NCBI RefSeq assembly: GCF_963676685.1
Contig: NC_092352.1
Coordinates: forward strand, 3,968,001 to 4,032,000
Direction: 5' to 3'
DNA length: 64,000 bases
From: Mytilus edulis
Lineage: Eukaryota
Within the stretch, counting starts at the first letter, position 1. The number at the start of each line of letters is the position of its first letter. Shown here one piece after another: positions 1-64,000 of the stretch. The notes under the pieces were generated by a model. The model was given only the letters and a program-made list of their open reading frames with translations. It made no database searches and was not told where the DNA came from. The position numbers and the translations under genes were made by a program.

Positions 1-41
1 AAAGTTGTTTATTTTGTTTTATCTTTACTTTTGTTCGAAAT

Positions 42-230
42 ATAAAGGCAACTGTAGTATACCGCTGTTCGAAATTCATAAATCGATTGAGAGAAAAAAC
101 AAATTCGGGTAACAAACTAATACTGAGAGAAACACATTAAATATAAGAGGAGAAATAGGACACAAAAGAAACACATCATTAAAATGTAACACACACAGAA
201 ACGAACTATAATATAAAACAAACTTACCAT
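42..230 (-). repeat. 3' tail fragment of a dispersed retro-repeat (ends ...CAGCGGTATACTACTGTTGCCTTTA on its own strand)
   Basis: The same terminus recurs at ~2555-2745 (-), ~6057-6250 (-), ~26602-26747 (-) and 28090-28418 (+). In the last copy it follows the twister-like motif. Confidence 0.75.
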
Positions 231-799
231 TTGATGTCTTTAAAATCCACAGAAACATGAAAACAAAAGTAAAACGATGCATTGTATCCAGTAGATATAA
301 CAATAAGCGTTCTATCTGTATAAATATCTAAATCTGCAGTCACTTCATCATATGATAAAACCTGGAGTACTTGAAGTTTGTATGACTATGCTTCATAATC
401 TTTTCCGCAGGGTCAATAAGGACACTTGATCTTAATTATTCTTTTGTTTATGTTTCGTTATTGCCGTTATCAATAATTAGTATATAGAATGGAAGTCAGA
501 GTTTTATATTATAATAAGATTGTACCTTTATTATATAATGCAGATACAGTTTTTTATATTTAAAATACCATCCCAAAACTCCATGCGTCTGATAGGCTTT
601 CTGGTTTTACTTTATCAGGAACGCTTAATATGAAAATTTCGAAAGCCAATAATGTATAAATATATGTATATATTAGGAGATATATAACAAAAGGCAGATT
701 CTGGTCGTCTTTGGTCCATTTTGGTATTGCTGTCACAATGCCGTATAATCGTCACAATCAATATATCTTTTGTTCATGAAGATAATTATTTCAAATATA

Positions 800-2219
800 A
801 AAGAGGGACGAAAGATATCAGAGGGACAGTCAAACTCATAAATCGAAAATAAACTGACAACGCCATGGCTAAAAATGAAAAGGACAAACAGACAAACAAT
901 TATAGTACACATGACACAACATAGAAAACTAAAGAATTTACAACACTAACCCCACCAAAAACTAGGGGTGATCTCAGGTGCTTCGGAAGGGTAAGCAGAT
1001 CCTGCTCCACATGTGGCACACATCGTGTTGTTTATGAGATAACTAATCCGGTAAATAGGTCACATTTATGAAAGGGAAGGGGATTGTAGTTACGACGTAA
1101 GGAACATATCCGATACCATTTGGGAAACGGTTATTCCATAACGGTCAACCAACTCGTGACGGAGTCCGTAAATTAAATTTCCGAAGAGATGATTTCAACT
1201 TCACCATTTGGAACATAGCTTCCTTGTGAGCAACAACCCTCTATCAAGAAAATCATGATAGGAAATGCAAGCATGGGAATATCGTATCAATTGGGAGATA
1301 TATACACCGTATGCAGGTGCTTCTGGAATGTTGCTACTTAGAAATGGACAGTTCACAATTGGAAAGCTGAAATCATCTCTTTTGTCGTAAAGTTTTGTTT
1401 CAATCGACCCTCATTGTCAATTTCTAGATGTAAGTCAAGATATGAGGCCGACTTAACTGTATCTGTTGTATCCTTAATCTCTTGTTCAATAGGATAGATG
1501 CATTCGACATAGTCACCAAATTTTAAATTATTTAGTGAAAGAACATCATCTATATAGCAGAAAGTAGAGTTCAAGGATATTGCTAACTTCTTATCTTTCT
1601 TCTAAAGAAGTTGATGTACGTAGTCAGCCTGATTCACGCCACCTCTAGAATAGGCAGTTTCACAATAACTTTGAAGCCCGTCTTTGATTGCTGATAAAAT
1701 AGATGTTAATAATTTAGAAAGAAGTTTCATGGAGAACTTGGAAGACCCAGCAATATACCGTTGTTTGTAAGGACACTTATGCAGAGTATGTATCCAATAC
1801 AGTGATGGAAGATCCAGTTCATCATCTTTGATTGAAATTTTAAAGGAACATAGAACAGACCTGTGATTATCTAGGATTTCCTCTTTGGTAAGTGTCGTGA
1901 GGGTATATGTTGGGTTTCCAAGTGAATTGTCAATACATAATTCGTTTATCAAGCAATGAGTTTTACACACAAAAACGATTTTGTTTTGGGCTTTATCTGC
2001 GGGGACAACAACATATTTGTTATGAAGGTAGGATAAGTGTTTTGCAAGATTAGGGTCTTTAAAGATTGACGTAGCATGGGCATTGATAGACCCATTCAGT
2101 TTCTTAATTCTGATTTGTATCAACGACCTCACTGCCTTAATCCATTCGGAAAGAGTGTCTACGTCTTCCTTCTCACGCTTAGCACATTGCCTGGCATAAT
2201 CGTCGACTGAATCCATCAA
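800..2219 (-). mobile_element. Penelope-like retroelement (family 1), degenerate reverse transcriptase plus 3' UTR
   Basis: ORFs 1602-2219 (VVPADKA, LPSLYWI..LHK.PYKQRYI) and 1353-1574 (YIDD, SYLDL) are PLE-type RT motifs. It is near-identical to 27079-29243 but lacks ~410 bp of the RT core and has frameshifts. Confidence 0.88.
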
Positions 2220-3152
2220 AATTTATAATATTCCATATAGAATGTAAATTTTCATCAAACAAATATGCAAAAAAAACTATTGATAGATACCAGGCTTTAA
2301 TTTTTTTACACAAGACAAACAAAAAAAGATTATTAATGAACCCTGAGTTTATTACAGTTAAATCCTTAGCTTTTGTTTCTGATGATTTGACCATTCTCAA
2401 TAAAGGTAAATCCATTAATGCACTTCAGACGCATCTGTCACATACATTTTCCGAAGAAAAAGACATGGGGATCATTTGTTAATCCAAAATTGTGTAGTTC
2501 TGGTCAACCGTCTTTTGTTTTAAAATACGATTGACCAAAAAATTATTAACCCAGATAAAGGCAACAGTAGTATACCGCTGTTCAATATTCATAAATCGAT
2601 TATGCGAAAACAAATCTGGGTCATAAACCAAAACCGATGGAAACACATCAACTATAAGAGGAAAACAACAGAGCAACAGTGAAATACAACAAAAATAAAC
2701 GCCAACATCCATAAAAATTTAATATTTGATAACAACTGCCAAATTCCATAAGTCTCGTCCACATCATTATCATATTTTGTAGTACTTAATACTCAATACT
2801 ATTTTGTAGCGTCTGGTCCTTCAGAAAAGAGAGTTTTTTTTGCATAGATATATTAGTCTTTGTTAGCCAATTGAATTACCAATAGTATGTTGCTTTATTT
2901 TTAAATAAACTTCAATTTCATTTATAGTCCTTTTTATACATCTATGTACTGTAGCGGGTCAAGGTATCTTTGATTAACATTGCTACTGTTTTTCTATTTA
3001 TACTTACCACTTCTACGTAATAACATATCACATCTTCTGGTCAATCGCATAGTGCTCGCCTACTCAATTGATATATTAGAAGCGTACGTTTTGACGTCAT
3101 GCGATATCGATTACAAGGGGAGCTTGAATAACGCAGAAAATGTCAGGTCTAA

Positions 3153-3724
3153 GGTAGCAATACACAGTTGGAAGTTTAGTTTCGCATTATGTAGTGGATT
3201 TATATGAACATTTAGATTGTTTTTAACATGTTTTATAGGCCATTTATCTGTTTGACAGTCCGTATTTTCCTATCCCTACCGCACATAGGTCATAAATTAT
3301 TGTAGTGTTTATCAACAAAGATTTTGCGCTCGATCTTTTCAATTCAATTTTATGGACAAACGAGCAGAAACACAAATGATTTTTTTGGACCACTTGATAG
3401 ATATAAACCTATGGTTTCATGAAAGGTATCACTGAAATTGATTGAAATTTTCCTTTGGACCAAATTTTGAAGACTTTTGTGACATGTTCACCCCAATATT
3501 TTGTATCAAAGAAATGCAGATTGTTGCCATGGTTATACCCAAAAGGTATTATATTTCACCATTATGACCACCATAAATCAAATCTATGGAAGATTCTCTT
3601 TCTTTAAATATATACATGCATACCACAAATATTAAGCCTTATTTGTTAGAAAGGAGGGGAAAGAGGGTGTTTAAAAATTATGAGTGTCAATTTTAACTTT
3701 TTTTCCTAACTATGTATTGCTACC
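3153..3724. mobile_element. Tourist/Harbinger-type MITE
   Basis: TIRs GGTAGCAATACACAGTT / AACTATGTATTGCTACC (1 mismatch), with TAA on both sides (3150-3152, 3725-3727). No coding capacity. Confidence 0.85.
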
Positions 3725-4723
3725 TAAACTGCAATTGACATTGCAAAAGTTTTATGATTGGTCGTCTTAAAAATCTTTATGTACAAAACTAGTTTTCTGA
3801 CCAGCATTTGTAATGATTGTTTTCGGTTTCTTTATCGTTATATTTTTGTGGTTTATGAATTTACATTCTAAATGAGTTCTAGTTTTATCAACCAAGAATT
3901 TAAGAAAAATGTGTAAAACTCATATGCTGACAATACCCTCCTCGAGGCTACAAAACACCAGCAGCAGTATTTACCAAGTGCTAAAAACATTATAAATTTG
4001 GAGCTCCCAAAGCGCTTTTCTTGAATGGCTTTTTTACTCCAAAGAGGACATTTTGAAAATCAATGTTTTCTATAAATCTATTTATTTAAACAAATGCAAT
4101 ACAATACAACTAACATTAACAACCATAGCTGTTTAAACATAATAAATAAATAAATAAAACACTTTTAATAAAAGAAAAAAAATAGAATAGAGCTGAGATG
4201 AAAGTCTCCATGTAATCCATCATGAGTCGTTTGTCTGGGTATTACATTGATTTCATCACATATATGCGATACATGACGAAACACATGGTAATATGTAATA
4301 ACATAGTTATTCAATTTCTCCGAATTTTGGGATAAAACACGTATAAATATCACAATATATATATAAAACACTTGAATAAGTTTAAGAACATGAAATAATT
4401 GGTGCAACACTTCATGTCCTTATGACAAATTAAATGCATAGTTGGTTTTCCGATTTGTGATCATATGTTTCATAGTTTCCATTTAATCACTTATCACTCT
4501 TTTGCTTTTGGAAAATTTCAAAGCTAACTTCTTTTTAATTTTTTTTTATAGAATTAATAGGCAAGCTTAACACTCTCCGTCTAAATAACACTTAGACTAG
4601 TCCCTATTTGGCAGTAAGCAATAAAACATAACAACATATTGATAATTTGCCTCATTCAAAGCTCCACTTACAGTATAAGTTTGATTGGTTTTAAGCATTC
4701 CAAAATTATAGTCCCATCAATTA

Positions 4724-7700
4724 CTATGTCTTGTTGAATTTTTGCACGAGACTTAAAACTGAATTTGACTGTTTGATTGTTTCCGGCGATTGACTGTCAG
4801 ATGAACTTGATTGATTACATGTGACAGACGACTGACCTTTATCGTTTTCCTGTGATATATTTTTATTGTCATCGCTTGGACCTTCATTTATTTGAGCAGA
4901 CCCAATTTGTGTTGCATAAAGTGGATTTTCTTGTGTATCTAGTCCTATAGCTTCATAGTCACACCCATCTTGTGTCGATACAGGTTTATTTAAGACTTCT
5001 ATATGTCCTGATTTGTCTTGACTATCTGTCATTTGAACCGGATTATGTGATTGCATTATATTCGTCGGCTCGGTGTCTTTCTTGATTGGTTTTGGTAATG
5101 GTTTACGAACAGGTTTATTGTCAATAGCTACATTTTCAGACTTGATTATTTTCGGTGAAGGTTTAGGCGATGGTTTAGGTCCTTTCAAAATTGATTTTAT
5201 TGCTGCTTTTGGTTTCGGTGGCTGTACACAACGTTCAGCGATTTCATATTCATTCTCATATAATTCATTGGAAGCAGACTCCTGATTTTTGTTGCCGCCA
5301 TTAGGAGTATCGTACAGACTTGTATACAGCTGCTTTTGGTGATCACGTGACTCGGACGCACTAGGCATCTCATAAACACGTGGTTTAACCATCGGCATGT
5401 TTGCATAATCTATCGGTTCGATTCTCTCCCCATCCATAGCAGAATATCCAGGATTGGTTGCTATAATGTTTGTCTCCCCATCATTTTTTCTATTCCATCT
5501 GATGATTTTTCTGACACGTGCAAGTAACGTGTTGTTTTGCTCCGGCGCTGAATATATGTAAGATATTCTTTGGTCTGCTGAACTTGGTTCTGCATTGAAT
5601 ACACCACGTCTGAAAAAAAAACATATTTCTACAGCAGCAATAAAAATATACAGATGGCTATTTTCTAAACAGCTAAAAGACCAAATATGTCCAACCTCTG
5701 CTAAAGGATGTAGCAAATTCTTTTTTTTTTCAAAATCTAAATTTTTCGACTGCTACTTTCAGTGTATAAATTTCACATAAATTCGCTATACTCGAGAGTT
5801 TATATGATAGGTAATCAGTACATTAGTTTCTCATGAATATTGCAGTTAATGGTTTGAATTACATGAATTTTTTTTGCTTAGTACTGATCTGAAGAGACAA
5901 GCCATTTTCACTTGATTTTAAGTTTTTTTCTTTGTTGTGTTTACGTTACTGTCCAAAATTATGAGTCAACTCACATTTTAGTCTCCCATTAAATGTGAAT
6001 ATAATTTCCATAAAAAGTGATGTTACTGGTGCTTAAAATTTTCGTGTAATGATGTAAATAAAGACAACAGTGGTATACCGTTGTTCAAAAGTCATGAATC
6101 GATCGAGTGAAATCAAACTAAAACCGAGGGAACGTGACACATCAACTATAGAGGAAATCAAAGGTGCAACAGGAACATTGAAGTGCAACATAAACAAACG
6201 CCAACACACATAGAAACGAAGTATTTGATAACAACTGCCATATTCTTGATAGATGAATTTACAAAACCACATTATTGACTTTTGTCAACATACATGCAGA
6301 TCGACGATTATTGACTTCAGTTCTATTCAAATGAATCTAGATAAGCTAACTATTCATTGATTACTAAAAAAAAACTTCATAGTATTTCGAATGATTTTCA
6401 TGTTTTATGAACATGTTACTTTCAAAAAATGGCGTATTGATACCATCGGGTACGTAACGCCCACCGAGAGTGTTATCGACTTTGGGTTTGTAACAAATTA
6501 TCAGATACAAATAAATTAGTGTTAGTGTTATCCATTGTATGTATGATGTGTTTGAGCTTTTGAGTTTGCCATTTGATTATGGACTTTCAGTTTTGAATTT
6601 TCCTCAGAGTTCAGTATTTTTGTTATTGTACATTTTGTTTGTTCCTTGTAATAAACCTACCTTTTGAGTATCAAAATAACAGCCACTAGTACAATGGAAG
6701 TCACTAACACGCCAAATAATACTCCCAGGATGACAGCAACTAGTGAAAATAATACAATAGTTTATTAATTATCATGTACACTGCATAAGTAAAAAAATCA
6801 AACATACTAGTTCATAAAAATGCCAGGTTCTCATATTAATCAATAAGAAAAATATGACAAGAAAAAAGATACAGAATATTATAAAACGGCTAGACTTATG
6901 ACAAGAAAACCACAACAGATGGTTAACTAATATGGTGTATGATTTCAGAATAAGAAACTTCGCATACGCTGAAATAAAGAATTTGAGTCTTACATTCTGG
7001 TATTTGAAATTTTTAATTCAAAACTGAATGAACTGGATGCTACTCAATTTAAGATCAATGTTTTTGACAATCATTTAGTAGTAATCAGTCCTTTTAAATA
7101 ACTGACAATTAAAAGAATATCTCGGTAATAAATTGTAACACGTTCATTCCAAAAATATGTTATCGTTTCGCGCAATTATCTAAAGCTGCCAAGATTGAAT
7201 TGACACAAGTTCTGATTTTTTTTAATGGTTTTTTGAAAATGATTATTTAAAAAAAAAGATGTGGTAAAATTAATTGCCAACGAGTCAACTCTCAATGCGA
7301 GACCAAATAAAAAATTATGTTTAAAGTTTCAATGGAATTTCGTCATGTTTGAACGATTGTTTCACGAGTTCACAGTTTTACAAAAGAAATAAAACAAACC
7401 TGGTGTGTCGTCATCCTCGTCATCTTCTGTCGTCACAGACTTGGGCGTTGAAGTCCGAATCGTTGTTAGTTCTAAACAATTATAAAATCAAAGTTCTATA
7501 GTCAACTTATTGTCATCATAATGTTATATATATATATATATAAATAGAATGTCGATTCCTGAATCTTACATAATTTTGCTCTCATCAGTAATTTAATTAC
7601 TGGTCGATTTATACAATAATAACCCCTACCTAAGGTAAATAATAAATAAAAAATTATTCAAAATTCGCAAAAAAAGAAAAACGAAAGATTTCAGTATACA

Positions 7701-10700
7701 GAATGTACTAATAATGTCATGTTCCCAGGCTTCACATGTACTGGAGATCTAGAGTAACCTTGGAAGGTTTCTCATAATAACACATTGGTCCTAAATTAAT
7801 TACTCCGTGATACAATAGACAAAACCCAAATGTTAATATGCAAAAGACCAATTTTGTAAGCAAGTTCACTGATGGAAACAGGTTTTTTATTCAATGTTTA
7901 ATATACACGCATCTATTACCTGGACCAAGGACGTCCTTGCCTGGACTAAAACAATTCATGAATTGGATCTTTCACAATTATGAGTTCAGGATACATCAAT
8001 TACTTATCTTTCCAACAACTTCAACAGTCTGTTAAGTCTTATTTAAAGGCTTTTGAACACCATAAACGTACCACATAAGTCAATACCACAATACTCCCAT
8101 CTAGTTTCGGGGTCAGATGTGTAACACCAAGGTCTGTCGTCTTCATCCGGGTTTCTACAGTAATTTTTATTCCCTCTTCCAAACGGCCATTGTTTTGGGA
8201 TGTGTGGAGAGTTACTGTCCCACCTCTGGCAGGTTATACCACTTGCTGTTATACTTCTAGTTCCATTGTAAAACGCTTTACCATCGATCCGGTAATAACA
8301 ATCATCTGAAATATTTAAAAACATTATTTTCTACAGTGACCTTATGTATACATTTTGCTTAAGTTCGATTGTTTAAAGTCTCAACTAACGGTCTTCCTTG
8401 CCAAAGTAGAAATGTAAGTTACTCATTTGAGTTCCTCATTAATTATATTGTCCTTACGCTATTCTAAACTTTCATCTTTGAGCTTAAGGAAGAAGGTTTG
8501 ATTTAAAAAGAGTTAAAAAAAAAGCACCCTATTAAATACAAAACTAATTATGTCAACAATAACTGTGTAAGTAAAATACAGAAAATAGTAATGAATTTTC
8601 CAAGACTCGATTGGATTTTGTAAAGAAAAAGTTCTTTCAATGAAATACAATATTTGAATACGTTGGGGGAATTTATGTAGTGGTTCCGTGTTCTATTGTT
8701 ATTTAATGGAAATATATGTATTCCCTCAAATTTTTCACGTTATTCAACAAAATTAGTTATTCATATTTAATTTCTGATTATTTTTACCCAATACCAAAGG
8801 ATAACTAGTTAGTTTCTGAATACAGGTTACTGGTTAGTTTATAAATACAGGTTACTGGTTAGTTTATGAATACAGGTTACTGGTTAGTTTATGAATACAG
8901 GTTACTGAAATGTTAGTTTATGAATAGAGTTACTGAAATGTTAGTGTATTTTAAAACGGGTTACTGAAATGTTAGTTTATGAATACCGGTACAGGTTCAT
9001 TTAATTTAAACATATTTATTTATAGTGGATTTGGAAAAAAGTTTTGCAACTTATATTAATCCCTTTCCACTTTGCGGGTGTGAGTGCATGCCTTGTAGCG
9101 GCTTTAGTCTGCTCTTTTTCGAAATCAACAAGGGTGTCTTTAACGTGCAATACAGGTTACTGGTTAGTTTCTGAATACAGGTTACTGAAATGTCAGTTTC
9201 TGAATACAAGTTACTGAAATTTTAGTTTACATGTATGAATACAGGTTACTGAAATGTCAGTTTCTGAATACAAGTTACTGATATGTTAGTTTACATGTAT
9301 GAATACAGGTTACTGAAATGTTATTGTTAGTCAAGGTACATTGTTAGTCAAGGTATATTGATAGGTCTACTGATTGCTAAATTGTGTCATTAAGAAATCT
9401 TTAAAGATAAAATAGATAAAAATAGGAAAATACTAAAAATGTAAATACTAAAAAAAGTTTTTTTCTTCAGAAAAGGTTCGGGAAATGTGAATTTGTGATC
9501 TAATTTAATCCAGACAATGTTCATTTGATAGAATTGTAGAACTGCTCGCAAATAAGTTCGTTGAATATTTATGATACATTGTAATATTTAATACAGCAGA
9601 ACAAAACCTATCCAAATAATCATATGTGCCACCATACTGTGCGCCTTATAACAATAACGTGAGCGAAGCTATATATGTTTCAAGCTTGTGAGAATTCGTA
9701 CCGTAACATATGTATCTTATATACAAACTCTCATCTGGTCCCGTACACGAATCTCCATAAATACGATCGAATGCATACAACGTGCAATTACGATTCCATT
9801 GACAACGACCTTTGACACGCAAGGTCACATCATTTGTTTTACAGAAGAAAGCGTCTCCTTCATAAGAGGCGTATTCAATAATAACAACTTTTCCTGGAGG
9901 ACATTGTAATACTTTGGTTCTGCCTTCCCTGATCTCAATTTGCTCTGAAAAAATAGTTTTCGTAAACAATGAAAAAGAATCAAGAGAGTTTATTGTCAAA
10001 TTAATTCAATTTAAACGTGATATGCTCAAAATTTATCACGATTTCGGAAGTATATGACTTCATACCCGAATGCAAAACGTATCATACTAACTTAAAGGAT
10101 TAAGTTTAAAGTTATTGATATTTAAATTTATATGAGATATTTAAAAAGAAAATGGATAGAACTGCGGTTTATTTGAGAAATTTTCACACGTTTAACGTTA
10201 TTTAATATTATGTTATCGGATTTAAAATGAATAAATAATGTGTGTGAAAACGTCGACAATTTATAATACATATAGTACAAAAACATCAACGTACGGGGAT
10301 AGTGGCTTAGAATAAATTGGTTTATGTCAGATATAATACTCTTTTATTTTTGTTATATAGTTCAAGCGAAATGTAATATTAGTTATTTTAATAAAGAATC
10401 TGAATCTGAATACGACAACAAAAAGTTTGACAAAGCTGCAGAAAACCTTTTTAATATTCTTTTATTTTTTTGAAATATTTTTTATTTTTATAACTGTTAG
10501 TAATTGTCCTTAGATCATTTTAAGCAACAGTATGGTTTGTATTTAGGTGAGCAGAAATTTAGGAGAAAAGACACTTAGTATATATATATATAAACAAACT
10601 ATAGTAAGCAATCATGCGGGTCATGTATATAGAAAGTTTGTTTATGGTAATAAGCCCTGAAGAAAAGTAATAAATTGTCTACACAGAACTAAACAAATGC

Positions 10701-10824
10701 ATTATCAAATGTATATATATATTACGTATGTATCTGCTTCAATACACTTACCTGAAGTAGCAGGTAAAATTGCTATAATCTCTATAAAAAAAAGCGTTGT
10801 CAACAAAAATAAACTAGTGTCCAT
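4724..10824 (-). CDS. Gene A: type-I membrane protein; signal peptide, SUEL/galactose-rhamnose lectin-like domain, kringle, TM, long Tyr/Pro-rich tail (~528 aa)
   Basis: Six GT-AG exons with consistent phases: 10824-10752 (MDTSLFLLTTLFFIEIIAILPATS), 9944-9702 (LQCPPGKVVIIEYASY...CQWNRNC...YGDSC...YIC), 8305-8072 (kringle: CQRWD, NYCRNPD, PWCYT, WEYC), 7471-7400 (Thr/acidic stalk), 6739-6661 (TM VAVILGVLFGVLVTSIVLVAVILILK), 5609-4724 (tail). Total 1587 nt, open frame. Confidence 0.88.
8805..9322. repeat. ~24-26 bp minisatellite (TGAATACAGGTTACTG(AAAT)GTTAGTTT) in intron 2 of gene A, split by an insertion
   Basis: Tandem units are visible at 8805-8990 and 9150-9322. Confidence 0.85.
8998..9150 (-). 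mobile_element. Probable 5'-truncated SINE fragment
   Basis: A non-repetitive ~150-bp insert inside the minisatellite. The minus strand starts TGCACGTTAAAGACACCC, resembling a conserved central SINE domain as recalled, and ends AT-rich. Confidence 0.45.
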
Positions 10825-11376
10825 CTTTGATTTAGGTAAAGGTTAAATAATGTACACATTTAAACGACCGGAAAATGAATCAAATTTAAAATGACCCGTC
10901 ACAACTATTCAAACACTAAACCTCCATAATAATAAAATGACTAACGTCACATGTTACGATATAGGTCACAGAGTACATAAAATTATTCGACTGTTAAATT
11001 TTGAATTGAAATGGAAAAAGTGTGATTGACACATCCTATGTTCCTTGTTCCTTTGTACAGCTGAATAAATAAGCATATCTACATGTAGTTCGTGCTTTAT
11101 TATTATTTCAATTACATTTAATTTGATATTAAATACTTTTTATGATATATATGTTTTATAATAGATATATTGTCCTTGAAATGTTTACTATTTAGATTAT
11201 CCTAGTAAATATATTTATATTATTTGTGTTTTCTTTGGAAAAAAAATAATGTTACGGTAGATACCAAGTGACAGATTCAAAACCTCACAAAAAAAAACCA
11301 ACAAAAAACTCCACTAAAAGAAAACTCACAAAAACATCAACAATTAAAACAATATATTATATTTCAAAATCAAATG

Positions 11377-12230
11377 ACAGATGTACTGATTGTTAGATCG
11401 AACTATATATTATATACTAATATATAAAGAAACAAGAAACTTCTAAATTTGTTTGTTACAAACAATGCGGTAGAAGCAATTGTAAGTGCTGTAAAGCCGC
11501 CAACACTGACCACTCTTTCAGCAGCACAGTAACAAAGCAGCGATACAACATCTATGTAACATCTAATTGCAAAACGGAAAATAGTATTTATATTCTTACT
11601 TGTGGAACTTGCAAGCTGCAGTATGTTGGTGAAACAGAAACTAAATTCAACATCAGACTTAACAATCACCGGTCGTTCTATACAAAAGTGAGAAAATGTC
11701 CAATTACGAGACACCTCTTAAGAACACCTCTTCAAATAATTGAGGTAAACAAAAATTGGGAGTCCGAAAGGAGAAAACAGAGAGAAAGGTTCTGAATGCA
11801 TCAGCTACGTACTCTTGAACCTGATGGACTTAATGAGAGGATGAAAAACAGTTCTTCTCAAAACCAAAGGAATAAATCATGAATTTCATTCTATTTAACT
11901 AAAACAACTATTTGTTTAGATTTAAATATTGTTATGTACAATAAACGGCAAAAATATGTTTTATATAGACCATCAATCAATTTGTTAAACTTTTACACGA
12001 ATTTTGTGTAGCTGAAGCTACAAAGATATGTTTTGTCATGCATCCGATTTCACCTAGATAGATGCACACGCCCGATGAAGCTAATTTGTTTAGCGAAATA
12101 TTGCGTGAATAATATATAAAATATAACAACTAATTTTATAACACTCATTAGTGTGTTAAAGAACATTACATTCTTAGACACGTATATACTAATATAATAT
12201 ATAGTTCGATCTAACAATCAGAACATCTGT
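11377..12230 (+). mobile_element. Penelope-like element 3' part: C-terminal GIY-YIG endonuclease pseudogene, pLTR hammerhead, inverted terminal repeat
   Basis: 11454-11838 reads CYKQCGRSNCKCCK...NCKTENSIYILTCGTCKLQYVGETE...RLNNHRS...RERF*MHQLRTLEPDGLNE, with a stop and an apparent deletion. A 36-bp inverted repeat lies at 11377-11412 / 12195-12230 (1 mismatch). Confidence 0.85.
12067..12107 (+). ncRNA. Minimal type-I hammerhead ribozyme of the PLE (core mutated, CUGAUGA>CCGAUGA)
   Basis: cacgc-CCGATGA-a-gctaa(tttgt)ttagc-GAAA-tatt-gcgtg. Stems I and II are intact and stem III is vestigial. It lies downstream of the GIY-YIG ORF. Confidence 0.65.
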
Positions 12231-12636
12231 ATTATCTGAGACTACTAGCTATAACACATAATATATATGTGTTATAGTAGTCTCAGGTATTATATATTAA
12301 AATATGTATACAAGTCTAAATTGAAAACTACGTTCAAACCTATGATTGCGTTGGATAAAAACCTCAATTTTTATACGTGTGCATGTAAAACAAATTTCGT
12401 TGTAGAAGGGTCTAAATACAGCACAAACAACATTTCCCAAAAGACTAACAGGTCGAACAACTGATGTTCTTTAACCCTGCTGACTGCCATTGGCGATTTC
12501 CAAATAAAATTGACCACAAGATCTTAATATAAATTTAATACTAAACAGAAAACAATAAACTTGTGGCCAAGATGTTATACCACATAAGGTGTAGTACATA
12601 TATATATAAGACGTTCGGCATAGCCGTACCGGATAT

Positions 12637-13341
12637 AGCGGCGTTTTGAATTTGCGCCGATCTGCATTTTATTTGCGCCGATTGTTTTACAGGTAAATTA
12701 CAGGTAAATTACAGGTGAATTACAGGTGAATAAATATACGAAGATGTGGTATTAGTGCCAATGAGACAACTCTCCATCAAAGTCAAGTTATTTTTCATTT
12801 ATCATAACAGACCTCTTCGGTAATCCACTTGTACATATGAATTGTCAAACATGTATACATATAATTGTTGTCCCCTGCTCACCCCGGGGAGATGGTACAA
12901 GGCATACAAGACACATCTGCAGACGTTTTCCTTGGTCGTATCCGTAGTTCTTCAGCTTCTGTCTTTCGGTCATCTGCCACAGGGTTATGCTCGTTCGAGG
13001 TTTTGATAATAGTCAGACTATCATAATCCGTGGTGACTCTGGCTTTACACTATTTTAAGGTACATCAGTAAGATATGTTGTTATGTTTCTGGACATTGAC
13101 CTTCCGATATGTATGGCCGTCGGTGATTAAAGAATTGACTCCTCGGCTTGTTTTAGTGTGCATTATATTCATCATGTAACAACGTAGTTCCAGAACAATA
13201 TGAATCAAAATTAACTAATTAAACATAGGTGAACAACATTTATGACCAGATTTTATCAATGGTATAGTACATGTACAAACTTACATGTAAATCTAATAAG
13301 TAGCAAATATAAAATCGGCGCAAATGTCATACGCCCAGCTG
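12637..13341 (-). mobile_element. Deleted DNA-transposon relic (MULE-like) with FLYWCH-like zinc-finger pseudogene
   Basis: Imperfect inverted ends share ATTTGCGCCGAT / ATCGGCGCAAAT. 13175-12920 (-) reads MMNIMHTKTSRGVNSLITDGHTYRK...ISY*CTLK*CKARVTTD...NEHNP with two stops. No TSD was confirmed. Confidence 0.55.
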
Positions 13342-14512
13342 TACAAACAACTTAACAATCAGACGGACCAATCATTGCAATAATGGCAGATTATACACTA
13401 ATTTACTAGCTATAATGACAATTAAGCAAGTTATCCGTCAAGACACAACCTATTTCACGAAATAAAGAACATACAAACTAAGTTTATTGTTCACCTAATT
13501 ACAAACTCATTCCAAACACAAATAATGGCTGTTCGAATGATCCCGTTTTGACCCAATTTCGAAAGACAATCGAAGTCATGTGATTACCAAATTAGGGTAT
13601 TTTTTGGACAATTTTTGTTCAACTGAGATCAGTTGGTTTCCTCTTAATGATCCTTTCAAATTCATTCAAAGCATGATTACACGTGTGTACCTGTCAGAAG
13701 TTCTACATTAAAGGTTATTTCTTTAACACTGTTTAAATAATTTGTTTTTATCGGTACTAACATTGAATTTGTTATTGATAAATTAAAACTAAACTAAATA
13801 AGTACTGCATCCTGTCGATATTTGTATTTTGGCATTTTACATGTTTTCTCATACTGTAGAAGACGTCTTTACATTAAATCCATTGGATATGTATTTATTG
13901 ATATATTTATGTCTGAGAAACATCATATAATGTTGTTAGTTGTAATTGGCTTTGAACTAGCTTTCTGTAACTCTAGGTACTTTTTGGTCGGTACGGTGTG
14001 TCTTTAGTCCTTTTTAATTGTTTTTGTACTTTGTGCCGACCTGATGGGTTAAAACTTAAAACTTTTCAACTGATTGTTTATAGTTTATTCTAATGGTACA
14101 CTGTTGAACCAGATAAAAGTAGGGCCGAGTGCTTCCAAACATGTTTAACGCCGCCAAATTATGTATATGATTGTCCTACGTTAGCAGCCTGTGATGTAGT
14201 GGTTTTCGTTGGTTGTTGTCCATCATATTTGTTTTTCGTTTATTGGTTTGTACATATGTTTGTTTTCTCGATTGAATGGTTTAACATTTTGTCATGTATG
14301 AGCCATTTTAGCTCACTGTATGTGGTGTGATTTTTGCTCATTATTGAAGTTCGTATGGTGACACAAAATTACTATCATCTACATTATTTGGTGTCTGGTG
14401 GAAAATTGTCTCATTGGCAACCATACCACATCTTTTTATTTTATATTGATATGATTATAAGCTTTGTTATGATTGCAGTGTGTGTTTTGTGGAGTGCAAT
14501 TTTGAAGTGCGG

Positions 14513-15298
14513 GATACACCTGATCGCCATTTGTCCGCCATATCATTTTCGCTATATTTAGAATGTACATTTGAACACCAAAAGATAGTGTGGTGAAAAT
14601 AACTGACGATTTTATCAGCTAGAAGTGTTAAATTTTCTATTTTTAATCTTTGCTAAACATGGATTTAGAGTGGTATAAAAGGATATGATTACGCCTTAGT
14701 TTTGTGGTAATTTGCCTTTTCCAGGATTAGAATAATATTCTTATTGCTAGGTTGTTAGTGGTTAATACGGAAGTGATACACCTGATCGCCATATGTCCGC
14801 CATATCATTTTCGCTATATTTAGAATGTACATTTGAACACCAAAATATAGTGTGGTGAAAATAACTGACGATTTTATCAGCTAGAAGTGTTAAATTTTCT
14901 ATTTTTAATCTTTGCTAAACATGGATTTAGAGTGGTATAAAAGGATATGATTACGCCTTAGTTTTGTGGTAATTTGCCTTTTCCAGGATTAGAATAATAT
15001 TCTTATTGCTAGGTTGTTAGTGGTTAATACGGAAGTGATACACCTGATCGCCATATGTCCGCCATATCATTTTCGCTATATTTAGAATGTACATTTGAAC
15101 ACCAAAATATAGTGTGGTGAAAATAACTGACGATTTTATCAGCTAGAAGTGTTAAATTTTCTATTTTTAATCTTTGCTAAACATGGATTTAGAGTGGTAT
15201 AAAAGGATATGATTACGCCTTAGTTTTGTGGTAATTTGCCTTTTCCAGGATTAGAATAATATTCTTATTGCTAGGTTGTTAGTGGTTAATACGGAAGT
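14513..15298. repeat. 3 x 262-bp near-perfect tandem repeat
   Basis: Units start at 14513, 14775 and 15037 (GATACACCTGATCGCCAT...) and differ at only a few positions. Confidence 0.95.
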
Positions 15299-16539
15299 GG
15301 TTAGAGGTCCATCCCCATCCCCAATCGTCACAACTCGGCCGATTCCGTACCTCATCTAGGAGAGAAGCGGGGTCACCCAAGGACTGCCGATTGTCCCCAT
15401 CCCGAGTCAAAAAAGGCAAAATCATTTTGATGAGTAAAATGACAGTTTTGTCGACAAAAGGTAGAGCTCAACATTTGAACAATACTGTTCCGGACAGATT
15501 TTCTCTATTTACAGCTGTTTTCAAAATAACTTTAGTTTACACCTTTTATTTTTTATTTTTGCTGTGTCGACCATCTTGGTCGGCAGGCTGTGACACCTTT
15601 TTAAAACAAGATATCCAAATGATGATTGTGACCTAGTTTTGTTAAATTCCTGGAGAAGATTTTTGTATAGTTTAAGGACGACGACGAACGATTGGGACAA
15701 GGGAGCAAAAAAAATATGTGGTATTATTGTCAATGAAATAACCTTTCACCAGAGGTAGTAGTTAACAACTACAGGTAACAATACGGCCTCCAACGATGAA
15801 CAAGATGCATAACGCAAATCAAGCTGTGAAAAACACCGAAATGTCAAATGTTCAACGATTCAAACTGGAAAAACGGACTGTCTAATATATGTACAAAACA
15901 AATTCAAACACACATATAATATAAAGGCAACAAACGAACTACAGGCCATAAAGCCGGCTAAACAAAATCTTACGTTTGCACTTCAGTCATCAAATCTCAG
16001 TAACTATGTGCGATGTGTTTAATATTTAGTTGGTTGGTTCCTAGTTATAATTTCTATAGATTTTTTTTTATCATTTACATTACGGGGAAAAGAAACGAAA
16101 GATAACAACAACACAATCAAAACTTATAAACCAAAAAGGGACCGATCATGCCATGGCAAAATATCGAAAACAAAGTAAAGACAGTCTACAAAACACAAAC
16201 TAAATTAAGACTGAGCAAAACGAACATCCTAGTCCACATAAAACCCTCATCGTGTTGATCATTGGCAAATTTAAAGCTTCTTGATTTGAATTTTTAAAGT
16301 GTATATATGAAATAAAAATCCACGAGATTTGAGGGCACTATACAGTCGAGTGTTTAATTTTATTATCGTTTAACCAATGTTGAAAAGTATTTGATAACTG
16401 GCAAAATAGTATCAATGACGATACAACACAACCAAAACAGATTCACAAAACGATATAGCTAGATTCGATGTGTGCTATATCTTCGATCTTAAGCAATCAT
16501 TAACATTTTTTATCATTTCTTTATTATCAAATGTATGCT

Positions 16540-16860
16540 ATAAAAAAGGAGATGTGGTATGATTGCAAATGAGACAACTCTCCACAAGAGACCAAAATGA
16601 CACACATGACTGTTTTCAAGTACATCATATAAAAAAGAAGATGTGGTATGATTGCCAATGAGACAACTATCCACAAAAGACCAAAATGACACAGACATTA
16701 ACAACTATAGGTCACCGTACGGCCTTCAACAATGAACAAAGCCCATACTGCATAGTCAGCTATAATAGGCCCCGATAAGACAATGTAAAACAATTCAAAC
16801 GAGAAAACTAACGGCCTTATTTATGTAAAAAAATGAACGAAAAACAAACATGTAACACAT
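16540..16860 (-). repeat. Tail of a dispersed retro-repeat family (...GTCTCATTGGCAATCATACCACATCTTCTTTTT), with a duplicated end
   Basis: The same sequence occurs at 50660-50945 (+), ~14100-14447 (+), ~52930-53025 (-), ~59585-59880 (-) and as shorter ends elsewhere. Confidence 0.8.
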
Positions 16861-16935
16861 CAGTATACAAATCAAATTCAAAATATCCATTATTTGAATT
16901 AAAGACTATGAAAATTGTTCTAAAACATTTAAAGA

Positions 16936-17279
16936 TTTTGTAACGACATTTCATCTAAAGTTGACGACATTAGTTGAACTTCCACAGCGGAATGTTCTAG
17001 AGTTATGTATTTCAGAAAGCGCTTTGTAGTTGTTAACACTTGATGTTAACATCTACAAAGCGCTTTCTGAAATACATAACTTGATGTTAACATCTACAAA
17101 GCGCTTTCTGAAATACATAACTTGATGTTAACATCTACAAAGCGCTTTCTGAAATACATAACTCTAGAACAAAAGTTGTTAACATCTACAAAGCGCTTTC
17201 TGAAATACATAACTCTAGAACATTCCGCTGTGGAAGTTCAACTAATGTCGTCAACTTCAGATGAAATTTCGTTACAAAA
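16936..17279. repeat. ~100-bp-arm inverted repeat enclosing three tandem 41-bp copies of its own arm
   Basis: Arms are 16936-17038 and 17177-17279. The unit TTGATGTTAACATCTACAAAGCGCTTTCTGAAATACATAAC occurs at 17040, 17081 and 17122. Confidence 0.92.
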
Positions 17280-17446
17280 ATCAAGTGTTTGAAGCTCCTC
17301 CTACTAATAATGGGAGATGTAAGTCATACTCCAACGGAAGGCTCCACTCCAAATAGTAATTCAAAAAAGTGTTTCACAATTAAGCATTCTACAAAATGAA
17401 TATTTAACACACGTTCATGTAGCGGTAAGTTTTTTCTGTACAAATG

Positions 17447-20400
17447 TTAACAATGATTGCTATATTCTGTACCGTCTGCGGATATTTGAATACCAGTAGT
17501 GTTATACGTGCTAATGTCGTTATGATTGTACGTATACGAGTTTAAATCAACTGCCCCTCTTACAACCCCTTCAGCATGGTCATATGTACCAATGTCTGCA
17601 TTATTGTACGTCCCACAATTTGTTTTGACAGAAGCACGGAATTTTAAGTGATTATACTCTGTTTTGATTGATTCTTCGTCTCTGATGCTGATTTCATCAT
17701 AGTGACTCTCTCCTTTCCCGCTATCTATAGTATCAGAACTATTTACTTCTGTAGTTGTTTGTTTTCTGTACTCTACTTCTTCTTGCTCTTTGCTCTTTTG
17801 TCTAAAAAAAGTACAATTTCTTATCAGTTAAGTTATTGTTGGAAATGATTGACTCAGTAATTTATCAGTAAAATCAGTTACTTGAAGGGACACATACAAC
17901 ACATTAAATACGTTTTCAATCCTTTTTTTACTTGTAATCTATGTACGAAATACTTTAAAAAATATCAATGTTAAAATACAACGAAAATGAATAAAGCCAT
18001 TACAATATCAATTATAAAAATGACTTTGTGGTATGATTGCCAGTTAGACAACTAACCAACTTTATTCTAGGATTAAACGCCTTTTTAAAGAATTTATTAG
18101 TATCTAAACTTTACCAATTCATGCACAAACAAATAAAAGTCCAAACGATGATCGAACGCGATGAAAAGTAGTTCGGTCAACGTCGTCTATCGAAAAATAA
18201 ATAACGTCAAGAGTCACAACCAGCAGTCCTTTCGACCAATCATATAAACCAACATAATGCTCAAGCAAATCCCTGACCTAGACCCTGAGAATTATCCAAA
18301 AAAATTGTTTGACCTAATATCTTAAGACTTACCTCCGTCTTACAAATATTGCACTGACAATGACAATCACAATACATACCACAACACCAACTAGTATGTA
18401 AGGAAGTACTGTAAATATAAAGCATCAACATATTATCTCCATCACAAATCAAATTAAAACATTTAACACAATCTTCTTTGGTTGTTTTGCTTAGTTTTTT
18501 TTTGGTTAAAAATGTGTTAAACGCTTTCGGTAAAAAAAATCTATGGAAATGCAAAATGGATAAAGAAAAGTCGTCCTTCTAATAATTTAATCGTCCTGAA
18601 AATGCATTTTTATATTTGCCACTGGACGTACAGCAAAAATCAATCAATCATGCAATTTTCTTTCTATAAATTACCCAATGTCATTATTCTAATTGAAAGT
18701 CGAAAATAAACTGATAACCCCATGGGGAAAAAGAAAATAGACTATAAGATGAAAAATAGTAAAGAAAACGACAACTAGGCTGAGCAACACAAACTCGACC
18801 AGGTTGGCTCATGTCACGCTATAGAAGGGTAAGCAGATTCTTCTCCATATGTGGCGCCCGTCGTTTTGCTCATGTAAGTACACACCAGGTGTGATAAGTC
18901 TTACTCATTTAGGAAAAAGGAGGACGGGGATTGTAGTTTCAACGATTGGACGTTTCCATCGTCATCTGTATTCGAATGGATATATCATAACGGCCAACCA
19001 ACTCGTGATGGCGTCCATACATTTTTCGAAGGGATGATTTTAACTTGTAATCCTTGTTAGAGAAAAATAAAACACGTGCTATGTTATTTTACTTCTTTTC
19101 TGCGGTACTGTGAACTATCATTCTACGTTGGGATCCATAGCATACTCTCTTATACCGAATTGATTTTTTATTAAAAAACACTTAATGTCCAATACAAGAC
19201 TACTTAAAATATCTGTTAAAGTAGATATTGAACGAGTTTATATTTTTTGTTCTCACACGGTATACATACAATTCAAAAGAGTATCCCAGGAGATCAAAAA
19301 GGAAAATGTGGTTATTAAAATGAAGGCATGAAAAACTAAATACATAGGGAGTGTTTAATATAAAACGGCCAGAAGATGCTTAACCGCAAATTTCATCTTG
19401 GGTAACTTAGCTTGAATATCTTACATAATTTAAAAACCATAGACACGGAAATAAGTTCTTGTATAATAATTGTGTGACCACTGCATATAATGCATATAGT
19501 TATGGCGTTCCATATAATTATCTACATATGGCAGTCATGGCGTTCCATTGAACAAGCGTTCACTTCATTTTAAATACCATATAGCTGTCTTGATTACAAT
19601 TGAACCAGCGAAAAATTGCAACCATGGATACAAACTCTCCTTGGTAATCAATTTTATATACATGTTTGTATCTTACATTTGTTTTTTCTATTAAATTAAT
19701 AATGTTAAAACTTCCTGCCTTGATGGAGCTCATAATCTAAGTTATCCCTTCTATTCTAAAAATCGAGTCATATTTTAATCAATAATTTGAAACTTGGGAG
19801 TACCAAAATAAAATACCAGGGAACTTTTATGGAATGTTATGCAACTGTCATACAGTGAGAGGTTTAGCTAGCTATAAAACAAGGTTTAATTACATATTTT
19901 ACAGAAAGAAATGCTTGTACCAAGTCAGGTTTATGACAGTTATTTTTTTATTCGTTTGATGTGTTCGAGCTTCTGATTTTGGTATTTGAGAAGAGACTTT
20001 CCGTTTTGAAATTTCCATGGAGTTCTGTGTTTGTGTTATTTACTTTTTATAGCTGTCTCATGTAAAACATCAAATAAACTGTACGAAGCGACATACTTTG
20101 TAACACTTGTGATCTGTCATTTGTGGACTGGTTTACAGTATCTTCTTTAACATTTCCTGAAACCATCAATAACAAATTAGAATATTTCATTAGACTTATA
20201 ATAATATTTGATAAATGATTAAAAACAACACTGGTAGAGAAACCAGGACTACACTTAATATCGCCGTTCAAGTTACCATACAGTGACATTTATTCGCTTT
20301 CATTTATACACTAATACAATTCACAGTAAATAAAAAAAAAATGATCAATAATTATTGTTTTTAGATATTGTTTTGAGATATAGTTTGTAATTGTTCACTA

Positions 20401-23400
20401 GATGAAATGTATGGCGAATTTATCATACTGCATATGAAAACCATAGCACCAAAGCTTATTTGCGAAATCTTTCTGTATTTATTAGAGAAAAGAAACTAAT
20501 TCTTTCACTTTGGACTTACCTTTGCAGTCATATGATATCTCAGCATATGGTTTGAAAGTGTTCGAAGTACAAGTACCAGCTGGAAGTGCTCCTATCGCAG
20601 TATTATAAAACGTACAATTATTTTTATCCTGGCATATTTTCTTTAGAGCTGTACTAATAGCCGCACTACCATTGCATCGTCCCGGGAGTATAGATAAATC
20701 GGGACATTCATTGGTGTTAAATCGACCATAATGTACAACAATAATGTCAATGGACTGGTTTCCAACACATGATACAACTGCACTTTTATCAAAACAGACA
20801 CGAGTTGTGTTCAAACCTGTAAAAATTGAGTTGAACAATAACAAAACATTAAGTTAAAAAAACTACTTTAAATGTGGAAAAGAAATTGCTTGGATTGTCG
20901 TAACGAACAAACATTTGTCTGATAATAGTATGGTGTACCTTCTGAATTTTCAAAGACTACAACTTGTAGAAAATACAAGTGCATTCTTTTAAATTGAGGT
21001 CCATTTGGTTGTCCGACGAACATGAGATATATGGCAGGAAAGACTTAAGAGGGGGCGTAGCTAGAAAGAAACAATGTGGAAGCATGTACCACCGAGCGGA
21101 GCGAGGCGAAAAAATTTTGGGACCCTTTTATGCAGAAAAATGTTTTTTTTCGGTTTTCGGTCATAGGACGGTTTAAAGAGGCACTATATGTAGTCAGGAC
21201 TTAAAAATATGATTGTAAAACTATTAATAAATCTTCTGAATAGAGTAATACATAAACAACACATATTTGTGATACAGAATTTACTCAAAATCGTCAAAAA
21301 TCTTCTCTTTGGGTCTAGGCAGAAACAAACTTTTCTATTACTTTGTCAATATTCACACGGAAATACCGATGAATATGCAGTAACTGCATGTCGTTGTTCA
21401 TTGTTGATCGTACATTTGTTTTCAACATACGTAGTACACTGATAGATCTCAATGGTAGCACTCGCAAGATGTTATAAACCAGCGTACATGTTCGGCATCG
21501 AGCGAACTCCCAATTAAATTCGTCAAAATGACATGCCAGGTCAGTTTCGTATGTCTCAGACAATGTTGAGATTTGTTCGTCTGTTATATTTCCTACAACA
21601 CGATGAAGCAGATACAGCACAAAGAAGCGATTTTCTGATAATACTAGACGCGACTCCACTCTCCAGTTCCCTTATCATATGGTCTATGAACGCCAAAAAT
21701 AATGAGACTTTCCAATACTGTTTTGGCGTGTTTGCAGGGTGATTGGCTCCGGTAGTCTGCCGACCACATCGCCTCGGCATATTTCAATTATATCGAAGGG
21801 ACCTGATAATTCTAATGCCGATTGGTACATCTCATTCGAAACTGATGAACCGTACGCTGTAAAATGTGCTCCAAAACTACATGTCTTACATGTCTTAGAC
21901 TGAGTATTACAACAATCAAATCTTGTAAAATATACAAGTTACTGTCCGATTTTGCCATCATCTCCAATAAAACTTTTATTTTGAAACCAAATGCCGTTAT
22001 TTAATGATATTTCATCAATTAAAAAAGTGACAACATAGGTGTTTCCTTTAACATTAAATTTATAAATTTTTATTTTGCCATTATTATGATTATTATTTTT
22101 TTTGCATGCCGAATCGATGTGCACGCAACTGCGTGTTAGCGTATAGGGAGCTACGCGCCTGTATAATCCTATGATTCAGATGTTTCTAGTTGTGTGGTAG
22201 TTTGTTTTGTTTTAAGCAATTATCTCGTACATACAGTTGTTTTAGCAGATCATATGGGTGTTTAAGTTGTTGTAAGATGTTATTGGATCCAAGCCATTCG
22301 ATCCATCATTAAATAAACTCATATAAGATACCAGGACTAAATTTTGTATATACGCCAGACGCGCGTTTCGTCTACAAAAGACTCGTCAGTGACGCTCGAA
22401 TCCAAAAAAGTTAAAAAGGCCAAATAAAGTTCGAAGTTGAAAAGCATTAAGGACCAAAATTCATAAAAGTTATGCCTTAATGCACTGTTCTTCTTGTATG
22501 TCTTATTCGGTTTGGTACACTAATTCAGTTTTTTTTCTATTTTCAGCTTCACGTCTTCCCAGATAATTGATTACGTAGAGATTGGATTGTTATTGTTCTA
22601 TAATAATTTCTGTATTCTTGACCTTCCTTTTTGCTTTTATGCTTTGTCGGAATGCCTTTTTGTGTTTTTTCCTTACATGTGACGTTGTTCTGTACTTATA
22701 CTTCCAATCATTGTGTTATTGTGTCATCGTAAATGTTTGTTTATATATTTGTTTGATTTTATAGTGATTAAGATAATGTTGACTGTTGTATCCCAATTTG
22801 ACATTTTTACCTATTATGTGTGTTTGTTTTGTTCACGCGTCGTGGTCAATATAATGGAACTGTCATACACATGAGAGGTTAAGCTAGCTATAAAAACAGT
22901 TTTAATCCACCATTTTCTACATAAGAAAATGCCTGTCCATTTGTTTCAATTTGCCTGAGCTTTTGATAATGCCGTTTTATATAACGTAATTTAATGCGAC
23001 TATCATATAAGTGAGAGGTTTAGCGCTACAAAACCAGGTTCAATCCACCATTTTCTACATTTGAAAATGCCTGTACCAAGCCAGGAACATTGCAGTTGTT
23101 GTCCATTCGTTTGATGTGTTTGGCATTTGATTTTGCCATTTGATTGGGGACTTTACGATTGAATTTTCCTCAGAGTTCAGTAATTTTGTGATTTTACTTT
23201 TGACTATTTACTTTCTGTTTTGGATTTTTCTTGGAGTTCTGTGTGTTTGTGATTTTACCTTGTATTACAAAAAGTCCTATCAGAATTTTAAGTATGCTTA
23301 TGTTGTTTGAATATCGTTGTTAGACAATAAGCATGCTGTGTTGTTGTAATGTTTGAGTATAAATTGACTTTTGATGTGTTTAGCTTTTCAATATCAACTA

Positions 23401-23766
23401 TAATGAGTATGACGAGAAAAAGTAAAATGGGGATGATGGTGTTGATGATGACTGAATGTTTTGGAGAAGTAATGAAAAGAAGGGATGGATTTGTTTAAAA
23501 TGAAAGACAACGAGGAAAAGGATGTACACAAAAATGTACACAAACAGTACAAATGAAGAAACTTACTCATAAATAATTAAGAAGGTAAACTCAGTTTTCA
23601 CGGATTGAAAATAGTTAAAGCAATTGACACATTATCATTTAATTATACACATTGAACTATTATATAAATTGTATACTACACTAAACACAGTGTGAATTAA
23701 AAAAAACTTACCTTGAAGAACGGGAATACAATTTACGATGAAACTAATGAAAAATACCAGCTTCAT
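17447..23766 (-). CDS. Gene B: type-I membrane protein; signal peptide, SUEL lectin-like domain, stalk, TM, multi-tyrosine tail (~280 aa)
   Basis: Five GT-AG exons in phase: 23766-23712 (MKLVFFISFIVNCIPVLQ), 20816-20520 (VCFD...SC...HYGRF...C...ICQDKNNC...C...ISYDC), 20156-20097, 18408-18333 ([28 protein letters not shown]), 17801-17447 (tail with YDEI, YNHL, YNNA, YDHA). Total 843 nt, open frame. Confidence 0.85.
18690..19045 (-). mobile_element. Diverged 3' fragment of PLE family 1
   Basis: Homologous to ~830-1205 (GAAGGGTAAGCAGA, GGGATTGTAGTT, CAACCAACTCGTGA). Confidence 0.75.
19843..19941 (+). ncRNA. Degenerate twister-like motif (P5-permuted)
   Basis: Closing stem AACTGTCATA/TATGACAGTT, GTGAGAGGT and CTTG-TACCAAGT-CAGG are present. 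The P2/L2 region is mutated. Confidence 0.45.
21050..22161 (-). mobile_element. Degenerate hAT transposon (transposase pseudogene) in intron 1 of gene B
   Basis: Frameshifted ORFs 21556-21780 (PRRCGRQT..ANHPANTPKQYWKVSLF..FIDHMIRELES) and 21315-21659 (RSISVLRMLKTNVRSTM...LLHIHR...IDKVIEKF, the hAT C-terminal dimerisation region). Imperfect ends AGGGGGCGTAGCT / AGCTACGCGCCTG. Confidence 0.75.
22352..22395 (-). ncRNA. Type-I hammerhead ribozyme, intact core, minimal palindromic stem III
   Basis: The minus strand reads gcgtca-CTGACGA-gtc(ttttgta)gac-GAAA-cgcgc-GTC^-tggcgt. All core nucleotides are present. Confidence 0.85.
22996..23099 (+). ncRNA. Twister-ribozyme-like motif, P5-type permutation
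   Basis: Reads ...AAGTGA-GA-GGT-[tagcgcta][aaccaggtt]-CAA-TCC-ACC-[P3 attttc..gaaaat]-G-CCTG-TACCAAGC-CAGG-A.... T1 is ACC/GGT. A truncated second copy lies at 22858-22938. Confidence 0.7.
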
Positions 23767-25262
23767 CCTTTCACAACTCCAATGAATAGACTTATTTCAA
23801 CATGACGTTACACAACACGAAAACAAATATCTCGTACGAGTACTCGAGAGTTTAATGTTACTAAGAAAATGTACTTTCACGCAAAAAAACATATTTTTTC
23901 AATTCTTATTTTATGAAGTACTTGGAAAGGGTTTTATATAATTTAAAACAATGATGACATACAAAAGTTTAACGTAAAGCTGAATATGAATATGTTTTAT
24001 TTTGGTATCCGGTGATTAACACAAAGCTTCCGAGATCATATAACTTAAGGATCCTCGTGCGTACGTCAGAGTGTAGCACTTAAAGAGGACTTAGATGAGT
24101 TTTAACACAGAATAATATTCAAAATAATAAATAGAAATTAGTCAATATATAGTTTTTTTAAATAATTTGCCAATTAAAACCATGTGACCAATGGAGTAGT
24201 CAAATAGATGGTTCGAAAAACCTCGAAATTAATTGAATTTTTATTAACAAAACTCGTTATTAGCACGGTTGATATTGTTGACGTTTAGTTTTTCTCTTAA
24301 TTGAAGTTCTTCTAACCATTTGGTTATAAACAATGCTATAATGAATATTCCTTTTGGAAAAAAAATACTATATACTGTATACTATTTCTTCTAGTGGAAA
24401 TTATATTCTAGATTTGTTTCGTTCACTTGGAATTGATATTGTATAGATATTTCTGTTTCATGACAATATTATATTTCCAGATGATAACAAATGTATCATT
24501 CAATGAGAAAAAGGGAGAGCTTATTGTAATTCCAAAAGACGGGGAATTTACAATCTCATTCTAAGTACCACAATAAAAATAGTATTATTAAATATTCGTT
24601 ATACATATATTACTAAAACGGATTAATCTATAAAGTCCTATACTAAACTAGCTATTGCTCAAACACGAGCCTTCGCTCTAAATGAGACCCAATCACACAT
24701 CTTAACATAATCCTACCAAATAACAGAACCATAACATAAAGGTCACAATTATGCCGATCTTGTCAGTAAGGGACTTCCCGTCCGACAATAAATCCTTGCT
24801 GAAGTCGGTCGATTAAAATTGTTTAAATTTTTAGTACGATGCTTCATGCAGTGTCGCTCATTAAAAGTTAAAGAATATTTCTCTCTGGATATTGAGGCAA
24901 AATTATTGCCCATATCCAATATACCCTTATCATTCAAGTTACAGTCCATATGTCTGCTCGTCATACCATTCCACATATGTATCAGAATTTTCTTTTTAAA
25001 CTGTTTATTTGTTCCCGTCCTGAATATATATAGCAAACAATCAATCAAACAAAATATTTTTGATAAATTGTTGACCTTCATAACTTGCCGTCTGTCTAAA
25101 GAACACACATCTCCAGACAAATTTGGTCTTAAATTCGAAAACGGGTCTCCGATGTTCATATAAAAAGTAAAACTAAAATACTGAACTCCGAAGAAAATTC
25201 AAAACGGAAAGTTATAAATCAATAGGCAAAATCAAATGCTAAAACACATCAAACGAATAGAA

Positions 25263-25362
25263 AACTGTCATATTCCTGACTTGGTACAGGCATTGTTAAA
25301 TGTAGAAAATAGTGGATTGAACCTGGTTTTATAACGCTAAAACTCTTAGTTGCATGAAAGTC
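25263..25362 (-). ncRNA. Twister-like motif, partly degenerate
   Basis: The minus strand has AACCAGGTTCAATCCAC...GCCTG-TACCAAGT-CAGG-AATATGACAGT. The 5' half is mutated. Confidence 0.5.
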
Positions 25363-27555
25363 GCATCAATTTGCATTATATTTATAACGATGCCTGAACA
25401 AAAATATGTTTCTGACAACTGTTTAAAGCTTTTATTAATTAAAAAAAAACCATTCAATTTATAGTCAGTTTAAATCAAACACAACTCTTCAATCTATGGT
25501 TCAGTTTTTTAAAAGCATCATTTCGAACTTTAATTACCACCAAATAACATTACACTACATTTTACGGACAATTAAAGACCATTTTCTATATTGTAAATTC
25601 GAAAAATGAACAAAATGTGTATATCTCATTCAGACCCTCCTACTTGAGATCATATGCTACTTAGGTATACAAAGTTGTATTGTTCGGTTTTTCTTATTGT
25701 TATTCTCCTCTTTTTCTTCCTTCCTCTTCCGCCAATTTTTAAAATGAACATGTCTGCACCAAAACCTCTTGTATGATTTACTTAAGGTTGCACGATATGT
25801 AAGAGTCATATGTCAAAAGTACAATCAGGGGTGTATTTGTGCATTCGGGTATAAAGAGAGGTTCTTTGGGGGCCAAAGGTAGACGGGTTTACTATACTTT
25901 TTTTCCTTTATTTTTCAAATTATCATATTTTTAAAACAGTTAGTGATAGACACAATATTTATAATTGATAAATAGAGTTAGTACCCAGGAGTCACTTATG
26001 CATATTACTTAACTGAAACAAATTTTTCTGCACTTTACCCAATGTCCGCCGACCTTGGGATAAAATGTGATTATTGAAACTTTGCTTGGGATAATTCGTA
26101 AAGTTCAGCACCTTTTGACAATAATTTATTGTCAGTTTTGTCCTCTTGGTTATCATGTATTTGAGAATGAACACAAGTTAATTCATCATCGTGACATTCC
26201 ATTGCAATTCAATTAAGGTTTCAATACGAATTTTGTCTTTTCAAATCAAAGTCTCCAAGAGAAAAGGTGAAGAAATCTAACATAAATTGGTATGTAAAAT
26301 CTTTAATTACTTTTTAGCTCACCTGGCCCGAAGGGCCGAGTGAGCTTTTCTCATCACTTTGCGTCCGGCGTCGTCCGGCGTTAACTTTTACAAAAATCTT
26401 CTCCTCTGAAACTGCTGGGCCAGATTTAACCAAACTTGGCCACAATTATCATGCAGGTATCTAGTTTAAAAAATTTGTGGCGTGAACCGGCCAACCAACC
26501 ACGATGGCCGTCATGGCTAAAAATAGAACATAGGGGGTAAAATGTAGATTTTGGCTTATAACTCTGATACCAAAGCATTTAGAGCAAATCTGACATGGGG
26601 TAAATAAAGTAGTATACCGCTGTTCAAACTCATAAATATATGGACAAAAAACAAAATCGGGGTAACAAACTAAATCTGAGGGAAACACACCAAACATAAG
26701 AGGAGAACAACGACACAACACTACAATGTAACACACACAGAAACGGATAAAATTGTTTCTCAGATGAAGATCTATCTGCCCTGAAATTTTCAGACAAATC
26801 TGACAACCAGTTGTTGGGTTGCTGCCCCTGAATTTGCAATTTTAAGGAAATTATACCGTTTTTTGGCTATTATCTTGAATATTATTATAGATAGAGATGA
26901 ACTGTAAACATCAATAATGTTCAGGAAAGTAAGATCTACAAAAAAGTGAATATAGCTAAAATGGTCAGTTGACCCCTTATGGAGTTATTGCCCTATGTAT
27001 TAATTTTTTACCAATTTTCGTAATTTTTTGTAATCTTTTACAAAAATCTTCTCCTCTTAAACTACTGGTCCAAGTTAAAAAGTTATTGTGAAACTGCCTA
27101 TTCTAGAGGTGGCGTGAATCAGATGTGGATACTTAAAAATTCCAAAGATCTTTTAGAGTACATACAATCTAACTCTCTTTCATCTTGTAACAGTATTAAA
27201 ACATTTGACTTCTCTACTCTTTACACAAGTATTCCACATTCCAAACTTAAAGACAAATTAAAAGAGTTGGTATTACTTTGCTTCATAAAAAAGAATGGCC
27301 AACGTAGATACAAGTATCTTGTCTTAGGGAGGGATAAATCCTACTTTGTAAAGAATCACTCTGATTCAAACAAAAAATTCTCTGAAACCGATATTATCAA
27401 GATGCTTGATTTCTTGATTGACAACATATTTGTTACGTTCGGAGGACGTGTTTTTCAACAGACTGTCGGCATACCAATGGGAACAAACTGTGCCCCTCTA
27501 CTTGCTGACTTGTTTCTTTATTATTATGAGGCTGACTTCATGCAGGAACTTCTTA

Positions 27556-28418
27556 ACATTTTGTTCATTTTTCGAATTTACAATATAGAAAATGGTCTTT
27601 AATTTCCTGTAATTAGTTAATACTTCAGCTTTATCATGTACATCTTTTGAATATTCATTTTATTAAATTTACTGTTTGCAAAAGTATAAATTACTCTAGA
27701 TTATAGGGATTTTCTGGTAACTTAACGGAAAACCCTTGCCGTTTTTGGCACAACCTTTTTGATCTTTTGGTCCTCGATGCTGTTCAACTTTGTACTCGTT
27801 TCGGCTTTCAAACTTTTGTATCTGTGCGTCACACATAGGTCTTGTGTGGACAAAATACACTTCTGGCGTATTAAAATTTTGAACTTGTTGCCTTTTGTTG
27901 GCTGTTGTTCGTGTGATTCTTTGTCAATTGTGTTCTCCAATTTATTTATATTGTAGTCCTGTGTTGTCATTTTGATGTTATATTTCACATGGCCATAAAA
28001 GTGCGAGGTTTGGCATGCCACAAAACCAGGTTCAACCCACCATTTTTTCCTTTAAAAATGCCCTGTACCAAGTCAGGAATATGGTCATTGTTATATTATA
28101 GTTCGTTTCTGTGTGTATTACATTATAACGTTGTGTCGTTTGTTTTCTCTTATTTTTGAGTGTAAATTCACATTGCGATAAGACGTGTCACGGTACTTGT
28201 CTATCCCAAATTCATGTATTTGGTTTTGATGTTATATATATATGTTATATTTGTTATTCTCGTGGGATTTTGTCTATATGTGTTACATTTTAGTGTTATG
28301 TCGTTGTTCTCCTCTTATATTTAATGCGTTTCCCTCGGTTTTAGTTTGTTATCCCGATTTTGTTTTTTGTCCATGGATTTATGAGTTTTGAACAGCGGTA
28401 TACTACTGTTGCCTTTAT
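27556..28418 (+). mobile_element. Non-autonomous retro-repeat inserted in the RT gene (degenerate hammerhead module, twister motif, tail)
   Basis: Interrupts ...GAACTTCTTA|GGAAGAAAG..., with TTA at both junctions (27553-27555, 28419-28421). Confidence 0.75.
27989..28088 (+). ncRNA. Twister-like motif, P5-type permutation
   Basis: Closing stem ATGGCCATA/TATGGTCAT; AAAAGTGC-GA-GGT; hairpin TGGCATGCCA; CAA-CCC-ACC; P3 ATTTTT/AAAAAT; CCTG-TACCAAGT-CAGG. Confidence 0.65.
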
Positions 28419-30272
28419 TTAGGAAGAAAGATAAGAAGTTAGCAATATCCTTTAACTCTACTTTCCGCTATATAGATGACGTTCTTTCACTAAACAATTC
28501 AAAATTTGGTGACTATGTGGAACGCATCTATCCCATCGAATTGGAGATAAAGGATACTACAGATACAGTTAAGTCAGCTTCATATCTTGACTTACATCTA
28601 GAAATTGACAATGAGGGTCGGTTGAAGACAAAACTTTACGACAAAAGAGATGATTTCAGCTTTCCAATTGTGAACTTTCCATTTCTAAGTAGCAACATTC
28701 CAGCAGCACCTGCATACGGGGTATATATCTCTCAATTGATACGATATTCCCGTGCTTGCATTTCCTATCATGATTTTCTTGATAGAGGGTTACTGCTCAC
28801 AAGGAAGCTATTAAATCAAGAGTTCCAAATGGTGAAGTTGAAATCATCCCTTCGTAAATTTTACGGACGCCATCACGAGTTGGTTGACCGTTATGGAATA
28901 ACCATTTCACAAATGATATCGGATATGTTCCTCACGTCGTAACTACAATCCCCTTCCCTTTCATGAATTTGACCTACCGAATTAGACTATTTACCGGATT
29001 TGTAATCACATAAGCAACACGACGGGTGCCGCATGTGGAGCAGGATCTGCTTACCCTTCCGGAGCACCTGAGATCACCCCTAGTTTTTGGTGGGGTTCGT
29101 GTTGTTTATTCTTTAGTTTTCTATGTTGTGTCATGTGTACTATTGTTTTTCTGTTTGTCTTTTTTATTTTTAGCCATGGCGTTGTCAGTTTGTTTTAGAT
29201 TTATGAGTTTGACTGTCCCTTTGGTATCTTTCGTCCCTCTTTTAAACCATACTTGGCCATAATCATCATTGAGGTATATTGTTTAAAAAATGTGTCCGGT
29301 GACCCTGCCAACCAACCAAGATGGTCGTCATGGCTAAAAATAGCACATAGGGGTAAAATGTAGATTTTGGCTTATAACTCTGAAACTAAAGCATTAAGAG
29401 CAATTCAGACATGGGGGTTAAATTGTTTTGAAAGTCATGATCTATTTGCCCTGACATTTACAGATGAATCCGACAACCGGTTGTTGGGTTGCTGCCCCTG
29501 AATTGGTAACTTTTAATAACTGATAATTTTCAGTAAATACAGTAAATTTAAAATACTGATAACCGATAACAGTAATTTCATTTATCTGACAGAAGACAGA
29601 AAACACTCAATTAAAAAAAAACTAAAAAAAAAAAACAGAAGTCAAGGACAATTAATTTCATAACAATGTCAATTTAAAAAACAACAGATAATAGCTTATT
29701 ATTCAATTATATGTAACAGTTAACATGACATGTATTTTCAACAGTTAACAAAAGTTAGAAAATGTTTTTAAACATCTTAACAGAAAAGATCGTGCCGCCT
29801 CCCTCATAAAAGTATTTCTATTGGAATTATCATAATAATTTCAAATGAGAGGGATCTTTTAATTATTTTTCGCAGTATTCCTATACATGGACTTAATGTA
29901 CTAACTGTTAATATAGAATGTCCTTGTCCTATATGAATCGGAAAAAATGAAAATAGGTATGCTACCAAAATAAAAATAATAATAATAACAAAACCCCATT
30001 ATTTCCTAACACAGATTTTCAAATATCTGTGTTCGTATTGACATTTGAAGACAGATATAATTAGTTATCAATAATTCCAGTATCTACTAGTATATCTTTA
30101 CTTATTAGAAAATATTCATCGATTCTTTAACTCACCTGATTGGTTTCCTAGGTAACGAATTCTTCGATATGTGATGTACCTGGTTGTAATGACAATCAAG
30201 TTAATAGATATATAGGTTAGTCACTTAGTCAGACGGAAAAACAATGTCAGTGCTGTTATATCCAGGAAAACT

Positions 30273-33200
30273 ATGAATACGAATTGTTTTTCTCCTTTTA
30301 TCTTTCTGTATTTTCTTCGGGAATCGGATAGCACAGGTAAGTCTGTAAATATTAAATAAAAAATATATGATTGTTATTTGAAGACATATAAAAAATTATT
30401 CTAAATGTTATTCGAAGAAGTAATCTGCTTGTTAAAGAATAATGGCAGATAAATACACGGAACTAATACCGTAACGTTAACTTCTTTAAAATGTCTGCGA
30501 AGACATAGCGCTTAAACTAGCCAGTTATGGAAAAAATACGTCAAGCGCATATGAAACCGCATTGTACTTCAAAGATACACGACCAAGGAAATAGTTATAC
30601 CTCGTTTTTAAGCCGTGAAATTGTCGATTGCAGGTATGATGATAATATGCACGTGTCAAGGAATGAGTGAGAAGGTGAAGACTCAAGTATTATATTACAT
30701 TGGCACACATTTTGACCTTTCTTCTGTTGATTACTGCCTTGAGAAGAGAAAATCACAGATTTTAATTTAACAATATTGGTTCACCATTTGCATTTTCATT
30801 AATGTCAAATTGCGATGGACGTTATGATCAAAGGATATACATATCTTCTGAATAAAATGGATGGTAAAATATCCGTTTACAACAAAACTTATTTTGACAC
30901 CTTATTATTGATACACATTGTTACAAACATTTGATTTTTAATAGAAAGAGGAGAAGGAAGATAACAAGGGGCAATCGTTAAAAAGAAAAAAAAAACAAAC
31001 ATCCAACACATTCTGTTGTTATCTTTATTTCAAGTTCTTGAAGATAGAGCAGTTAACATGATCAACAAATTTTGAATTATTCAACGAAAAAACTCTTTAT
31101 ATTTATACTAGAAACTGAAGTCAAAAGATAATGTCAGGTTTTTATTTTCTTTTTTTAGAAGTTCTCGTATTTAGTCAACCTCGTAAGAATTAAAACCATG
31201 TCAACAAGAAAAGGGACACCTATGTAACCCATATGAATGTCGACTAACTATTGGTATACACGTCATTTAAACGTAAAAAAACAATGTTTTTAAAAACAAA
31301 ACTAGAATTTTTATGTTGTCAGTTTAAGTGAACACACCATTTTCTAGCATGGTAACGGTCTTTTTGACATATATATTCGAGTTAGATGACAGGAATTACA
31401 TTCGGAAATAATTGAAAAAAATCTTCTCTGGTAATGACTAATAAAAATGAGGATAACTTACTTCACTGATCATTCTATATAGCTTAAGAGGTTCCACGAG
31501 AAGAATCAATAAGTTTGCTCTAGTAGTCGGAAAAAACAACATTAAAAACAGGTCTCCTAGTTATTATGAATAGAAAAAAAGCATCAATAAAAACAACATA
31601 ATTTTATTTGTAGGTACCTGTAATTCAGATACTTTACCAGGTAATCTATTTTGATTTTATCACTTATATTGTATATTGTATATTTCTTACATTTTTTTTC
31701 ATAAATAAATAAATAAAAATATGTGTTGTGTACGATGATGAGAAAACGACCTAACAACACGTTTAGATAAAGAAATATTATCATTTAAACACTTATTTTT
31801 ACAACAAAAACAAATTATGATTTTTTTTATTTGAGCAAACGATGAAATCTACACGATTTACGAATATTTTACTCAAAATATTTGTAAATTCAATCAAGTT
31901 TACCATAAATGTTTCTACCAGATTTAATAAAGTCAGAATTATAAAACTTGACTGGCCAAAAAAATAACCGAAATAATGAGTAGTAATATTAAATGTTTAT
32001 TTTACATTTAGTTGTTCGAATGTGTATGGGTGGAGCAGCTATAGGTCAATCAATATTGATGGATTTCACGGATGCAGATTTATATAACTTCCCTACATGT
32101 GCGTGTGACGTAATAATTAACGGTGGAAATGCTCTGTCCTTTAGCCAGATATACGCTCCAGGATACATACAGTGTGGAACTTCTATTACTATAAAAGATA
32201 ACACTGGAGATATACGTTATATTGTGAATTGTTCAGGACAGACAATGGTAAACAACTTAAAAAAAGGTGATAATATCGAAGTCATCCTGAAGCGTCATTT
32301 TAATGATGCTGATGCCAAATACTGCTATCGATTAGATATCTGTAAGTGATACTTATATCCAGAGTTTAAAAAGATAAACAATACACGTAAATGTGCTCTT
32401 GTATGGTAAATGATGACGCAAAACGCCAATGATATGGTATATCACTATTCTAAATATTACATAGGGCTCTAGGTGTATTGGTATATTGAATATTCGAGGG
32501 TGGTATGTAATTAAGGGTCTATATTAAAAGGGGTTATTTATCGGCATGGGATAAATCAGAGGGTTGTTATGTTAAAAATGTTTTTTTTATATGAAAGTTC
32601 TTTCTATAGGTATTCATCAGAGTGTCGAATGTCGTCATGTGGTATTTCAGAGATGGTTTATCGGTACGGTTTATCAAAGAGATTGGATTATCAGCTTTTG
32701 GTATATTGATATGAAGTGTGGTATATCGGTATATTGTTTATCGATGTATAGATTATCATATTTTTTGGTTAAATAGTAATTTTTCTATCTTGCCTGTTTA
32801 TATGATAATTTGTTAGAACCAGTATTGATTATATTTCAGCTGGAACCAAATCCCCCTCGATCCAAGTGAGCTGTCAGAAGCATACAACATCCACAACAAC
32901 TACCACAACCACTACAACCACCGTCGCCACAACAGACGGCAAACTAACAACTGGGCTGACTTCATCAGAATATAACATTTCTGATAATACATCGGCATAC
33001 AGACATAACCAAGATAAGTTACACGAGAACTGTCAACAAACAACAGGTCAGAGTTCATTCCATAACTCACCACAGGACCAATAAAATACACATTCTTTTA
33101 ATGAAAGTTGATTTTGATCGGTAATAAATTAAAAAGTATTTATCTTTTTCATTTGTCGATTTAGTTTGTACAATGACAAAGTAACATGAAAAATGAAAAT

Positions 33201-34844
33201 ATTAAAAACAACCAACAAAAAAACCCAAAATTACCGAAAACCTCACCTGAGCACATGTGCTTGTATTAATTTATAGTGCAACCTGATATTAAATAATAAT
33301 TCAATTTATTTAATTAAATATCAGACAGTCTTCAAAGATTTATCATGCACTTCTATTGAGGTCTATCACAGTAATTACAATTGCATATGCATAAGGAAAT
33401 ATCACGTGACATAGAAACTGCATCTTTCGTAAATGTTGCAATAATGGTAAACCAAAAAAATCCCAGTATACTTTTTTTCAGTGTCGGATCCAAAAGGGGG
33501 GTTCCGGGGGGTTAGAATCTCCCTTTTTTGGACGATCAATGCATTTGAATAAGGACTTGTGGCTGGAACCCCCTCCTTTTTCAAATGGCTGAATCCGCCA
33601 ATGTTATTATTTATGTAATAACATATTTAAATCAAAGTTAACATTTATTGATGAATTAAATATTTTCATATTCTGCTTAAATATTGTATAGCTGAAATAC
33701 GGAAGCATTATTTCTAATACCGGAAGATCAAACATATTTTTCTTAGAAAATACTCGTTATTCATTTTTGTCCTCAACGTCCGTATAACTTTCTGTGTTAT
33801 TTCCTTTCATTATATAAAAGCATGATATCATAAACTACATGTATTTTGTATATCTTTTAGTGGTTATATTGGCGTCTTTGTTTGGAGTCTGTTTGATTTA
33901 CTGTGTTGCCATTACCATATATATCATAAGAAGGTAAGAAATGAATGTCACCATATAAATTATACTCAACTTAACTATCCTGGCTAATTCTGCAAATTGA
34001 TTGGTTACCTTGAGAGGGTATCTTGACTCATCTATTACGTAGATCATAGCCACTATTAAAATTGTATACATTAAACGCGAGTTCCGTCTGCAAAAGACTC
34101 ATCAATGACCGCGATCGTAGCAAACAAATAATATAGGGTCAGATAAAGTACAGGCGTAGTTAAGGATCAATAATTCCATAAGCTTTTTCCAGATACATTT
34201 TATATCCTAATAAGTTATATACACGTTCATTTCCGTAGATATGGGTATTTTAGTAATTTAAGTACCCCAGGTCTTATTTCGTATCGGGCGATTGTTAGGG
34301 AAATTCAGACAAAAAGTGTCCCACATGAGAACAACTTCATTTTTAATTATCTAATTTTTTTTTTAATTGAAATTTGGAAATTTGACATACTTTTTACAGT
34401 GGAACCCTACAGGCAGTCAAATATTATTTTTATAAATATAAGAAGTTTTTAATCGCGAAACAAAAAAAACTAAAATAAATCATTTATTACTCAGACCATC
34501 AACCGTGAAATTGATGTCAGAGGTCATTAAAAGTTTACAATTAACATATTGGTGATACGTCATATCAATTTAGTATTCTTTCTTTCAGGGGACAACCAAA
34601 ACCAGCTGTAGACGGATGTATTGACAGACATCAGGATGGTGACGACATTTATGAAGAAATTCGACCAACCTATATCTCACCGAATAATATTCCTATTTAT
34701 AATCCTTCAACACGGCCATTACCGAATCCAAACACAAGTCAGACAAAATTAAGAAAAACGCCTCTTCCGTCACATACGAATAATACGTACGACCGAGCGG
34801 AAGAAAAAATTGGACAGACTATTTATGTTAATCACAGATTTTAA
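30273..34844 (+). CDS. Gene C: type-I membrane protein; Cys-containing orphan ectodomain, poly-Thr mucin stalk, TM, Tyr/Pro tail (~309 aa)
   Basis: Five GT-AG exons in phase: 30273-30336, 32012-32341 (RMCMG...TCACDV...QCG...VNC...KYCYRL), 32840-33046 (VSC + Thr run), 33861-33933 (TM VVILASLFGVCLIYCVAITIYIIRR), 34589-34844 (DIYEEI, YISP, YNPS, RPLP, YDRA, IYVNH). Total 930 nt, open frame. The signal peptide is only moderately hydrophobic. Confidence 0.82.
33479..33603. mobile_element. Short G/C-run MITE related to 40351-40518, in intron 3 of gene C
   Basis: Ends CAGTGTCGGATCC / GAATCCGCCAATG; flanks TTTTT / TTATT. Confidence 0.6.
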
Positions 34845-36869
34845 TACCATATTTACGAACGCTCAGTTGTTTATCAGCACGTTATTGAAATTACATCAAT
34901 TATGCAGATGATATAACATCCTACTTTTATACGTTACGTGTATTGTGTTCTTTTAATTCAAAATTTACATTTAAGGTATGATAAAGAGATAGAGGATGAC
35001 GAAGTCTTTATTGGTCATACAGTAGAAGGAATGGTAATTCCGCTCGTTTGGTCCCTTGAAATAAAAAAGCTTGAAGTAATTTTAATCTATTCAAGAACAT
35101 GATTCAGAAATTCACAAGGCATTAGTCTATCAGATTCTGAATTGTGTAAGGCCTTTATAGGACATTTACCCATACCTAATTGAACCGAAACTATGTGTTA
35201 AACGATCTGTATAGGTATATACTTCATATCAACATGACGTCAGAGAAATATCACAATTAACGTTTCTGAAATGAAGTATCCAGATTTTGTTTCCTATTCA
35301 TTTATCCGTAACAATAACGAAATTCTGAAATAATAGACGTATTTGGCTTTCTAGGTGCAAAATAGTGACTATTTCCAAACTTCCTCTTTTCAGTGAAATC
35401 GAAAAATGTGTTTTGAACAAAATATTCATTTGAATGATGAAGAAGTCAGATTTTTTTAGTATTGATATCGACCCCCCCCCCCCTTTCCACAGTCATACTG
35501 TTATGAGGACAAGGTGTGCAATATATCTCAAACACATTGGATAGCGCTAACATTTAATACCAACATTTTTACAATTGCCAATTGTTGGAGCGACCACGAA
35601 GAACATTGTTATTCTATGTGTTTTGTGTAATTTTTGGGGTTGAAGGATTTGTTGTACTATCATGTTTTTTTTTATAACATACTGTAGACAAAAACAAACA
35701 TGACAAACTCGATAATGCATCACTAAAACAAAACCGTTTAAAATACCTTTTTTTGCAGATGAATTTGTGGTAGGAATATTTGTCTTTCGGTCTTAATAGA
35801 TAGTTGTCTCATTTGTAATCATATACATCATACCATATCTCTTCAATTGTATATGCTTCGTACTTCCCTGTGCTTTCGTGATATAATAGATCTTATAGTT
35901 TTTAAATCCGAGTTATATTGTAATTGTTATAAATTAGTCCATATAAGAAAAACTGTCATCATTATTAATTCCACAACCAACATTTAACTCTGAGCGAAAC
36001 ATTATGATGTATCTATAGATGGTATAAATGGATCACGACGGTCACGGTCATGCGTGTTGCTTACACATTATTTTTTTTTAATATATGAAGACTATAAGTC
36101 TAATTATGTAACATCTTACTTGCAGAATAAACATGCATGTACACATCAATTTAATATTTTGGATCGTTTATTATTCACCTTTATTATCGTCTCCTTTAAC
36201 ATTAATTTTTCATAACTAAATTTTACCATGTTATCATTTGAAATTGTCTTTCAAAATTTGTTTTATTTAAAGGAAATATTTCTGATTCAGTACTTCTTCA
36301 TCATGGTACCTTTGGAGCAATTTATTTGTGAAGGAGCACGTTCCTCGTATTAAGGTCTTTATATTGTAAACATGCATTTGCGTAGCATATCACCTTAGAT
36401 ATTTAAAATAAAATCATTAAAAAGTAAAAAAATAAATAAATAAAGAACTCCGAGGAAAATTAGCAAAATCAACATCTGAAACACCTGAAACGAATTGATA
36501 ACTTACTAAGCTCACAAAGTTGTACGCTAGACGCGAGTTAAGTCTACAAAATATTCATCAGTGGCGCTGGAACTAATACGTCATTTGATAAAGCAATGAG
36601 GATGTTACTGCTGAGAAATTGGTACGTTTAATTCATCACGTTTTTAAAAGATTCCAGTTTGGAGTTGTTTATTTGCATCAATACTAATACAAATATTCAG
36701 ACATAAATGGTTTACTTTAACAAATTGTGACGTCTAATTGGCACCCATATTGCATCTTCTAATATCTATAATGTAGACCATTAGTTATCGATAATATCCT
36801 TCATTTAAATTCATCATATGATATATGAGCATCTAGTGAAGTAACATTAGTTCCGCTGATATAATGACA

Positions 36870-37760
36870 TGGGAGTATGCATAGGAATGTAGGCTATTGA
36901 GTGACAGAACATCATATTTCTGAAAGTGAAATAAAAGAACAACTAATACTTTTTGCTTTTGAGACATTAAAGAACCAACAGACACGGCTTCCTCCGCCTC
37001 ATTTTAGACATACCTCGAATTTGACATACACAGTCATCGTACCAGAATCTATGATAAACGAGACGATTTTAATTTTGAAATGATCAATTTCCCTCACCTT
37101 TGTAGTAGCAATATACCAACTTCATCTGGATATGGGTTTACTTTCACAACTTATTCGGTTTTCAGAGCTTGCAGCTCCTACTCAGACTTTGGAAAATGTC
37201 ACCAGTTTGTAAGAAGAAACTTGATAAACCATGGGTATGTCAAAGAACGTCTCGTCCTTTTTCTAAAAAAGTTCATCGGAAGGTAGCAAGACCTTGTTGA
37301 TAAATATTCCGTAACAACTTCAGAAATACTACACGATGGTCATGAAGTATATATTCTTGGTATTGACGTTGTTTGTCATCTTAATAACGTGTTGTTATTC
37401 TTTTATTTGTCTTTATTGATATTACTTTTAATGTTAAGTCTGGGTTTTTTTTGTGTTATTCATTTGACGTGGCTCTGTACTTATATATCCCGTCAATGTA
37501 TTATTGTTCTATGATTTCTTTTGTTGTTTTTCATTTTTTTGCTAATATGCTTTTTCTGTATGTCTTTTGTGTTTCTTGGTTAAATATGACGTGGCTTTGT
37601 ATATATACATCCCGCCATTGTGTTATTGTGTCATGGTAAATGTTTGTTATATATCTGTTTGTTTTAAAGTGATTAAGATAATACAACATTGACTGATATA
37701 CCCCTATTTTTGACATTTATACTTATTATGTATGTTTGTTTGTTCATACATCGTAGTAAA
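36870..37760 (+). mobile_element. PLE family 2 degenerate RT C-terminus plus 3' UTR
   Basis: Frameshifted RIYDKRDDFNFEMINFPHL.SSNIPTS...YSVFRACSSYSDF...LKKFIGR. The UTR at ~37450-37760 matches ~22660-22855, which continues into the twister motif. Confidence 0.75.
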
Positions 37761-38282
37761 TCGCTGTTCAAGATGTGAAACAAACGGTTTGATTAATTTG
37801 AACGCTCAAAATTTTCTTTTCGATTACTGAAAAATTTTCAAGAAAGTTCCAAACCCAGAATTACACACGAAAAATCGTTCAGGGAAGGGTCAAAGTATGG
37901 ATCGTTATTACGCAGATATGGCAAAGTACACAAAATACCGATTTTTAAGTTGCAAGCTGGTTCAAAGCCCAATTTCATTTGATCTATAGAACTTTTTTTA
38001 ATATAGTATAACATATTAATCAGTAAATCTCTATAGCGGTTAAGTGTGAAGACATCATGAGCAGTCAGAAAAAAAGTATAACCTTTTCAATGTCAAAACA
38101 TAAGTATCGACAGATTGTAGGAACATTATGGTTAATAACTGGATAGTTTGTTAACTGGATACTAATAGTTTAGTAATGTGATAAATCATTAAATAAATTA
38201 TTGTTCTCAATATAAGTACATTTAAGACACAATTCTAAGATCAAACTACAAATTCAAGAAGGCGAAATATACCAAACCGAGA

Positions 38283-38945
38283 GTCTTACCCATAACTACA
38301 GTTATGTCTCACTCTGTCCCATATCTTGACTTACATCAAGAAATTGACAATGAGGGTTTGTTGAAAACCAAACTTTACAACAAAAGAGATGATTTAAGCT
38401 TCCCAATTGTGAACTTTTCATTTCTAATTAGTAACATTCAAGCAGCGCCTACATACGGAGTATATGTATATCTCCCAATTGATACGATATTCCCGGGCTT
38501 ATATTTCCTATCATGATCTCACTGAAAGAGGGTTGCTCCTCACAAGGAAGCTATAAAACTAAGAATTCCAAACTAGGGAAGTTGATATCATCCATTCGAA
38601 AATTTTATGGACGTCATCACGAGTCGGTTGGCCGTTGTTGAATATCCCTTTCACAGATGATAGCGGATATGTTCCTATTGTCGTAAGTAAAATCCCGTCC
38701 TCTTTTCACGAATGTGACCTACCGAATGAGACTTGTTATCGGCTTTGTTCTAACACGAGCAACACGACGGAACACTTGAGATCTCCCCAGTTGTTGATGG
38801 TGTTCGTGAGGTTTGGCCTTTATTTTTCTATGTTGTGTTTTGTGTTCATACTATTGTTTGTCTGTTTGTCTTTTTTTTAAGCCATGGAGTTGTTGATTGA
38901 TTGATGAGTTTGAATATCCCTACAGGTATTTTTCGCCCCTCTTTC
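38283..38945 (+). mobile_element. PLE family 1 RT fragment plus 3' UTR (diverged)
   Basis: PYLDLHQEIDNEGLLKTKLYNKRDDLSFPIVNF; homologous to ~28550-29240. Confidence 0.82.
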
Positions 38946-38949
38946 AAAA

Positions 38950-39600
38950 ACGAACTGACAAGTCAATGGCAAAAATCGAAAATTGACGAAATTACAAAAA
39001 AAACTTTAACACAACGAAGAAAACTACCGACTCAGCAACACGAACACAACGAAAGAGCCGGGGCGATCTCTGGAAAAGTGAGCTGATCCTACTCTACGTA
39101 TGGCACCCGATGTTTTGCTCGTGTAAGTACAGACTCGGTGATTATCTAAAACGTTAGATCACTTTTGAGAAAAACACGACGGATTATTGCTGTGCCAATT
39201 GAAATATATAATTTATCGAATGATATCTGTTACAAAGATATCTTATATCTGATATCTCATATCGGTCAACCTTCTCGTGATGGCTTCCGTGAATTTTTTA
39301 AGGGATGGATTCCACTTCACTTCTTCAAACTCTTGGTTTAAAAGCTGTCTTGTTAGCAGCAACCCTATTTCGAAAATCATGATAAAAATGCAACATCAGA
39401 AATATCGTGTCAACTGATATATAAATTTCATATCCAGGCGCTTTTTGAATGTTGCAACATAGAAATTGAAAGTTCACAATTGGAAAGCTGAAGTCATCTC
39501 TTAGTGTTGTCGTAATGATTTAATTGTTAGCCAGCGGCCTCATTGACTTTTGCATACGTTAGACAAGATAAGTGGAATACTTAAGTGTATGTATTATATT
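38950..39600 (-). mobile_element. Older PLE RT fragment, tail-to-tail with the preceding copy
   Basis: Homologous to ~850-1475 (e.g. GTTCACAATTGGAAAGCTGAA, GCAACCC...AAAATCATGATA). Confidence 0.75.
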
Positions 39601-39706
39601 ATCCTTTATTATAGCAAGGATTTGTATAGTATCTTAATATACAAATCCTTGATTATAGGTTCGATTGGTAAAACTTTTAGGAAATTTTAATCCTCAATAC
39701 TCTTTA

Positions 39707-40015
39707 GGGAGCTACCATTTGATTTTTATGGGGGGGGGGGGGGGGGAGGGGGGGGGGGGGCTAGGATGAAAAATTTTGTCCTGCATTTTTTTTTAGCTGT
39801 AATCTCTGTCCTGCCTTTTTATTTTTCACTCTGTTCGGTCCTGCTTTTTTTTTTTTTACTTTATCCTGACTTATTATTACCTAAATTGTAGTCCTGACTT
39901 TTTTTTTGCAAGTGTCTCATCCTGCCTTTTTTTTTTACTCAAAACTCCTGTCCTGCCTATTTTTTTCAAATTCCATCCTAGCTCCCCCCCCCATAAAAAT
40001 CAAATGGTAGCTCCC
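39707..40015. mobile_element. Harbinger/Tourist-type MITE inserted in a hammerhead-bearing repeat
   Basis: Long TIRs GGGAGCTACCATTTGATTTTTATGGGGGG / CCCCCCATAAAAATCAAATGGTAGCTCCC, with a TTA TSD (39704-39706, 40016-40018). Confidence 0.92.
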
Positions 40016-40062
40016 TTAATTTCGTACTTTATTTGGATTTTTTTATATATTTTTTAATCAAT

Positions 40063-40103
40063 CGTCACTGGTGAGTCTTTTTAGACGAAACGCGCATCTG
40101 GTG
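40063..40103 (+). ncRNA. Type-I hammerhead copy with mutated core (CUGGUGA)
   Basis: cgtca-CTGGTGA-gtct(ttt)tagac-GAAA-cgcgcATC-tggtg; same family as 22352-22395. Confidence 0.6.
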
Positions 40104-40350
40104 CAAATACAAAATTTCTATCCTGGTATCTATGATGAGTTTATTTGGGTAAAAATTGATAAACTTTATTAAAATAATAAGTATATATTTTAAAGCCAAT
40201 CGGTTTGATTAAGGATGTTTGCTTGTCATGTTTTGGAATTTTTGTCAAATTTTCGAAATCCTCTATTTTTATCCATTTGAATACCTTAAACATTTTGCCC
40301 ATTGACCCCCATTTTTCTTTTTACATGTATAATTATAAGCCATTTGTAAA

Positions 40351-40518
40351 CAGTGGCGGATCCAGGGGGGGGGGGGGGGGGTCCGGGGGTGCGCATCCCT
40401 CCCTTTATTTTTGCCGATCAATGCATTTGTATCGGGACATATGTTTTGCACCCCCCCCTTTGCCCTGTTTGCCCTGGGTTAGCACCCCCCCTTTCGAAAA
40501 TTCCTGCATCCGCCCCTG
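40351..40518. mobile_element. hAT-like MITE with a 5-bp TSD
   Basis: Ends CAGTGGCGGAT / ATCCGCCCCTG; GTAAA is duplicated at 40346-40350 and 40519-40523. Confidence 0.8.
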
Positions 40519-41408
40519 GTAAAAGTCTTATAAAATCTTATTTATTTTTTAATAGTTTTTGAGAACTTTAACTGGTCAATGATAAAGCTATGAAAAACCA
40601 AGAGAGATCGTTTTACCGCTAATATCTCATAAACAAGCACATTGACCCTTATATATTTTTGGCTCTTTTTATTCCTCAATTTATCCCTTATCAATATATA
40701 CTAGTGTTATAGAAAGCTATTTATTTTGAAACTGAGCAGCGAACTTCCTGAAAGGAGTTGCATTCTTTTTAAAAGTATTTAGATTTTATAATTAAAAAAA
40801 ACGGATTCTAGAGGCTAATATGATATTTATGAATATCTAACAACGAATAAAGAACCGGTTGATAACTTCACATGCTTGTGTACTATGTGGTCTGAAGAAG
40901 TTGATAAAGATAATGAGGTACTCCATTACAGGCGACACTTTCATATCAAGGGAACAGTAAGTCAGTTTTTTGAGATAAAAAAATGTCGTTTCTTTCCCCA
41001 CTCCATCTCCTTCGCTGTCAGCCGTCAGAAATGAGTTCAAATGAATAAGTTTTTAATACTTACACAGTTATATAGGTAATGTTATATGAGAGACATGTGC
41101 AAATAGAAAGCACACATTTATACTTATAGAATTGTACGACAACAGTCATACTACACGGTTGTGCCACGTCTATCTAACTTTACATTGGAAAATAAAGGAC
41201 CTTGGCTGCCATCCATACCCTCATACATATGCATGTGTGTATTTTAACATGTCAATATACCAAACATTATTCTGGCTAGAAGTATGCTCGTCTTTTCTCT
41301 TACTTATAATACGTAAGATTCAGATTACCGAACGTCAAGAACTCTTTTGTACATGAAGGTACGTAAGTCGTGTGACGTCGGGGCAACTATTTGTTTACAT
41401 TGACGACA

Positions 41409-43681
41409 ATGGACTCTGATTTTAAGAATAAAAACGTCCCGGAAATCAAACAGTTCTTGAAAAACAGAGGTGTTAAAACAACGGGTTATAAAAAGAGTAA
41501 ATTAGTTGAATTAGCTGAAGAAGCGGAATTACAAAAGATTCCCGCCTTTGAACCCGATAATTACATATTCGCAAATAAAATACGGCGAACTGTAGATGGT
41601 GTCGAGTTGCCGCATCCCAAGACTGTTATTGATTGGTCTGATGATTTAAATACAATTCCAATAATTGAAGCGTTTGATGTTAATCATTATTTAAAAAACA
41701 TTTGTAACTGGACAAATGAACGTTTGAAAGGCTATAAAAATGACAACAGTTACCGTCTTCATTCTAATGGACATATCCGTGATGTTAGGCAGTCAAAATT
41801 TCACAGCGATATACACTATGTAAAAGCAGCATGTGTACCAGAAGAGAGACAGTCTGCTGACCCGTACGAAGTTTGGATAGTGGTCCTATTTGATGGGTCA
41901 ATACATTCAGCAGAATGTACATGTGTGGCGTAAGTTCTTACATGAATAATCCGAGTCCGAGGGTGTGGGTGCCGATGGGGTTTACAGAATAGAGAATAAT
42001 GGGGTGTTAAAATATAAAGAATAACGCAAGAAAATAATGAATAGATTGGTTAAAAAGTATGTTGAAAACAGAAAAGAATAATAATATCAAGAATACAGTT
42101 ATCAAGTACATGTAATTGTAGAATTCTGATTAGCCATATCTGTTTAAGATAAAAATGAAAGTAATGAGCCAGAAAAATTAAATAAAGATTAAAAAAGATG
42201 AATAATCACATCAAGAATTGCCAAAAAAATGTGTATTTTTATTATGTCATCTGTTTTTGATTTTTAACCTACATGGAATACCATATTATCAGTTCACTCC
42301 AAATTACTGTAAAGGGCACATAAAATTAATTTCCATTTTTTTCTCTCTCAGAATTATCACCTTCAAAAAAGAGATGCAAACAAGCGGGGATAGTCAATGT
42401 TGATTTTTCAGAGACAAAAGATTTTTTTTTTCAAGCAACTTTTTGTTTTTATTTTTTAAATATAGGGAAACATTGTTTTTTGAAAATGTTTAATCCCTCG
42501 AGCACTTCTAAAAAATGAATACTTCAGTGTATATAATTATTTTACAGTGGTGATGGAACATGTAAGCACGTGGCAGCACTCCTGTTCGGGATGCAAAGAT
42601 TTTGTCAGGATTTGTCCGATAGATCGGTTATTTCTGTTACTGACAAGGCTGCTAAATGGGTTAACCCAGTCAGAACATCAGCTCCAGTAAAAATAACCTC
42701 TTTAGACCTGAGGAGTGAGCCTACAGGACAACCACCAATCAAACCAACAAGTGACCATTATAGGCCTTCTTGTCATAACATGACACCACATGCTGTAGAA
42801 AAAGAAATGCTTCGGTTAATAAAATCAGAAAACTTACCAGCATGCGCAGCATATGTTCTGTCAGATAGCTCTGGTTCGGAGTATGATTTTGAGTGTTTGC
42901 CTGTCAACATACTAGATCTAGCAACACAATTTAATAATGATGATTCGTCAGATGATTCACTTGAATCTTTTATTGAGCACATACATAGAAATATCCCTGA
43001 TAATTATTTCACTGATATATTCGAAAAGACTGTCAGTCAGAGTGATAGTGATTTGTGGTTTTATCAGAGACATGGCAGAATAACAGCTTCCATTTTATAT
43101 AGTTGTCTTCATTTTTCAGGAAGAAACCCTGATGGCCATCTAGTCAAACTCATTTTAGGTCTTACAAACAGTGTTAATTCAGACTTGCCTGCTTTAAGAC
43201 ATGGAAAAAAATTTGAACATGTTGCTAGAGAGTCTTATATCTTCATGACAAAAAAAATTTGCATGATAATTTAGAATGTAAATTATCTGGGTTTGTAATT
43301 GACAACAACAGTCCTTACTTAGGTTGCTCTCCTGATGGTTTACTAGAGTGTAAATGCTGTGGACAAGGTTGTTTGGAAATAAAATGTCCATATAAATTTT
43401 CAGAAGAAACACCAATCAATGCTGCTTGTTTAGACAAAACAAACTTTCACATAGAAAATGATACTCCACTTATGAAGAGAAATGACACATCTCCGTATTA
43501 CTGTCAAATTCAATGTCAGCTTGCAGTTACTAAACGAAAATGGTGTGATTTTGTATTATTTACTTTTAAAGGTGTACATCATGAGAGAATACCATTTGAT
43601 GAACAATTTTGGTCTAATGTTTTTCCAAAACTTGCATCATTCTACAGTTCATATGTTCTACCAAAAATTCTGCTAGTATAG
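41409..43681 (+). CDS. Transposon accessory protein: SAP-like motif, SWIM zinc finger, YqaJ/lambda-exonuclease domain (~551 aa if the frameshift is repaired)
   Basis: Exon 1 is 41409-41929 and exon 2 is 42548-43681. The splice creates the SWIM motif CTCVAGDGTCKHVAALL. YqaJ motifs: GRITAS, HGKKFE, LGCSPDG, LEIKCP, YYCQIQCQL, WCDFV. A single -1 frameshift sits at the A8 run 43250-43257. Confidence 0.85.
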
Positions 43682-44233
43682 AGTCAGAATTACACATGTA
43701 CCAGTTGAATACTTTGTTTGAAGTTCATTACAATTCACAATATAAAACAGTGATAAAGTTTGGTTATATAATTTAATTTGATTAAACATAACTAAAATAA
43801 ACAATATTAAACATAATAAATATCATCTTTTATGTTAAGACAACTTATGATATATGTCGCTTTCAATATTTAAAACATTATCAGCTGATAATGTAAATAG
43901 TCTCTATTCTTCTAAATTTAGAAAAGACAACTCTTTCAAATGGGAGATAACCTACTATTGTGCATAGACGTGTACATCTGTTAGTTTTGTAATTTTGAAT
44001 ACATGATAAAGCCATATTTCCACTACTTATCGGTTTTTGAAAGAAAATTTTAGAACAGAATAATTCTCTTACTTAAGCTGTTGATTTTTTTTAATCAAGG
44101 AATATAATTTTTAGTATTAACATGAATCATAAAAGAAAAAAAGAAACACTGGATAAAAAATTGCCAATCATTGCTCCTTTAATTAATATATATGTCAAAT
44201 AAATTTCAAATGATTTATTAAACAAAACAAGTT

Positions 44234-47200
44234 TTATAACTTTTGAACTAATGGTTTCATCAGGTTACAAAAAAATCCTGCAACCTTAAGAGCCTGATTA
44301 GCAACAGAAAGTGAATTTATTGGCATAACACCACTTAAGAATTTATAAGATTTCAGTCTCTGGATTGATCTTTCTACATGTATTCTCAAAGAGGCTATGG
44401 ATTTTGATTCCTTAATCTCCTTTGCCGTAAGACATCGTCCTTTTCCATGTTTACATGGTCTGGTAAATGGTGGCATATTTAAGGTGGCACCTTTTGATAA
44501 TAATAAGTCTTTGATTAAAAAACCTCTGTCAGCCATTACATGATCCCCCTTTTCAATCAGATCAATGAATCCACTTCTTTCAGTAATGCTCCTATCAGAA
44601 ATGTTACCAGTCCATAAGTCAGATATAAACGAAAAAGCTCCATTTGGTGTTATACCTACAAGCGTTTTAAAAGTGTTCTTTGACTTGTAATTTGACCACG
44701 TTTTTGACTGTGCTGTTGGGTTTCTTGGTCTCTGCACATAAAATTCAGTAGCATCGATGATTACACGAGTGTTAGGATATTTTCTACGAAATGATAGAGG
44801 CATATGTTTTTTAATCTTTTCCTTAGATGGCCATTTAATAAGTGGTCCTAAACATTGTGCCATTAAAGATATCCAAGTCGTGAAAACCCTGCTAATTGTT
44901 GACTGTGAAACACCAAACAAAAGAGACAACACATATGTGTTTAGTCCTAGCCTCAACCTCAAAAGAGTTATAACAAATTCTTCAAAAAAAGTCAACTTCC
45001 TTGAAGCACCAGGTTTTTTCTTATTATTTACTTGCCATCTTTTACCGTCACTTGAGTCAGGACCCATCCAGTATTTCATTTTTGAAGCATGTCCTTCTAA
45101 TAATTTAAAAATTCCAAAAAGCATTGAAATACTTGGCAGTCCAAGAAAACATTTAACATTACTATTTGATTTAGTCAACTTTTCAACGAGTTTGTCCTTT
45201 AGCAGTTCATCTGTATTATTAAACTTCTCATTTAAAACTTTATTTTCCTCTTTGGTAGCATGTAGTTCAACTTGTAGCAATTTAACTTGCTTCCGTAGCT
45301 GGTTATTATCTGTCTCATATCTTTGACATTTTTGCTGTGAAAAAAAGTAATAATTATAAATACATAAATCAATGCAAACAATTTATGAAATTGTTTTTGT
45401 ATTTTTTGTTTACTTAAGTCAAGTTGGTAACAATAAAACAATACAGTTGTATGATTGATTGATTTTTGGTTGCTTAACATTCAGTGGCAAATATTTCATG
45501 CATGTTCAGAATGAAATACAGTTACACATGTATATGGTATAATGACTAAAAAAAAACATTTACATGTAATACTATATTTCAACATGTTCAAGTTGGATTA
45601 CAAATTTTAAAAGTAAATATATATTTAGTAAAATGTTTGAATAGATCATATTTAATATTGATGTATTAATTTGAATATAAAAGCACCTTGCTTCTTACAT
45701 TATATAATTTTTGATGTATGAACTGCCATCTAATAAATTAAAACGAATCAATTTTTGATTGAAATACATATTATTTCTATAGTTCATAAGAATAAGATTA
45801 AAAAATATCTTTTACATGGCTTTTGACTCTTATATCCAATGGAGGAATTTTCAATATCAGATAAAATCCAAATTAATTTCGTACCTCTAAGGTGTTGCTA
45901 TTTTCAATTAACATTACACATTTTTCCTCAATGGAGACATCTTCACTAACTTCAGTGCTAGTGCAATAAGTGTGGTCCAAACTTGGCTTTTCAATGTAGG
46001 AAATTACTGAAAGTAAGTAAATATGTACTATTTAAATTAGAATTATTTGACTACAATCAGTCAAGATCATAGACTGTTTGATTTAAAAGAATTAAACGTA
46101 CGAAATGTGCATGTAATTTAGAAAGTTGAAGTACAAAAATGTCATGAATGTAGGTAATCATTTTATAAATGGGAACTAGAACCATATGTTTAAGAGCCAT
46201 AACTCTCAGAACACATATCTTTTCTACTGGACCTTTAAGACTGTCCACCAGTATACCAGTTGATGGTGTACATGTAGTGTGCAGACAAAATTAATCTGAG
46301 ACTCATATTTATCTTTGCAAAATACTTTTTAAATTTTGTTTTTGAAGTTTAGTTTATTTTGTGATAAAATAATATTGGCAATTATTTTATCTTGAAATTG
46401 TGAAGATAAATTGTTTAAAATTTAATATATGACTTTTATATTTGTATTTTAATTAGAATTATATTATAATTGTTATAAAGCATTGTTTACTAATTGATTT
46501 TATGTGGTCATTGACTGATTAATCACAATTGTTATTGTTAAATTAAATTATGAAAACCATCCATGCATTTTAACTATAAATATATATATATGCCTATCAG
46601 AACATGCAGTCATACAATAGACTGACCCCTATGTTCCTTGGTTCAGTTACATGTACATGTAGCTCCCTCTGATTTAACAGTACCATGGTGGCACACTGAC
46701 TATTTAGTCATGACATCATTTTTTATTAGTTTTACTTAAAATTACCTGGAATATCTGGTATGTATTTCTTTTGTCTTGGTACTTTTGGCAGTTGTGAAAC
46801 TGTAACAATGTTTGCTGGTCTGTAAAATATATTAAAAAAAATAAATATATATATATCTTCATGTGCATACAGTCCAATATTTAAAAAACACTGTTCGTAA
46901 ACATGAAAACTTTTTTTTAAGTTGTCAAAGCTTATTATCTTGGAGCCTCGTAGACATAAGACGGGTAATTTCCGCCTCTTATAAACAGATAAAAGGGACA
47001 AACATCTGTTTTCTACCCCCCCCCCCCCCCCCCCCAACACACACACACAATTTTCTTTTACTGTTTCATCATAATAGGCAAACAAGACAAAAATATATTG
47101 AAGAATGAAAAAGGAAGAGGACACTAATTTCAACTATTTGTCACTTACTGTGTTGTCAATATCAATTGTTCAATGGGACGTAAGGTACTGTTCTTGGTGT

Positions 47201-47510
47201 CTCTTGGTGTTCCAGTTTTGTAGTTGTTGTAGGCAAATAGGGTTGGGACTGCATTTTCCTTCGTAGGTCTTCCTTCAATAAAATGACGGGAGCAAAGTGC
47301 ATGCCAGTGACAATTTGGGTCGGGATTGAACCCTTCCCTTCTTATCTGAGACAACCAGAGCTTCCTTAGTTTAGGATTCTTTATGACTGAAGGAAGTACA
47401 TGAAAGTCGACGATACATCCATTTAAAATCATATCAGGATACTTTACAGCATTATGTTTCTTTCGTGAATCGTTGGAGCAACCCTCCGCTATGCAGTGAA
47501 AATTCACCAT
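44234..47510 (-). CDS. THAP-domain Harbinger-like DDE transposase (THAP, DHTY motif, coiled coil, HTH_Tnp_4, DDE_Tnp_4; 552 aa)
   Basis: Exons 47510-47149 (THAP: CIAEGC, W, LCSRHF, AVPTLF), 46819-46746, 46006-45885 and 45334-44234 total 1659 nt in one open frame. The catalytic motifs IIDATE, ADRGF and RIHVER are intact. Confidence 0.92.
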
Positions 47511-49233
47511 GCTTCTTTTCGAAGCTTTACCGCTCAAAAACTATCATAATAATTTTACATGACGTACATTTTATACATGTGTTTTGACACAAAACATGCC
47601 CATAATAACGCAAAATCTCGCAGTAAACGTTATCACTAGGGCGAGACTAACGGTAACCTCAAATACGGAACGGATAATCTGAATCTTACGTATTGAAGCA
47701 TGCTTAGCAGAGAAGCAGTTCTGTATATAACCTTGTGTATTGTATTTTCTACCTACTAGCATGTTTTTCCGAATTTCCCTTTTATATGTTTGGACATAGA
47801 CATGTTTTATATTTTCAAAGTCACTAGTATACTTGTGCATAAAATAATTGTATCTGAAATATATTTCGATCTCTAATTTATTTTTTATTTGAGTTCATTA
47901 GATCGATGGCACCTTTGTTGACAAAAACAAGCGTCTTGTGTTTTCGACCTATCTAAGAAACGGGTCTAAAGTCGGAAATGACATGTCGTACAAATCCGGA
48001 ATAGGTTATAAACTTGAAACCATAGTTTATATCAAAGTGTTAGAGGCGATCAAATTTATGACTTGATGAATTAAATGCAGTAACATATATACAACTATAA
48101 GATATAAAATATTATTTTGATATCTTTTTTAGACAAGTTGTACACATTTCAAAATGAGGCACTTTGGAAGCCTTGTGTGGTCTTGTATATATTCATGTTT
48201 TTGTTTAATACTTTAGTTAATGCATTGTGAAGTGAGGTTGGTGAGTATTGTTTTTAATTTCCACTGCCAGACTTTTTTTTCTGTATATAAAAATTAACTG
48301 ATATTTTATTTTTTGGTAAAAAGCTGTAAAGAGCATGCATATTTCCATATTCAAATTACCTTTAAGTATTAAATCTAACCACATGACAGTCATGTGACTT
48401 AATGACCTTGAAGGTAACTTTGCATGCAAAAAGACCTCTGCCATTTTTTTAGATTTTTTTTTTATAACAGATCTTTTCTTTTGGAAGGTTAAACTAGTAT
48501 TAGTGAAATTGTACAAAAATTGATATCAAATAAAAAATCGAAAATACTTAATTATAATAACTTTATTTGTAAAATCTTCACCCACACGTGTAATCATTTG
48601 CTATAGTTACTAAGTATAGCAGCCAAATATGATGTCACACGGGCGTGAAAGTAGAATTAGGTCGAAAACGTAAGACGGTCGAAAACACAATACGAGACGA
48701 TAATACCAATTTTCTCGACCTATCATCCTGGATGTCTGGTGTGAATTATTTATAGCTAAATTATAAGATATTTATATCTGTTTATAGAAAAATGATTGCC
48801 AATGAGACAACTCCCCACAAGAGACTAAAATGACATAGAATAGTGCAATGATCTATAAATTTGTATGGATATATATGTGCCTTGTCCAAAGCCATCTTAT
48901 CTTCAGATTTTAGAGGATAATAATGCTGTTTTCATCATGTTCATATTAGATTTGAACAATTTGCTTATTTAGAAGATAACTGTATTGTATTTTAAGCTCA
49001 ATTGATGCCATGTAAATAAGTGACGTTATCCAATCAAAATTAACGTTACAAACGTTGTTGCATCAGAATACCCTGTTGATGCAGGATGACATGTTATGAA
49101 GCATACAATATCCAGAAAATTTGGTTATCTGAAAATAATAATCATGCATGATAATAAGGACTTTGTCACCTGCCTAGATACATTTGTGTCATCACATGTA
49201 ACTATATTCCAGAAGTTTGATATTGCATATACA

Positions 49234-50239
49234 TATTAGGATGTCATCTACAGGTATTATTAGGATGTCATATACATGTATTATTAGGATGTCATCTACA
49301 GGTATTATTAGGATGTCATCTACAGGTATTATTAGGATTTTAACTACAGGTATTATTAGGATGTCATATACAGGTATTATTAGGATGTCAACTACAGGTA
49401 TTATTAGGATGTCAACTACAGGTATTATTAGGATGTCATCTACAGGTATTATTAGGATGTCATATACATGTATTATTAGGATGTCAACTACAGGTATTAT
49501 TAGGATGTCATATACAGGTATTATTAGGATGTCATCTACAGGTATTATTAGGATGTCATCTACAGGTATTATTAGGATGTCATATACATGTATTATTAGG
49601 ATGTCATCTACAGGTATTATTAGGATGTCATCTACAGGTATTATTAGGATGTCAACTACAGGTATTATTAGGATGTCATATACAGGTATTATTAGGATGT
49701 CAACTACAGGTATTATTAGGATGTCAACTACAGGTATTATTAGGATGTCATCTACAGGTATTATTAGGATGTCAACTACAGGTATTATTAGGATGTCATA
49801 TACATGTATTATTAGGATGTCATCTACCCGGTACATGTATTATTAGGATGTCATCTACAGGTATTATTAGGATGTCAACTACAGGTATTATTAGGATGTC
49901 ATATACATGTATTATTAGGATGTCATCTACCCGGTATATGTATTATTAGGATGTCATCTACAGGTATTATTAGGATGTCAACTACAGGTATTATTAGGAT
50001 GTCATATACATGTATTATTAGGATGTCATCTACCCGGTACATGTATTATTAGGATGTCATATACAGGTATTATTAGGATGTCATATACAGGTATTATTAG
50101 GATGTCATATACAGGTATTATTAGGATGTCATATACAGGTATTATTAGGATGTCAACTACAGGTATTATTAGGATGTCATCTACAGGTATGATTAGGATG
50201 TCATCTACATGTATTATTAGGATGTCAACTACAGGTATT
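49234..50239. repeat. 24-bp minisatellite (TATTAGGATGTCA[TC/AC/TA]TACA[G/T]GTAT), ~41 copies
   Basis: Contiguous tandem units with a few variant types. Confidence 0.97.
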
Positions 50240-51066
50240 GTGATTGTTTGTTTTTATCAGCTTATCTCATTAGATTAATTAGTCAAAAGTAAAAGACTTC
50301 TTTTGATAACTGTTCATAATGCTAAAATATTCTGGATTTTTTCTATACAACTAGTGTATCATATATATCTTAGTTTTACTTTACTATTATTGTATCATGT
50401 ATCTTGGTTTCACTATATATACAACTAGTGTATCATATGCATGTATTTTGGTTTTACCATACAACTAGTGTATCATGTACATGTATCTTAGTTTTACTAT
50501 CAAACTAGTATGTAGCTATTTTACTAAATTTTCCTTTGATCTTAATGACTGATAATTTTCTATCTCAGCTCAGTACAGTGATATGAAAAAATATCACTAG
50601 AAACTCAGTGCATACTTGCTGTTGTCATTGAAATTAACAAAGTCATCATACATTGTAGGTAAAATGCCTGTCCCAAGTCAGGAGCCTATAATTCAGTGGT
50701 TGTTGTTTGTTTATGTGTTACATATTTGTTTTTTGTTCATGTTTTTATATAAATAAGGCCGTTAGTTTTCTCGTTTGAATTGTTTTACATTGTCTTATCA
50801 GGGCCTTTTATAGCTGACTATGCAGTATGGGTTTTGGTCATTGTTGAAGGCTGTACGGTGACCTATAGTTGTTTATGTCTGTGTCATTTTGGTCTCTTGT
50901 GGACAGTTGTCTCATTGGCAATCATACCACATCTTATTTTTATATAGATTATCATTGGACATGTATCTTAACTTTATTGCTTTTCTCACTTTTGCCTCAC
51001 TGACTCAAGCTAGAAAATCAATCTCAATGAGATGATCAATGATAATCTAATATAGTACATGTATCA

Positions 51067-51790
51067 TGTATCTTGGTTTTATTATACAACTAATGTATCT
51101 TGTATCTTGGTTTTATTATACAACTAATGTATCCTGTATCTTGGTTTTATTATACAACTAATGTATCCTGTATCTTGGTTTTATTATACAACTAATGTAT
51201 CCTGTATCTTGGTTTTATTATACAACTAATGTATCCTGTATCTTGGTTTTATTATACAACTAATGTATCCTGTATCTTGGTTTTATTATACAACTAATGT
51301 ATCCTGTATCTTGGTTTTATTATACAACTAATGTATCCTGTATCTTGGTTTTATTATACAACTAATGTATCCTGTATCTTGGTTTTATTATACAACTAAT
51401 GTATCCTGTATCTTGGTTTTATTATACAACTAATGTATCCTGTATCTTGGTTTTATTATACAAATAATGTATCCTGTATCTTGGTTTTATTATACAACTA
51501 ATGTATCCTGTATCTTGGTTTTACTATACAACTCGTGTATTGTGTATCTTGGTTTTACCATACAAATAGTGTTTCATGTATCTTGGTTATACTATACAAC
51601 TAGTGTATTGTGTATCTTGGTTTTACCATACAAATAGTGTTTCATGTATCTTGGTTTTACTATACAAATAGTGTTTCATGTATATATACATCTTGGTTTT
51701 ACTATACAAATAGTGTTTCATGTATCTTGGTTTTACTATAGAAATAGTGTATGTATCTTGGTTTTACTATACAAATTGTGCATGTATCTT
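51067..51790. repeat. 34-bp minisatellite (TGTATCTTGGTTTTATTATACAACTAATGTATCC)
   Basis: A homogeneous core runs to ~51530, with degenerate units after it and at ~50345-50510. Confidence 0.95.
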
Positions 51791-52204
51791 GAATAAGACA
51801 ATATTACAAGGTAATGAACCAATTACCAATATTTAATTTTTATCATCTCTGAAAAAAACTTTAACATGCAGGCAGGTGAATGTAGGCCCTTTGACAGATA
51901 TAAAAAATCCTTTTATTTGAGATTCAATATAGGAAGAAATAAACAATTTTTATTCTGATGGATCAACCTAAATGTAGTTAGCATGGTGGATGTTTTGTAC
52001 AAAATACTGCATGTATTTAAACAAGGTTTAAGTATTTACCATAGCGTGATGTGCATGGCCTGACAATTGATATGTTTTTTTTATTAGTGATAAATGTAAT
52101 TTATTCTATTTATAAAACAAAATGCAACTTTATAATTTGAGGTGTCCTTAAAACAATGTTTTTTTCATTACAGGAGAGGGATTAATTTCCAAACCTTCAC
52201 CAGA

Positions 52205-55200
52205 ATGGCGTCTTCTGATAAAGGAAAGTTCAGAAATCGTCTTGCAAATGAGAAATCTCCTTACTTGTTACAACATGCTTCTAATCCTGTTAACTGGTAA
52301 GGTATTATATCTAAATATAGATAATTGATGATAATTTCAAACCAAGTGTTTCTCAGCTACAATTACGCACAAGTAGCATATGAACAGAAAAATTATCACA
52401 AAAAAAGAGCAACTTAGGCAAAATGCACAAAATAGGGATAAGAATAAATATCACCAAAAAAATTCAAAGGAAAATATTAGAAAATAATATTAGATTACAT
52501 GTATAACATGTATAGTGTTGTTGACCAATTTGATGCTCCTAATGCTTGTAGTAATTGTTCATGATGATGGACACTAGACTACTTATGTTTTCAAGGTTAA
52601 ATCACAAAATCATGAAAATATAAGTTATCTTTTCAATGTCAATTTTCCTAGGTTTACAATCCATTCTGGATTAGACAATAGACAATAGACAATATTTTAT
52701 TAGCACAAACACCATGAACACATTTACATTAAATGGTTATGGCATACAAAATTAAATAAGTCTAAAAAGTTCTGTCCATTTACATGTGTAGATAGATTAG
52801 AAGGTGACTTTGGAAACACCATGTATCAATACAAGACTTGCATATAGAATTGTGATACATGTAGATGTACAAATAATGATAAAGATGGCTTTCATGAAGT
52901 TGAAATAAAGTTAAAAAAAAAATTTAAGTATAAAAAAAAGAAGATGTGGTAATATAGTTGTCAATACGACAACTCTCCACAAGAGACCAAAATGACACAG
53001 AAATTAACAACTATAGGTAACCGTAAGAGCTGTAAAAACTGTGGTAGAATATAAAGGGGTTTTGAATTAGTGATATGATACCTTTTTATGTAGCTGCTTT
53101 TAATTTTTTTCTAAGGTATCCTTGGGGAAAAGAAGCTTTTACCAAAGCCCAAGAAGAAAACAAACCAATATTTTTATCAGTTGGTTACTCTACATGTCAT
53201 TGGTGCCATGTTATGGAAAGAGAATCATTTGAGAATGAAGAAGTGGGCAAGATTCTCAATGATGATTTTGTTTGTATAAAGGTGGACAGAGAAGAAAGAC
53301 CAGATGTTGATAAAGTCTACATGACATTTGTACAGGTAATTGTTGATGTTACTTTTGATAAAGTGTACATGATATTTGTACAGGTATTTGTTTACTGTAC
53401 AATGTTGGCTTGGGAACACAGTTATATTGTCCTTTGATTTTCCTTGTCCATGAACATATTTCTAGTGTGGACAGTGTGTTACTTGCAAATATTTTTAATA
53501 TCCCTTCTAAATTTTATTTCTTTATGTTTTATGCCTCAAATAGCAAGTAGGGGATGAAGTTACACTATGAAAAAAATTGGGTCATGAATTTTAAAGTAAA
53601 GTAGTGATTTGGTCCAGCTGATAAATTAGCATTTTTGAAAGCTGTCAAAGATTTCAAGACCCCCTTAACATAAAATTGTCAATATTTTGAGTAAGAGATG
53701 ATGAATATTTCTATAATTTTGATATAATTTGTCCCAAAAGTAGTACAACACACTGTAAAAATTTTATCGAGAAAGCGTATGTGCAATTTTTATACGACCG
53801 CAAAATTTGAAAAATTTTTCGTCGTATATTGCTATCACGTTGGCGTCGTCGTCTGCATCGTCGTCGTCCTCCTCGTCGTCGTCGTCGTCGTCCGAATACT
53901 TTTAGTTTTCGCACTCTAACTTTAGTAAAAGTGAATGGAAATCTATGAAATTTTAACACAAGGTTTATGACCACAAAAGGAAGGTTGGTATTGATTTTGG
54001 GAGTTTTGGTCCCAACATTTTAGGAATTAGGGGCCAAAAAGGGCCCAAATAAGCATTTTCTTGGTTTTCGCACTATAACTTTAGTTTAAGTTAATAGAAA
54101 TCTATGAAATTTTTACACAAGGTTTATGACCACAAAAGAACGGTTGGGATTGATTTTGGGAGTTTTGGTTTCAACAGTTTAGGAATTAGGGGCCAAAAAA
54201 GGGCCCAAATAAGCATTATTCTTGGTTTTCGCACAATAACTTTAGTTTAAGTAAATAGAAATCAATGAAATTTAAACACAATGTTAATGACTACAAAAGG
54301 AAGGTTGGTATTGATTTTGGGAGTTTAGGTCCCAACAGTTTAGGAATTAGGGGCCAAAAAGGGACCCAATTAAGCATTTTTCTTGGTTTTCGCACCATAA
54401 CGTTAGTATAAGTAAATAGAAATCTATGAAATTTAAACACAAGGTTTATGACCATAAAAGGAAGGTTGGTATTGATTTTGGGAGTTTTGTCCCAACATAA
54501 TAAGGGGCCCAAAGGGTCCAAAATTAAACTTTGTTTGATTTCATCAAAATTGAATAATAAGGGTTCTTTGATATGCCGAATCTAACTGTCATGACTGTGT
54601 ATGTAGATTCTTAACTTTTGGTCCCGTTTTCAAATTGGTCTACATTAAGGTCCAAAGGGTCCAAAATTAAACTTAGTTTGATTTTAACAAAAAATGAATC
54701 AGTTAGGTTCTTTGATATGCTGAATCTAAAAATGTACTTAGATTCTTGATTATTGGTCCCCAGTTTTCAAGTTGGTCCAAATCGGGGTCCAAAATTAAAC
54801 TTTGTTTGATTTCATCAAAAATTGAATAAATGGGGTTCTTTGATAAACCAAATCTAACTGTGTATGTAGATTCTTCATTTTTGGTCCTGTTTTCAAATTG
54901 GTCTACACTAAAGTCCAAAGGGTCCAAAATTAAACTTAAAAATTGAAATCTTGGGGTTCTTTGATATGCTGAATCCAAAAATGTACTTAGATTTTTTATT
55001 ATGGGCCCAGTTTTCAAGTTGGTCCAAATCAGGATCTAAAATTATTATATTAAGTATTGTGCAATAGCAAGTCTTTTCAATTGCACAGTATTGCGCAATG
55101 GCAAGAAATATCTAATTGCACAATATTGTGAAATAGCAAATTTTTTTTTAATTAGAGTTATCTTTCTTTGTCCAGAATAGTAAGCAAGAAATATCTAATT

Positions 55201-58200
55201 GCAAAATATTGTGCAATAGCAAGATTTTTTTTTAATTGGAGTTATCTTTCTTTGTCCAGAATCAACTTAAATCTTTGTTATATACAATATAAAATGTATA
55301 TTCACTTTTTACTACCAACTGATAAATTAAAATAATCTTTACCATTCAGTGATAACAAGCAGTTTTTTTACATCTTAATATTTTATGATGTATTTAAATG
55401 AGTAGTTATTGTTGCAAACTCCATTAGAAATTTTAATTGAGATTAGTTTTGGAATAAGGGAAAGGGGGATGTGATTAAATAAATTGGGTTCAATTTTTCT
55501 CATTTGAAATTTCACAAATAAAAAAGAAAATTTCTTCAAACATTTTTTTGAGAGGATTAATATTCAACAGCATAGTGAATTGCTCTAAGAGAAAACAAAA
55601 ATTTTAAGTTCATTAGAACACATTCATTCTGTGTCAGAAACCTATGCTGTGTCAACTATTTAATCACAATCCAAATTTAGAGCTGAATCCAGCTTGAATG
55701 TTGTGTCCATACTTGCCCCAACCGTTCAGGGTTCAACCTCTGCGGTCGTATAAAGCTACGCCCTGCGGAGCATCTGGTTTAAAATTTCATTTATTGTCTA
55801 ATAGAAATGCACTAGGAAATAACTGTGTTCTTGGGCCTGTTTCTGTGGATATTAACATATTAATGTTGATAAAGTGTACATGACACGTGTACAAGTAACT
55901 GTTTATATATATATACTGTATTGAAATAACTTGAACAATATTTGTTTGGGTAATGGACTTAATACAATTAAAAAATTAAAACAACACATTAATAATTTCA
56001 TGCGTCTGAAGTGCTTTTCTGGATTTACCATGTTTACCTTCATCAGGAACACTCATTACAGGAAGTTGAACTATCAATGTTTGATAAGATTATAATTATG
56101 TCTGTTTTAGGCCACACATGGAAGTGGAGGATGGCCCATGAGTGTTTGGTTGACACCAGACTTGAAGCCTATTGTTGGAGGAACATACTTCCCTCCTGAT
56201 GATAGATATTATGGCAGACCAGGGTTTAAGAGTATTCTGAAAAAGATTGCACAGCAGGTAACCATGTTTCATATATCATGTATATGTTTAATAGAAAACA
56301 TATTATTTTTGTTTCACTACATAATCAACAAGATCACTAATTACTAATTTAAAATAAAATTTTGGTATGGTTGTTTTGTTGAAGATTTAGAAATTACTGA
56401 CAAAAACAGCTCTACAAACATAAATTTTTAGGTTACTTTAAATTCAAAATTTTTGCAATGTTTTGATAAATTATTGTAAAATGAACAGGATAGGATGTGC
56501 ATAAAAAAATGCATTGTAAAGTTTGAGAGTATTTAAGGTATGCACCATTTCCAAAAATCACAATAATATTCCTGCAATTTTGTTCAATTTTCAACAATCA
56601 CAATAATAAATGAATTAAAAAAAGTTCTATCCTCACAGTATATATCATGTATATAATCATATAAATCTCAATAATAGAATTGTAAAATTCTAAAGTTATT
56701 GTGTGTAATGAGAAATATTCAAAGATCTGCATTCAGTGTGTATAGTGAAGTTTTTTTTTTAATGAGGTTCATCCCCAAAATACATTTTATAATGATATGC
56801 ACTACAATGGAAAACAATTTTGTATTGAATATACATACATATTAATCTGAATCTTTATTTTGTTAATGTTTTCAATGAAACATATTCATGAAATACAAAA
56901 AGTAGCCAACCAAAAAAATTAACTCATTCAAAGGGAGATAATTCTGCAGTTTTGAGTTTCTAATTGATGGTATATTATTGTTAGTGGGAGGAGAAGAGAG
57001 AGCTGATAGACCATCAAGGAACAGCTATATTGGATGCATTAATGAATGGTACATTGTTAGCAGGGTCAGCTGACCTAGGACGTCCTGGCAGAGAAAGTGT
57101 CTCTAAATGTTATCAAATGTTACAAAAGTCTTATGATGAAGAATTAGGAGGGTTTGGTAAAGCACCAAAATTTCCCCAGCCAGGTATATATAAAAACATA
57201 TCCTTAAGTGATTGAGTATGTCTGACATATCTCAGGATTCATAGCCTCCTTTGCATCTACTTACTTTCCTTTACGATTATTGTAAAACAAAATTTCGAAC
57301 TTCCAGGTAAACATATCAGTTTTAATCAAATCAAATTGAGAATGGAAGTGGGAAATGTGTCAAAGAGACAACAACCCGACAAAAGAACAGACAACAGCAG
57401 AAGGTCACCAACAGGTCTTCAATGTAGCGAGAAATACAGGATTACATTTGCTCATTAAATAGCAACAATTGTATTAAACATGATCACCTCTTTGGTAATA
57501 ATAAAACAGATTTTATGACTAATTATTAAGTGTGTTTTATTTTTCAGTGAATTTTAATTTCCTGTTCCATTTGTATGCCACAGAACCTAATAGTGAAGTT
57601 GGTAAGATGGCATTAGAGATGAGTCTGCAGACACTCAGGTTTATGGCTAGAGGAGGAATTAATGATCATGTTTCTAAAGTAAGTTGCTATTTTGTATTTA
57701 AAGCAGAAACTACTGGCAGAATTTTCCCTGATAATATTTTCCTGATGGAATGAATAATTATACTTCTCTATATATAAACAATACCAATTATTACACAGAA
57801 TTTACAAACAAAAATTTGTTCACTTAAAATGGGGCAAAAAATGATCATGGTTTTAACATATATTTTTGTTTGTTCACAATTGAAACACCAAGAATAATAA
57901 AAAATTTCAAATTTTATTCAGAAATTACAAGTGTAATAATGGCTGTACAAATGATATTTTATGATAATAAAAAAGTTAGGTCTATTTTTTAGGTTAACTG
58001 TATCCTGTTTCAATGATTATATTTTTACACAACATTAAAAAATGTACACATTTGAAACATGATTATATTCAAGTTTTGAAAATTTGTATTCTTAAAAAAT
58101 CCTTAAAGGCTAATGTAAAAAAAAAATCAATATATTTATGTTTTGCAATACTGATGATGAGTTTATTGACAGGGCTTTCATAGATACTCTACAGACACAA

Positions 58201-61200
58201 TGTGGCATGTGCCACACTTTGAGAAAATGTTGTATGATCAAGGACAGTTGTTGGTGGCTTATGCCACAGCCTATCAGGTATGTATACTAGAAAGAAGAAA
58301 AAATAATTGTTAAATATGTACCTTTTATCAGGTTGTCTGCATTTCTTTGGAAATAGAGAAAAAAAATTGAGTCTTGCAAAGTTTTTCTCCTGTTTTTGTA
58401 GCTAGAACAAATAAATTTAATATTCATACAAGGTACAAATATTATGTTTATTCTGCAATTTAACATTTATGCTTAAATCTTTAATTTTTAACTACCCAAC
58501 CATTGAATTTGTTTCTAAGTGACTAACATGCAGACTACTATACACAATACTTGATTAATTGTGACATTTACAGTGACTTAAGGTTTAATTTGTTTCACAG
58601 AGCTATGGTCATGGATAATTCTTTTTGTACAAAGTCAGATTTTAATCAATTTGTATTTTTAATTCAAAATGCTGAATTACAATATGAGTTATCTATCTTG
58701 GTGCATAATATGATAAGAAGACGTCGCGCTCTGAAAAGTAATCTACAGTCTTAATTGTATATTTTCGTAAGAGTCAAAGTTTTTTTAATTTATTTATTTT
58801 TTAATTCATGATTGTATATATCTGTAAAAGTCAGTTACAGTTATTTTTTTTTTTTTTATTTATTTTTTTTTTAATTCATTTCAATCATATTCTTTTTATT
58901 GACTATTTTACTGAGAGGGTTTTAATAAAACAAGATTACTGCGTTTTATTCTTCGCAATCTGTTTATATAACCTCTTTAAAATATATTCTTTTTATCACA
59001 TATCATTAATTTTTTATGTCATACTTAATTTTGTCATATCTATTTTTAAAAAGACATTTTTTTTTTTTTTTTTTTTTAACTACTTACAAATTATGTTAAT
59101 ATATTTTTTTTTATGATGTGTAATATCCGGATAATTTTAAACATTTATAACATTTTATTATGTTTTTATTTTGTATTTGTTAAATAGATATAAATTTGTA
59201 TATATAGTGTCTCATAAGCCTTTCTAGGCTGGGTATTTGTCTTATTTTATTATTGTGCAATGTATATTATATAAACTGTATAAATAATCTGTAGACAAGT
59301 ATGTGACACTCTTAATAAAATAAATTATTATTTACTATAACAACCCCTTATTTTTGTTATATATATTTGAATCACAGATAAATCTGTTAAAAACTTTATT
59401 AAGGGGATCTGTTTAATTTGAATGCTTTAAAAATTTGTAATTTAAAACAGAAAGATGAATTTGATTACAGATAACTAAAGATGAAACGTTTGCTGATGTT
59501 GCCAGAGATATAGTGGAATATGTGACTAGAGATTTACAAAGTCCTGTAAGTTAATTAAAAAATTCCTGTAGATATAATAATAATGAGATGTGGTATGAAT
59601 ACCAATGAGACAACTATCCCAGAGAGTACAAATGTCTTGGATTTAATTAGGTATACGTTACAGTTCATCCTTCAACAATGAGAAATCTGAAACTGTATAG
59701 TGAGTCATAAAAGGCCTTTACATGCCAAAATGTGAATCGAATGAACATAGAAATTCAACAACCAGATTTATGACAAAAAAAAACCCAAAACCTCTATGAC
59801 AGACAGCAACCAATGACAGCCACTAGATGGAGACCCACATGAAAGAAGCAGTGTTTAACATGTTTATTAAACATCATGAACATATAGCTAATAAAATTGA
59901 GAAAGGAAATAGGGAATGTTTCAAAGCGACAACAACCAGACCATAGAGCAGACAACAGCCGAAGGCCAACAAAGGGTCTTCAATGTAGCGAGAAACTCCC
60001 GCACCCTTAGGTGTCCTTTAGCTGGCCCCTTAAAAAATATGTATACTAGTACAGTGATAATGAACGTCATACTAAACTCTGAATTATTCACAAGAAACTT
60101 AAATTAAAAAATCATACAAGACTAACAAAGGCCAGAGGCTCCTGACATGGGACAGGCTCAAAATTGTGGTGGGGTTAAAATTGTTTATGAGATCTCAACC
60201 CTCCCCCTATACCTCTAGTCAATGTAGAAAAGTAAACGCATAACAATACGCACATTACAATTCAGTTCAAGAGAAGTCCGAGCTAGCTAAGCTAAGTATA
60301 TATGTTTGCAGTCAAAAACATAATTATTAAATGAGCTTTTTGAAATAAGTTGTAATAATGTGTATTACAAATAATAATAATTCTGCTAATAATGATGGAT
60401 ATTATTAACAAGTCAATGAAAACTGAGATCTTTGTAAATGTTAAAATATTTAATATAATCAATTTTGTAGAATTAGATATTAAAAAATACCTCTGAAAAA
60501 CAGATAAAAAAAATCATATCTTAGTATTTGCAAGATGTTCTTTTCTACAACCAAATTCTTTTTTTTCTCAGGAAGGTGGGTTTTATAGTGCAGAAGATGC
60601 TGATTCCTACCCAGTAGATGACACTTCAGAGAAAAAAGAAGGTGCCTTCTGTGTTTGGACCTATGAGGAGATACAGTCTCTTCTGAAGGAACCAGTAGAA
60701 GATAAACCAGACATTAAAATGGCTGACATATTTTGTTTTCATTACGATATTAAAGAGGATGGGAATGTTGATCCAATGCAGGTAGATATAATAAGTTCTC
60801 TGAAAACTAATTAATTAATGACACACATAAACATATCTATAACCTATGCTACAAATCAATGCAGAGCAGAGGAGGGCCGCTAATCACTTCAAATTAGCAA
60901 GGCTTGATAAAAAAAAAATTGTACTGTTTTTCCAACTCTTAGTCCATCAGATTTTCAGCCCTTTTGGGATTCTGTAAGCTTATAAAAAAATTATTTATAT
61001 TTGATCACAGTTGTACTTATTCATATGATATAATGTGAAGAAAAGATTTACATGATAAGTTATATAGATGATTGTATATTGCAAAATTGGATAGTGTAGC
61101 TTTTGCACTAGCTGTGTATATTATGTACTGTGTTCTTTTTTTTCTCTTTTATTTATTTACTATTCTCATTATTAATTCAAGTTATGAAAGAAAAACCACA

Positions 61201-63592
61201 TTTTGACTTATAATTTTTCAGATATTGTAATATTTTTGTCCTGATAATCTTTATGTTTATTTCAGGATCCACATGATGAATTGAAGAATGAGAATGTTTT
61301 GATTGTTAAAGGTTCTGTAGGACAGACTGCAGAGAAATTTACTATTGGAGTTGATAAGACCAAACAGATATTAGAGCAATGTCGTCAAATTCTATATGAA
61401 GTCAGACTGAAGCGACCCAAACCACATCTTGATACTAAGATCTTATCTGCATGGAATGGTATGTTTGATTACACGATACATATAATTTGTAATATATATT
61501 TATTTTACTTAGTTGTTCAGATTCAGATAATACTGGTAGAAAAAAGAGGGACGAAAGATACCAGAGGGACAGTCAAACTCATAAATCAAAAATAAACTGA
61601 CAACACCATGGTAGAAGCTAGACTGCAGGACTTTTCATTAGTTTAATATATATAAAAGGAAAGCAGTTTAGATTTGTGCAAACCTGTCTGAAGTCCAGAC
61701 TTATTATGTAAAGTAAGAGATTTGTGTATGTTAAACTGGTTTATTTTTACCTCATTTTATTCCTGTACCATGGTTTTAACCTACAGTGATAAGAAAGAAA
61801 ATATATACATTATTTTCTTAGCAAAATCAACATTGTCCTGAAACTTGTAATTTATTTTGTAGGATTAGTAATATCTGGTTTAGCAAAGGCAGGGTCTGTT
61901 TTGCCTAACAAAGATTTCGTGGCCAAAGCAGAAAATGCTGCCTCTTTTATACAGAAATACTTATACAAAGCAGATGATAATGTCTTATTACGTAGCTGTT
62001 ACACAGAAGGGAAGGATGTTGTCCAAGGGTTCGTATATTTGTACTAGCTAGTTTCTGGTGGGACATTAAGTTTTCCTAACTTTTCTGTAAGCTTTATTCA
62101 AACAAGGCCAATGCAGCTAGAATGAGATTTACAAATTTAGTGAGTAATTTAAACCAAGTTGTTTGTTTATTTTCTTTAATTCTTTGTATATCTCTTTCAA
62201 TTAAAAAAGATCTTCCAACCGCTGCTGTTTCTAATTAAAAATTTAAATCTCCAAGATTTTAATGTTAAAGTTAACATATTACATGTTCATGCTAATATGA
62301 ACACAGACATGAACATGGTGCCAAGGATGCTTTGATTATTTTTTCCAGACAGACAGTGATACAAGGTTTTGTAGATGACTACACATTTATGATCCGAGGT
62401 CTGTTGGATTTATATGAAGCCAGTTTTAATGACAAGTGGCTATCCTGGGCAGAGTCACTTCAGCAGAAACAAGACGAGTTATTCTGGGATACAGAAGATG
62501 GAGGATACTTTAACAGTGTTGGTAATGATTCCTCCCTTGTACTCAGACTTAAAGAAGGTAGGTAAAGAGCAAAATATTTTTTCTTTTGAAAATATGTTTG
62601 CCTTCTCATGATCACCAAATGACCTTTATATAGGGGTTGAATTTTAAAACTATATGTATAAACATCAAATGCAAAAAGTAAAAACATAAAAATACTGAAC
62701 TCCAAGGAAAATTCATAAAGGAAAGTCCAAAATCACAAGGCAAAATTAAAAGTCCAAACAAATCAAACGAATGGATAACAACTGTAGCAAATAAGTGCTT
62801 TGTTCAATTAATAATAGATGCCTAGTTTCTCAATGTCCATTGACAAACTATGTCTATCAAATAATTAATGATCTTGCTTTTAGATGACAGTTCTTTAGAA
62901 CCTTTAATTTTTATATTGGCTTTACAGTTTAGTAATACAAGATCTTTGGTATGAATAAATTATGAGGTATAAGTCCATTAGACAGCAACAAATAAGATAA
63001 GTTAACAATTCCATTGTTCATGTAAGACAAACTACAAGGTGAATAATACTGCAACCTAAAAAAGCAATGGAAATAAAAATGACAACTAAAAACAACATGA
63101 AGTTGACAGTGCAGTTTTGCAAGCTGGTACAATGAAAAGTGAGACAAACAGACAGTTACTGCCTAGCAGACCTGATAATAACCTACAGGTTACAACAAAA
63201 CATTATTAACTTCCTATCAAGTATCAATTCACTCCTTTAAACAGAAGCTGGGTGTTATGGCAGCTAGGAAGGAACAAACAAAAAGTCAAGGGGTTGTTCT
63301 AATATATTACACACTCTATGAGTTAGGGGGGTAATTAATATTATTATTAATTTAATTAAACTAAATTGATTTCCAATTGTATATACTCACAGATCAAGAT
63401 GGCGCTGAACCTTGTTCAAACTCAGTAGCTGTGAGTAACTTACTCAGACTTTCAAACTTCATTGATAAACCAGAATACATAGAGAAAGCGAATAAGATAT
63501 TGACTGTGTTTAATGAACGTTTGATGAAGATTCCTCTTGCTGTACCAGAGATGGTTTCTGGACTTCTGTTTTCTCTGTCAACAACAAAACAG
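52205..63592 (+). CDS. SPATA20: Spermatogenesis-associated protein 20 (thioredoxin-like DUF255 + alpha/alpha-toroid), 3'-incomplete in window
   Basis: In-phase exons: 52174(ATG 52205)-52296 ([21 protein letters not shown]), 53116-53335 ([28 protein letters not shown]), 56111-56257 ([13 protein letters not shown]), 56985-57183 ([10 protein letters not shown]), 57548-57678, 58173-58277 ([21 protein letters not shown]), 59471-59545, 60572-60781 ([11 protein letters not shown]), 61266-61458 ([13 protein letters not shown]), 61863-62028, 62349-62557 (GFVDDY), 63393-63592 (DGAEPCSNS). Upstream exon(s) are likely. Confidence 0.96.
53407..55837. mobile_element. Non-autonomous TIR element with a 4-bp TSD, hosting a HINE
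   Basis: Ends GGCttggGAACACAGTTAT / ATAACTGTGTTCttggGCC; TGTT at 53403-53406 and 55838-55841. Confidence 0.65.
53787..55778 (+). mobile_element. Complete-looking Helentron-type HINE
   Basis: 5' TTTTTATACGACCGCA with a nearby IR (GTCGTATA, 53821), a (CGT)n microsatellite and internal ~120-bp tandem units. The 3' sub-TIR TGCGGTCGTATAAA (55741-55754) is followed by a GC hairpin. Inserted in a T run. Confidence 0.82.
59890..60282 (-). repeat. Dispersed retro-repeat tail family carrying a twister-like motif
   Basis: Its terminus is shared with 57333-57435; it contains 60132-60218. Confidence 0.75.
60132..60218 (-). ncRNA. Twister-ribozyme-like motif, P5-type permutation (best-paired P2/T1)
   Basis: The minus strand reads CTAGAGG-tata-GGGG-GA-GGG-t[tgagatctca]taaacaattt-TAA-CCCC-ACC-acaattttga-G-CCTG-TCCCATGT-CAGG-ag-CCTCTGG. 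Confidence 0.75.
61540..61610 (-). mobile_element. 70-bp extreme 3' end of PLE family 1
   Basis: Near-identical to 800-870 and to the reverse complement of ~29175-29243. Confidence 0.8.
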
Positions 63593-64000
63593 GTCAGTTC
63601 GTCTTGTATGATCAGGAAAGGTTAAGAAATTTTAAAAGTGTAGTTTACTATTTTAATTGGTATATATTGTGAATTTTCTCTATCTTCTGATATTTTTCAA
63701 ACCTTTTTGCTTGTCTCTGAAATAAAAAAAAGAGCTACTGAACCAACACCTCTTATGTTTTGTGCTGGTAGAGTTCCCTTTAATGGATAACAGATGGTAT
63801 GCAAGTTTTTCAGATAAAACATTTAAATGCTGCTAAACACTTAAGAAAACTGTATCTTTTATTGGTTGACATGTTTCACTCATTAAATTTCCCTGAAATC
63901 TAAATAACGAAAAAGAACGAACAATATGAACTTGGTTTAATAAGAAATAAAAGTTTAGACAAGAATTGTTCTGCACAGTAGATTCAATTTTGATTTCTAA

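Follow-up and report, generated by a model that had tools for sequence, protein, structure and literature searches.

Palindromes replace P1 in a P5-permuted twister-like RNA from the 3' pseudo-LTRs of bivalve Naiad retroelements, which may act as a dimer

The 3' pseudo-LTRs (pLTRs) of bivalve Naiads, which are Penelope-like retroelements (PLEs), contain a twister-like RNA that is opened at P5 and that likely self-cleaves, and the palindromes that replace its P1 would pair two RNAs into a two-fold symmetric dimer; we give this reading a probability of about 0.6. The analysis is centred on a 64,000-nt stretch from the 1.37-Gb genome of Mytilus edulis (the window, to which all plain coordinates refer), in which the P5-permuted motif lies at 22997-23098 on the forward strand, within the 3' UTR/pLTR of a Naiad.

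The motif is built in the order P5, P2', GA, T1', linker, N^AA, P2, T2, P3, P4/L4, P5', which is the order of a twister opened at P5. In the copy at 22997-23098, all parts of which are on the forward strand, the P5 5' strand (22997-23008), where the permuted ribozyme is open, has its pairing partner at 23087-23098 and is partly decayed. The segment 23011-23020 comprises the bulged P2 3' strand, the GA with the putative general-base G at 23015, the T1 3' strand (23017-23019) and a U (23020). Palindrome 1, TAGCGCTA (23021-23028), occupies the place of the P1 3' strand and is separated by three bases from palindrome 2, AACC-A-GGTT (23032-23040; 4 bp, one nucleotide and 4 bp), the last base of which is the U preceding the cut-site nucleotide. 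C^AA comes after palindrome 2, so that the segment 23041-23048 holds the predicted cut site C^A at 23041/23042, which we placed by alignment to the consensus line of Rfam twister-P1, together with the second A, the P2 5' strand and the T2 5' strand. The P3 hairpin of 7 bp (23049-23069), whose complementary arms differ per family, is followed by P4 and an 8-nt L4 that provides the partners of T1 and T2 (23070-23085). These positions bear out the original prediction, which had placed two palindromes between T1 and the cut site, and the three other palindromes that it listed were located in the window copies at 19837, 27977 and 60234. Since T2 has an A-C mismatch and P5 is frayed in this copy, and T2 mismatches reduce cleavage in natural twisters according to PMC11662667, the copy at 22997-23098 is itself probably decayed, as far as can be judged from its sequence.

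The carrier of the motif is a 5'-truncated Naiad 3' UTR/pLTR copy of subfamily A1 (22978-23205, forward strand) with 85-88% identity to genome copies. Across 30 loci, copies had a fixed 3' end and ragged 5' ends, and an RT was found upstream on the same strand at 42 of 188 loci, compared with 3, 6 and 2 in the other three arrangements; the ragged 5' ends and the upstream RT ruled out a Helitron or MITE terminal hairpin. At locus L093, a full element lies behind a 5'-truncated copy as a partial tandem, with two motifs 4,034 nt apart. The L093 element encodes an N-terminal GIY-YIG, CxC, DKA and RT and in this agrees with the marks given for Naiads (N-terminal GIY-YIG, CxC, DKA) by Craig et al. 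2021 in PMC8557442, where these elements are said to 'lack canonical HHR'; the motif copies further show the Naiad traits of 5' truncation, a fixed 3' end and partial tandems that form pLTRs. The family A2 motif, read by eye, also ends the record that precedes Naiad_Bpla in the supplement of PMC8557442, which by file order is Naiad_Mgal. Among the 19 of 54 Naiad consensus 3' ends that were examined by eye, five contain the twister with both palindromes (Mgal, Bpla, Mphi, Scon and Mmer), nine a different palindrome-bearing motif (type 2) and three hammerhead core strings in rearranged order; one further consensus stops before the region and one is without a recognisable motif. A blind sample of 60 evenly spaced 10-kb stretches (600 kb) gave 66 matches in a profile search, 43 of them spanning the core, from which we extrapolate to about 10^5 motif copies genome-wide. 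A Pfam search with three ORFs gave no match. As a separate observation, the family C Naiad ORF at L093:4127-6973 contains four in-frame TGA codons, two of them at cysteine positions that are occupied by selenocysteine in Naiad_Scon, and past its TAA stop there is a SECIS-like hairpin; PMC8557442 reports selenoprotein Naiads from clams and spiders, not from mussels.

Because Rfam does not call the motif, the twister core was tested indirectly. The Rfam scan of the 64-kb window gave no twister match at E<=1, the Rfam twister P5 model matched neither the window nor a family C copy, and no gathering threshold of an Rfam twister model was reached in the window, the family C copy or metagenome loci. 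The family C copy gave a weak local match to twister-P1 (RF03160; 12.9 bits, E 6.6), and the RF03160 consensus line agrees with family C at the cut site, T2, L4 and GAGGG. A metagenome scan for the P4/L4 16-mer returned 121 stretches, 80 of which were obtained as loci, and 10 of these were chosen by eye. Seven of the ten, which are unpermuted, match RF03160 with E values from 2e-8 to 0.044, all below the gathering score, and the family form of the P4/L4 16-mer sits inside all seven matches; the three permuted loci gave no RF03160 match. Several of the unpermuted matches sharing the 16-mer (L297, L305, L339, L348, L319, L312 and L295) have a broken P1, as in RTE-type 5' twisters, and such loci are a possible source of the permuted form.

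In twisters, the first A after the cut site serves as the general acid, and AA was present at the cut site in 15 of 15 aligned rows and in all five published Naiad consensuses that were read. The general base of the twister is G45, numbered after the rice twister (PMC6154101), and GA was found in 112 of 125 parsed copies when the parser left GA free. The same parser imposed T1, and for T1 only the variation between families counts: ACC/GGU, CCC/GGG and CCU/AGG occur, with complementarity kept through A-U/C-G and C-G/U-A changes. T2 consists of A-U or G-U plus C-G in the genome families and, by eye, of CC/GG in Naiad_Scon and Naiad_Mmer. P2, P3 and P5 vary on both sides between families, the P5 arms being different yet complementary in A, B, C and F, and P4 is 98% paired, with two-sided changes in the published families only (Mphi, Scon and Mmer, by eye). 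MAFFT misregistered T1 and palindrome 2 between family groups, and both were counted by script or by eye instead; family F is absent from the parsed-copy table owing to a parsing ambiguity, and its data come from other parses. Altogether, 13 of 13 lineages (A1, A2, B, B2, C, D, E, F, F2, a Bpla-like group, Mphi, Scon and Mmer), whose RTs are only 46% identical, retain L4, the two pseudoknots, the catalytic G and the two A's.

Other parts of the core are less regular. P2, which the original prediction had described as short and bulged, indeed has only 3 bp and a bulge in families A, B and B2, whereas it reaches all 4 bp in C, D, E and F. In young family B, the most recently active one, a C-C mismatch interrupts P2 next to the catalytic G, and T1 is down to two Watson-Crick pairs plus U-U in Naiad Mphi, Scon and Mmer. 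An in-register P1 is absent from every family; out of register, a G-U-rich cis P1 of 2-4 bp can be drawn in each, and a linker of 19-22 nt, fixed in length, stands where P1 would be. The loss of a normal P1 is thereby upheld, and the core positions, the covariation and the agreement with the RF03160 consensus sustain the twister identity of the motif. We conclude from these sequence features that the motif is very likely a twister by ancestry and fold and that the Naiad variant is likely to be catalytically active.

Evidence for pairing between RNAs comes from palindrome 1, which begins 1-2 nt past the conserved U that follows T1 and which, at a length of 6-10 nt and with variable sequence, is present in every one of the 13 lineages, which range from mussels to clams. 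A Watson-Crick arm of at least 4 within the first 12 linker nucleotides was found in 90 of 124 distinct parsed copies, a set in which 34 identical young copies carry weight, whereas control windows of equal length from other parts of these elements gave 0 of 124 and 1 of 124, and shuffling gave 101 of 2480. In the blind sample, six of seven parsed copies contained the arm, as against 3.1% of 49,980 background 12-mers. The palindromes are conserved among copies across the genome, and the statement that every copy carries one held for six of the seven window copies that span the linker (8-10 nt, one via a G-U pair) and failed for the old copy at 14121, which has none.

The central tetramer is self-complementary in all 13 lineages and occurs in six kinds (GCGC, CTAG, CATG, GATC, GTAC and TGCA). 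With one in 16 tetramers being palindromic, the five independent symmetry-keeping changes have a rough chance of ~1e-6, a figure that is indicative only because the lineages are related. Against almost the same background, the innermost pair is swapped (AT versus TA) between families B and B2, and it also differs between C and E and between F and F2; these changes are telling since the innermost pair cannot form within one strand, as in a hairpin. In a 15-row alignment, in which three F-type rows are off-centre, four of the five palindrome-1 pairs vary on both sides, and two-sided changes fill 13 cells compared with 6.0 +/- 1.7 after shuffling (0 of 500 shuffles reach this value); the count of covarying pairs alone was not significant (223 of 500 shuffles). 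Palindrome 2 is likewise symmetric with varied centres, either odd (C-A-G or C-T-G) or even (CATG, ACGT, CCGG), and covarying forms of it are present in published Naiad consensuses; taken by itself it is weak, and tests within single families mostly fall short of significance (p 0.012-0.58). The predicted folding energy is 0 to -0.9 kcal/mol for the linker alone, -9.3 to -18.8 kcal/mol for the palindrome-1 self-duplex and -1.6 to -8.8 kcal/mol for that of palindrome 2. Given that palindrome 1 is symmetric throughout the 13 lineages, that its innermost pair covaries and that a second symmetric tract precedes the cut, these sequence patterns make it likely that the palindromes pair two RNA copies. 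Their suitability for RNA-RNA pairing, as proposed in the original prediction, is thereby upheld, and they reside in the pLTR of a PLE, an element class with known dimeric hammerheads.

How a dimer could serve cleavage is suggested by the place of the palindromes in the fold. P1 normally stacks on T1 (PMC6154101), and a palindrome-1 duplex between two RNAs would take over this stacking below T1 in both cores. Running back alongside, a similarly long palindrome-2 duplex would then bring the cut site of each strand to its own core. The partner could be the other pLTR copy where an element forms a partial tandem, at a distance as in L093, or another transcript. In predicted minimum-free-energy folds of the monomer the T1 strand is sequestered, by the 5' half of palindrome 2 in families A and B and by the cut-site strand in C-E, and dimerisation might free it from this trap and make the two cuts faster or synchronised; the trap is a product of folding programs that ignore pseudoknots. 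PLE hammerheads with a palindromic stem III are reported to cleave as dimers (PMC6765202), and release of unit-length RNA and its circularisation have been proposed for them (PMC6765202, PMC7761336). By analogy, two cuts in a Naiad transcript could release a unit-length RNA for circularisation, and the circle could template partial-tandem insertions.

A partner directly upstream of the motif, on which the original prediction had counted as a tandem partial copy, proved to be an older insertion in a nested arrangement; its palindrome is a different one, and L4 is missing from it. This older A2-like copy (22743-22977, forward strand; palindromes at 22882-22889 and 22893-22903) is interrupted by the A1 copy. 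Its portion at 22743-22936 is without L4, P4' and P5' owing to a deletion of ~28 nt at 22936, and the rest of its 3' tail lies at 23206-23262 (forward strand). The A1 copy was inserted into the older copy, as the tail of the latter resumes after 23205, and consecutive reference positions (203-247 and 227-280) flank the A1 copy on either side, which represents nesting rather than a tandem unit. In the blind sample, 54 of 66 copies had no same-strand neighbour within 500 nt, and a retrozyme-like short tandem was rejected given these solo copies; the 12 with neighbours exceed a Poisson estimate of ~3.5 and, by eye, are mostly of different subfamilies.

Further copies in the window include a young subfamily B copy at 27560-28421 (forward strand; motif at ~27989-28088, predicted cut at 28033/28034), which interrupts another Naiad's RT and is flanked by RT frames. 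All 40 of its 40 matches listed were 100% identical, and judged by this identity family B is very young. A decayed A2 copy was found at 19833-20050 (forward strand), a decayed A1 copy at 25160-25403 (reverse strand) and a subfamily C copy with a 4-bp P2 at 60127-60234 (reverse strand). A genome query from the old copy at 14121, meant to find a new family, retrieved mostly family D, and another query brought up mainly a single decayed local array. The young family B element nested in the RT of another Naiad spans window 27024-29244; taken with the nesting of the A1 copy and the surplus of closely spaced neighbours, it hints that Naiads insert into Naiads. Decayed motif copies with broken T1 or palindromes also occur as passengers in larger repeats or local arrays (L215-L223, L400-L407 and L420-L433), and such passengers raise the counts of non-conforming sequences.

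None of 30 young copies was inserted starting at the cut site, the nearest start being 83 nt upstream. A raw RNA run over the family B copy showed no pile-up of read ends at 28033/28034, which is a weak test because the library was fragmented; more presumed-sense reads lay upstream of the family B motif in the same run, and loose read ends fall at 28421, the end of the copy. Natural twisters are described as 'essentially impervious' to P1 defects in PMC11662667, PMC8501958 also finds P1 dispensable, and since P1 defects leave the cleavage of natural twisters unreduced, a monomer may suffice. Strict dependence of cleavage on the dimer is therefore doubtful, and we place it at somewhat less than even odds.

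The dispensability of P1 in these two studies favours the alternative that the motif cleaves as a P1-less monomer twister and that its palindromes are a separate RNA dimerisation signal, like the palindrome of retroviral dimer initiation, which would tether two template RNAs, or the two ends, for ligation, RNP assembly or template jumping. In line with this, nine other Naiad consensuses and copies from the same genome keep a 10-nt palindrome directly after a 6-bp helix strand in a motif that has neither the catalytic G nor the AA of twister, and the retention of an equivalent palindrome by these nine consensuses points to an independent function of the pairing. We nevertheless consider a separate signal unlikely, because the palindromes lie inside the catalytic fold at the P1 position with tightly fixed length, palindrome 2 stops one base short of the scissile nucleotide and the monomer folds bury T1. 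Less probable still is a twister-derived fold that has lost cutting and acts purely as a structural or dimer module. The missing read-end pile-up and the absence of insertions beginning at the site would fit such a fold, as would the P2 mismatch in young B and the weakened T1 of Mphi, Scon and Mmer, but the catalytic G, the A's, L4 and the pseudoknots are kept in all 13 lineages and active twisters tolerate P2 defects (PMC11662667), which makes loss of cutting improbable. That the palindromes are small intramolecular hairpins or a weak cis P1, with no dimer, is very improbable: 3-bp hairpins and the shifted P1 of 2-4 bp can be drawn, yet hairpin loops need no symmetry and the central four bases are self-complementary and covary throughout the lineages, with a predicted hairpin energy of ~0. 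Palindromes are common as DNA binding sites, and template-switch correction of quasi-palindromes is known, but a symmetry at the DNA level can be set aside as hardly credible, since symmetry stays constant as the sequence varies, family D has a G-U-closed form as its consensus, control windows of the same elements are non-palindromic and the position is fixed relative to the RNA pseudoknot.

The type 2 motif deserves separate description. It was found in the consensuses CGi, Sglo, Olur, Tgra, Pmar, 1/2_Skow and 1/2_Pfla, in 12 copies in Mytilus edulis loci, and in the window as a 3' UTR motif at 29023-29105 (forward strand). In its layout, a 6-nt strand that pairs downstream is directly followed by a 10-nt palindrome of variable sequence and then by a hairpin with a conserved loop; it has neither the twister catalytic G nor the AA, and it gave no Rfam ribozyme match. 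A search of the genome for its DNA, in which very common words are skipped, yielded no match. On sequence grounds, type 2, which bivalves and hemichordates have in common, may represent either a ribozyme class not yet described or a dimer module without catalysis. A bolder reading can be offered only tentatively: Naiads would not be devoid of ribozymes, bivalve Naiads would carry an obligate-dimer twister that cuts only when two same-family pLTRs meet, the two side-by-side intermolecular helices in place of P1 would act as a family-specific pairing code, and type 2, from oyster and hemichordate Naiads, would be a further self-cleaving class of the same design.

Hammerhead-like motifs were also seen. 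The 3' ends of Naiad_Plae, Naiad_Amil and Naiad_Ppla contain, by eye, hammerhead core strings with GAAA before CUGANGA beside stems, possibly permuted hammerheads that type I descriptors miss. A minimal type I hammerhead lies at 22352-22395 on the reverse strand, ~600 nt from the motif, and matches RF00163 at the Rfam gathering score; it is the sole RF00163 match of the window, and no hammerhead core was found in the motif's own pLTR. A link between the two was rejected given the opposite strand, and this hammerhead probably belongs to a different PLE. Elsewhere in the window, the region 41376-47540 contains ORFs that we take to resemble a DDE transposase (44234-45382, reverse strand), a YqaJ-like nuclease (43229-43681, forward strand) and a THAP-like protein (47145-47540, reverse strand), and a near-perfect long inverted repeat with 41-nt units and chance miRNA-family matches lies at 16936-17279.

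A literature search, with subscription journals outside its scope, found no published description that links twister to Naiads or to this motif. The word 'twister' is absent from the main text of PMC8557442, which reports no canonical ribozyme for Naiads; PMC11662667 assayed bivalve twisters, mainly of type P1, and its supplement could contain related sequences; and PMC10085705 describes a search for other twister permutations that was without success. The success of hammerhead-less Naiads, which dominate many bivalve genomes, has been used to suggest that PLE ribozymes may be mere passengers (PMC8557442). If our reading is true, it would show that a dimer-linked cut has been selected convergently in the replication of PLEs, at the same pLTR position and with the same exchange of a stem for a palindrome in an unrelated fold. 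The candidate ribozymes of a single genome would grow by ~10^5 copies that escape current models, and RNA engineering would gain a natural two-copy-gated twister. A Naiad twister would also bring the circular-template model within reach of a direct test on RNAs of 100 nt.

Compared with known systems, the Naiad motif resembles twister type P5 (Rfam clan CL00120) in its P5-open order and in N^AA, GA, L4, T1, T2, P2, P3 and P4. Unlike known twisters, it has no closed P1 hairpin and instead the 19-22 nt double-palindrome linker, its P2 is a bulged 3-bp helix in half the families and its T2 contains A-U, G-U or C-G. With the twister variants of Perere-3 (Schistosoma) and other RTE elements it shares a defective or absent P1 and a location on a non-LTR retroelement (PMC8501958; PMC7761336). 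These twisters are of P1 type, lie at the 5' end of the element and have insertions that start at the cut site, whereas the Naiad motif is permuted, lies 130-390 nt from the 3' end and showed such a start in none of the 30 insertions. Minimal type I PLE hammerheads were reportedly described by Cervera and de la Pena in 2014 and by Lunse et al. in 2017. The Naiad motif differs from these hammerheads in ribozyme class and fold and in having two palindromes rather than one, and its host clade, unlike theirs, is reported to be without canonical HHRs (PMC8557442). It is like them in its pLTR location, in the replacement of an essential-looking stem by a palindrome and in the proposed dimer between pLTR copies.

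Follow-up and report, generated by a model that had tools for sequence, protein, structure and literature searches.

Structure of the element

The window, a stretch of 64,000 nucleotides of the Mytilus edulis genome, harbors a DNA transposon of 6381 bp (41311-47691) which carries two genes in a convergent, tail-to-tail layout (Table 1). The minus-strand gene encodes a transposase of 552 amino acids in four exons that are separated by GT-AG introns and contain no stop codons. Pfam searches identified THAP, HTH_Tnp_4 and DDE_Tnp_4 domains, and the DDE triad is intact. Intron 3 was spliced out in contigs from three of four RNA-type runs, which agrees with the intact, spliced transposase of a preliminary description made from the window alone; that description had also seen no common repeats inside the element. 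This holds within the window (one 64-bp match), but intron 2 (ca. 46222-46681) is 68-70% similar to a repeat dispersed in the genome (23 of 47 genome matches).

Table 1. Features of the transposon, in window coordinates
Feature	Position	Strand	Remark
Left AT target-site duplication	41309..41310	.	target A|AT|T; empty-site joint and flank survey
Left terminal inverted repeat, 17 bp, begins AC	41311..41327	+	
Nuclease exon 1: SAP, beta-sheet, first SWIM half (C170, C172)	41409..41929	+	splice inferred
Nuclease exon 2: SWIM C179/H181, linker, lambda-exonuclease (YqaJ) domain	42548..43684	+	frameshifted here
Linker residues 217-279, predicted binder of the transposase core	42675..42863	+	
Private 2-bp (TA) insertion	43236..43237	+	
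Transposase exon 4: likely coiled coil, HTH_Tnp_4, DDE_Tnp_4 (D380, D455, E507)	44234..45334	-	
Transposase exon 3: D-H-T-Y HCF-1-binding-type motif at 45977-45966	45885..46006	-	
Transposase exon 2	46746..46819	-	joined to exons 1 and 3 in one RNA run
Transposase exon 1: THAP zinc finger	47149..47510	-	
Right terminal inverted repeat, 17 bp	47675..47691	-	
Right AT target-site duplication	47692..47693	.	empty-site joint and flank survey

The plus-strand gene was reported earlier as a second spliced gene with a phage-type exonuclease. Its SAP domain (E 4.5e-4, under the curated cutoff), a SWIM motif (CxC-x6-CxH) and the YqaJ domain are all found in the encoded protein. The Pfam SWIM profile did not match the protein and matched two homologs weakly (E 0.015 and 0.094), so the SWIM assignment rests on conservation of the motif. 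The splice was placed according to GT-AG borders, the reading frame and a 550-amino acid database protein (P0001); removal of this intron was not seen in the four RNA-type runs, where RNA cover of the gene is patchy. RNA contigs support splicing of the transposase introns; the gaps over the nuclease gene are not read as absence of its transcription or splicing.

In the window copy the nuclease reading frame is broken. The 2-bp insertion leads to a stop near 43272 and a product of 415 amino acids, which ends before the catalytic residues D436, E450 and K452 and retains the docking linker discussed below. None of the copies C2, C3 and C8 has the two extra bases, and neither does any of the five public runs that span the position. 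As these runs come from individuals other than the assembled one, an assembly error may account for the insertion. The frame break lies upstream of the A8 run near 43250 and is private to this copy, for which reason a programmed -1 frameshift or slippage on that homopolymer was rejected. Both reading frames, as expected of a potentially active copy, are intact in C2 and C3 and not in the window copy. The latter is nuclease-null, so the term complete cannot be kept for it in the sense of an autonomous element.

Target site and age of the insertion

The terminal inverted repeats (TIRs) match perfectly over 17 bp, or 20 bp if the AAT/ATT flanks are counted, and an exact search of the 1.37-Gb genome gave 10 occurrences of the 17-mer (reversed control, 0). 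The AT flanks have the context A|AT|T in 13 of 13 distinct end flanks surveyed, two of which are not independent since they belong to a tandem pair on C14. An empty allele of the window locus was found in two of four DNA-type runs, with a joint that skips 6383 positions, i.e. the element plus 2, and agrees with the proposed boundaries. Additionally, the flank of a second insertion, from run X15, corresponds to an empty AATT site in the present genome. As both empty sites (n = 2) read AATT, AT is duplicated on insertion; judged from sequence, an identical reading would result if an element with T...A ends had inserted bluntly into AA|TT. A search for a paralogous site lacking the element found none for the left flank, which is single-copy in the genome. 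TIR starts at 40 other paired loci and the window element gave AT-flanked matches in 20 of 41 cases as compared to 16-19 with control flanks, which is noise level and carries no weight here. In the same noise-level scan the TIR start was apparently AG at the sister loci L041/L042, L050/L051 and L073.

Three full-length copies are present in the genome, with identities of 99.58, 99.32 and 99.39% and unrelated flanks. The insertion is recent and still polymorphic, as the preliminary description had suspected, and the possibility it named of a single-copy, fixed locus does not apply. Read depth over the element is several-fold that of the left flank, although depth does not equal copy number. That the two genes are a domesticated host pair, or that the nuclease is carried along by chance, is very improbable: the low copy number is all that speaks for it, whereas the dispersed copies, empty alleles, perfect TIRs and a loss-of-function mutation in one copy, as well as the recurrence of this convergent arrangement in many further families, speak against it. 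Domestication of the pair is ruled out by the empty sites.

Relationship to known transposons

The ISL2EU group belongs to the PHIS (PIF/Harbinger-ISL2EU-Spy) superfamily (Han et al. 2015, PMC4482050; Han et al. 2014, PMC4122938). According to the accessible parts of these papers, ISL2EU elements share with the mussel element a THAP-HTH-DDE transposase, a YqaJ-type second ORF, A|AT|T insertion with duplication of AT and short TIRs (6-259 bp in the group). The protein sizes are near those of oyster families, for example 537/536 amino acids (Table S2). The element differs in that the TIRs start with AC, the usual GG being a tendency and no strict criterion, in that it is longer than the mean of ca. 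4840 bp, and in the frameshifted nuclease gene of the window copy. We regard its ISL2EU identity as virtually certain. Spy elements (no target-site duplication, AAA|TTT target, single ORF without THAP) were rejected in view of the AATT empty site, the two ORFs and the THAP domain, and PIF/Harbinger proper (TWA duplication, Myb/SANT second ORF) in view of the AT duplication and the SAP-SWIM-nuclease protein.

Similar to PIF/Harbinger elements, the element has two genes, a DDE_Tnp_4 transposase and a partner that binds the transposase (PMC9179366), which is predicted here. Unlike in those elements, the partner is a SAP-SWIM-lambda exonuclease instead of a Myb/SANT protein, the duplication is AT instead of TWA, and the transposase carries a THAP domain. 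Since a Myb-like protein serves Harbinger relatives as partner and most Spy elements carry a single ORF (PMC9179366, PMC4122938, as far as accessible), a nuclease is not generally required by this transposase class.

The second protein as a probable exonuclease

The nuclease domain is homologous to the lambda exonuclease/LHK-Exo family (YqaJ, PF09588) in fold, active site and 5'-phosphate residues. Profile alignment placed W344, R348, TAS, SPD436 and E450-K452 on W24, R28, TAS, SPD119 and E129-K131 of lambda Exo (E 3.5e-16); the match to LHK-Exo reached E 1.3e-30, and the top fold matches concur with the family. In lambda Exo, R28 contacts the 5' phosphate while D119 and E129 hold the metal (PMC3118119, accessible part). 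Intact copies thus carry both the PD-(D/E)xK core and the residues of the 5'-phosphate pocket. Unlike these exonucleases, the mussel protein is fused to SAP and SWIM modules, has an additional conserved His/Cys cluster (H412, C441, C443, C444) and has no adjacent annealase gene.

Active-site and 5'-phosphate residues are conserved in 60-63 of 62-63 homolog rows (E450 63/63, K452 63/63, D436 62/63), although searching with the nuclease exon, by which the 63 homologs were retrieved, favors conserved sequences. With that reservation, this near-invariance argues against a role mainly as an adaptor without catalysis, comparable to that of the Myb-like protein of Harbinger, in which the second protein would serve in binding, nuclear import and SAP/SWIM-mediated DNA holding with nuclease activity being secondary. 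Such a role would fit the predicted interface, formed by the linker rather than by the nuclease domain, and the binding of the Myb-like partner to Harbinger transposase (PMC9179366, accessible part); we consider it improbable.

The two genes recur together. Among the matches listed, a related transposase lies within 6 kb of at least 66 of 107 genomic nuclease loci, in 65 cases tail-to-tail, as compared to a chance expectation of ca. 0.001 per nuclease locus; 41 of the 107 have none nearby among these matches, and such nucleases also occur in other elements. The recurrence sustains the two-component system proposed at the outset. Comparison to the decayed C14 copy gave dN/dS values of 0.39 and 0.57 for the nuclease and 0.16-0.51 for the transposase. 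Of the 10 codons at which the nuclease genes of the young copies (n = 3) differ, 6 differ in the encoded residue; these numbers are small.

Predicted transposase-nuclease complex

Complex modeling placed linker 217-279, between SWIM and nuclease, on the transposase core (residues 389-398 and 415-436) with a score of 0.63 (best control, 0.01). Model runs agreed on at least 74% of contacts and the pLDDT of the partner was at least 77. The model contains a single transposase chain without DNA, and its score expresses model confidence only. In calibration, 51 of 78 solved pairs attained the score mark, as did 2 of 108 mismatched ones; for eukaryotes the corresponding figures were 39 of 65 solved pairs that had no similar complex and 2 of 126 unrelated pairs. 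The calibration leaves out predicted and disordered chains. Among blind neighboring genes, 7 of 44 also passed. A pass from a memorised structure is unlikely because the transposase has no solved relative at E<=1.

Parts of the linker had pLDDT values <50 when folded alone. Its hydrophobic positions 223, 226, 228, 261, 265, 274 and 278 are kept in 88-100% of homolog rows, and the transposase interface columns are not more conserved than the remainder (0.59 vs 0.64). Judged by the model, the nuclease protein probably binds the transposase directly through this linker. The SAP and SWIM modules had been proposed to target the nuclease to DNA; the model points to linker-transposase docking rather than to such targeting alone. 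SAP and SWIM are likely accessory and hold DNA.

The transposase carries a D/E-H-x-Y HCF-1-type motif that is kept in 22 of 25 homologs (0.6 expected). For the D-H-T-Y version found here, we put recruitment of host HCF-1 at about an even chance. The accessible parts of PMC4482050 and PMC4122938 contain no description of SAP/SWIM, an HCF-1-type motif or transposase binding, and the function of the second ORF was termed unknown in the 2015 paper. No report of ISL2EU nuclease function or binding was found in the literature searched, which lay outside Repbase Reports and subscription journals and was accessible in part. The predicted docking and the conserved motif would go beyond what was found there.

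Possible role of the nuclease

Taken as a whole, we judge it somewhat better than an even bet that this is a young, polymorphic ISL2EU element that inserts into AATT with duplication of AT and has a linker-bound, likely end-resecting second protein, the window copy being a nuclease null. The THAP-HTH-DDE transposase would insert the element into AATT, duplicating AT, and would deliver the lambda-type 5'-3' exonuclease to the cleaved ends, while its D-H-T-Y motif would recruit HCF-1. The tethered exonuclease would resect the 5'-phosphorylated donor-site flanks left by excision, which would favor sister- or homologue-templated repair, restoring the element and giving a net gain of copies. This resection-and-repair step is put forward tentatively, at somewhat less than even probability. 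The window copy would rely on nuclease from C2 or C3 in trans.

Tn7 (TnsA+TnsB; PMC11406308, accessible part) and KolobokE, where the nuclease is lambda-like (PMC9587614, accessible part), likewise combine a DDE transposase with a second nuclease, but these transposases are unrelated to the one described here. TnsA acts as an endonuclease, with its nicks placed just outside the 5' ends. A similar heteromer would leave only the 3' ends to the DDE enzyme, with the docked nuclease removing the second strand or 5' flank and being needed for excision. The predicted docking on the catalytic core and the pair kept together at 66 or more loci are in line with this. Against it stand the closest resemblance, in sequence as well as in fold, to end-dependent exonucleases, with the 5'-phosphate pocket intact, the lack of a nuclease partner in relatives from the Harbinger and Spy groups (PMC4122938, PMC9179366, accessible parts), and the intact DDE triad; we hold it to be unlikely. 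Equally doubtful is the wider proposal of a heteromeric transposase as eukaryotic TnsA+TnsB counterpart, in which the nuclease would clamp the DDE core via a folding-on-binding linker for obligatory end-processing at excision, and a THAP-DHxY arm would recruit HCF-1.

If the complex is real, a eukaryotic cut-and-paste transposase would bear its own end-processing nuclease and would steer repair of the break it leaves behind. The conserved HCF-1-type motif would bear on the origin of this motif in host THAP transcription factors. With intact, polymorphic and transcribed copies, a predicted interface of defined position and a naturally occurring allele that has lost the nuclease but retains this interface, the mussel family allows a direct test of what the second gene does in ISL2EU elements.

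Genomic surroundings

DUF255/thioredoxin exons begin 4.5 kb to the right of the element, as expected from its reported position a few kb upstream of SPATA20 exons; they belong to a SPATA20-type gene, SPATA20 being the name that we take to apply to this family.

Element structure and insertion sites

Features of the element and neighbouring sequence (positions within the 64,000 nucleotides)
Feature	Position	Strand	Remarks
ISL2EU element	41311-47691		6381 bp; bounded by inverted repeat
Transposase gene	47510-47149, 46819-46746, 46006-45885, 45334-44234	minus	four exons, GT-AG introns
D-H-T-Y motif	45977-45966	minus	transposase linker, between THAP and likely coiled coil
Second gene	41409-41929, 42548-43684	plus	two exons; converges on transposase gene
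DUF255 gene, presumably SPATA20-type	52205-63625	plus	multi-exon
Repeat-like part of transposase intron 2	46222-46681 (about)
Minisatellite	49226-50239		24-bp unit, about 1 kb
Tandem array	14513-15299		near-perfect, unit about 262 bp

The element is of an ordinary type and has the anatomy of a cut-and-paste transposon. Its terminal inverted repeat (TIR) is perfect over 17 bp (20 bp counting the AAT/ATT flanks), and a search of the 1.37-Gb genome gives 10 exact occurrences of the 17-mer and none of the reversed control. The transposase is a protein of 552 amino acids without stops, with THAP, HTH_Tnp_4 and DDE_Tnp_4 domains and the triad D380/D455/E507. Contigs from three of four RNA-type runs (two studies) have intron 3 of its gene spliced out, and those of one run lack introns 1 and 2; among the four, X15 is classed as RNA on a guess. 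The perfect TIRs with AT flanks and the intact spliced transposase of the preliminary description are thus confirmed. Part of intron 2 is 68-70% similar to a dispersed repeat. This repeat supplies 23 of the 47 matches found in the genome and is tandem in places with 2315-bp spacing; the intron part is common to all three full copies.

The element had also been called young, and its full-length copies, three in number (contigs C9, C2 and C3), show identities of 99.58, 99.32 and 99.39% with unrelated flanks. Decayed relatives are present as well: the C8 copy (L035-L036, G000:C8:112246-125694) has lost 1.56 kb internally and carries AT-rich filler as well as an inserted block, the C14 copy (L033-L034) is duplicated in part, and at two C9 loci (L028/L029) the left end is reduced to 102 bp. 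Annotated transposases of Mytilus edulis and M. trossulus (P0122-P0130) share 98.0-99.8% identity with that of the element, and a nuclease of M. galloprovincialis is 99% identical; the family spans Mytilus species, perhaps by introgression.

The insertion is polymorphic. Among the matches listed, contigs from at least two of four DNA-type runs (X1 and X13, two studies) run from 41308 straight to 47692, so that 6383 bases, two more than the element itself, are missing. A contig of X15 carries the element's left end beside a flank absent from the genome's listed ends; this flank is found once in the genome (C4, one mismatch), running on as AATT without the element. AAT adjoins the TIR at all 13 distinct end flanks (two from one duplicated C14 locus). 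From the two empty sites and the end flanks, the target is therefore A/AT/T with AT duplicated, as in the ISL2EU definition in the accessible text of Han et al. 2015 (PMC4482050). A T...A-ended element inserted blunt into AA/TT would leave the same sequence. Sister two-gene elements (L041, L042, L050, L051) have apparent TIRs adjoined by TAT or CAT, not AAT, suggesting that target context may differ between element families.

The second protein and its broken gene

The second protein matches the Pfam families YqaJ (E 3.3e-17), viral alkaline exonuclease and, weakly, SAP, the latter match being strong in some homologs. The SWIM call rests on C170-x-C172-x6-C179-x-H181, kept in 31/37, 33/38, 50/50 and 48/50 rows. 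The best matches of a profile of 63 sequences, out of 120 listed matches, are LHK-Exo (1.3e-30) and lambda exonuclease (3.5e-16), which also rank first by fold for the AlphaFold model (pLDDT 83). W344, R348, TAS, SPD436 and E450-x-K452 align to lambda W24, R28, TAS, SPD119 and E129-x-K131; according to the accessible part of PMC3118119, R28 of the lambda enzyme holds the 5' phosphate and D119/E129 the metal. T205 (55/55), W211 (56/56) and P214 (50/59) are conserved just after SWIM (about 42639-42668), in a stretch of low model confidence outside the listed transposase interface. A conserved cluster of H412, C441, C443 and C444 within the exonuclease domain (about 43260-43360) is possibly an extra zinc site.

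The preliminary description of the transposon as complete does not hold for this gene: two extra bases at about 43236 shift the frame after Y404, with a stop at 415 amino acids. The C2 and C3 copies encode 550 amino acids, the length of the intact database protein P0001, and the insertion is absent from the C8 copy, all four DNA-type runs and X15. Because the catalytic D436, E450 and K452 fall after the break, the window copy is nuclease-null, its product retaining SAP, SWIM and the linker; this copy would rely on the C2/C3 nuclease in trans. The young copies (the window element, L002 and L003) are set apart from one another by 9-17 indel events per pair, with many insertions of 2-9 bp that copy adjacent letters. 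The frameshifting insertion belongs to this kind and is therefore likelier a real mutation than an assembly error. RNA support extends to the transposase introns, not to the nuclease intron, for which no splicing was seen among contigs of four RNA-type runs.

Among the matches listed, a related transposase lies within 6 kb of the nuclease at 66 of 107 loci, 65 of them tail-to-tail, and 41 are unpaired (109 and 113 matches merged to 107 and 112; counts are lower bounds). Both genes were under constraint, as dN/dS measured against the decayed C14 copy shows: the nuclease gene gives 0.39 and 0.57, the transposase 0.16-0.51.

Predicted interaction and possible role

The transposase is predicted to bind the second protein. 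A complex of transposase residues 215-552 (taken from P0122, which shares 99.1% identity with the window protein) and P0001, modelled without alignments, scored 0.63 (runs 0.60, 0.63, 0.63) against 0.01 for the best control; the runs share at least 74% of contacts, with partner pLDDT of at least 77. The score mark was passed by 51/78 solved and 2/108 mismatched pairs, in a eukaryote calibration by 39/65 solved pairs for which no similar complex exists and 2/126 unrelated pairs, and also by 7/44 blind neighbours. In the model, partner linker residues 217-230 and 245-279 lie on transposase residues 253-275, 338-363, 389-398, 415-436 and 525-548. This linker is partly ill-ordered in the monomer model; its hydrophobic pattern is nevertheless kept across homologs. 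Counting against binding, the transposase interface columns are no more conserved than the remainder (0.59 vs 0.64). No solved structure related to the transposase was found at E<=1. The Harbinger Myb-like protein likewise binds its transposase, as the accessible part of PMC9179366 reports, whereas here binding is predicted.

The D-H-T-Y motif of the transposase matches the HCF-1-binding consensus D/E-H-x-Y of host THAP proteins, THAP9 included, and is a putative binding motif; the consulted part of PMC13631171 adds that the consensus does not bind HCF-1 in every case. D/E-H-x-Y stands at this position in 22 of 25 long homologs, related sequences hand-picked from 120 listed, as compared to 0.6 expected by shuffling; H157 is kept in 43/44 and Y159 in 39/41 homologs. 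The accessible literature searched held no report of such a motif in ISL2EU or Harbinger-type transposases.

We propose that the second protein would act as a 5'-3' exonuclease dependent on a 5' phosphate, and that the transposase would bring it to the ends created by its own cutting, most probably the donor flanks. Resection there would favour templated repair, restoring the element. Alternatively, the second protein could be an obligatory second-strand cutter, by analogy with TnsA of Tn7 (PMC11406308, accessible part), or mainly a non-catalytic adaptor. The defining paper, in its accessible text, gives the function of the second ORF as unknown (PMC4482050), and no functional test was found in the accessible literature searched; for the start of the TIR and for SAP/SWIM, Repbase Reports, subscription journals and PHIS figure supplements may also be relevant. 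With the predicted interface, the motif and a natural null allele, the function of the second ORF becomes directly testable.

Open frames of about 950-974 amino acids containing YqaJ occur on C3, C5, C7, C10, C13 and C14, with no Harbinger-type transposase nearby among the matches listed; these are possibly KolobokE-like fusions. The DUF255 gene, presumably SPATA20-type, lies 4.5 kb to the right of the element, in agreement with the SPATA20 exons first placed a few kb away.

What the first reader, a model, noticed from the sequence alone, without database searches (positions are those of the whole stretch)
60132..60218. Circularly permuted (P5-type) twister-ribozyme fold conserved with covariation across different repeat families
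Seen: several repeat tails with unrelated flanks share one ~90-105 nt architecture (60132-60218 -, 22996-23099 +, 27989-28088 +, 19843-19941 +, 25263-25362 -; partial at 22858 and 50664, degenerate near 14110). The closing stem covaries (CTAGAGG/CCTCTGG, ATGGCCATA/TATGGTCAT, AACTGTCATA/TATGACAGTT). The L4 loop covaries with its distal partner (TCCC with GA-GGG, TACC with GA-GGT). P4 is CCTG/CAGG, and L2 ACC can pair with the loop's terminal GT. Established, from memory: the twister consensus is UAA-P2-GCC-[P3]-G-CCGG-UCCCAAGC-CCGG-A-[P5]-P2'-GA-GGG, with pseudoknots T1 and T2. The motif matches this opened at P5. Inference: these are self-cleaving twister variants that act as a processing module of mussel retro-repeats. 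I do not know of this being described for these families.
Basis: partly seen in the sequence, partly recalled or inferred. Interest (0 to 1): 0.9.

Follow-up and report, generated by a model that had tools for sequence, protein, structure and literature searches.

The report
Twister-type ribozyme fold in mussel retroelements
A roughly 91-100 base RNA fold with the helices, pseudoknots and core letters of a circularly permuted (type P5) twister self-cleaving ribozyme sits in the 3' part of very abundant mussel Penelope-like (probably Naiad-type) retroelements, a group reported to lack ribozymes, and in short repeats built around it; cutting itself is not shown.

Summary
A model built from natural copies finds every stated site in the window and nothing comparable elsewhere. 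The window holds three element families, not five: a decayed, 5'-truncated F1 copy (60130-60220, minus strand), four copies of a ~240-bp element (C-type), and one 819-bp element (D-type), plus fragments.

Well-preserved F1 copies elsewhere in the genome align end to end with Rfam Twister-P5 (23.4 bits, E 0.0033). That is below the gathering score of 37.6. P5, P3, P2 and pseudoknot T1 show changes on both sides between families. The core letters GA, GGG and UAA stay fixed, and loop L4 changes only where its T1/T2 partner changes.

P1 is missing. Two self-complementary tracts stand in its place; the first keeps its symmetry while its letters change.

F1 follows the end of a reverse-transcriptase ORF and a SECIS element. 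That fits Naiad Penelope-like elements, which are reported to lack hammerheads (PMC8557442).

Self-cleavage is not shown. Raw RNA reads show no pile-up of ends at the predicted U^A, and genomic copies do not start preferentially there.

Other windows of this genome gave the same reading earlier in this scan. I found no paper describing it. Verdict: a real, probably selected twister-class fold and a new variant of a known kind.

The parts
59891..60282 (-). 5'-truncated, decayed copy of the F1 element. F1 is the 3' region of a Penelope-like, probably Naiad-type, retroelement.
   Evidence: BLAST of L042 against the window: 90.6% identity over 392 bp, ending at the family's common 3' end.
60130..60220 (-). 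Twister-like module, F1 copy, 91 nt. This is the finding itself.
   Evidence: R1 gives 100.5 bits; sequence read. Compared with well-preserved copies it has one broken P3 pair, L4 A>T, L2 G>A and a damaged second palindrome.
60211..60220 (-). P5, 5' strand. It pairs with 60130-60139.
   Evidence: 8-10 bp closing stem.
60199..60207 (-). P2 3' strand GGGG (60204-60207), then G-A with the candidate catalytic G (60202-60203), then the T1 strand GGG (60199-60201).
   Evidence: Same register as the Rfam Twister-P5 alignment of copy L042. T1 pairs counted.
60178..60198 (-). Stretch that stands where P1 should be: two short self-complementary tracts.
   Evidence: In L042 the Rfam model skips the homologous 21 nt by a local end. 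In a well-preserved copy (L039) the monomer fold is 0.0 kcal/mol and the dimer -15.4 kcal/mol.
60171..60177 (-). Predicted cleavage site U^AA (cut between 60177 and 60176), followed by the P2 5' strand CCCC (60171-60174).
   Evidence: Alignment to Twister-P5. Cleavage is inferred, not observed.
60141..60170 (-). L2 (60169-60170), P3 hairpin (60157-60168), then P4-L4-P4' (60141-60156).
60130..60139 (-). P5, 3' strand.
27603..28421 (+). D-type non-autonomous retroelement, 819 bp. It carries a dead hammerhead relic at about 27820-27866 and the module at 27989-28088.
   Evidence: 30 loci match at 92-100% identity, with a common 3' end at about 28421 and varied 5' truncations. Sequence.
27989..28088 (+). 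Twister-like module, D family. T1 is ACC/GGT, P5 is 9 bp, P3 is 7 bp, P2 is weak.
   Evidence: R1 gives 23.2 bits. At least 40 copies are 100% identical. No Rfam hit.
19829..20049 (+). C-type ~240-bp element; module at 19843-19941 (decayed).
22979..23201 (+). C-type element; module at 22996-23099.
22848..22936 (+). Partial C-type copy, cut off inside L4.
25161..25393 (-). C-type element; module at 25263-25362.
50651..50693 (+). 5'-truncated F2-type copy that keeps only P4-L4 and the P5 3' strand.
14110..14191 (+). Degenerate F-type module.
   Evidence: R1 gives 15.4 bits.

Best explanation
The module is a genuine twister-class RNA fold in the type-P5 circular permutation. It is carried on the sense strand of Penelope-like (probably Naiad-type) retroelements, between the reverse-transcriptase stop codon (plus SECIS) and the 3' end. 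Short non-autonomous elements, the ~240-bp C-type and the 819-bp D-type, are built around the same module.

Shown here:
- Helices P2, P3, P4 and P5 and pseudoknots T1 and T2 can form.
- P5, P3, P2 and T1 are kept through changes on both sides between families.
- The letters that make the twister active site are kept: G-A before GGG, U/C^AA before P2, the L4 sequence, and the A after P4.

Inferred: the RNA cuts itself between U/C and A just 5' of P2. It would then play in these elements the still unexplained role that the hammerhead plays in the pseudo-LTRs of other Penelope-like elements.

Helix P1 is replaced by two self-complementary tracts that do not fold stably on their own but pair well between two molecules. 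So activity, if any, is likely weak in a monomer and may need two copies to pair, as happens with the minimal hammerheads of Penelope-like elements.

My odds: about 0.85 that this is a selected twister-class fold, and about 0.55 that well-preserved F-type copies cleave in vitro.
For: Match to the known family:
- Rfam Twister-P5 aligns over positions 1-58 of 58 to L042:1451-1517, at E 0.0033 in the targeted search. P2', GAGGG, UAA, P2, GC and P4-L4 fall in the expected order.
- An F2 copy matches the P3-P4-L4 part of twister-P1.

Covariation, on 36 distinct natural copies:
- 92.3% of cells are paired, against 81.2% in shuffles.
- 17 of 27 pairs change on both sides.
- The covariation score is 0.336, against 0.171 in shuffles (0 of 500 reach it) and at most 0.054 when partners are slid by 1-3 columns.
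- T1 and T2 were not part of the model that made the alignment. T1 still shows GC>UA in 6 rows, and T2 shows GU>AU in 8.

Stems differ between families: four different P5 stems of 9-10 bp and three different P3 stems.

Between families, similarity is confined to the module.

The motif lies on the sense strand of elements that have a fixed 3' end and varied 5' truncations.

Context fits Naiads. The ORF end is the C-terminal part of a reverse transcriptase with no endonuclease after it, and a SECIS scores 41.4 bits. Naiads dominate bivalve genomes and were reported to lack hammerheads (PMC8557442).

Clear type-P1 retroelement twisters in metagenome contigs carry the identical P4-L4 18-mer. They also fall below Rfam's gathering score, at 50-55 bits against 67.2.

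The palindromic tracts pair far better between two molecules: 0.0 against -15.4 kcal/mol, and -1.1 against -19.2 kcal/mol.
Against: - No cleavage is observed. In raw RNA reads, depth is flat across the predicted site and no position shows a pile-up of molecule ends. That test would only see about 20% or more cleaved molecules, and many reads run on into sequence flanking the element's 3' end.
- Copies that begin exactly at A(+1) are no more frequent than copies beginning 1-4 nt away.
- P1 is absent.
- Rfam scores are below gathering, and there is no hit at all for the window's own copies or in a genome-wide look that scored only 79 candidates.
- The last letter of L4 is U instead of C, so one T2 pair is G.U.
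- In the young, highly successful D family P2 keeps only 2 of 4 pairs.
- The N-terminal endonuclease that defines Naiads was not seen here.
Confidence: 0.6

Rival explanations
1. The fold is real and selected but no longer cuts, or never did. It would serve as a structured recognition, dimerisation or packaging signal for the element's reverse transcriptase. The twister-like tertiary fold and the two palindromes would be kept for binding and RNA-RNA pairing.
For: No ends at the predicted site in RNA reads. No excess of copies starting there. P1 is missing and replaced by palindromes that favour intermolecular duplexes. D-type copies with a weak P2 still multiplied to many identical copies. Non-autonomous elements keep the module, as expected for a signal needed in trans.
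Against: Every letter of the twister active site is kept across families that are otherwise unalignable. A binding site would not need exactly these letters. A related Penelope-like family in the window (28484-29245) has no such module in its 3' region, so the module is not a general requirement of the enzyme family.
Confidence: 0.25
2. The module is a relic. An ancestral element once carried a twister, and the sequence persists in recent families by descent and rapid amplification, without present function.
For: Many copies are very young, so identity within a family says nothing about selection: at least 40 D copies are 100% identical. Between the two F1 subfamilies the module (96.7% identity) is hardly better kept than the 190 nt upstream of it (95.3%).
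Against: Between families only the module is alignable. Changes in P5, P3, P2 and T1 are compensatory. Neutral decay does not produce that.
Confidence: 0.1
3. The resemblance to twister is coincidental. The module would be something else: an internal polymerase III promoter (the GGTTCAATCC stretch looks like a B box) or the inverted ends of a tiny DNA transposon.
For: C and D types contain a B-box-like GGTTCAATCC stretch. The closing stem could be read as terminal inverted repeats.
Against: ARAGORN finds no tRNA-like gene in the window. The B-box-like stretch is absent from F-type copies. The module always lies inside larger elements with retroelement-type 5' truncation. The full-length alignment to Twister-P5 and the T1/T2 partner changes are not expected by chance.
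Confidence: 0.03

Closest known systems
Twister ribozyme, type P5 permutation (Rfam RF02684; Roth et al. 2014, cited from my own knowledge and via PMC10085705)
   Same: Same order of elements: P5 - P2' - GAGGG - [P1 region of about 20 nt] - UAA - P2 - GC - P3 - P4 - 8-nt L4 - P4' - A - P5'. T1 (CCC with GGG) and T2 can form. Full-length model alignment.
   Different: No P1 helix; two palindromic tracts stand in its place. L4 ends in U, so T2 has a G.U pair. The P4 third pair is U-A. The score is under Rfam's gathering threshold. It sits in tens of thousands of animal retroelement copies. Cleavage is untested.
Twister and 'T-variant' ribozymes at the 5' end of RTE-type non-LTR retrotransposons (Perere-3 of Schistosoma mansoni, PMC8501958; remark in PMC7761336)
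   Same: Twister-class motif carried by a retroelement. The type-P1 examples I found in metagenome contigs have the identical GCCUGUCCCAAGCCAGGA core.
   Different: Those are type P1 and lie at the element's 5' end, and copies begin at the cleavage site (upstream flanks diverge there). The mussel motif is type P5, lies in the 3' region after the ORF, and copies do not begin at the site.
Hammerhead ribozymes in the pseudo-LTRs of Penelope-like elements, including minimal forms that cleave as dimers (reviewed in PMC6765202; Cervera and de la Pena 2014; Lunse et al. 2016)
   Same: Same kind of host element and same place (3' region, which becomes the pseudo-LTR). A helix that would close the ribozyme is replaced by self-complementary sequence, which suggests pairing of two copies.
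   Different: A different ribozyme class. Naiads were reported to lack canonical hammerheads (PMC8557442). Dimer dependence is only inferred here.
Retrozymes of Mytilus galloprovincialis: hammerhead-bearing non-autonomous elements that give circular RNAs (PMC7229834)
   Same: Short non-autonomous mussel repeats with a ribozyme motif, sometimes in tandem. C-type cores occur at about 205-bp spacing. The D-type element even keeps a dead hammerhead relic upstream of the module.
   Different: Those carry a hammerhead, not a twister. No circular RNA evidence was obtained here.

Membership tests
Twister ribozyme (type P5) | P4 hairpin with an 8-nt loop L4 of consensus UCCCAAGC | tested here: met
   CCUG/CAGG with UCCCAAGU (F types) or UACCAAGU (C and D types). 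P4 pairs form in 98.6% of cells.
Twister ribozyme (type P5) | Pseudoknot T1: three L4 letters pair with GGG of the GAGGG strand | tested here: met
   93.8% of cells are paired. The third pair is G-C in 24 rows and U-A in 6, a change on both sides. T1 was not part of the model that made the alignment.
Twister ribozyme (type P5) | Pseudoknot T2: the last two L4 letters pair with GC of L2 | tested here: met
   93.1% of cells are paired. The pairs are G.U plus C-G in F types and A-U plus C-G in C and D types, so only one side changes. This is weaker than the canonical two G-C pairs.
Twister ribozyme (type P5) | P2 helix flanked by N^AA on its 5' strand and by G-A-GGG after its 3' strand (cleavage site and catalytic G) | tested here: met
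   F types: GGGG/CCCC with UAA and GAGGG. C type: three pairs with one bulged U. D type: only 2 of 4 pairs. The G-A, GG and AA letters are kept in the well-preserved copies of every family.
Twister ribozyme (type P5) | P5 as the open, closing helix, and P3 as an optional hairpin | tested here: met
   P5 is 9-10 bp in F1, C and D and split in F2; 8 of 10 pairs change on both sides. P3: 3 of 4 pairs change on both sides.
Twister ribozyme (type P5) | [quoted passage not shown] | tested here: not met
   The Rfam alignment skips the 21 nt by a local end. The stretch has no stable fold of its own (0.0 kcal/mol) and consists of two palindromic tracts. P1 is known to be partly dispensable (PMC8501958).
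Twister ribozyme (type P5) | Rfam curated gathering score | tested here: not met
   23.4 bits against 37.6 for the best copy. No hit at E<=10 for the window's copies. Clear type-P1 retroelement twisters also fall short, at 50-55 bits against 67.2.
Twister ribozyme (type P5) | Site-specific self-cleavage | tested here: inconclusive
   No pile-up of ends and no dip in depth at L042:1481/1482 in raw RNA reads. The test is insensitive below about 20% cleaved, and many reads run on into sequence flanking the element's 3' end. A bench assay was not possible.
Naiad clade of Penelope-like elements | Reverse transcriptase at the C-terminus of the ORF, with no endonuclease after it | tested here: met
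   The ORF L057:469-1125 is homologous to protein fragments in which RVT_1 lies just upstream (P0098). It ends without a GIY-YIG match. Atlas neighbours carry HTH_animal and RVT_1.
Naiad clade of Penelope-like elements | N-terminal GIY-YIG endonuclease with CxC linker; DKA motif | not tested
   No locus reached far enough upstream.
Naiad clade of Penelope-like elements | No canonical hammerhead; very high copy number in bivalves; SECIS after the stop codon in some families | tested here: met
   No hammerhead inside the F1 element in L057, L048 or L043. SECIS_1 scores 41.4 bits about 50 nt after the stop. About 18,000 core motifs. Literature: PMC8557442.

The most novel reading that the evidence does not exclude
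Naiad Penelope-like elements, thought to be the ribozyme-less branch, use a P1-less type-P5 twister that becomes active only when two copies pair through the two palindromes. It would be the functional counterpart of the dimeric hammerheads of other Penelope-like elements. The ~240-bp C-type repeats in ~205-bp tandem arrays would be twister-based retrozymes, cut to unit length and circularised.
Probability: 0.3. Interest if true: 0.85.

Novelty: new variant of a known kind. Interest (0 to 1): 0.72.

Why it matters
Canonical endonuclease-bearing Penelope-like elements carry a hammerhead ribozyme whose role is still unknown. Naiads, the clade that dominates bivalve genomes, were reported to do without one, and that was taken to mean the ribozyme is dispensable or parasitic.

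A conserved twister fold in the same place would mean the ribozyme slot is kept but filled by another class. That argues for a real function and gives a second, independent system in which to find it.

It would also add tens of thousands of animal examples of the rare type-P5 twister. It would provide a natural P1-less, possibly dimer-dependent twister variant for structural work. And it would flag about 27,000 potential cleavage sites scattered through mussel transcripts.

Tried and rejected
- Rfam scans of the whole window and of the two best window copies found no twister hit. This is explained by decay (F copy) and divergence (D copy), since a well-preserved F1 copy does hit.
- RF02684 over the whole genome found nothing, but only 79 of about 31,000 candidates were scored, so it is uninformative.
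Pattern output is cut at 80 letters, so no genome-wide family census was possible.
- tRNA or SINE-head reading: ARAGORN found nothing.
- Pfam on the 218-aa ORF found nothing significant.
- RNA reads show no sign of cleavage. This is reported as no support, not as evidence of inactivity.
- Test for copies starting at the cleavage site. F1: about 8-9 of the first 100 of 275 matches, against about 5-6 of 55 and about 9-12 of the first 100 of 150 at boundaries 2-3 nt away. C type: about 4 of 100 of 386 against about 13 of 100 of 233 one nt upstream. There is no sharp peak.
- The metagenome scan for cross-species type-P5 copies returned mostly type-P1 retroelement twisters. Only two decayed type-P5-like copies turned up (L061, L114), too damaged to add covariation.
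- The downstream region of the RT-like ORFs at 28484-28918 and 37008-37340 in the window has no module.
- Roth et al. 2014 is not held in the library.
Full report
**What is at the stated coordinates.** On the minus strand, 60220-60130 reads as follows:
- a 10-nt strand that pairs with the last 10 nt (P5);
- ATA, GGGG, GA, GGG;
- 21 nt made of two near-palindromes;
- TAA, CCCC, AC;
- a short hairpin;
- CCTG, an 8-nt loop TCCCATGT, CAGG, A;
- the closing strand.

I built a covariance model (R1) from ten natural F1 copies, giving it only the nested helices P5, P2, P3 and P4. The next hits score 13.6 bits or less and are noise.

**How many families.** The copies at 19843, 22858 (partial), 22996 and 25263 belong to one short element of about 240 bp. 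It has a defined 5' end about 33 nt before the module and a 105-nt tail.

27989-28088 lies inside an 819-bp element (27603-28421). That element has very many near-identical copies, a common 3' end and varied 5' truncations, which are the marks of reverse transcription from the 3' end.

The copy at 60130-60220 is part of a 392-bp, 5'-truncated copy (59891-60282) of a longer element that I call F1. 50651-50693 is a truncated copy of a sister family (F2), and 14110-14191 is a wreck.

So the window shows three families plus fragments. The flanks of the four C-type copies are homologous, not unrelated. Between families, however, similarity is confined to the module. That is the important point.

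**Abundance.** The 19-mer spanning P4-L4 occurs about 18,000 times with CCC in the loop and about 9,200 times with ACC. The reversed control pattern gives no hit.

**Is it a twister?** The window's own copies do not reach any Rfam twister model even at E<=10. The F copy is decayed, though. Better-preserved genomic copies of the same family have GCC where it has ACC (most simply CpG decay), an intact P3 (CGCA/TGCG) and the loop TCCCAAGT.

One such copy, L042, aligns with Rfam Twister-P5 over all 58 model positions at 23.4 bits, E 0.0033 in a search of 161 nt against all 4227 families. An F2 copy matches the P3-P4-L4 part of twister-P1.

The score is under Rfam's gathering value (37.6). That threshold is severe for retroelement twisters. 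Metagenome contigs that carry the identical P4-L4 18-mer are plain type-P1 twisters with all helices present, and they also stay under their family's threshold, at 50-55 bits against 67.2.

A table of published Schistosoma twisters (PMC8501958) shows the same blocks: UAA, P2, GC, P3, P4, GUCCCAAGC, P4', linker, P2', GAGGG.

**Covariation.** R1 was used to align 42 matches (36 distinct natural copies) from the window and the loci. I added T1 and T2, which the model does not contain, and counted pairs.

| Measure | Observed | Shuffled | Partners slid 1-3 columns |
|---|---|---|---|
| Cells paired | 92.3% | 81.2% | 33-46% |
| Covariation score | 0.336 | 0.171 (0 of 500 reach observed) | at most 0.054 |

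17 of 27 pairs have changes on both sides.

Per helix:
- P5: 8 of 10 pairs change on both sides. Four unrelated stems of 9-10 bp are seen.
- P3: 3 of 4 pairs change on both sides.
- P2: all 4 pairs change on both sides.
- T1: the third pair is G-C in 24 rows and U-A in 6.
- T2: G.U in 24 rows and A-U in 8.
- P4: does not vary.

Two caveats apply. The alignment is fitted to the nested helices. The rows are related copies, so the independent events are few: essentially the splits between F1, F2, C, D and two or three minor families.

The minimum-energy folds of the sense strand give P5, P3 and P4 in all four families. For F1 and D the antisense strand folds no better than shuffled sequence; for C it also folds better than shuffles.

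**What does not fit.** P1 is absent. After GGG comes one U, then a self-complementary tract whose letters differ between families: GAGATCTC, GGGATCCC, TGGCATGCCA, TAGCGCTA, TAGCTAGCTA, GGTACC and GGCGCC. Then comes YAA, a second tract (AACATGTT or AACCAGGTT), then the U/C-AA that abuts P2.

On its own this stretch has no stable fold (0.0 kcal/mol in F1). Two copies pair well: -15.4 kcal/mol in F1 and -19.2 in D.

In the C type, P2 is three pairs with a bulged U. In the D type only 2 of 4 pairs remain, although D is the youngest and most uniform family.

**Host element.** In longer F1 copies the module lies about 310 nt after the stop of an ORF and about 235 nt before the 3' end. The 218 residues available are homologous to thousands of protein fragments. 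In one of them (P0098) a weak RVT_1 match lies directly upstream. Atlas neighbours carry HTH_animal plus RVT_1 and come from molluscs, cnidarians and rotifers. No endonuclease domain follows.

About 50 nt after the stop there is a SECIS element, at 41.4 bits against a gathering score of 35.

Craig et al. 2021 (PMC8557442) describe this combination for Naiads:
- reverse transcriptase at the C-terminus;
- tens of thousands of copies in bivalves including Mytilus;
- SECIS right after the stop in some clam families;
- no canonical hammerhead, unlike other endonuclease-bearing Penelope-like elements.

The word 'twister' does not occur in that paper. I could not see the N-terminal endonuclease, so 'Naiad' remains probable, not proven.

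A related RT-bearing family in the window (28484-29245) has no module in its 3' region. The module is therefore family-specific.

**Does it cut?** I laid the one available raw RNA-seq run (X24) on L042:1100-1800.
- Both orientations are covered.
- Depth is highest over the module and flat across the predicted site (bins 1460-1483 and 1484-1507).
- No position qualifies as a place where many molecules begin or end.
- Many reads (182 at position 1762) run on past the element's 3' end into unrelated flanks. A large part of the signal therefore probably comes from copies embedded in other transcripts, many of them decayed.

The test would only detect roughly 20% or more cleaved molecules. It gives no support for efficient cleavage, but it does not exclude weak or conditional cleavage.

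I then asked whether truncated genomic copies begin at the predicted A(+1), as Perere-3 copies do in Schistosoma and as the type-P1 metagenome examples do. My estimates of copies with unrelated sequence directly upstream of each boundary:

| Family | Boundary | Unrelated upstream |
|---|---|---|
| F1 | at the site | about 8-9 of the first 100 of 275 |
| F1 | 2 nt downstream | about 5-6 of 55 |
| F1 | 3 nt upstream | about 9-12 of the first 100 of 150 |
| C type | at the site | about 4 of 100 of 386 |
| C type | 1 nt upstream | about 13 of 100 of 233 |

There is no sharp peak. Cleaved RNA is therefore not a preferred template, which also fits a motif placed in the 3' region.

**Most likely mechanism.**

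Shown: a twister-class fold, permuted at P5, kept by compensatory changes in the sense RNA of Penelope-like elements and their non-autonomous derivatives.

Inferred: it cuts at U/C^A next to P2, weakly as a monomer because P1 is missing, and better when the palindromes of two copies pair. Two such copies are present in one transcript when the element sits in the partial tandems (pseudo-LTRs) typical of this group. This mirrors the minimal, dimer-active hammerheads of other Penelope-like elements (reviewed in PMC6765202). Its role would be the same unsolved one as theirs.

The chief rival is that the fold is kept as an RNA-protein or RNA-RNA recognition signal without catalysis.

**Literature and earlier notes.** Searches for twister together with Mytilus, mollusc, retrotransposon, Penelope-like or Naiad found no description of this motif. 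Known related cases are type-P1 and T-variant twisters at the 5' end of RTE elements (PMC8501958; remark in PMC7761336).

The scan's own notes show that other windows of this same genome gave the same reading (twister P5 fold in Naiad tails, P1 replaced by palindromes) before me. These are unchecked AI notes and not independent evidence. I reached the Naiad link from the SECIS hit and the paper before reading them.

New here:
- the RNA-read test;
- the copy-start test;
- the comparison with type-P1 retroelement twisters sharing the same P4-L4;
- the anatomy of the C and D derivatives in this window.

All analyses used natural copies.

Noticed in passing
window 22352-22395 (-): Canonical type I hammerhead ribozyme, 34.5 bits (gathering score 34). 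It lies about 450 bp from the C-type copies but on the other strand. Three more stand in locus L048 at about 367-bp spacing, typical of mussel retrozyme or Penelope-type repeats.
   Followed up: partly
window 27820-27866 (+): Hammerhead relic inside the 819-bp D element, in the same orientation as the twister-like module. The helix I arms are kept but both core boxes are mutated (CTGACGAG to CACATAGG, GACGAAAC to GACAAAAT). Rfam does not detect it.
   Followed up: partly
L048:1177-1241, L043:1775-1839 (-), L057:1177-1241: SECIS element (41.4, 33.9 and 24.9 bits; gathering score 35) about 50 nt after the stop of the reverse-transcriptase ORF of the F1 element. This suggests a selenoprotein-encoding Naiad family in a mussel.
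   Followed up: partly
window 16996-17086: Near-perfect 90-nt hairpin that matches several unrelated miRNA precursor models on both strands, all below gathering. It is most likely a MITE-type inverted repeat.
   Followed up: no
G000:C1:5262282-5262714 and C1:8879680-8879901: C-type cores repeated at 203-207-bp spacing, that is, tandem arrays of the short element. This is a possible substrate for unit-length, ribozyme-processed RNAs.
   Followed up: no
G000:C1:6000972-6001126: 40-80-bp repeats in which the loop letters CCAAG are joined directly to TAATCCACC. It is a mini-array made of the 3' half of the module only.
   Followed up: no
many places, e.g. G000:C3:26229466, C5:68627610, C3:97645891: Recurrent deletion variants that remove exactly the second palindrome, or both palindromes, of the P1 region. 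They probably arise by slippage between the two YAA repeats.
   Followed up: no
L062-L180 (metagenome contigs Ga0056*, Ga0126*, Ga0209*): More than 100 type-P1 twisters with the same P4-L4 as the mussel motif. Each stands at the start of a repeat whose upstream flank diverges at the cleavage site. This is the retroelement 5'-end arrangement known from Schistosoma, here in host DNA of another invertebrate sample.
   Followed up: partly
L042:1473-1552 (RNA run X24): Nine reads carry a variant that joins AACCCC directly to TGGCC. It lacks L2, P3, P4 and part of P5, and is an expressed deletion copy.
   Followed up: no
window 28484-29245 (+): A 5'-truncated copy of another RT-bearing family abuts the 3' end of the D element. 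Its 3' region has no twister-like module but shares the CCATGG...TTTATGAGTTT tail motif with the D element.
   Followed up: partly
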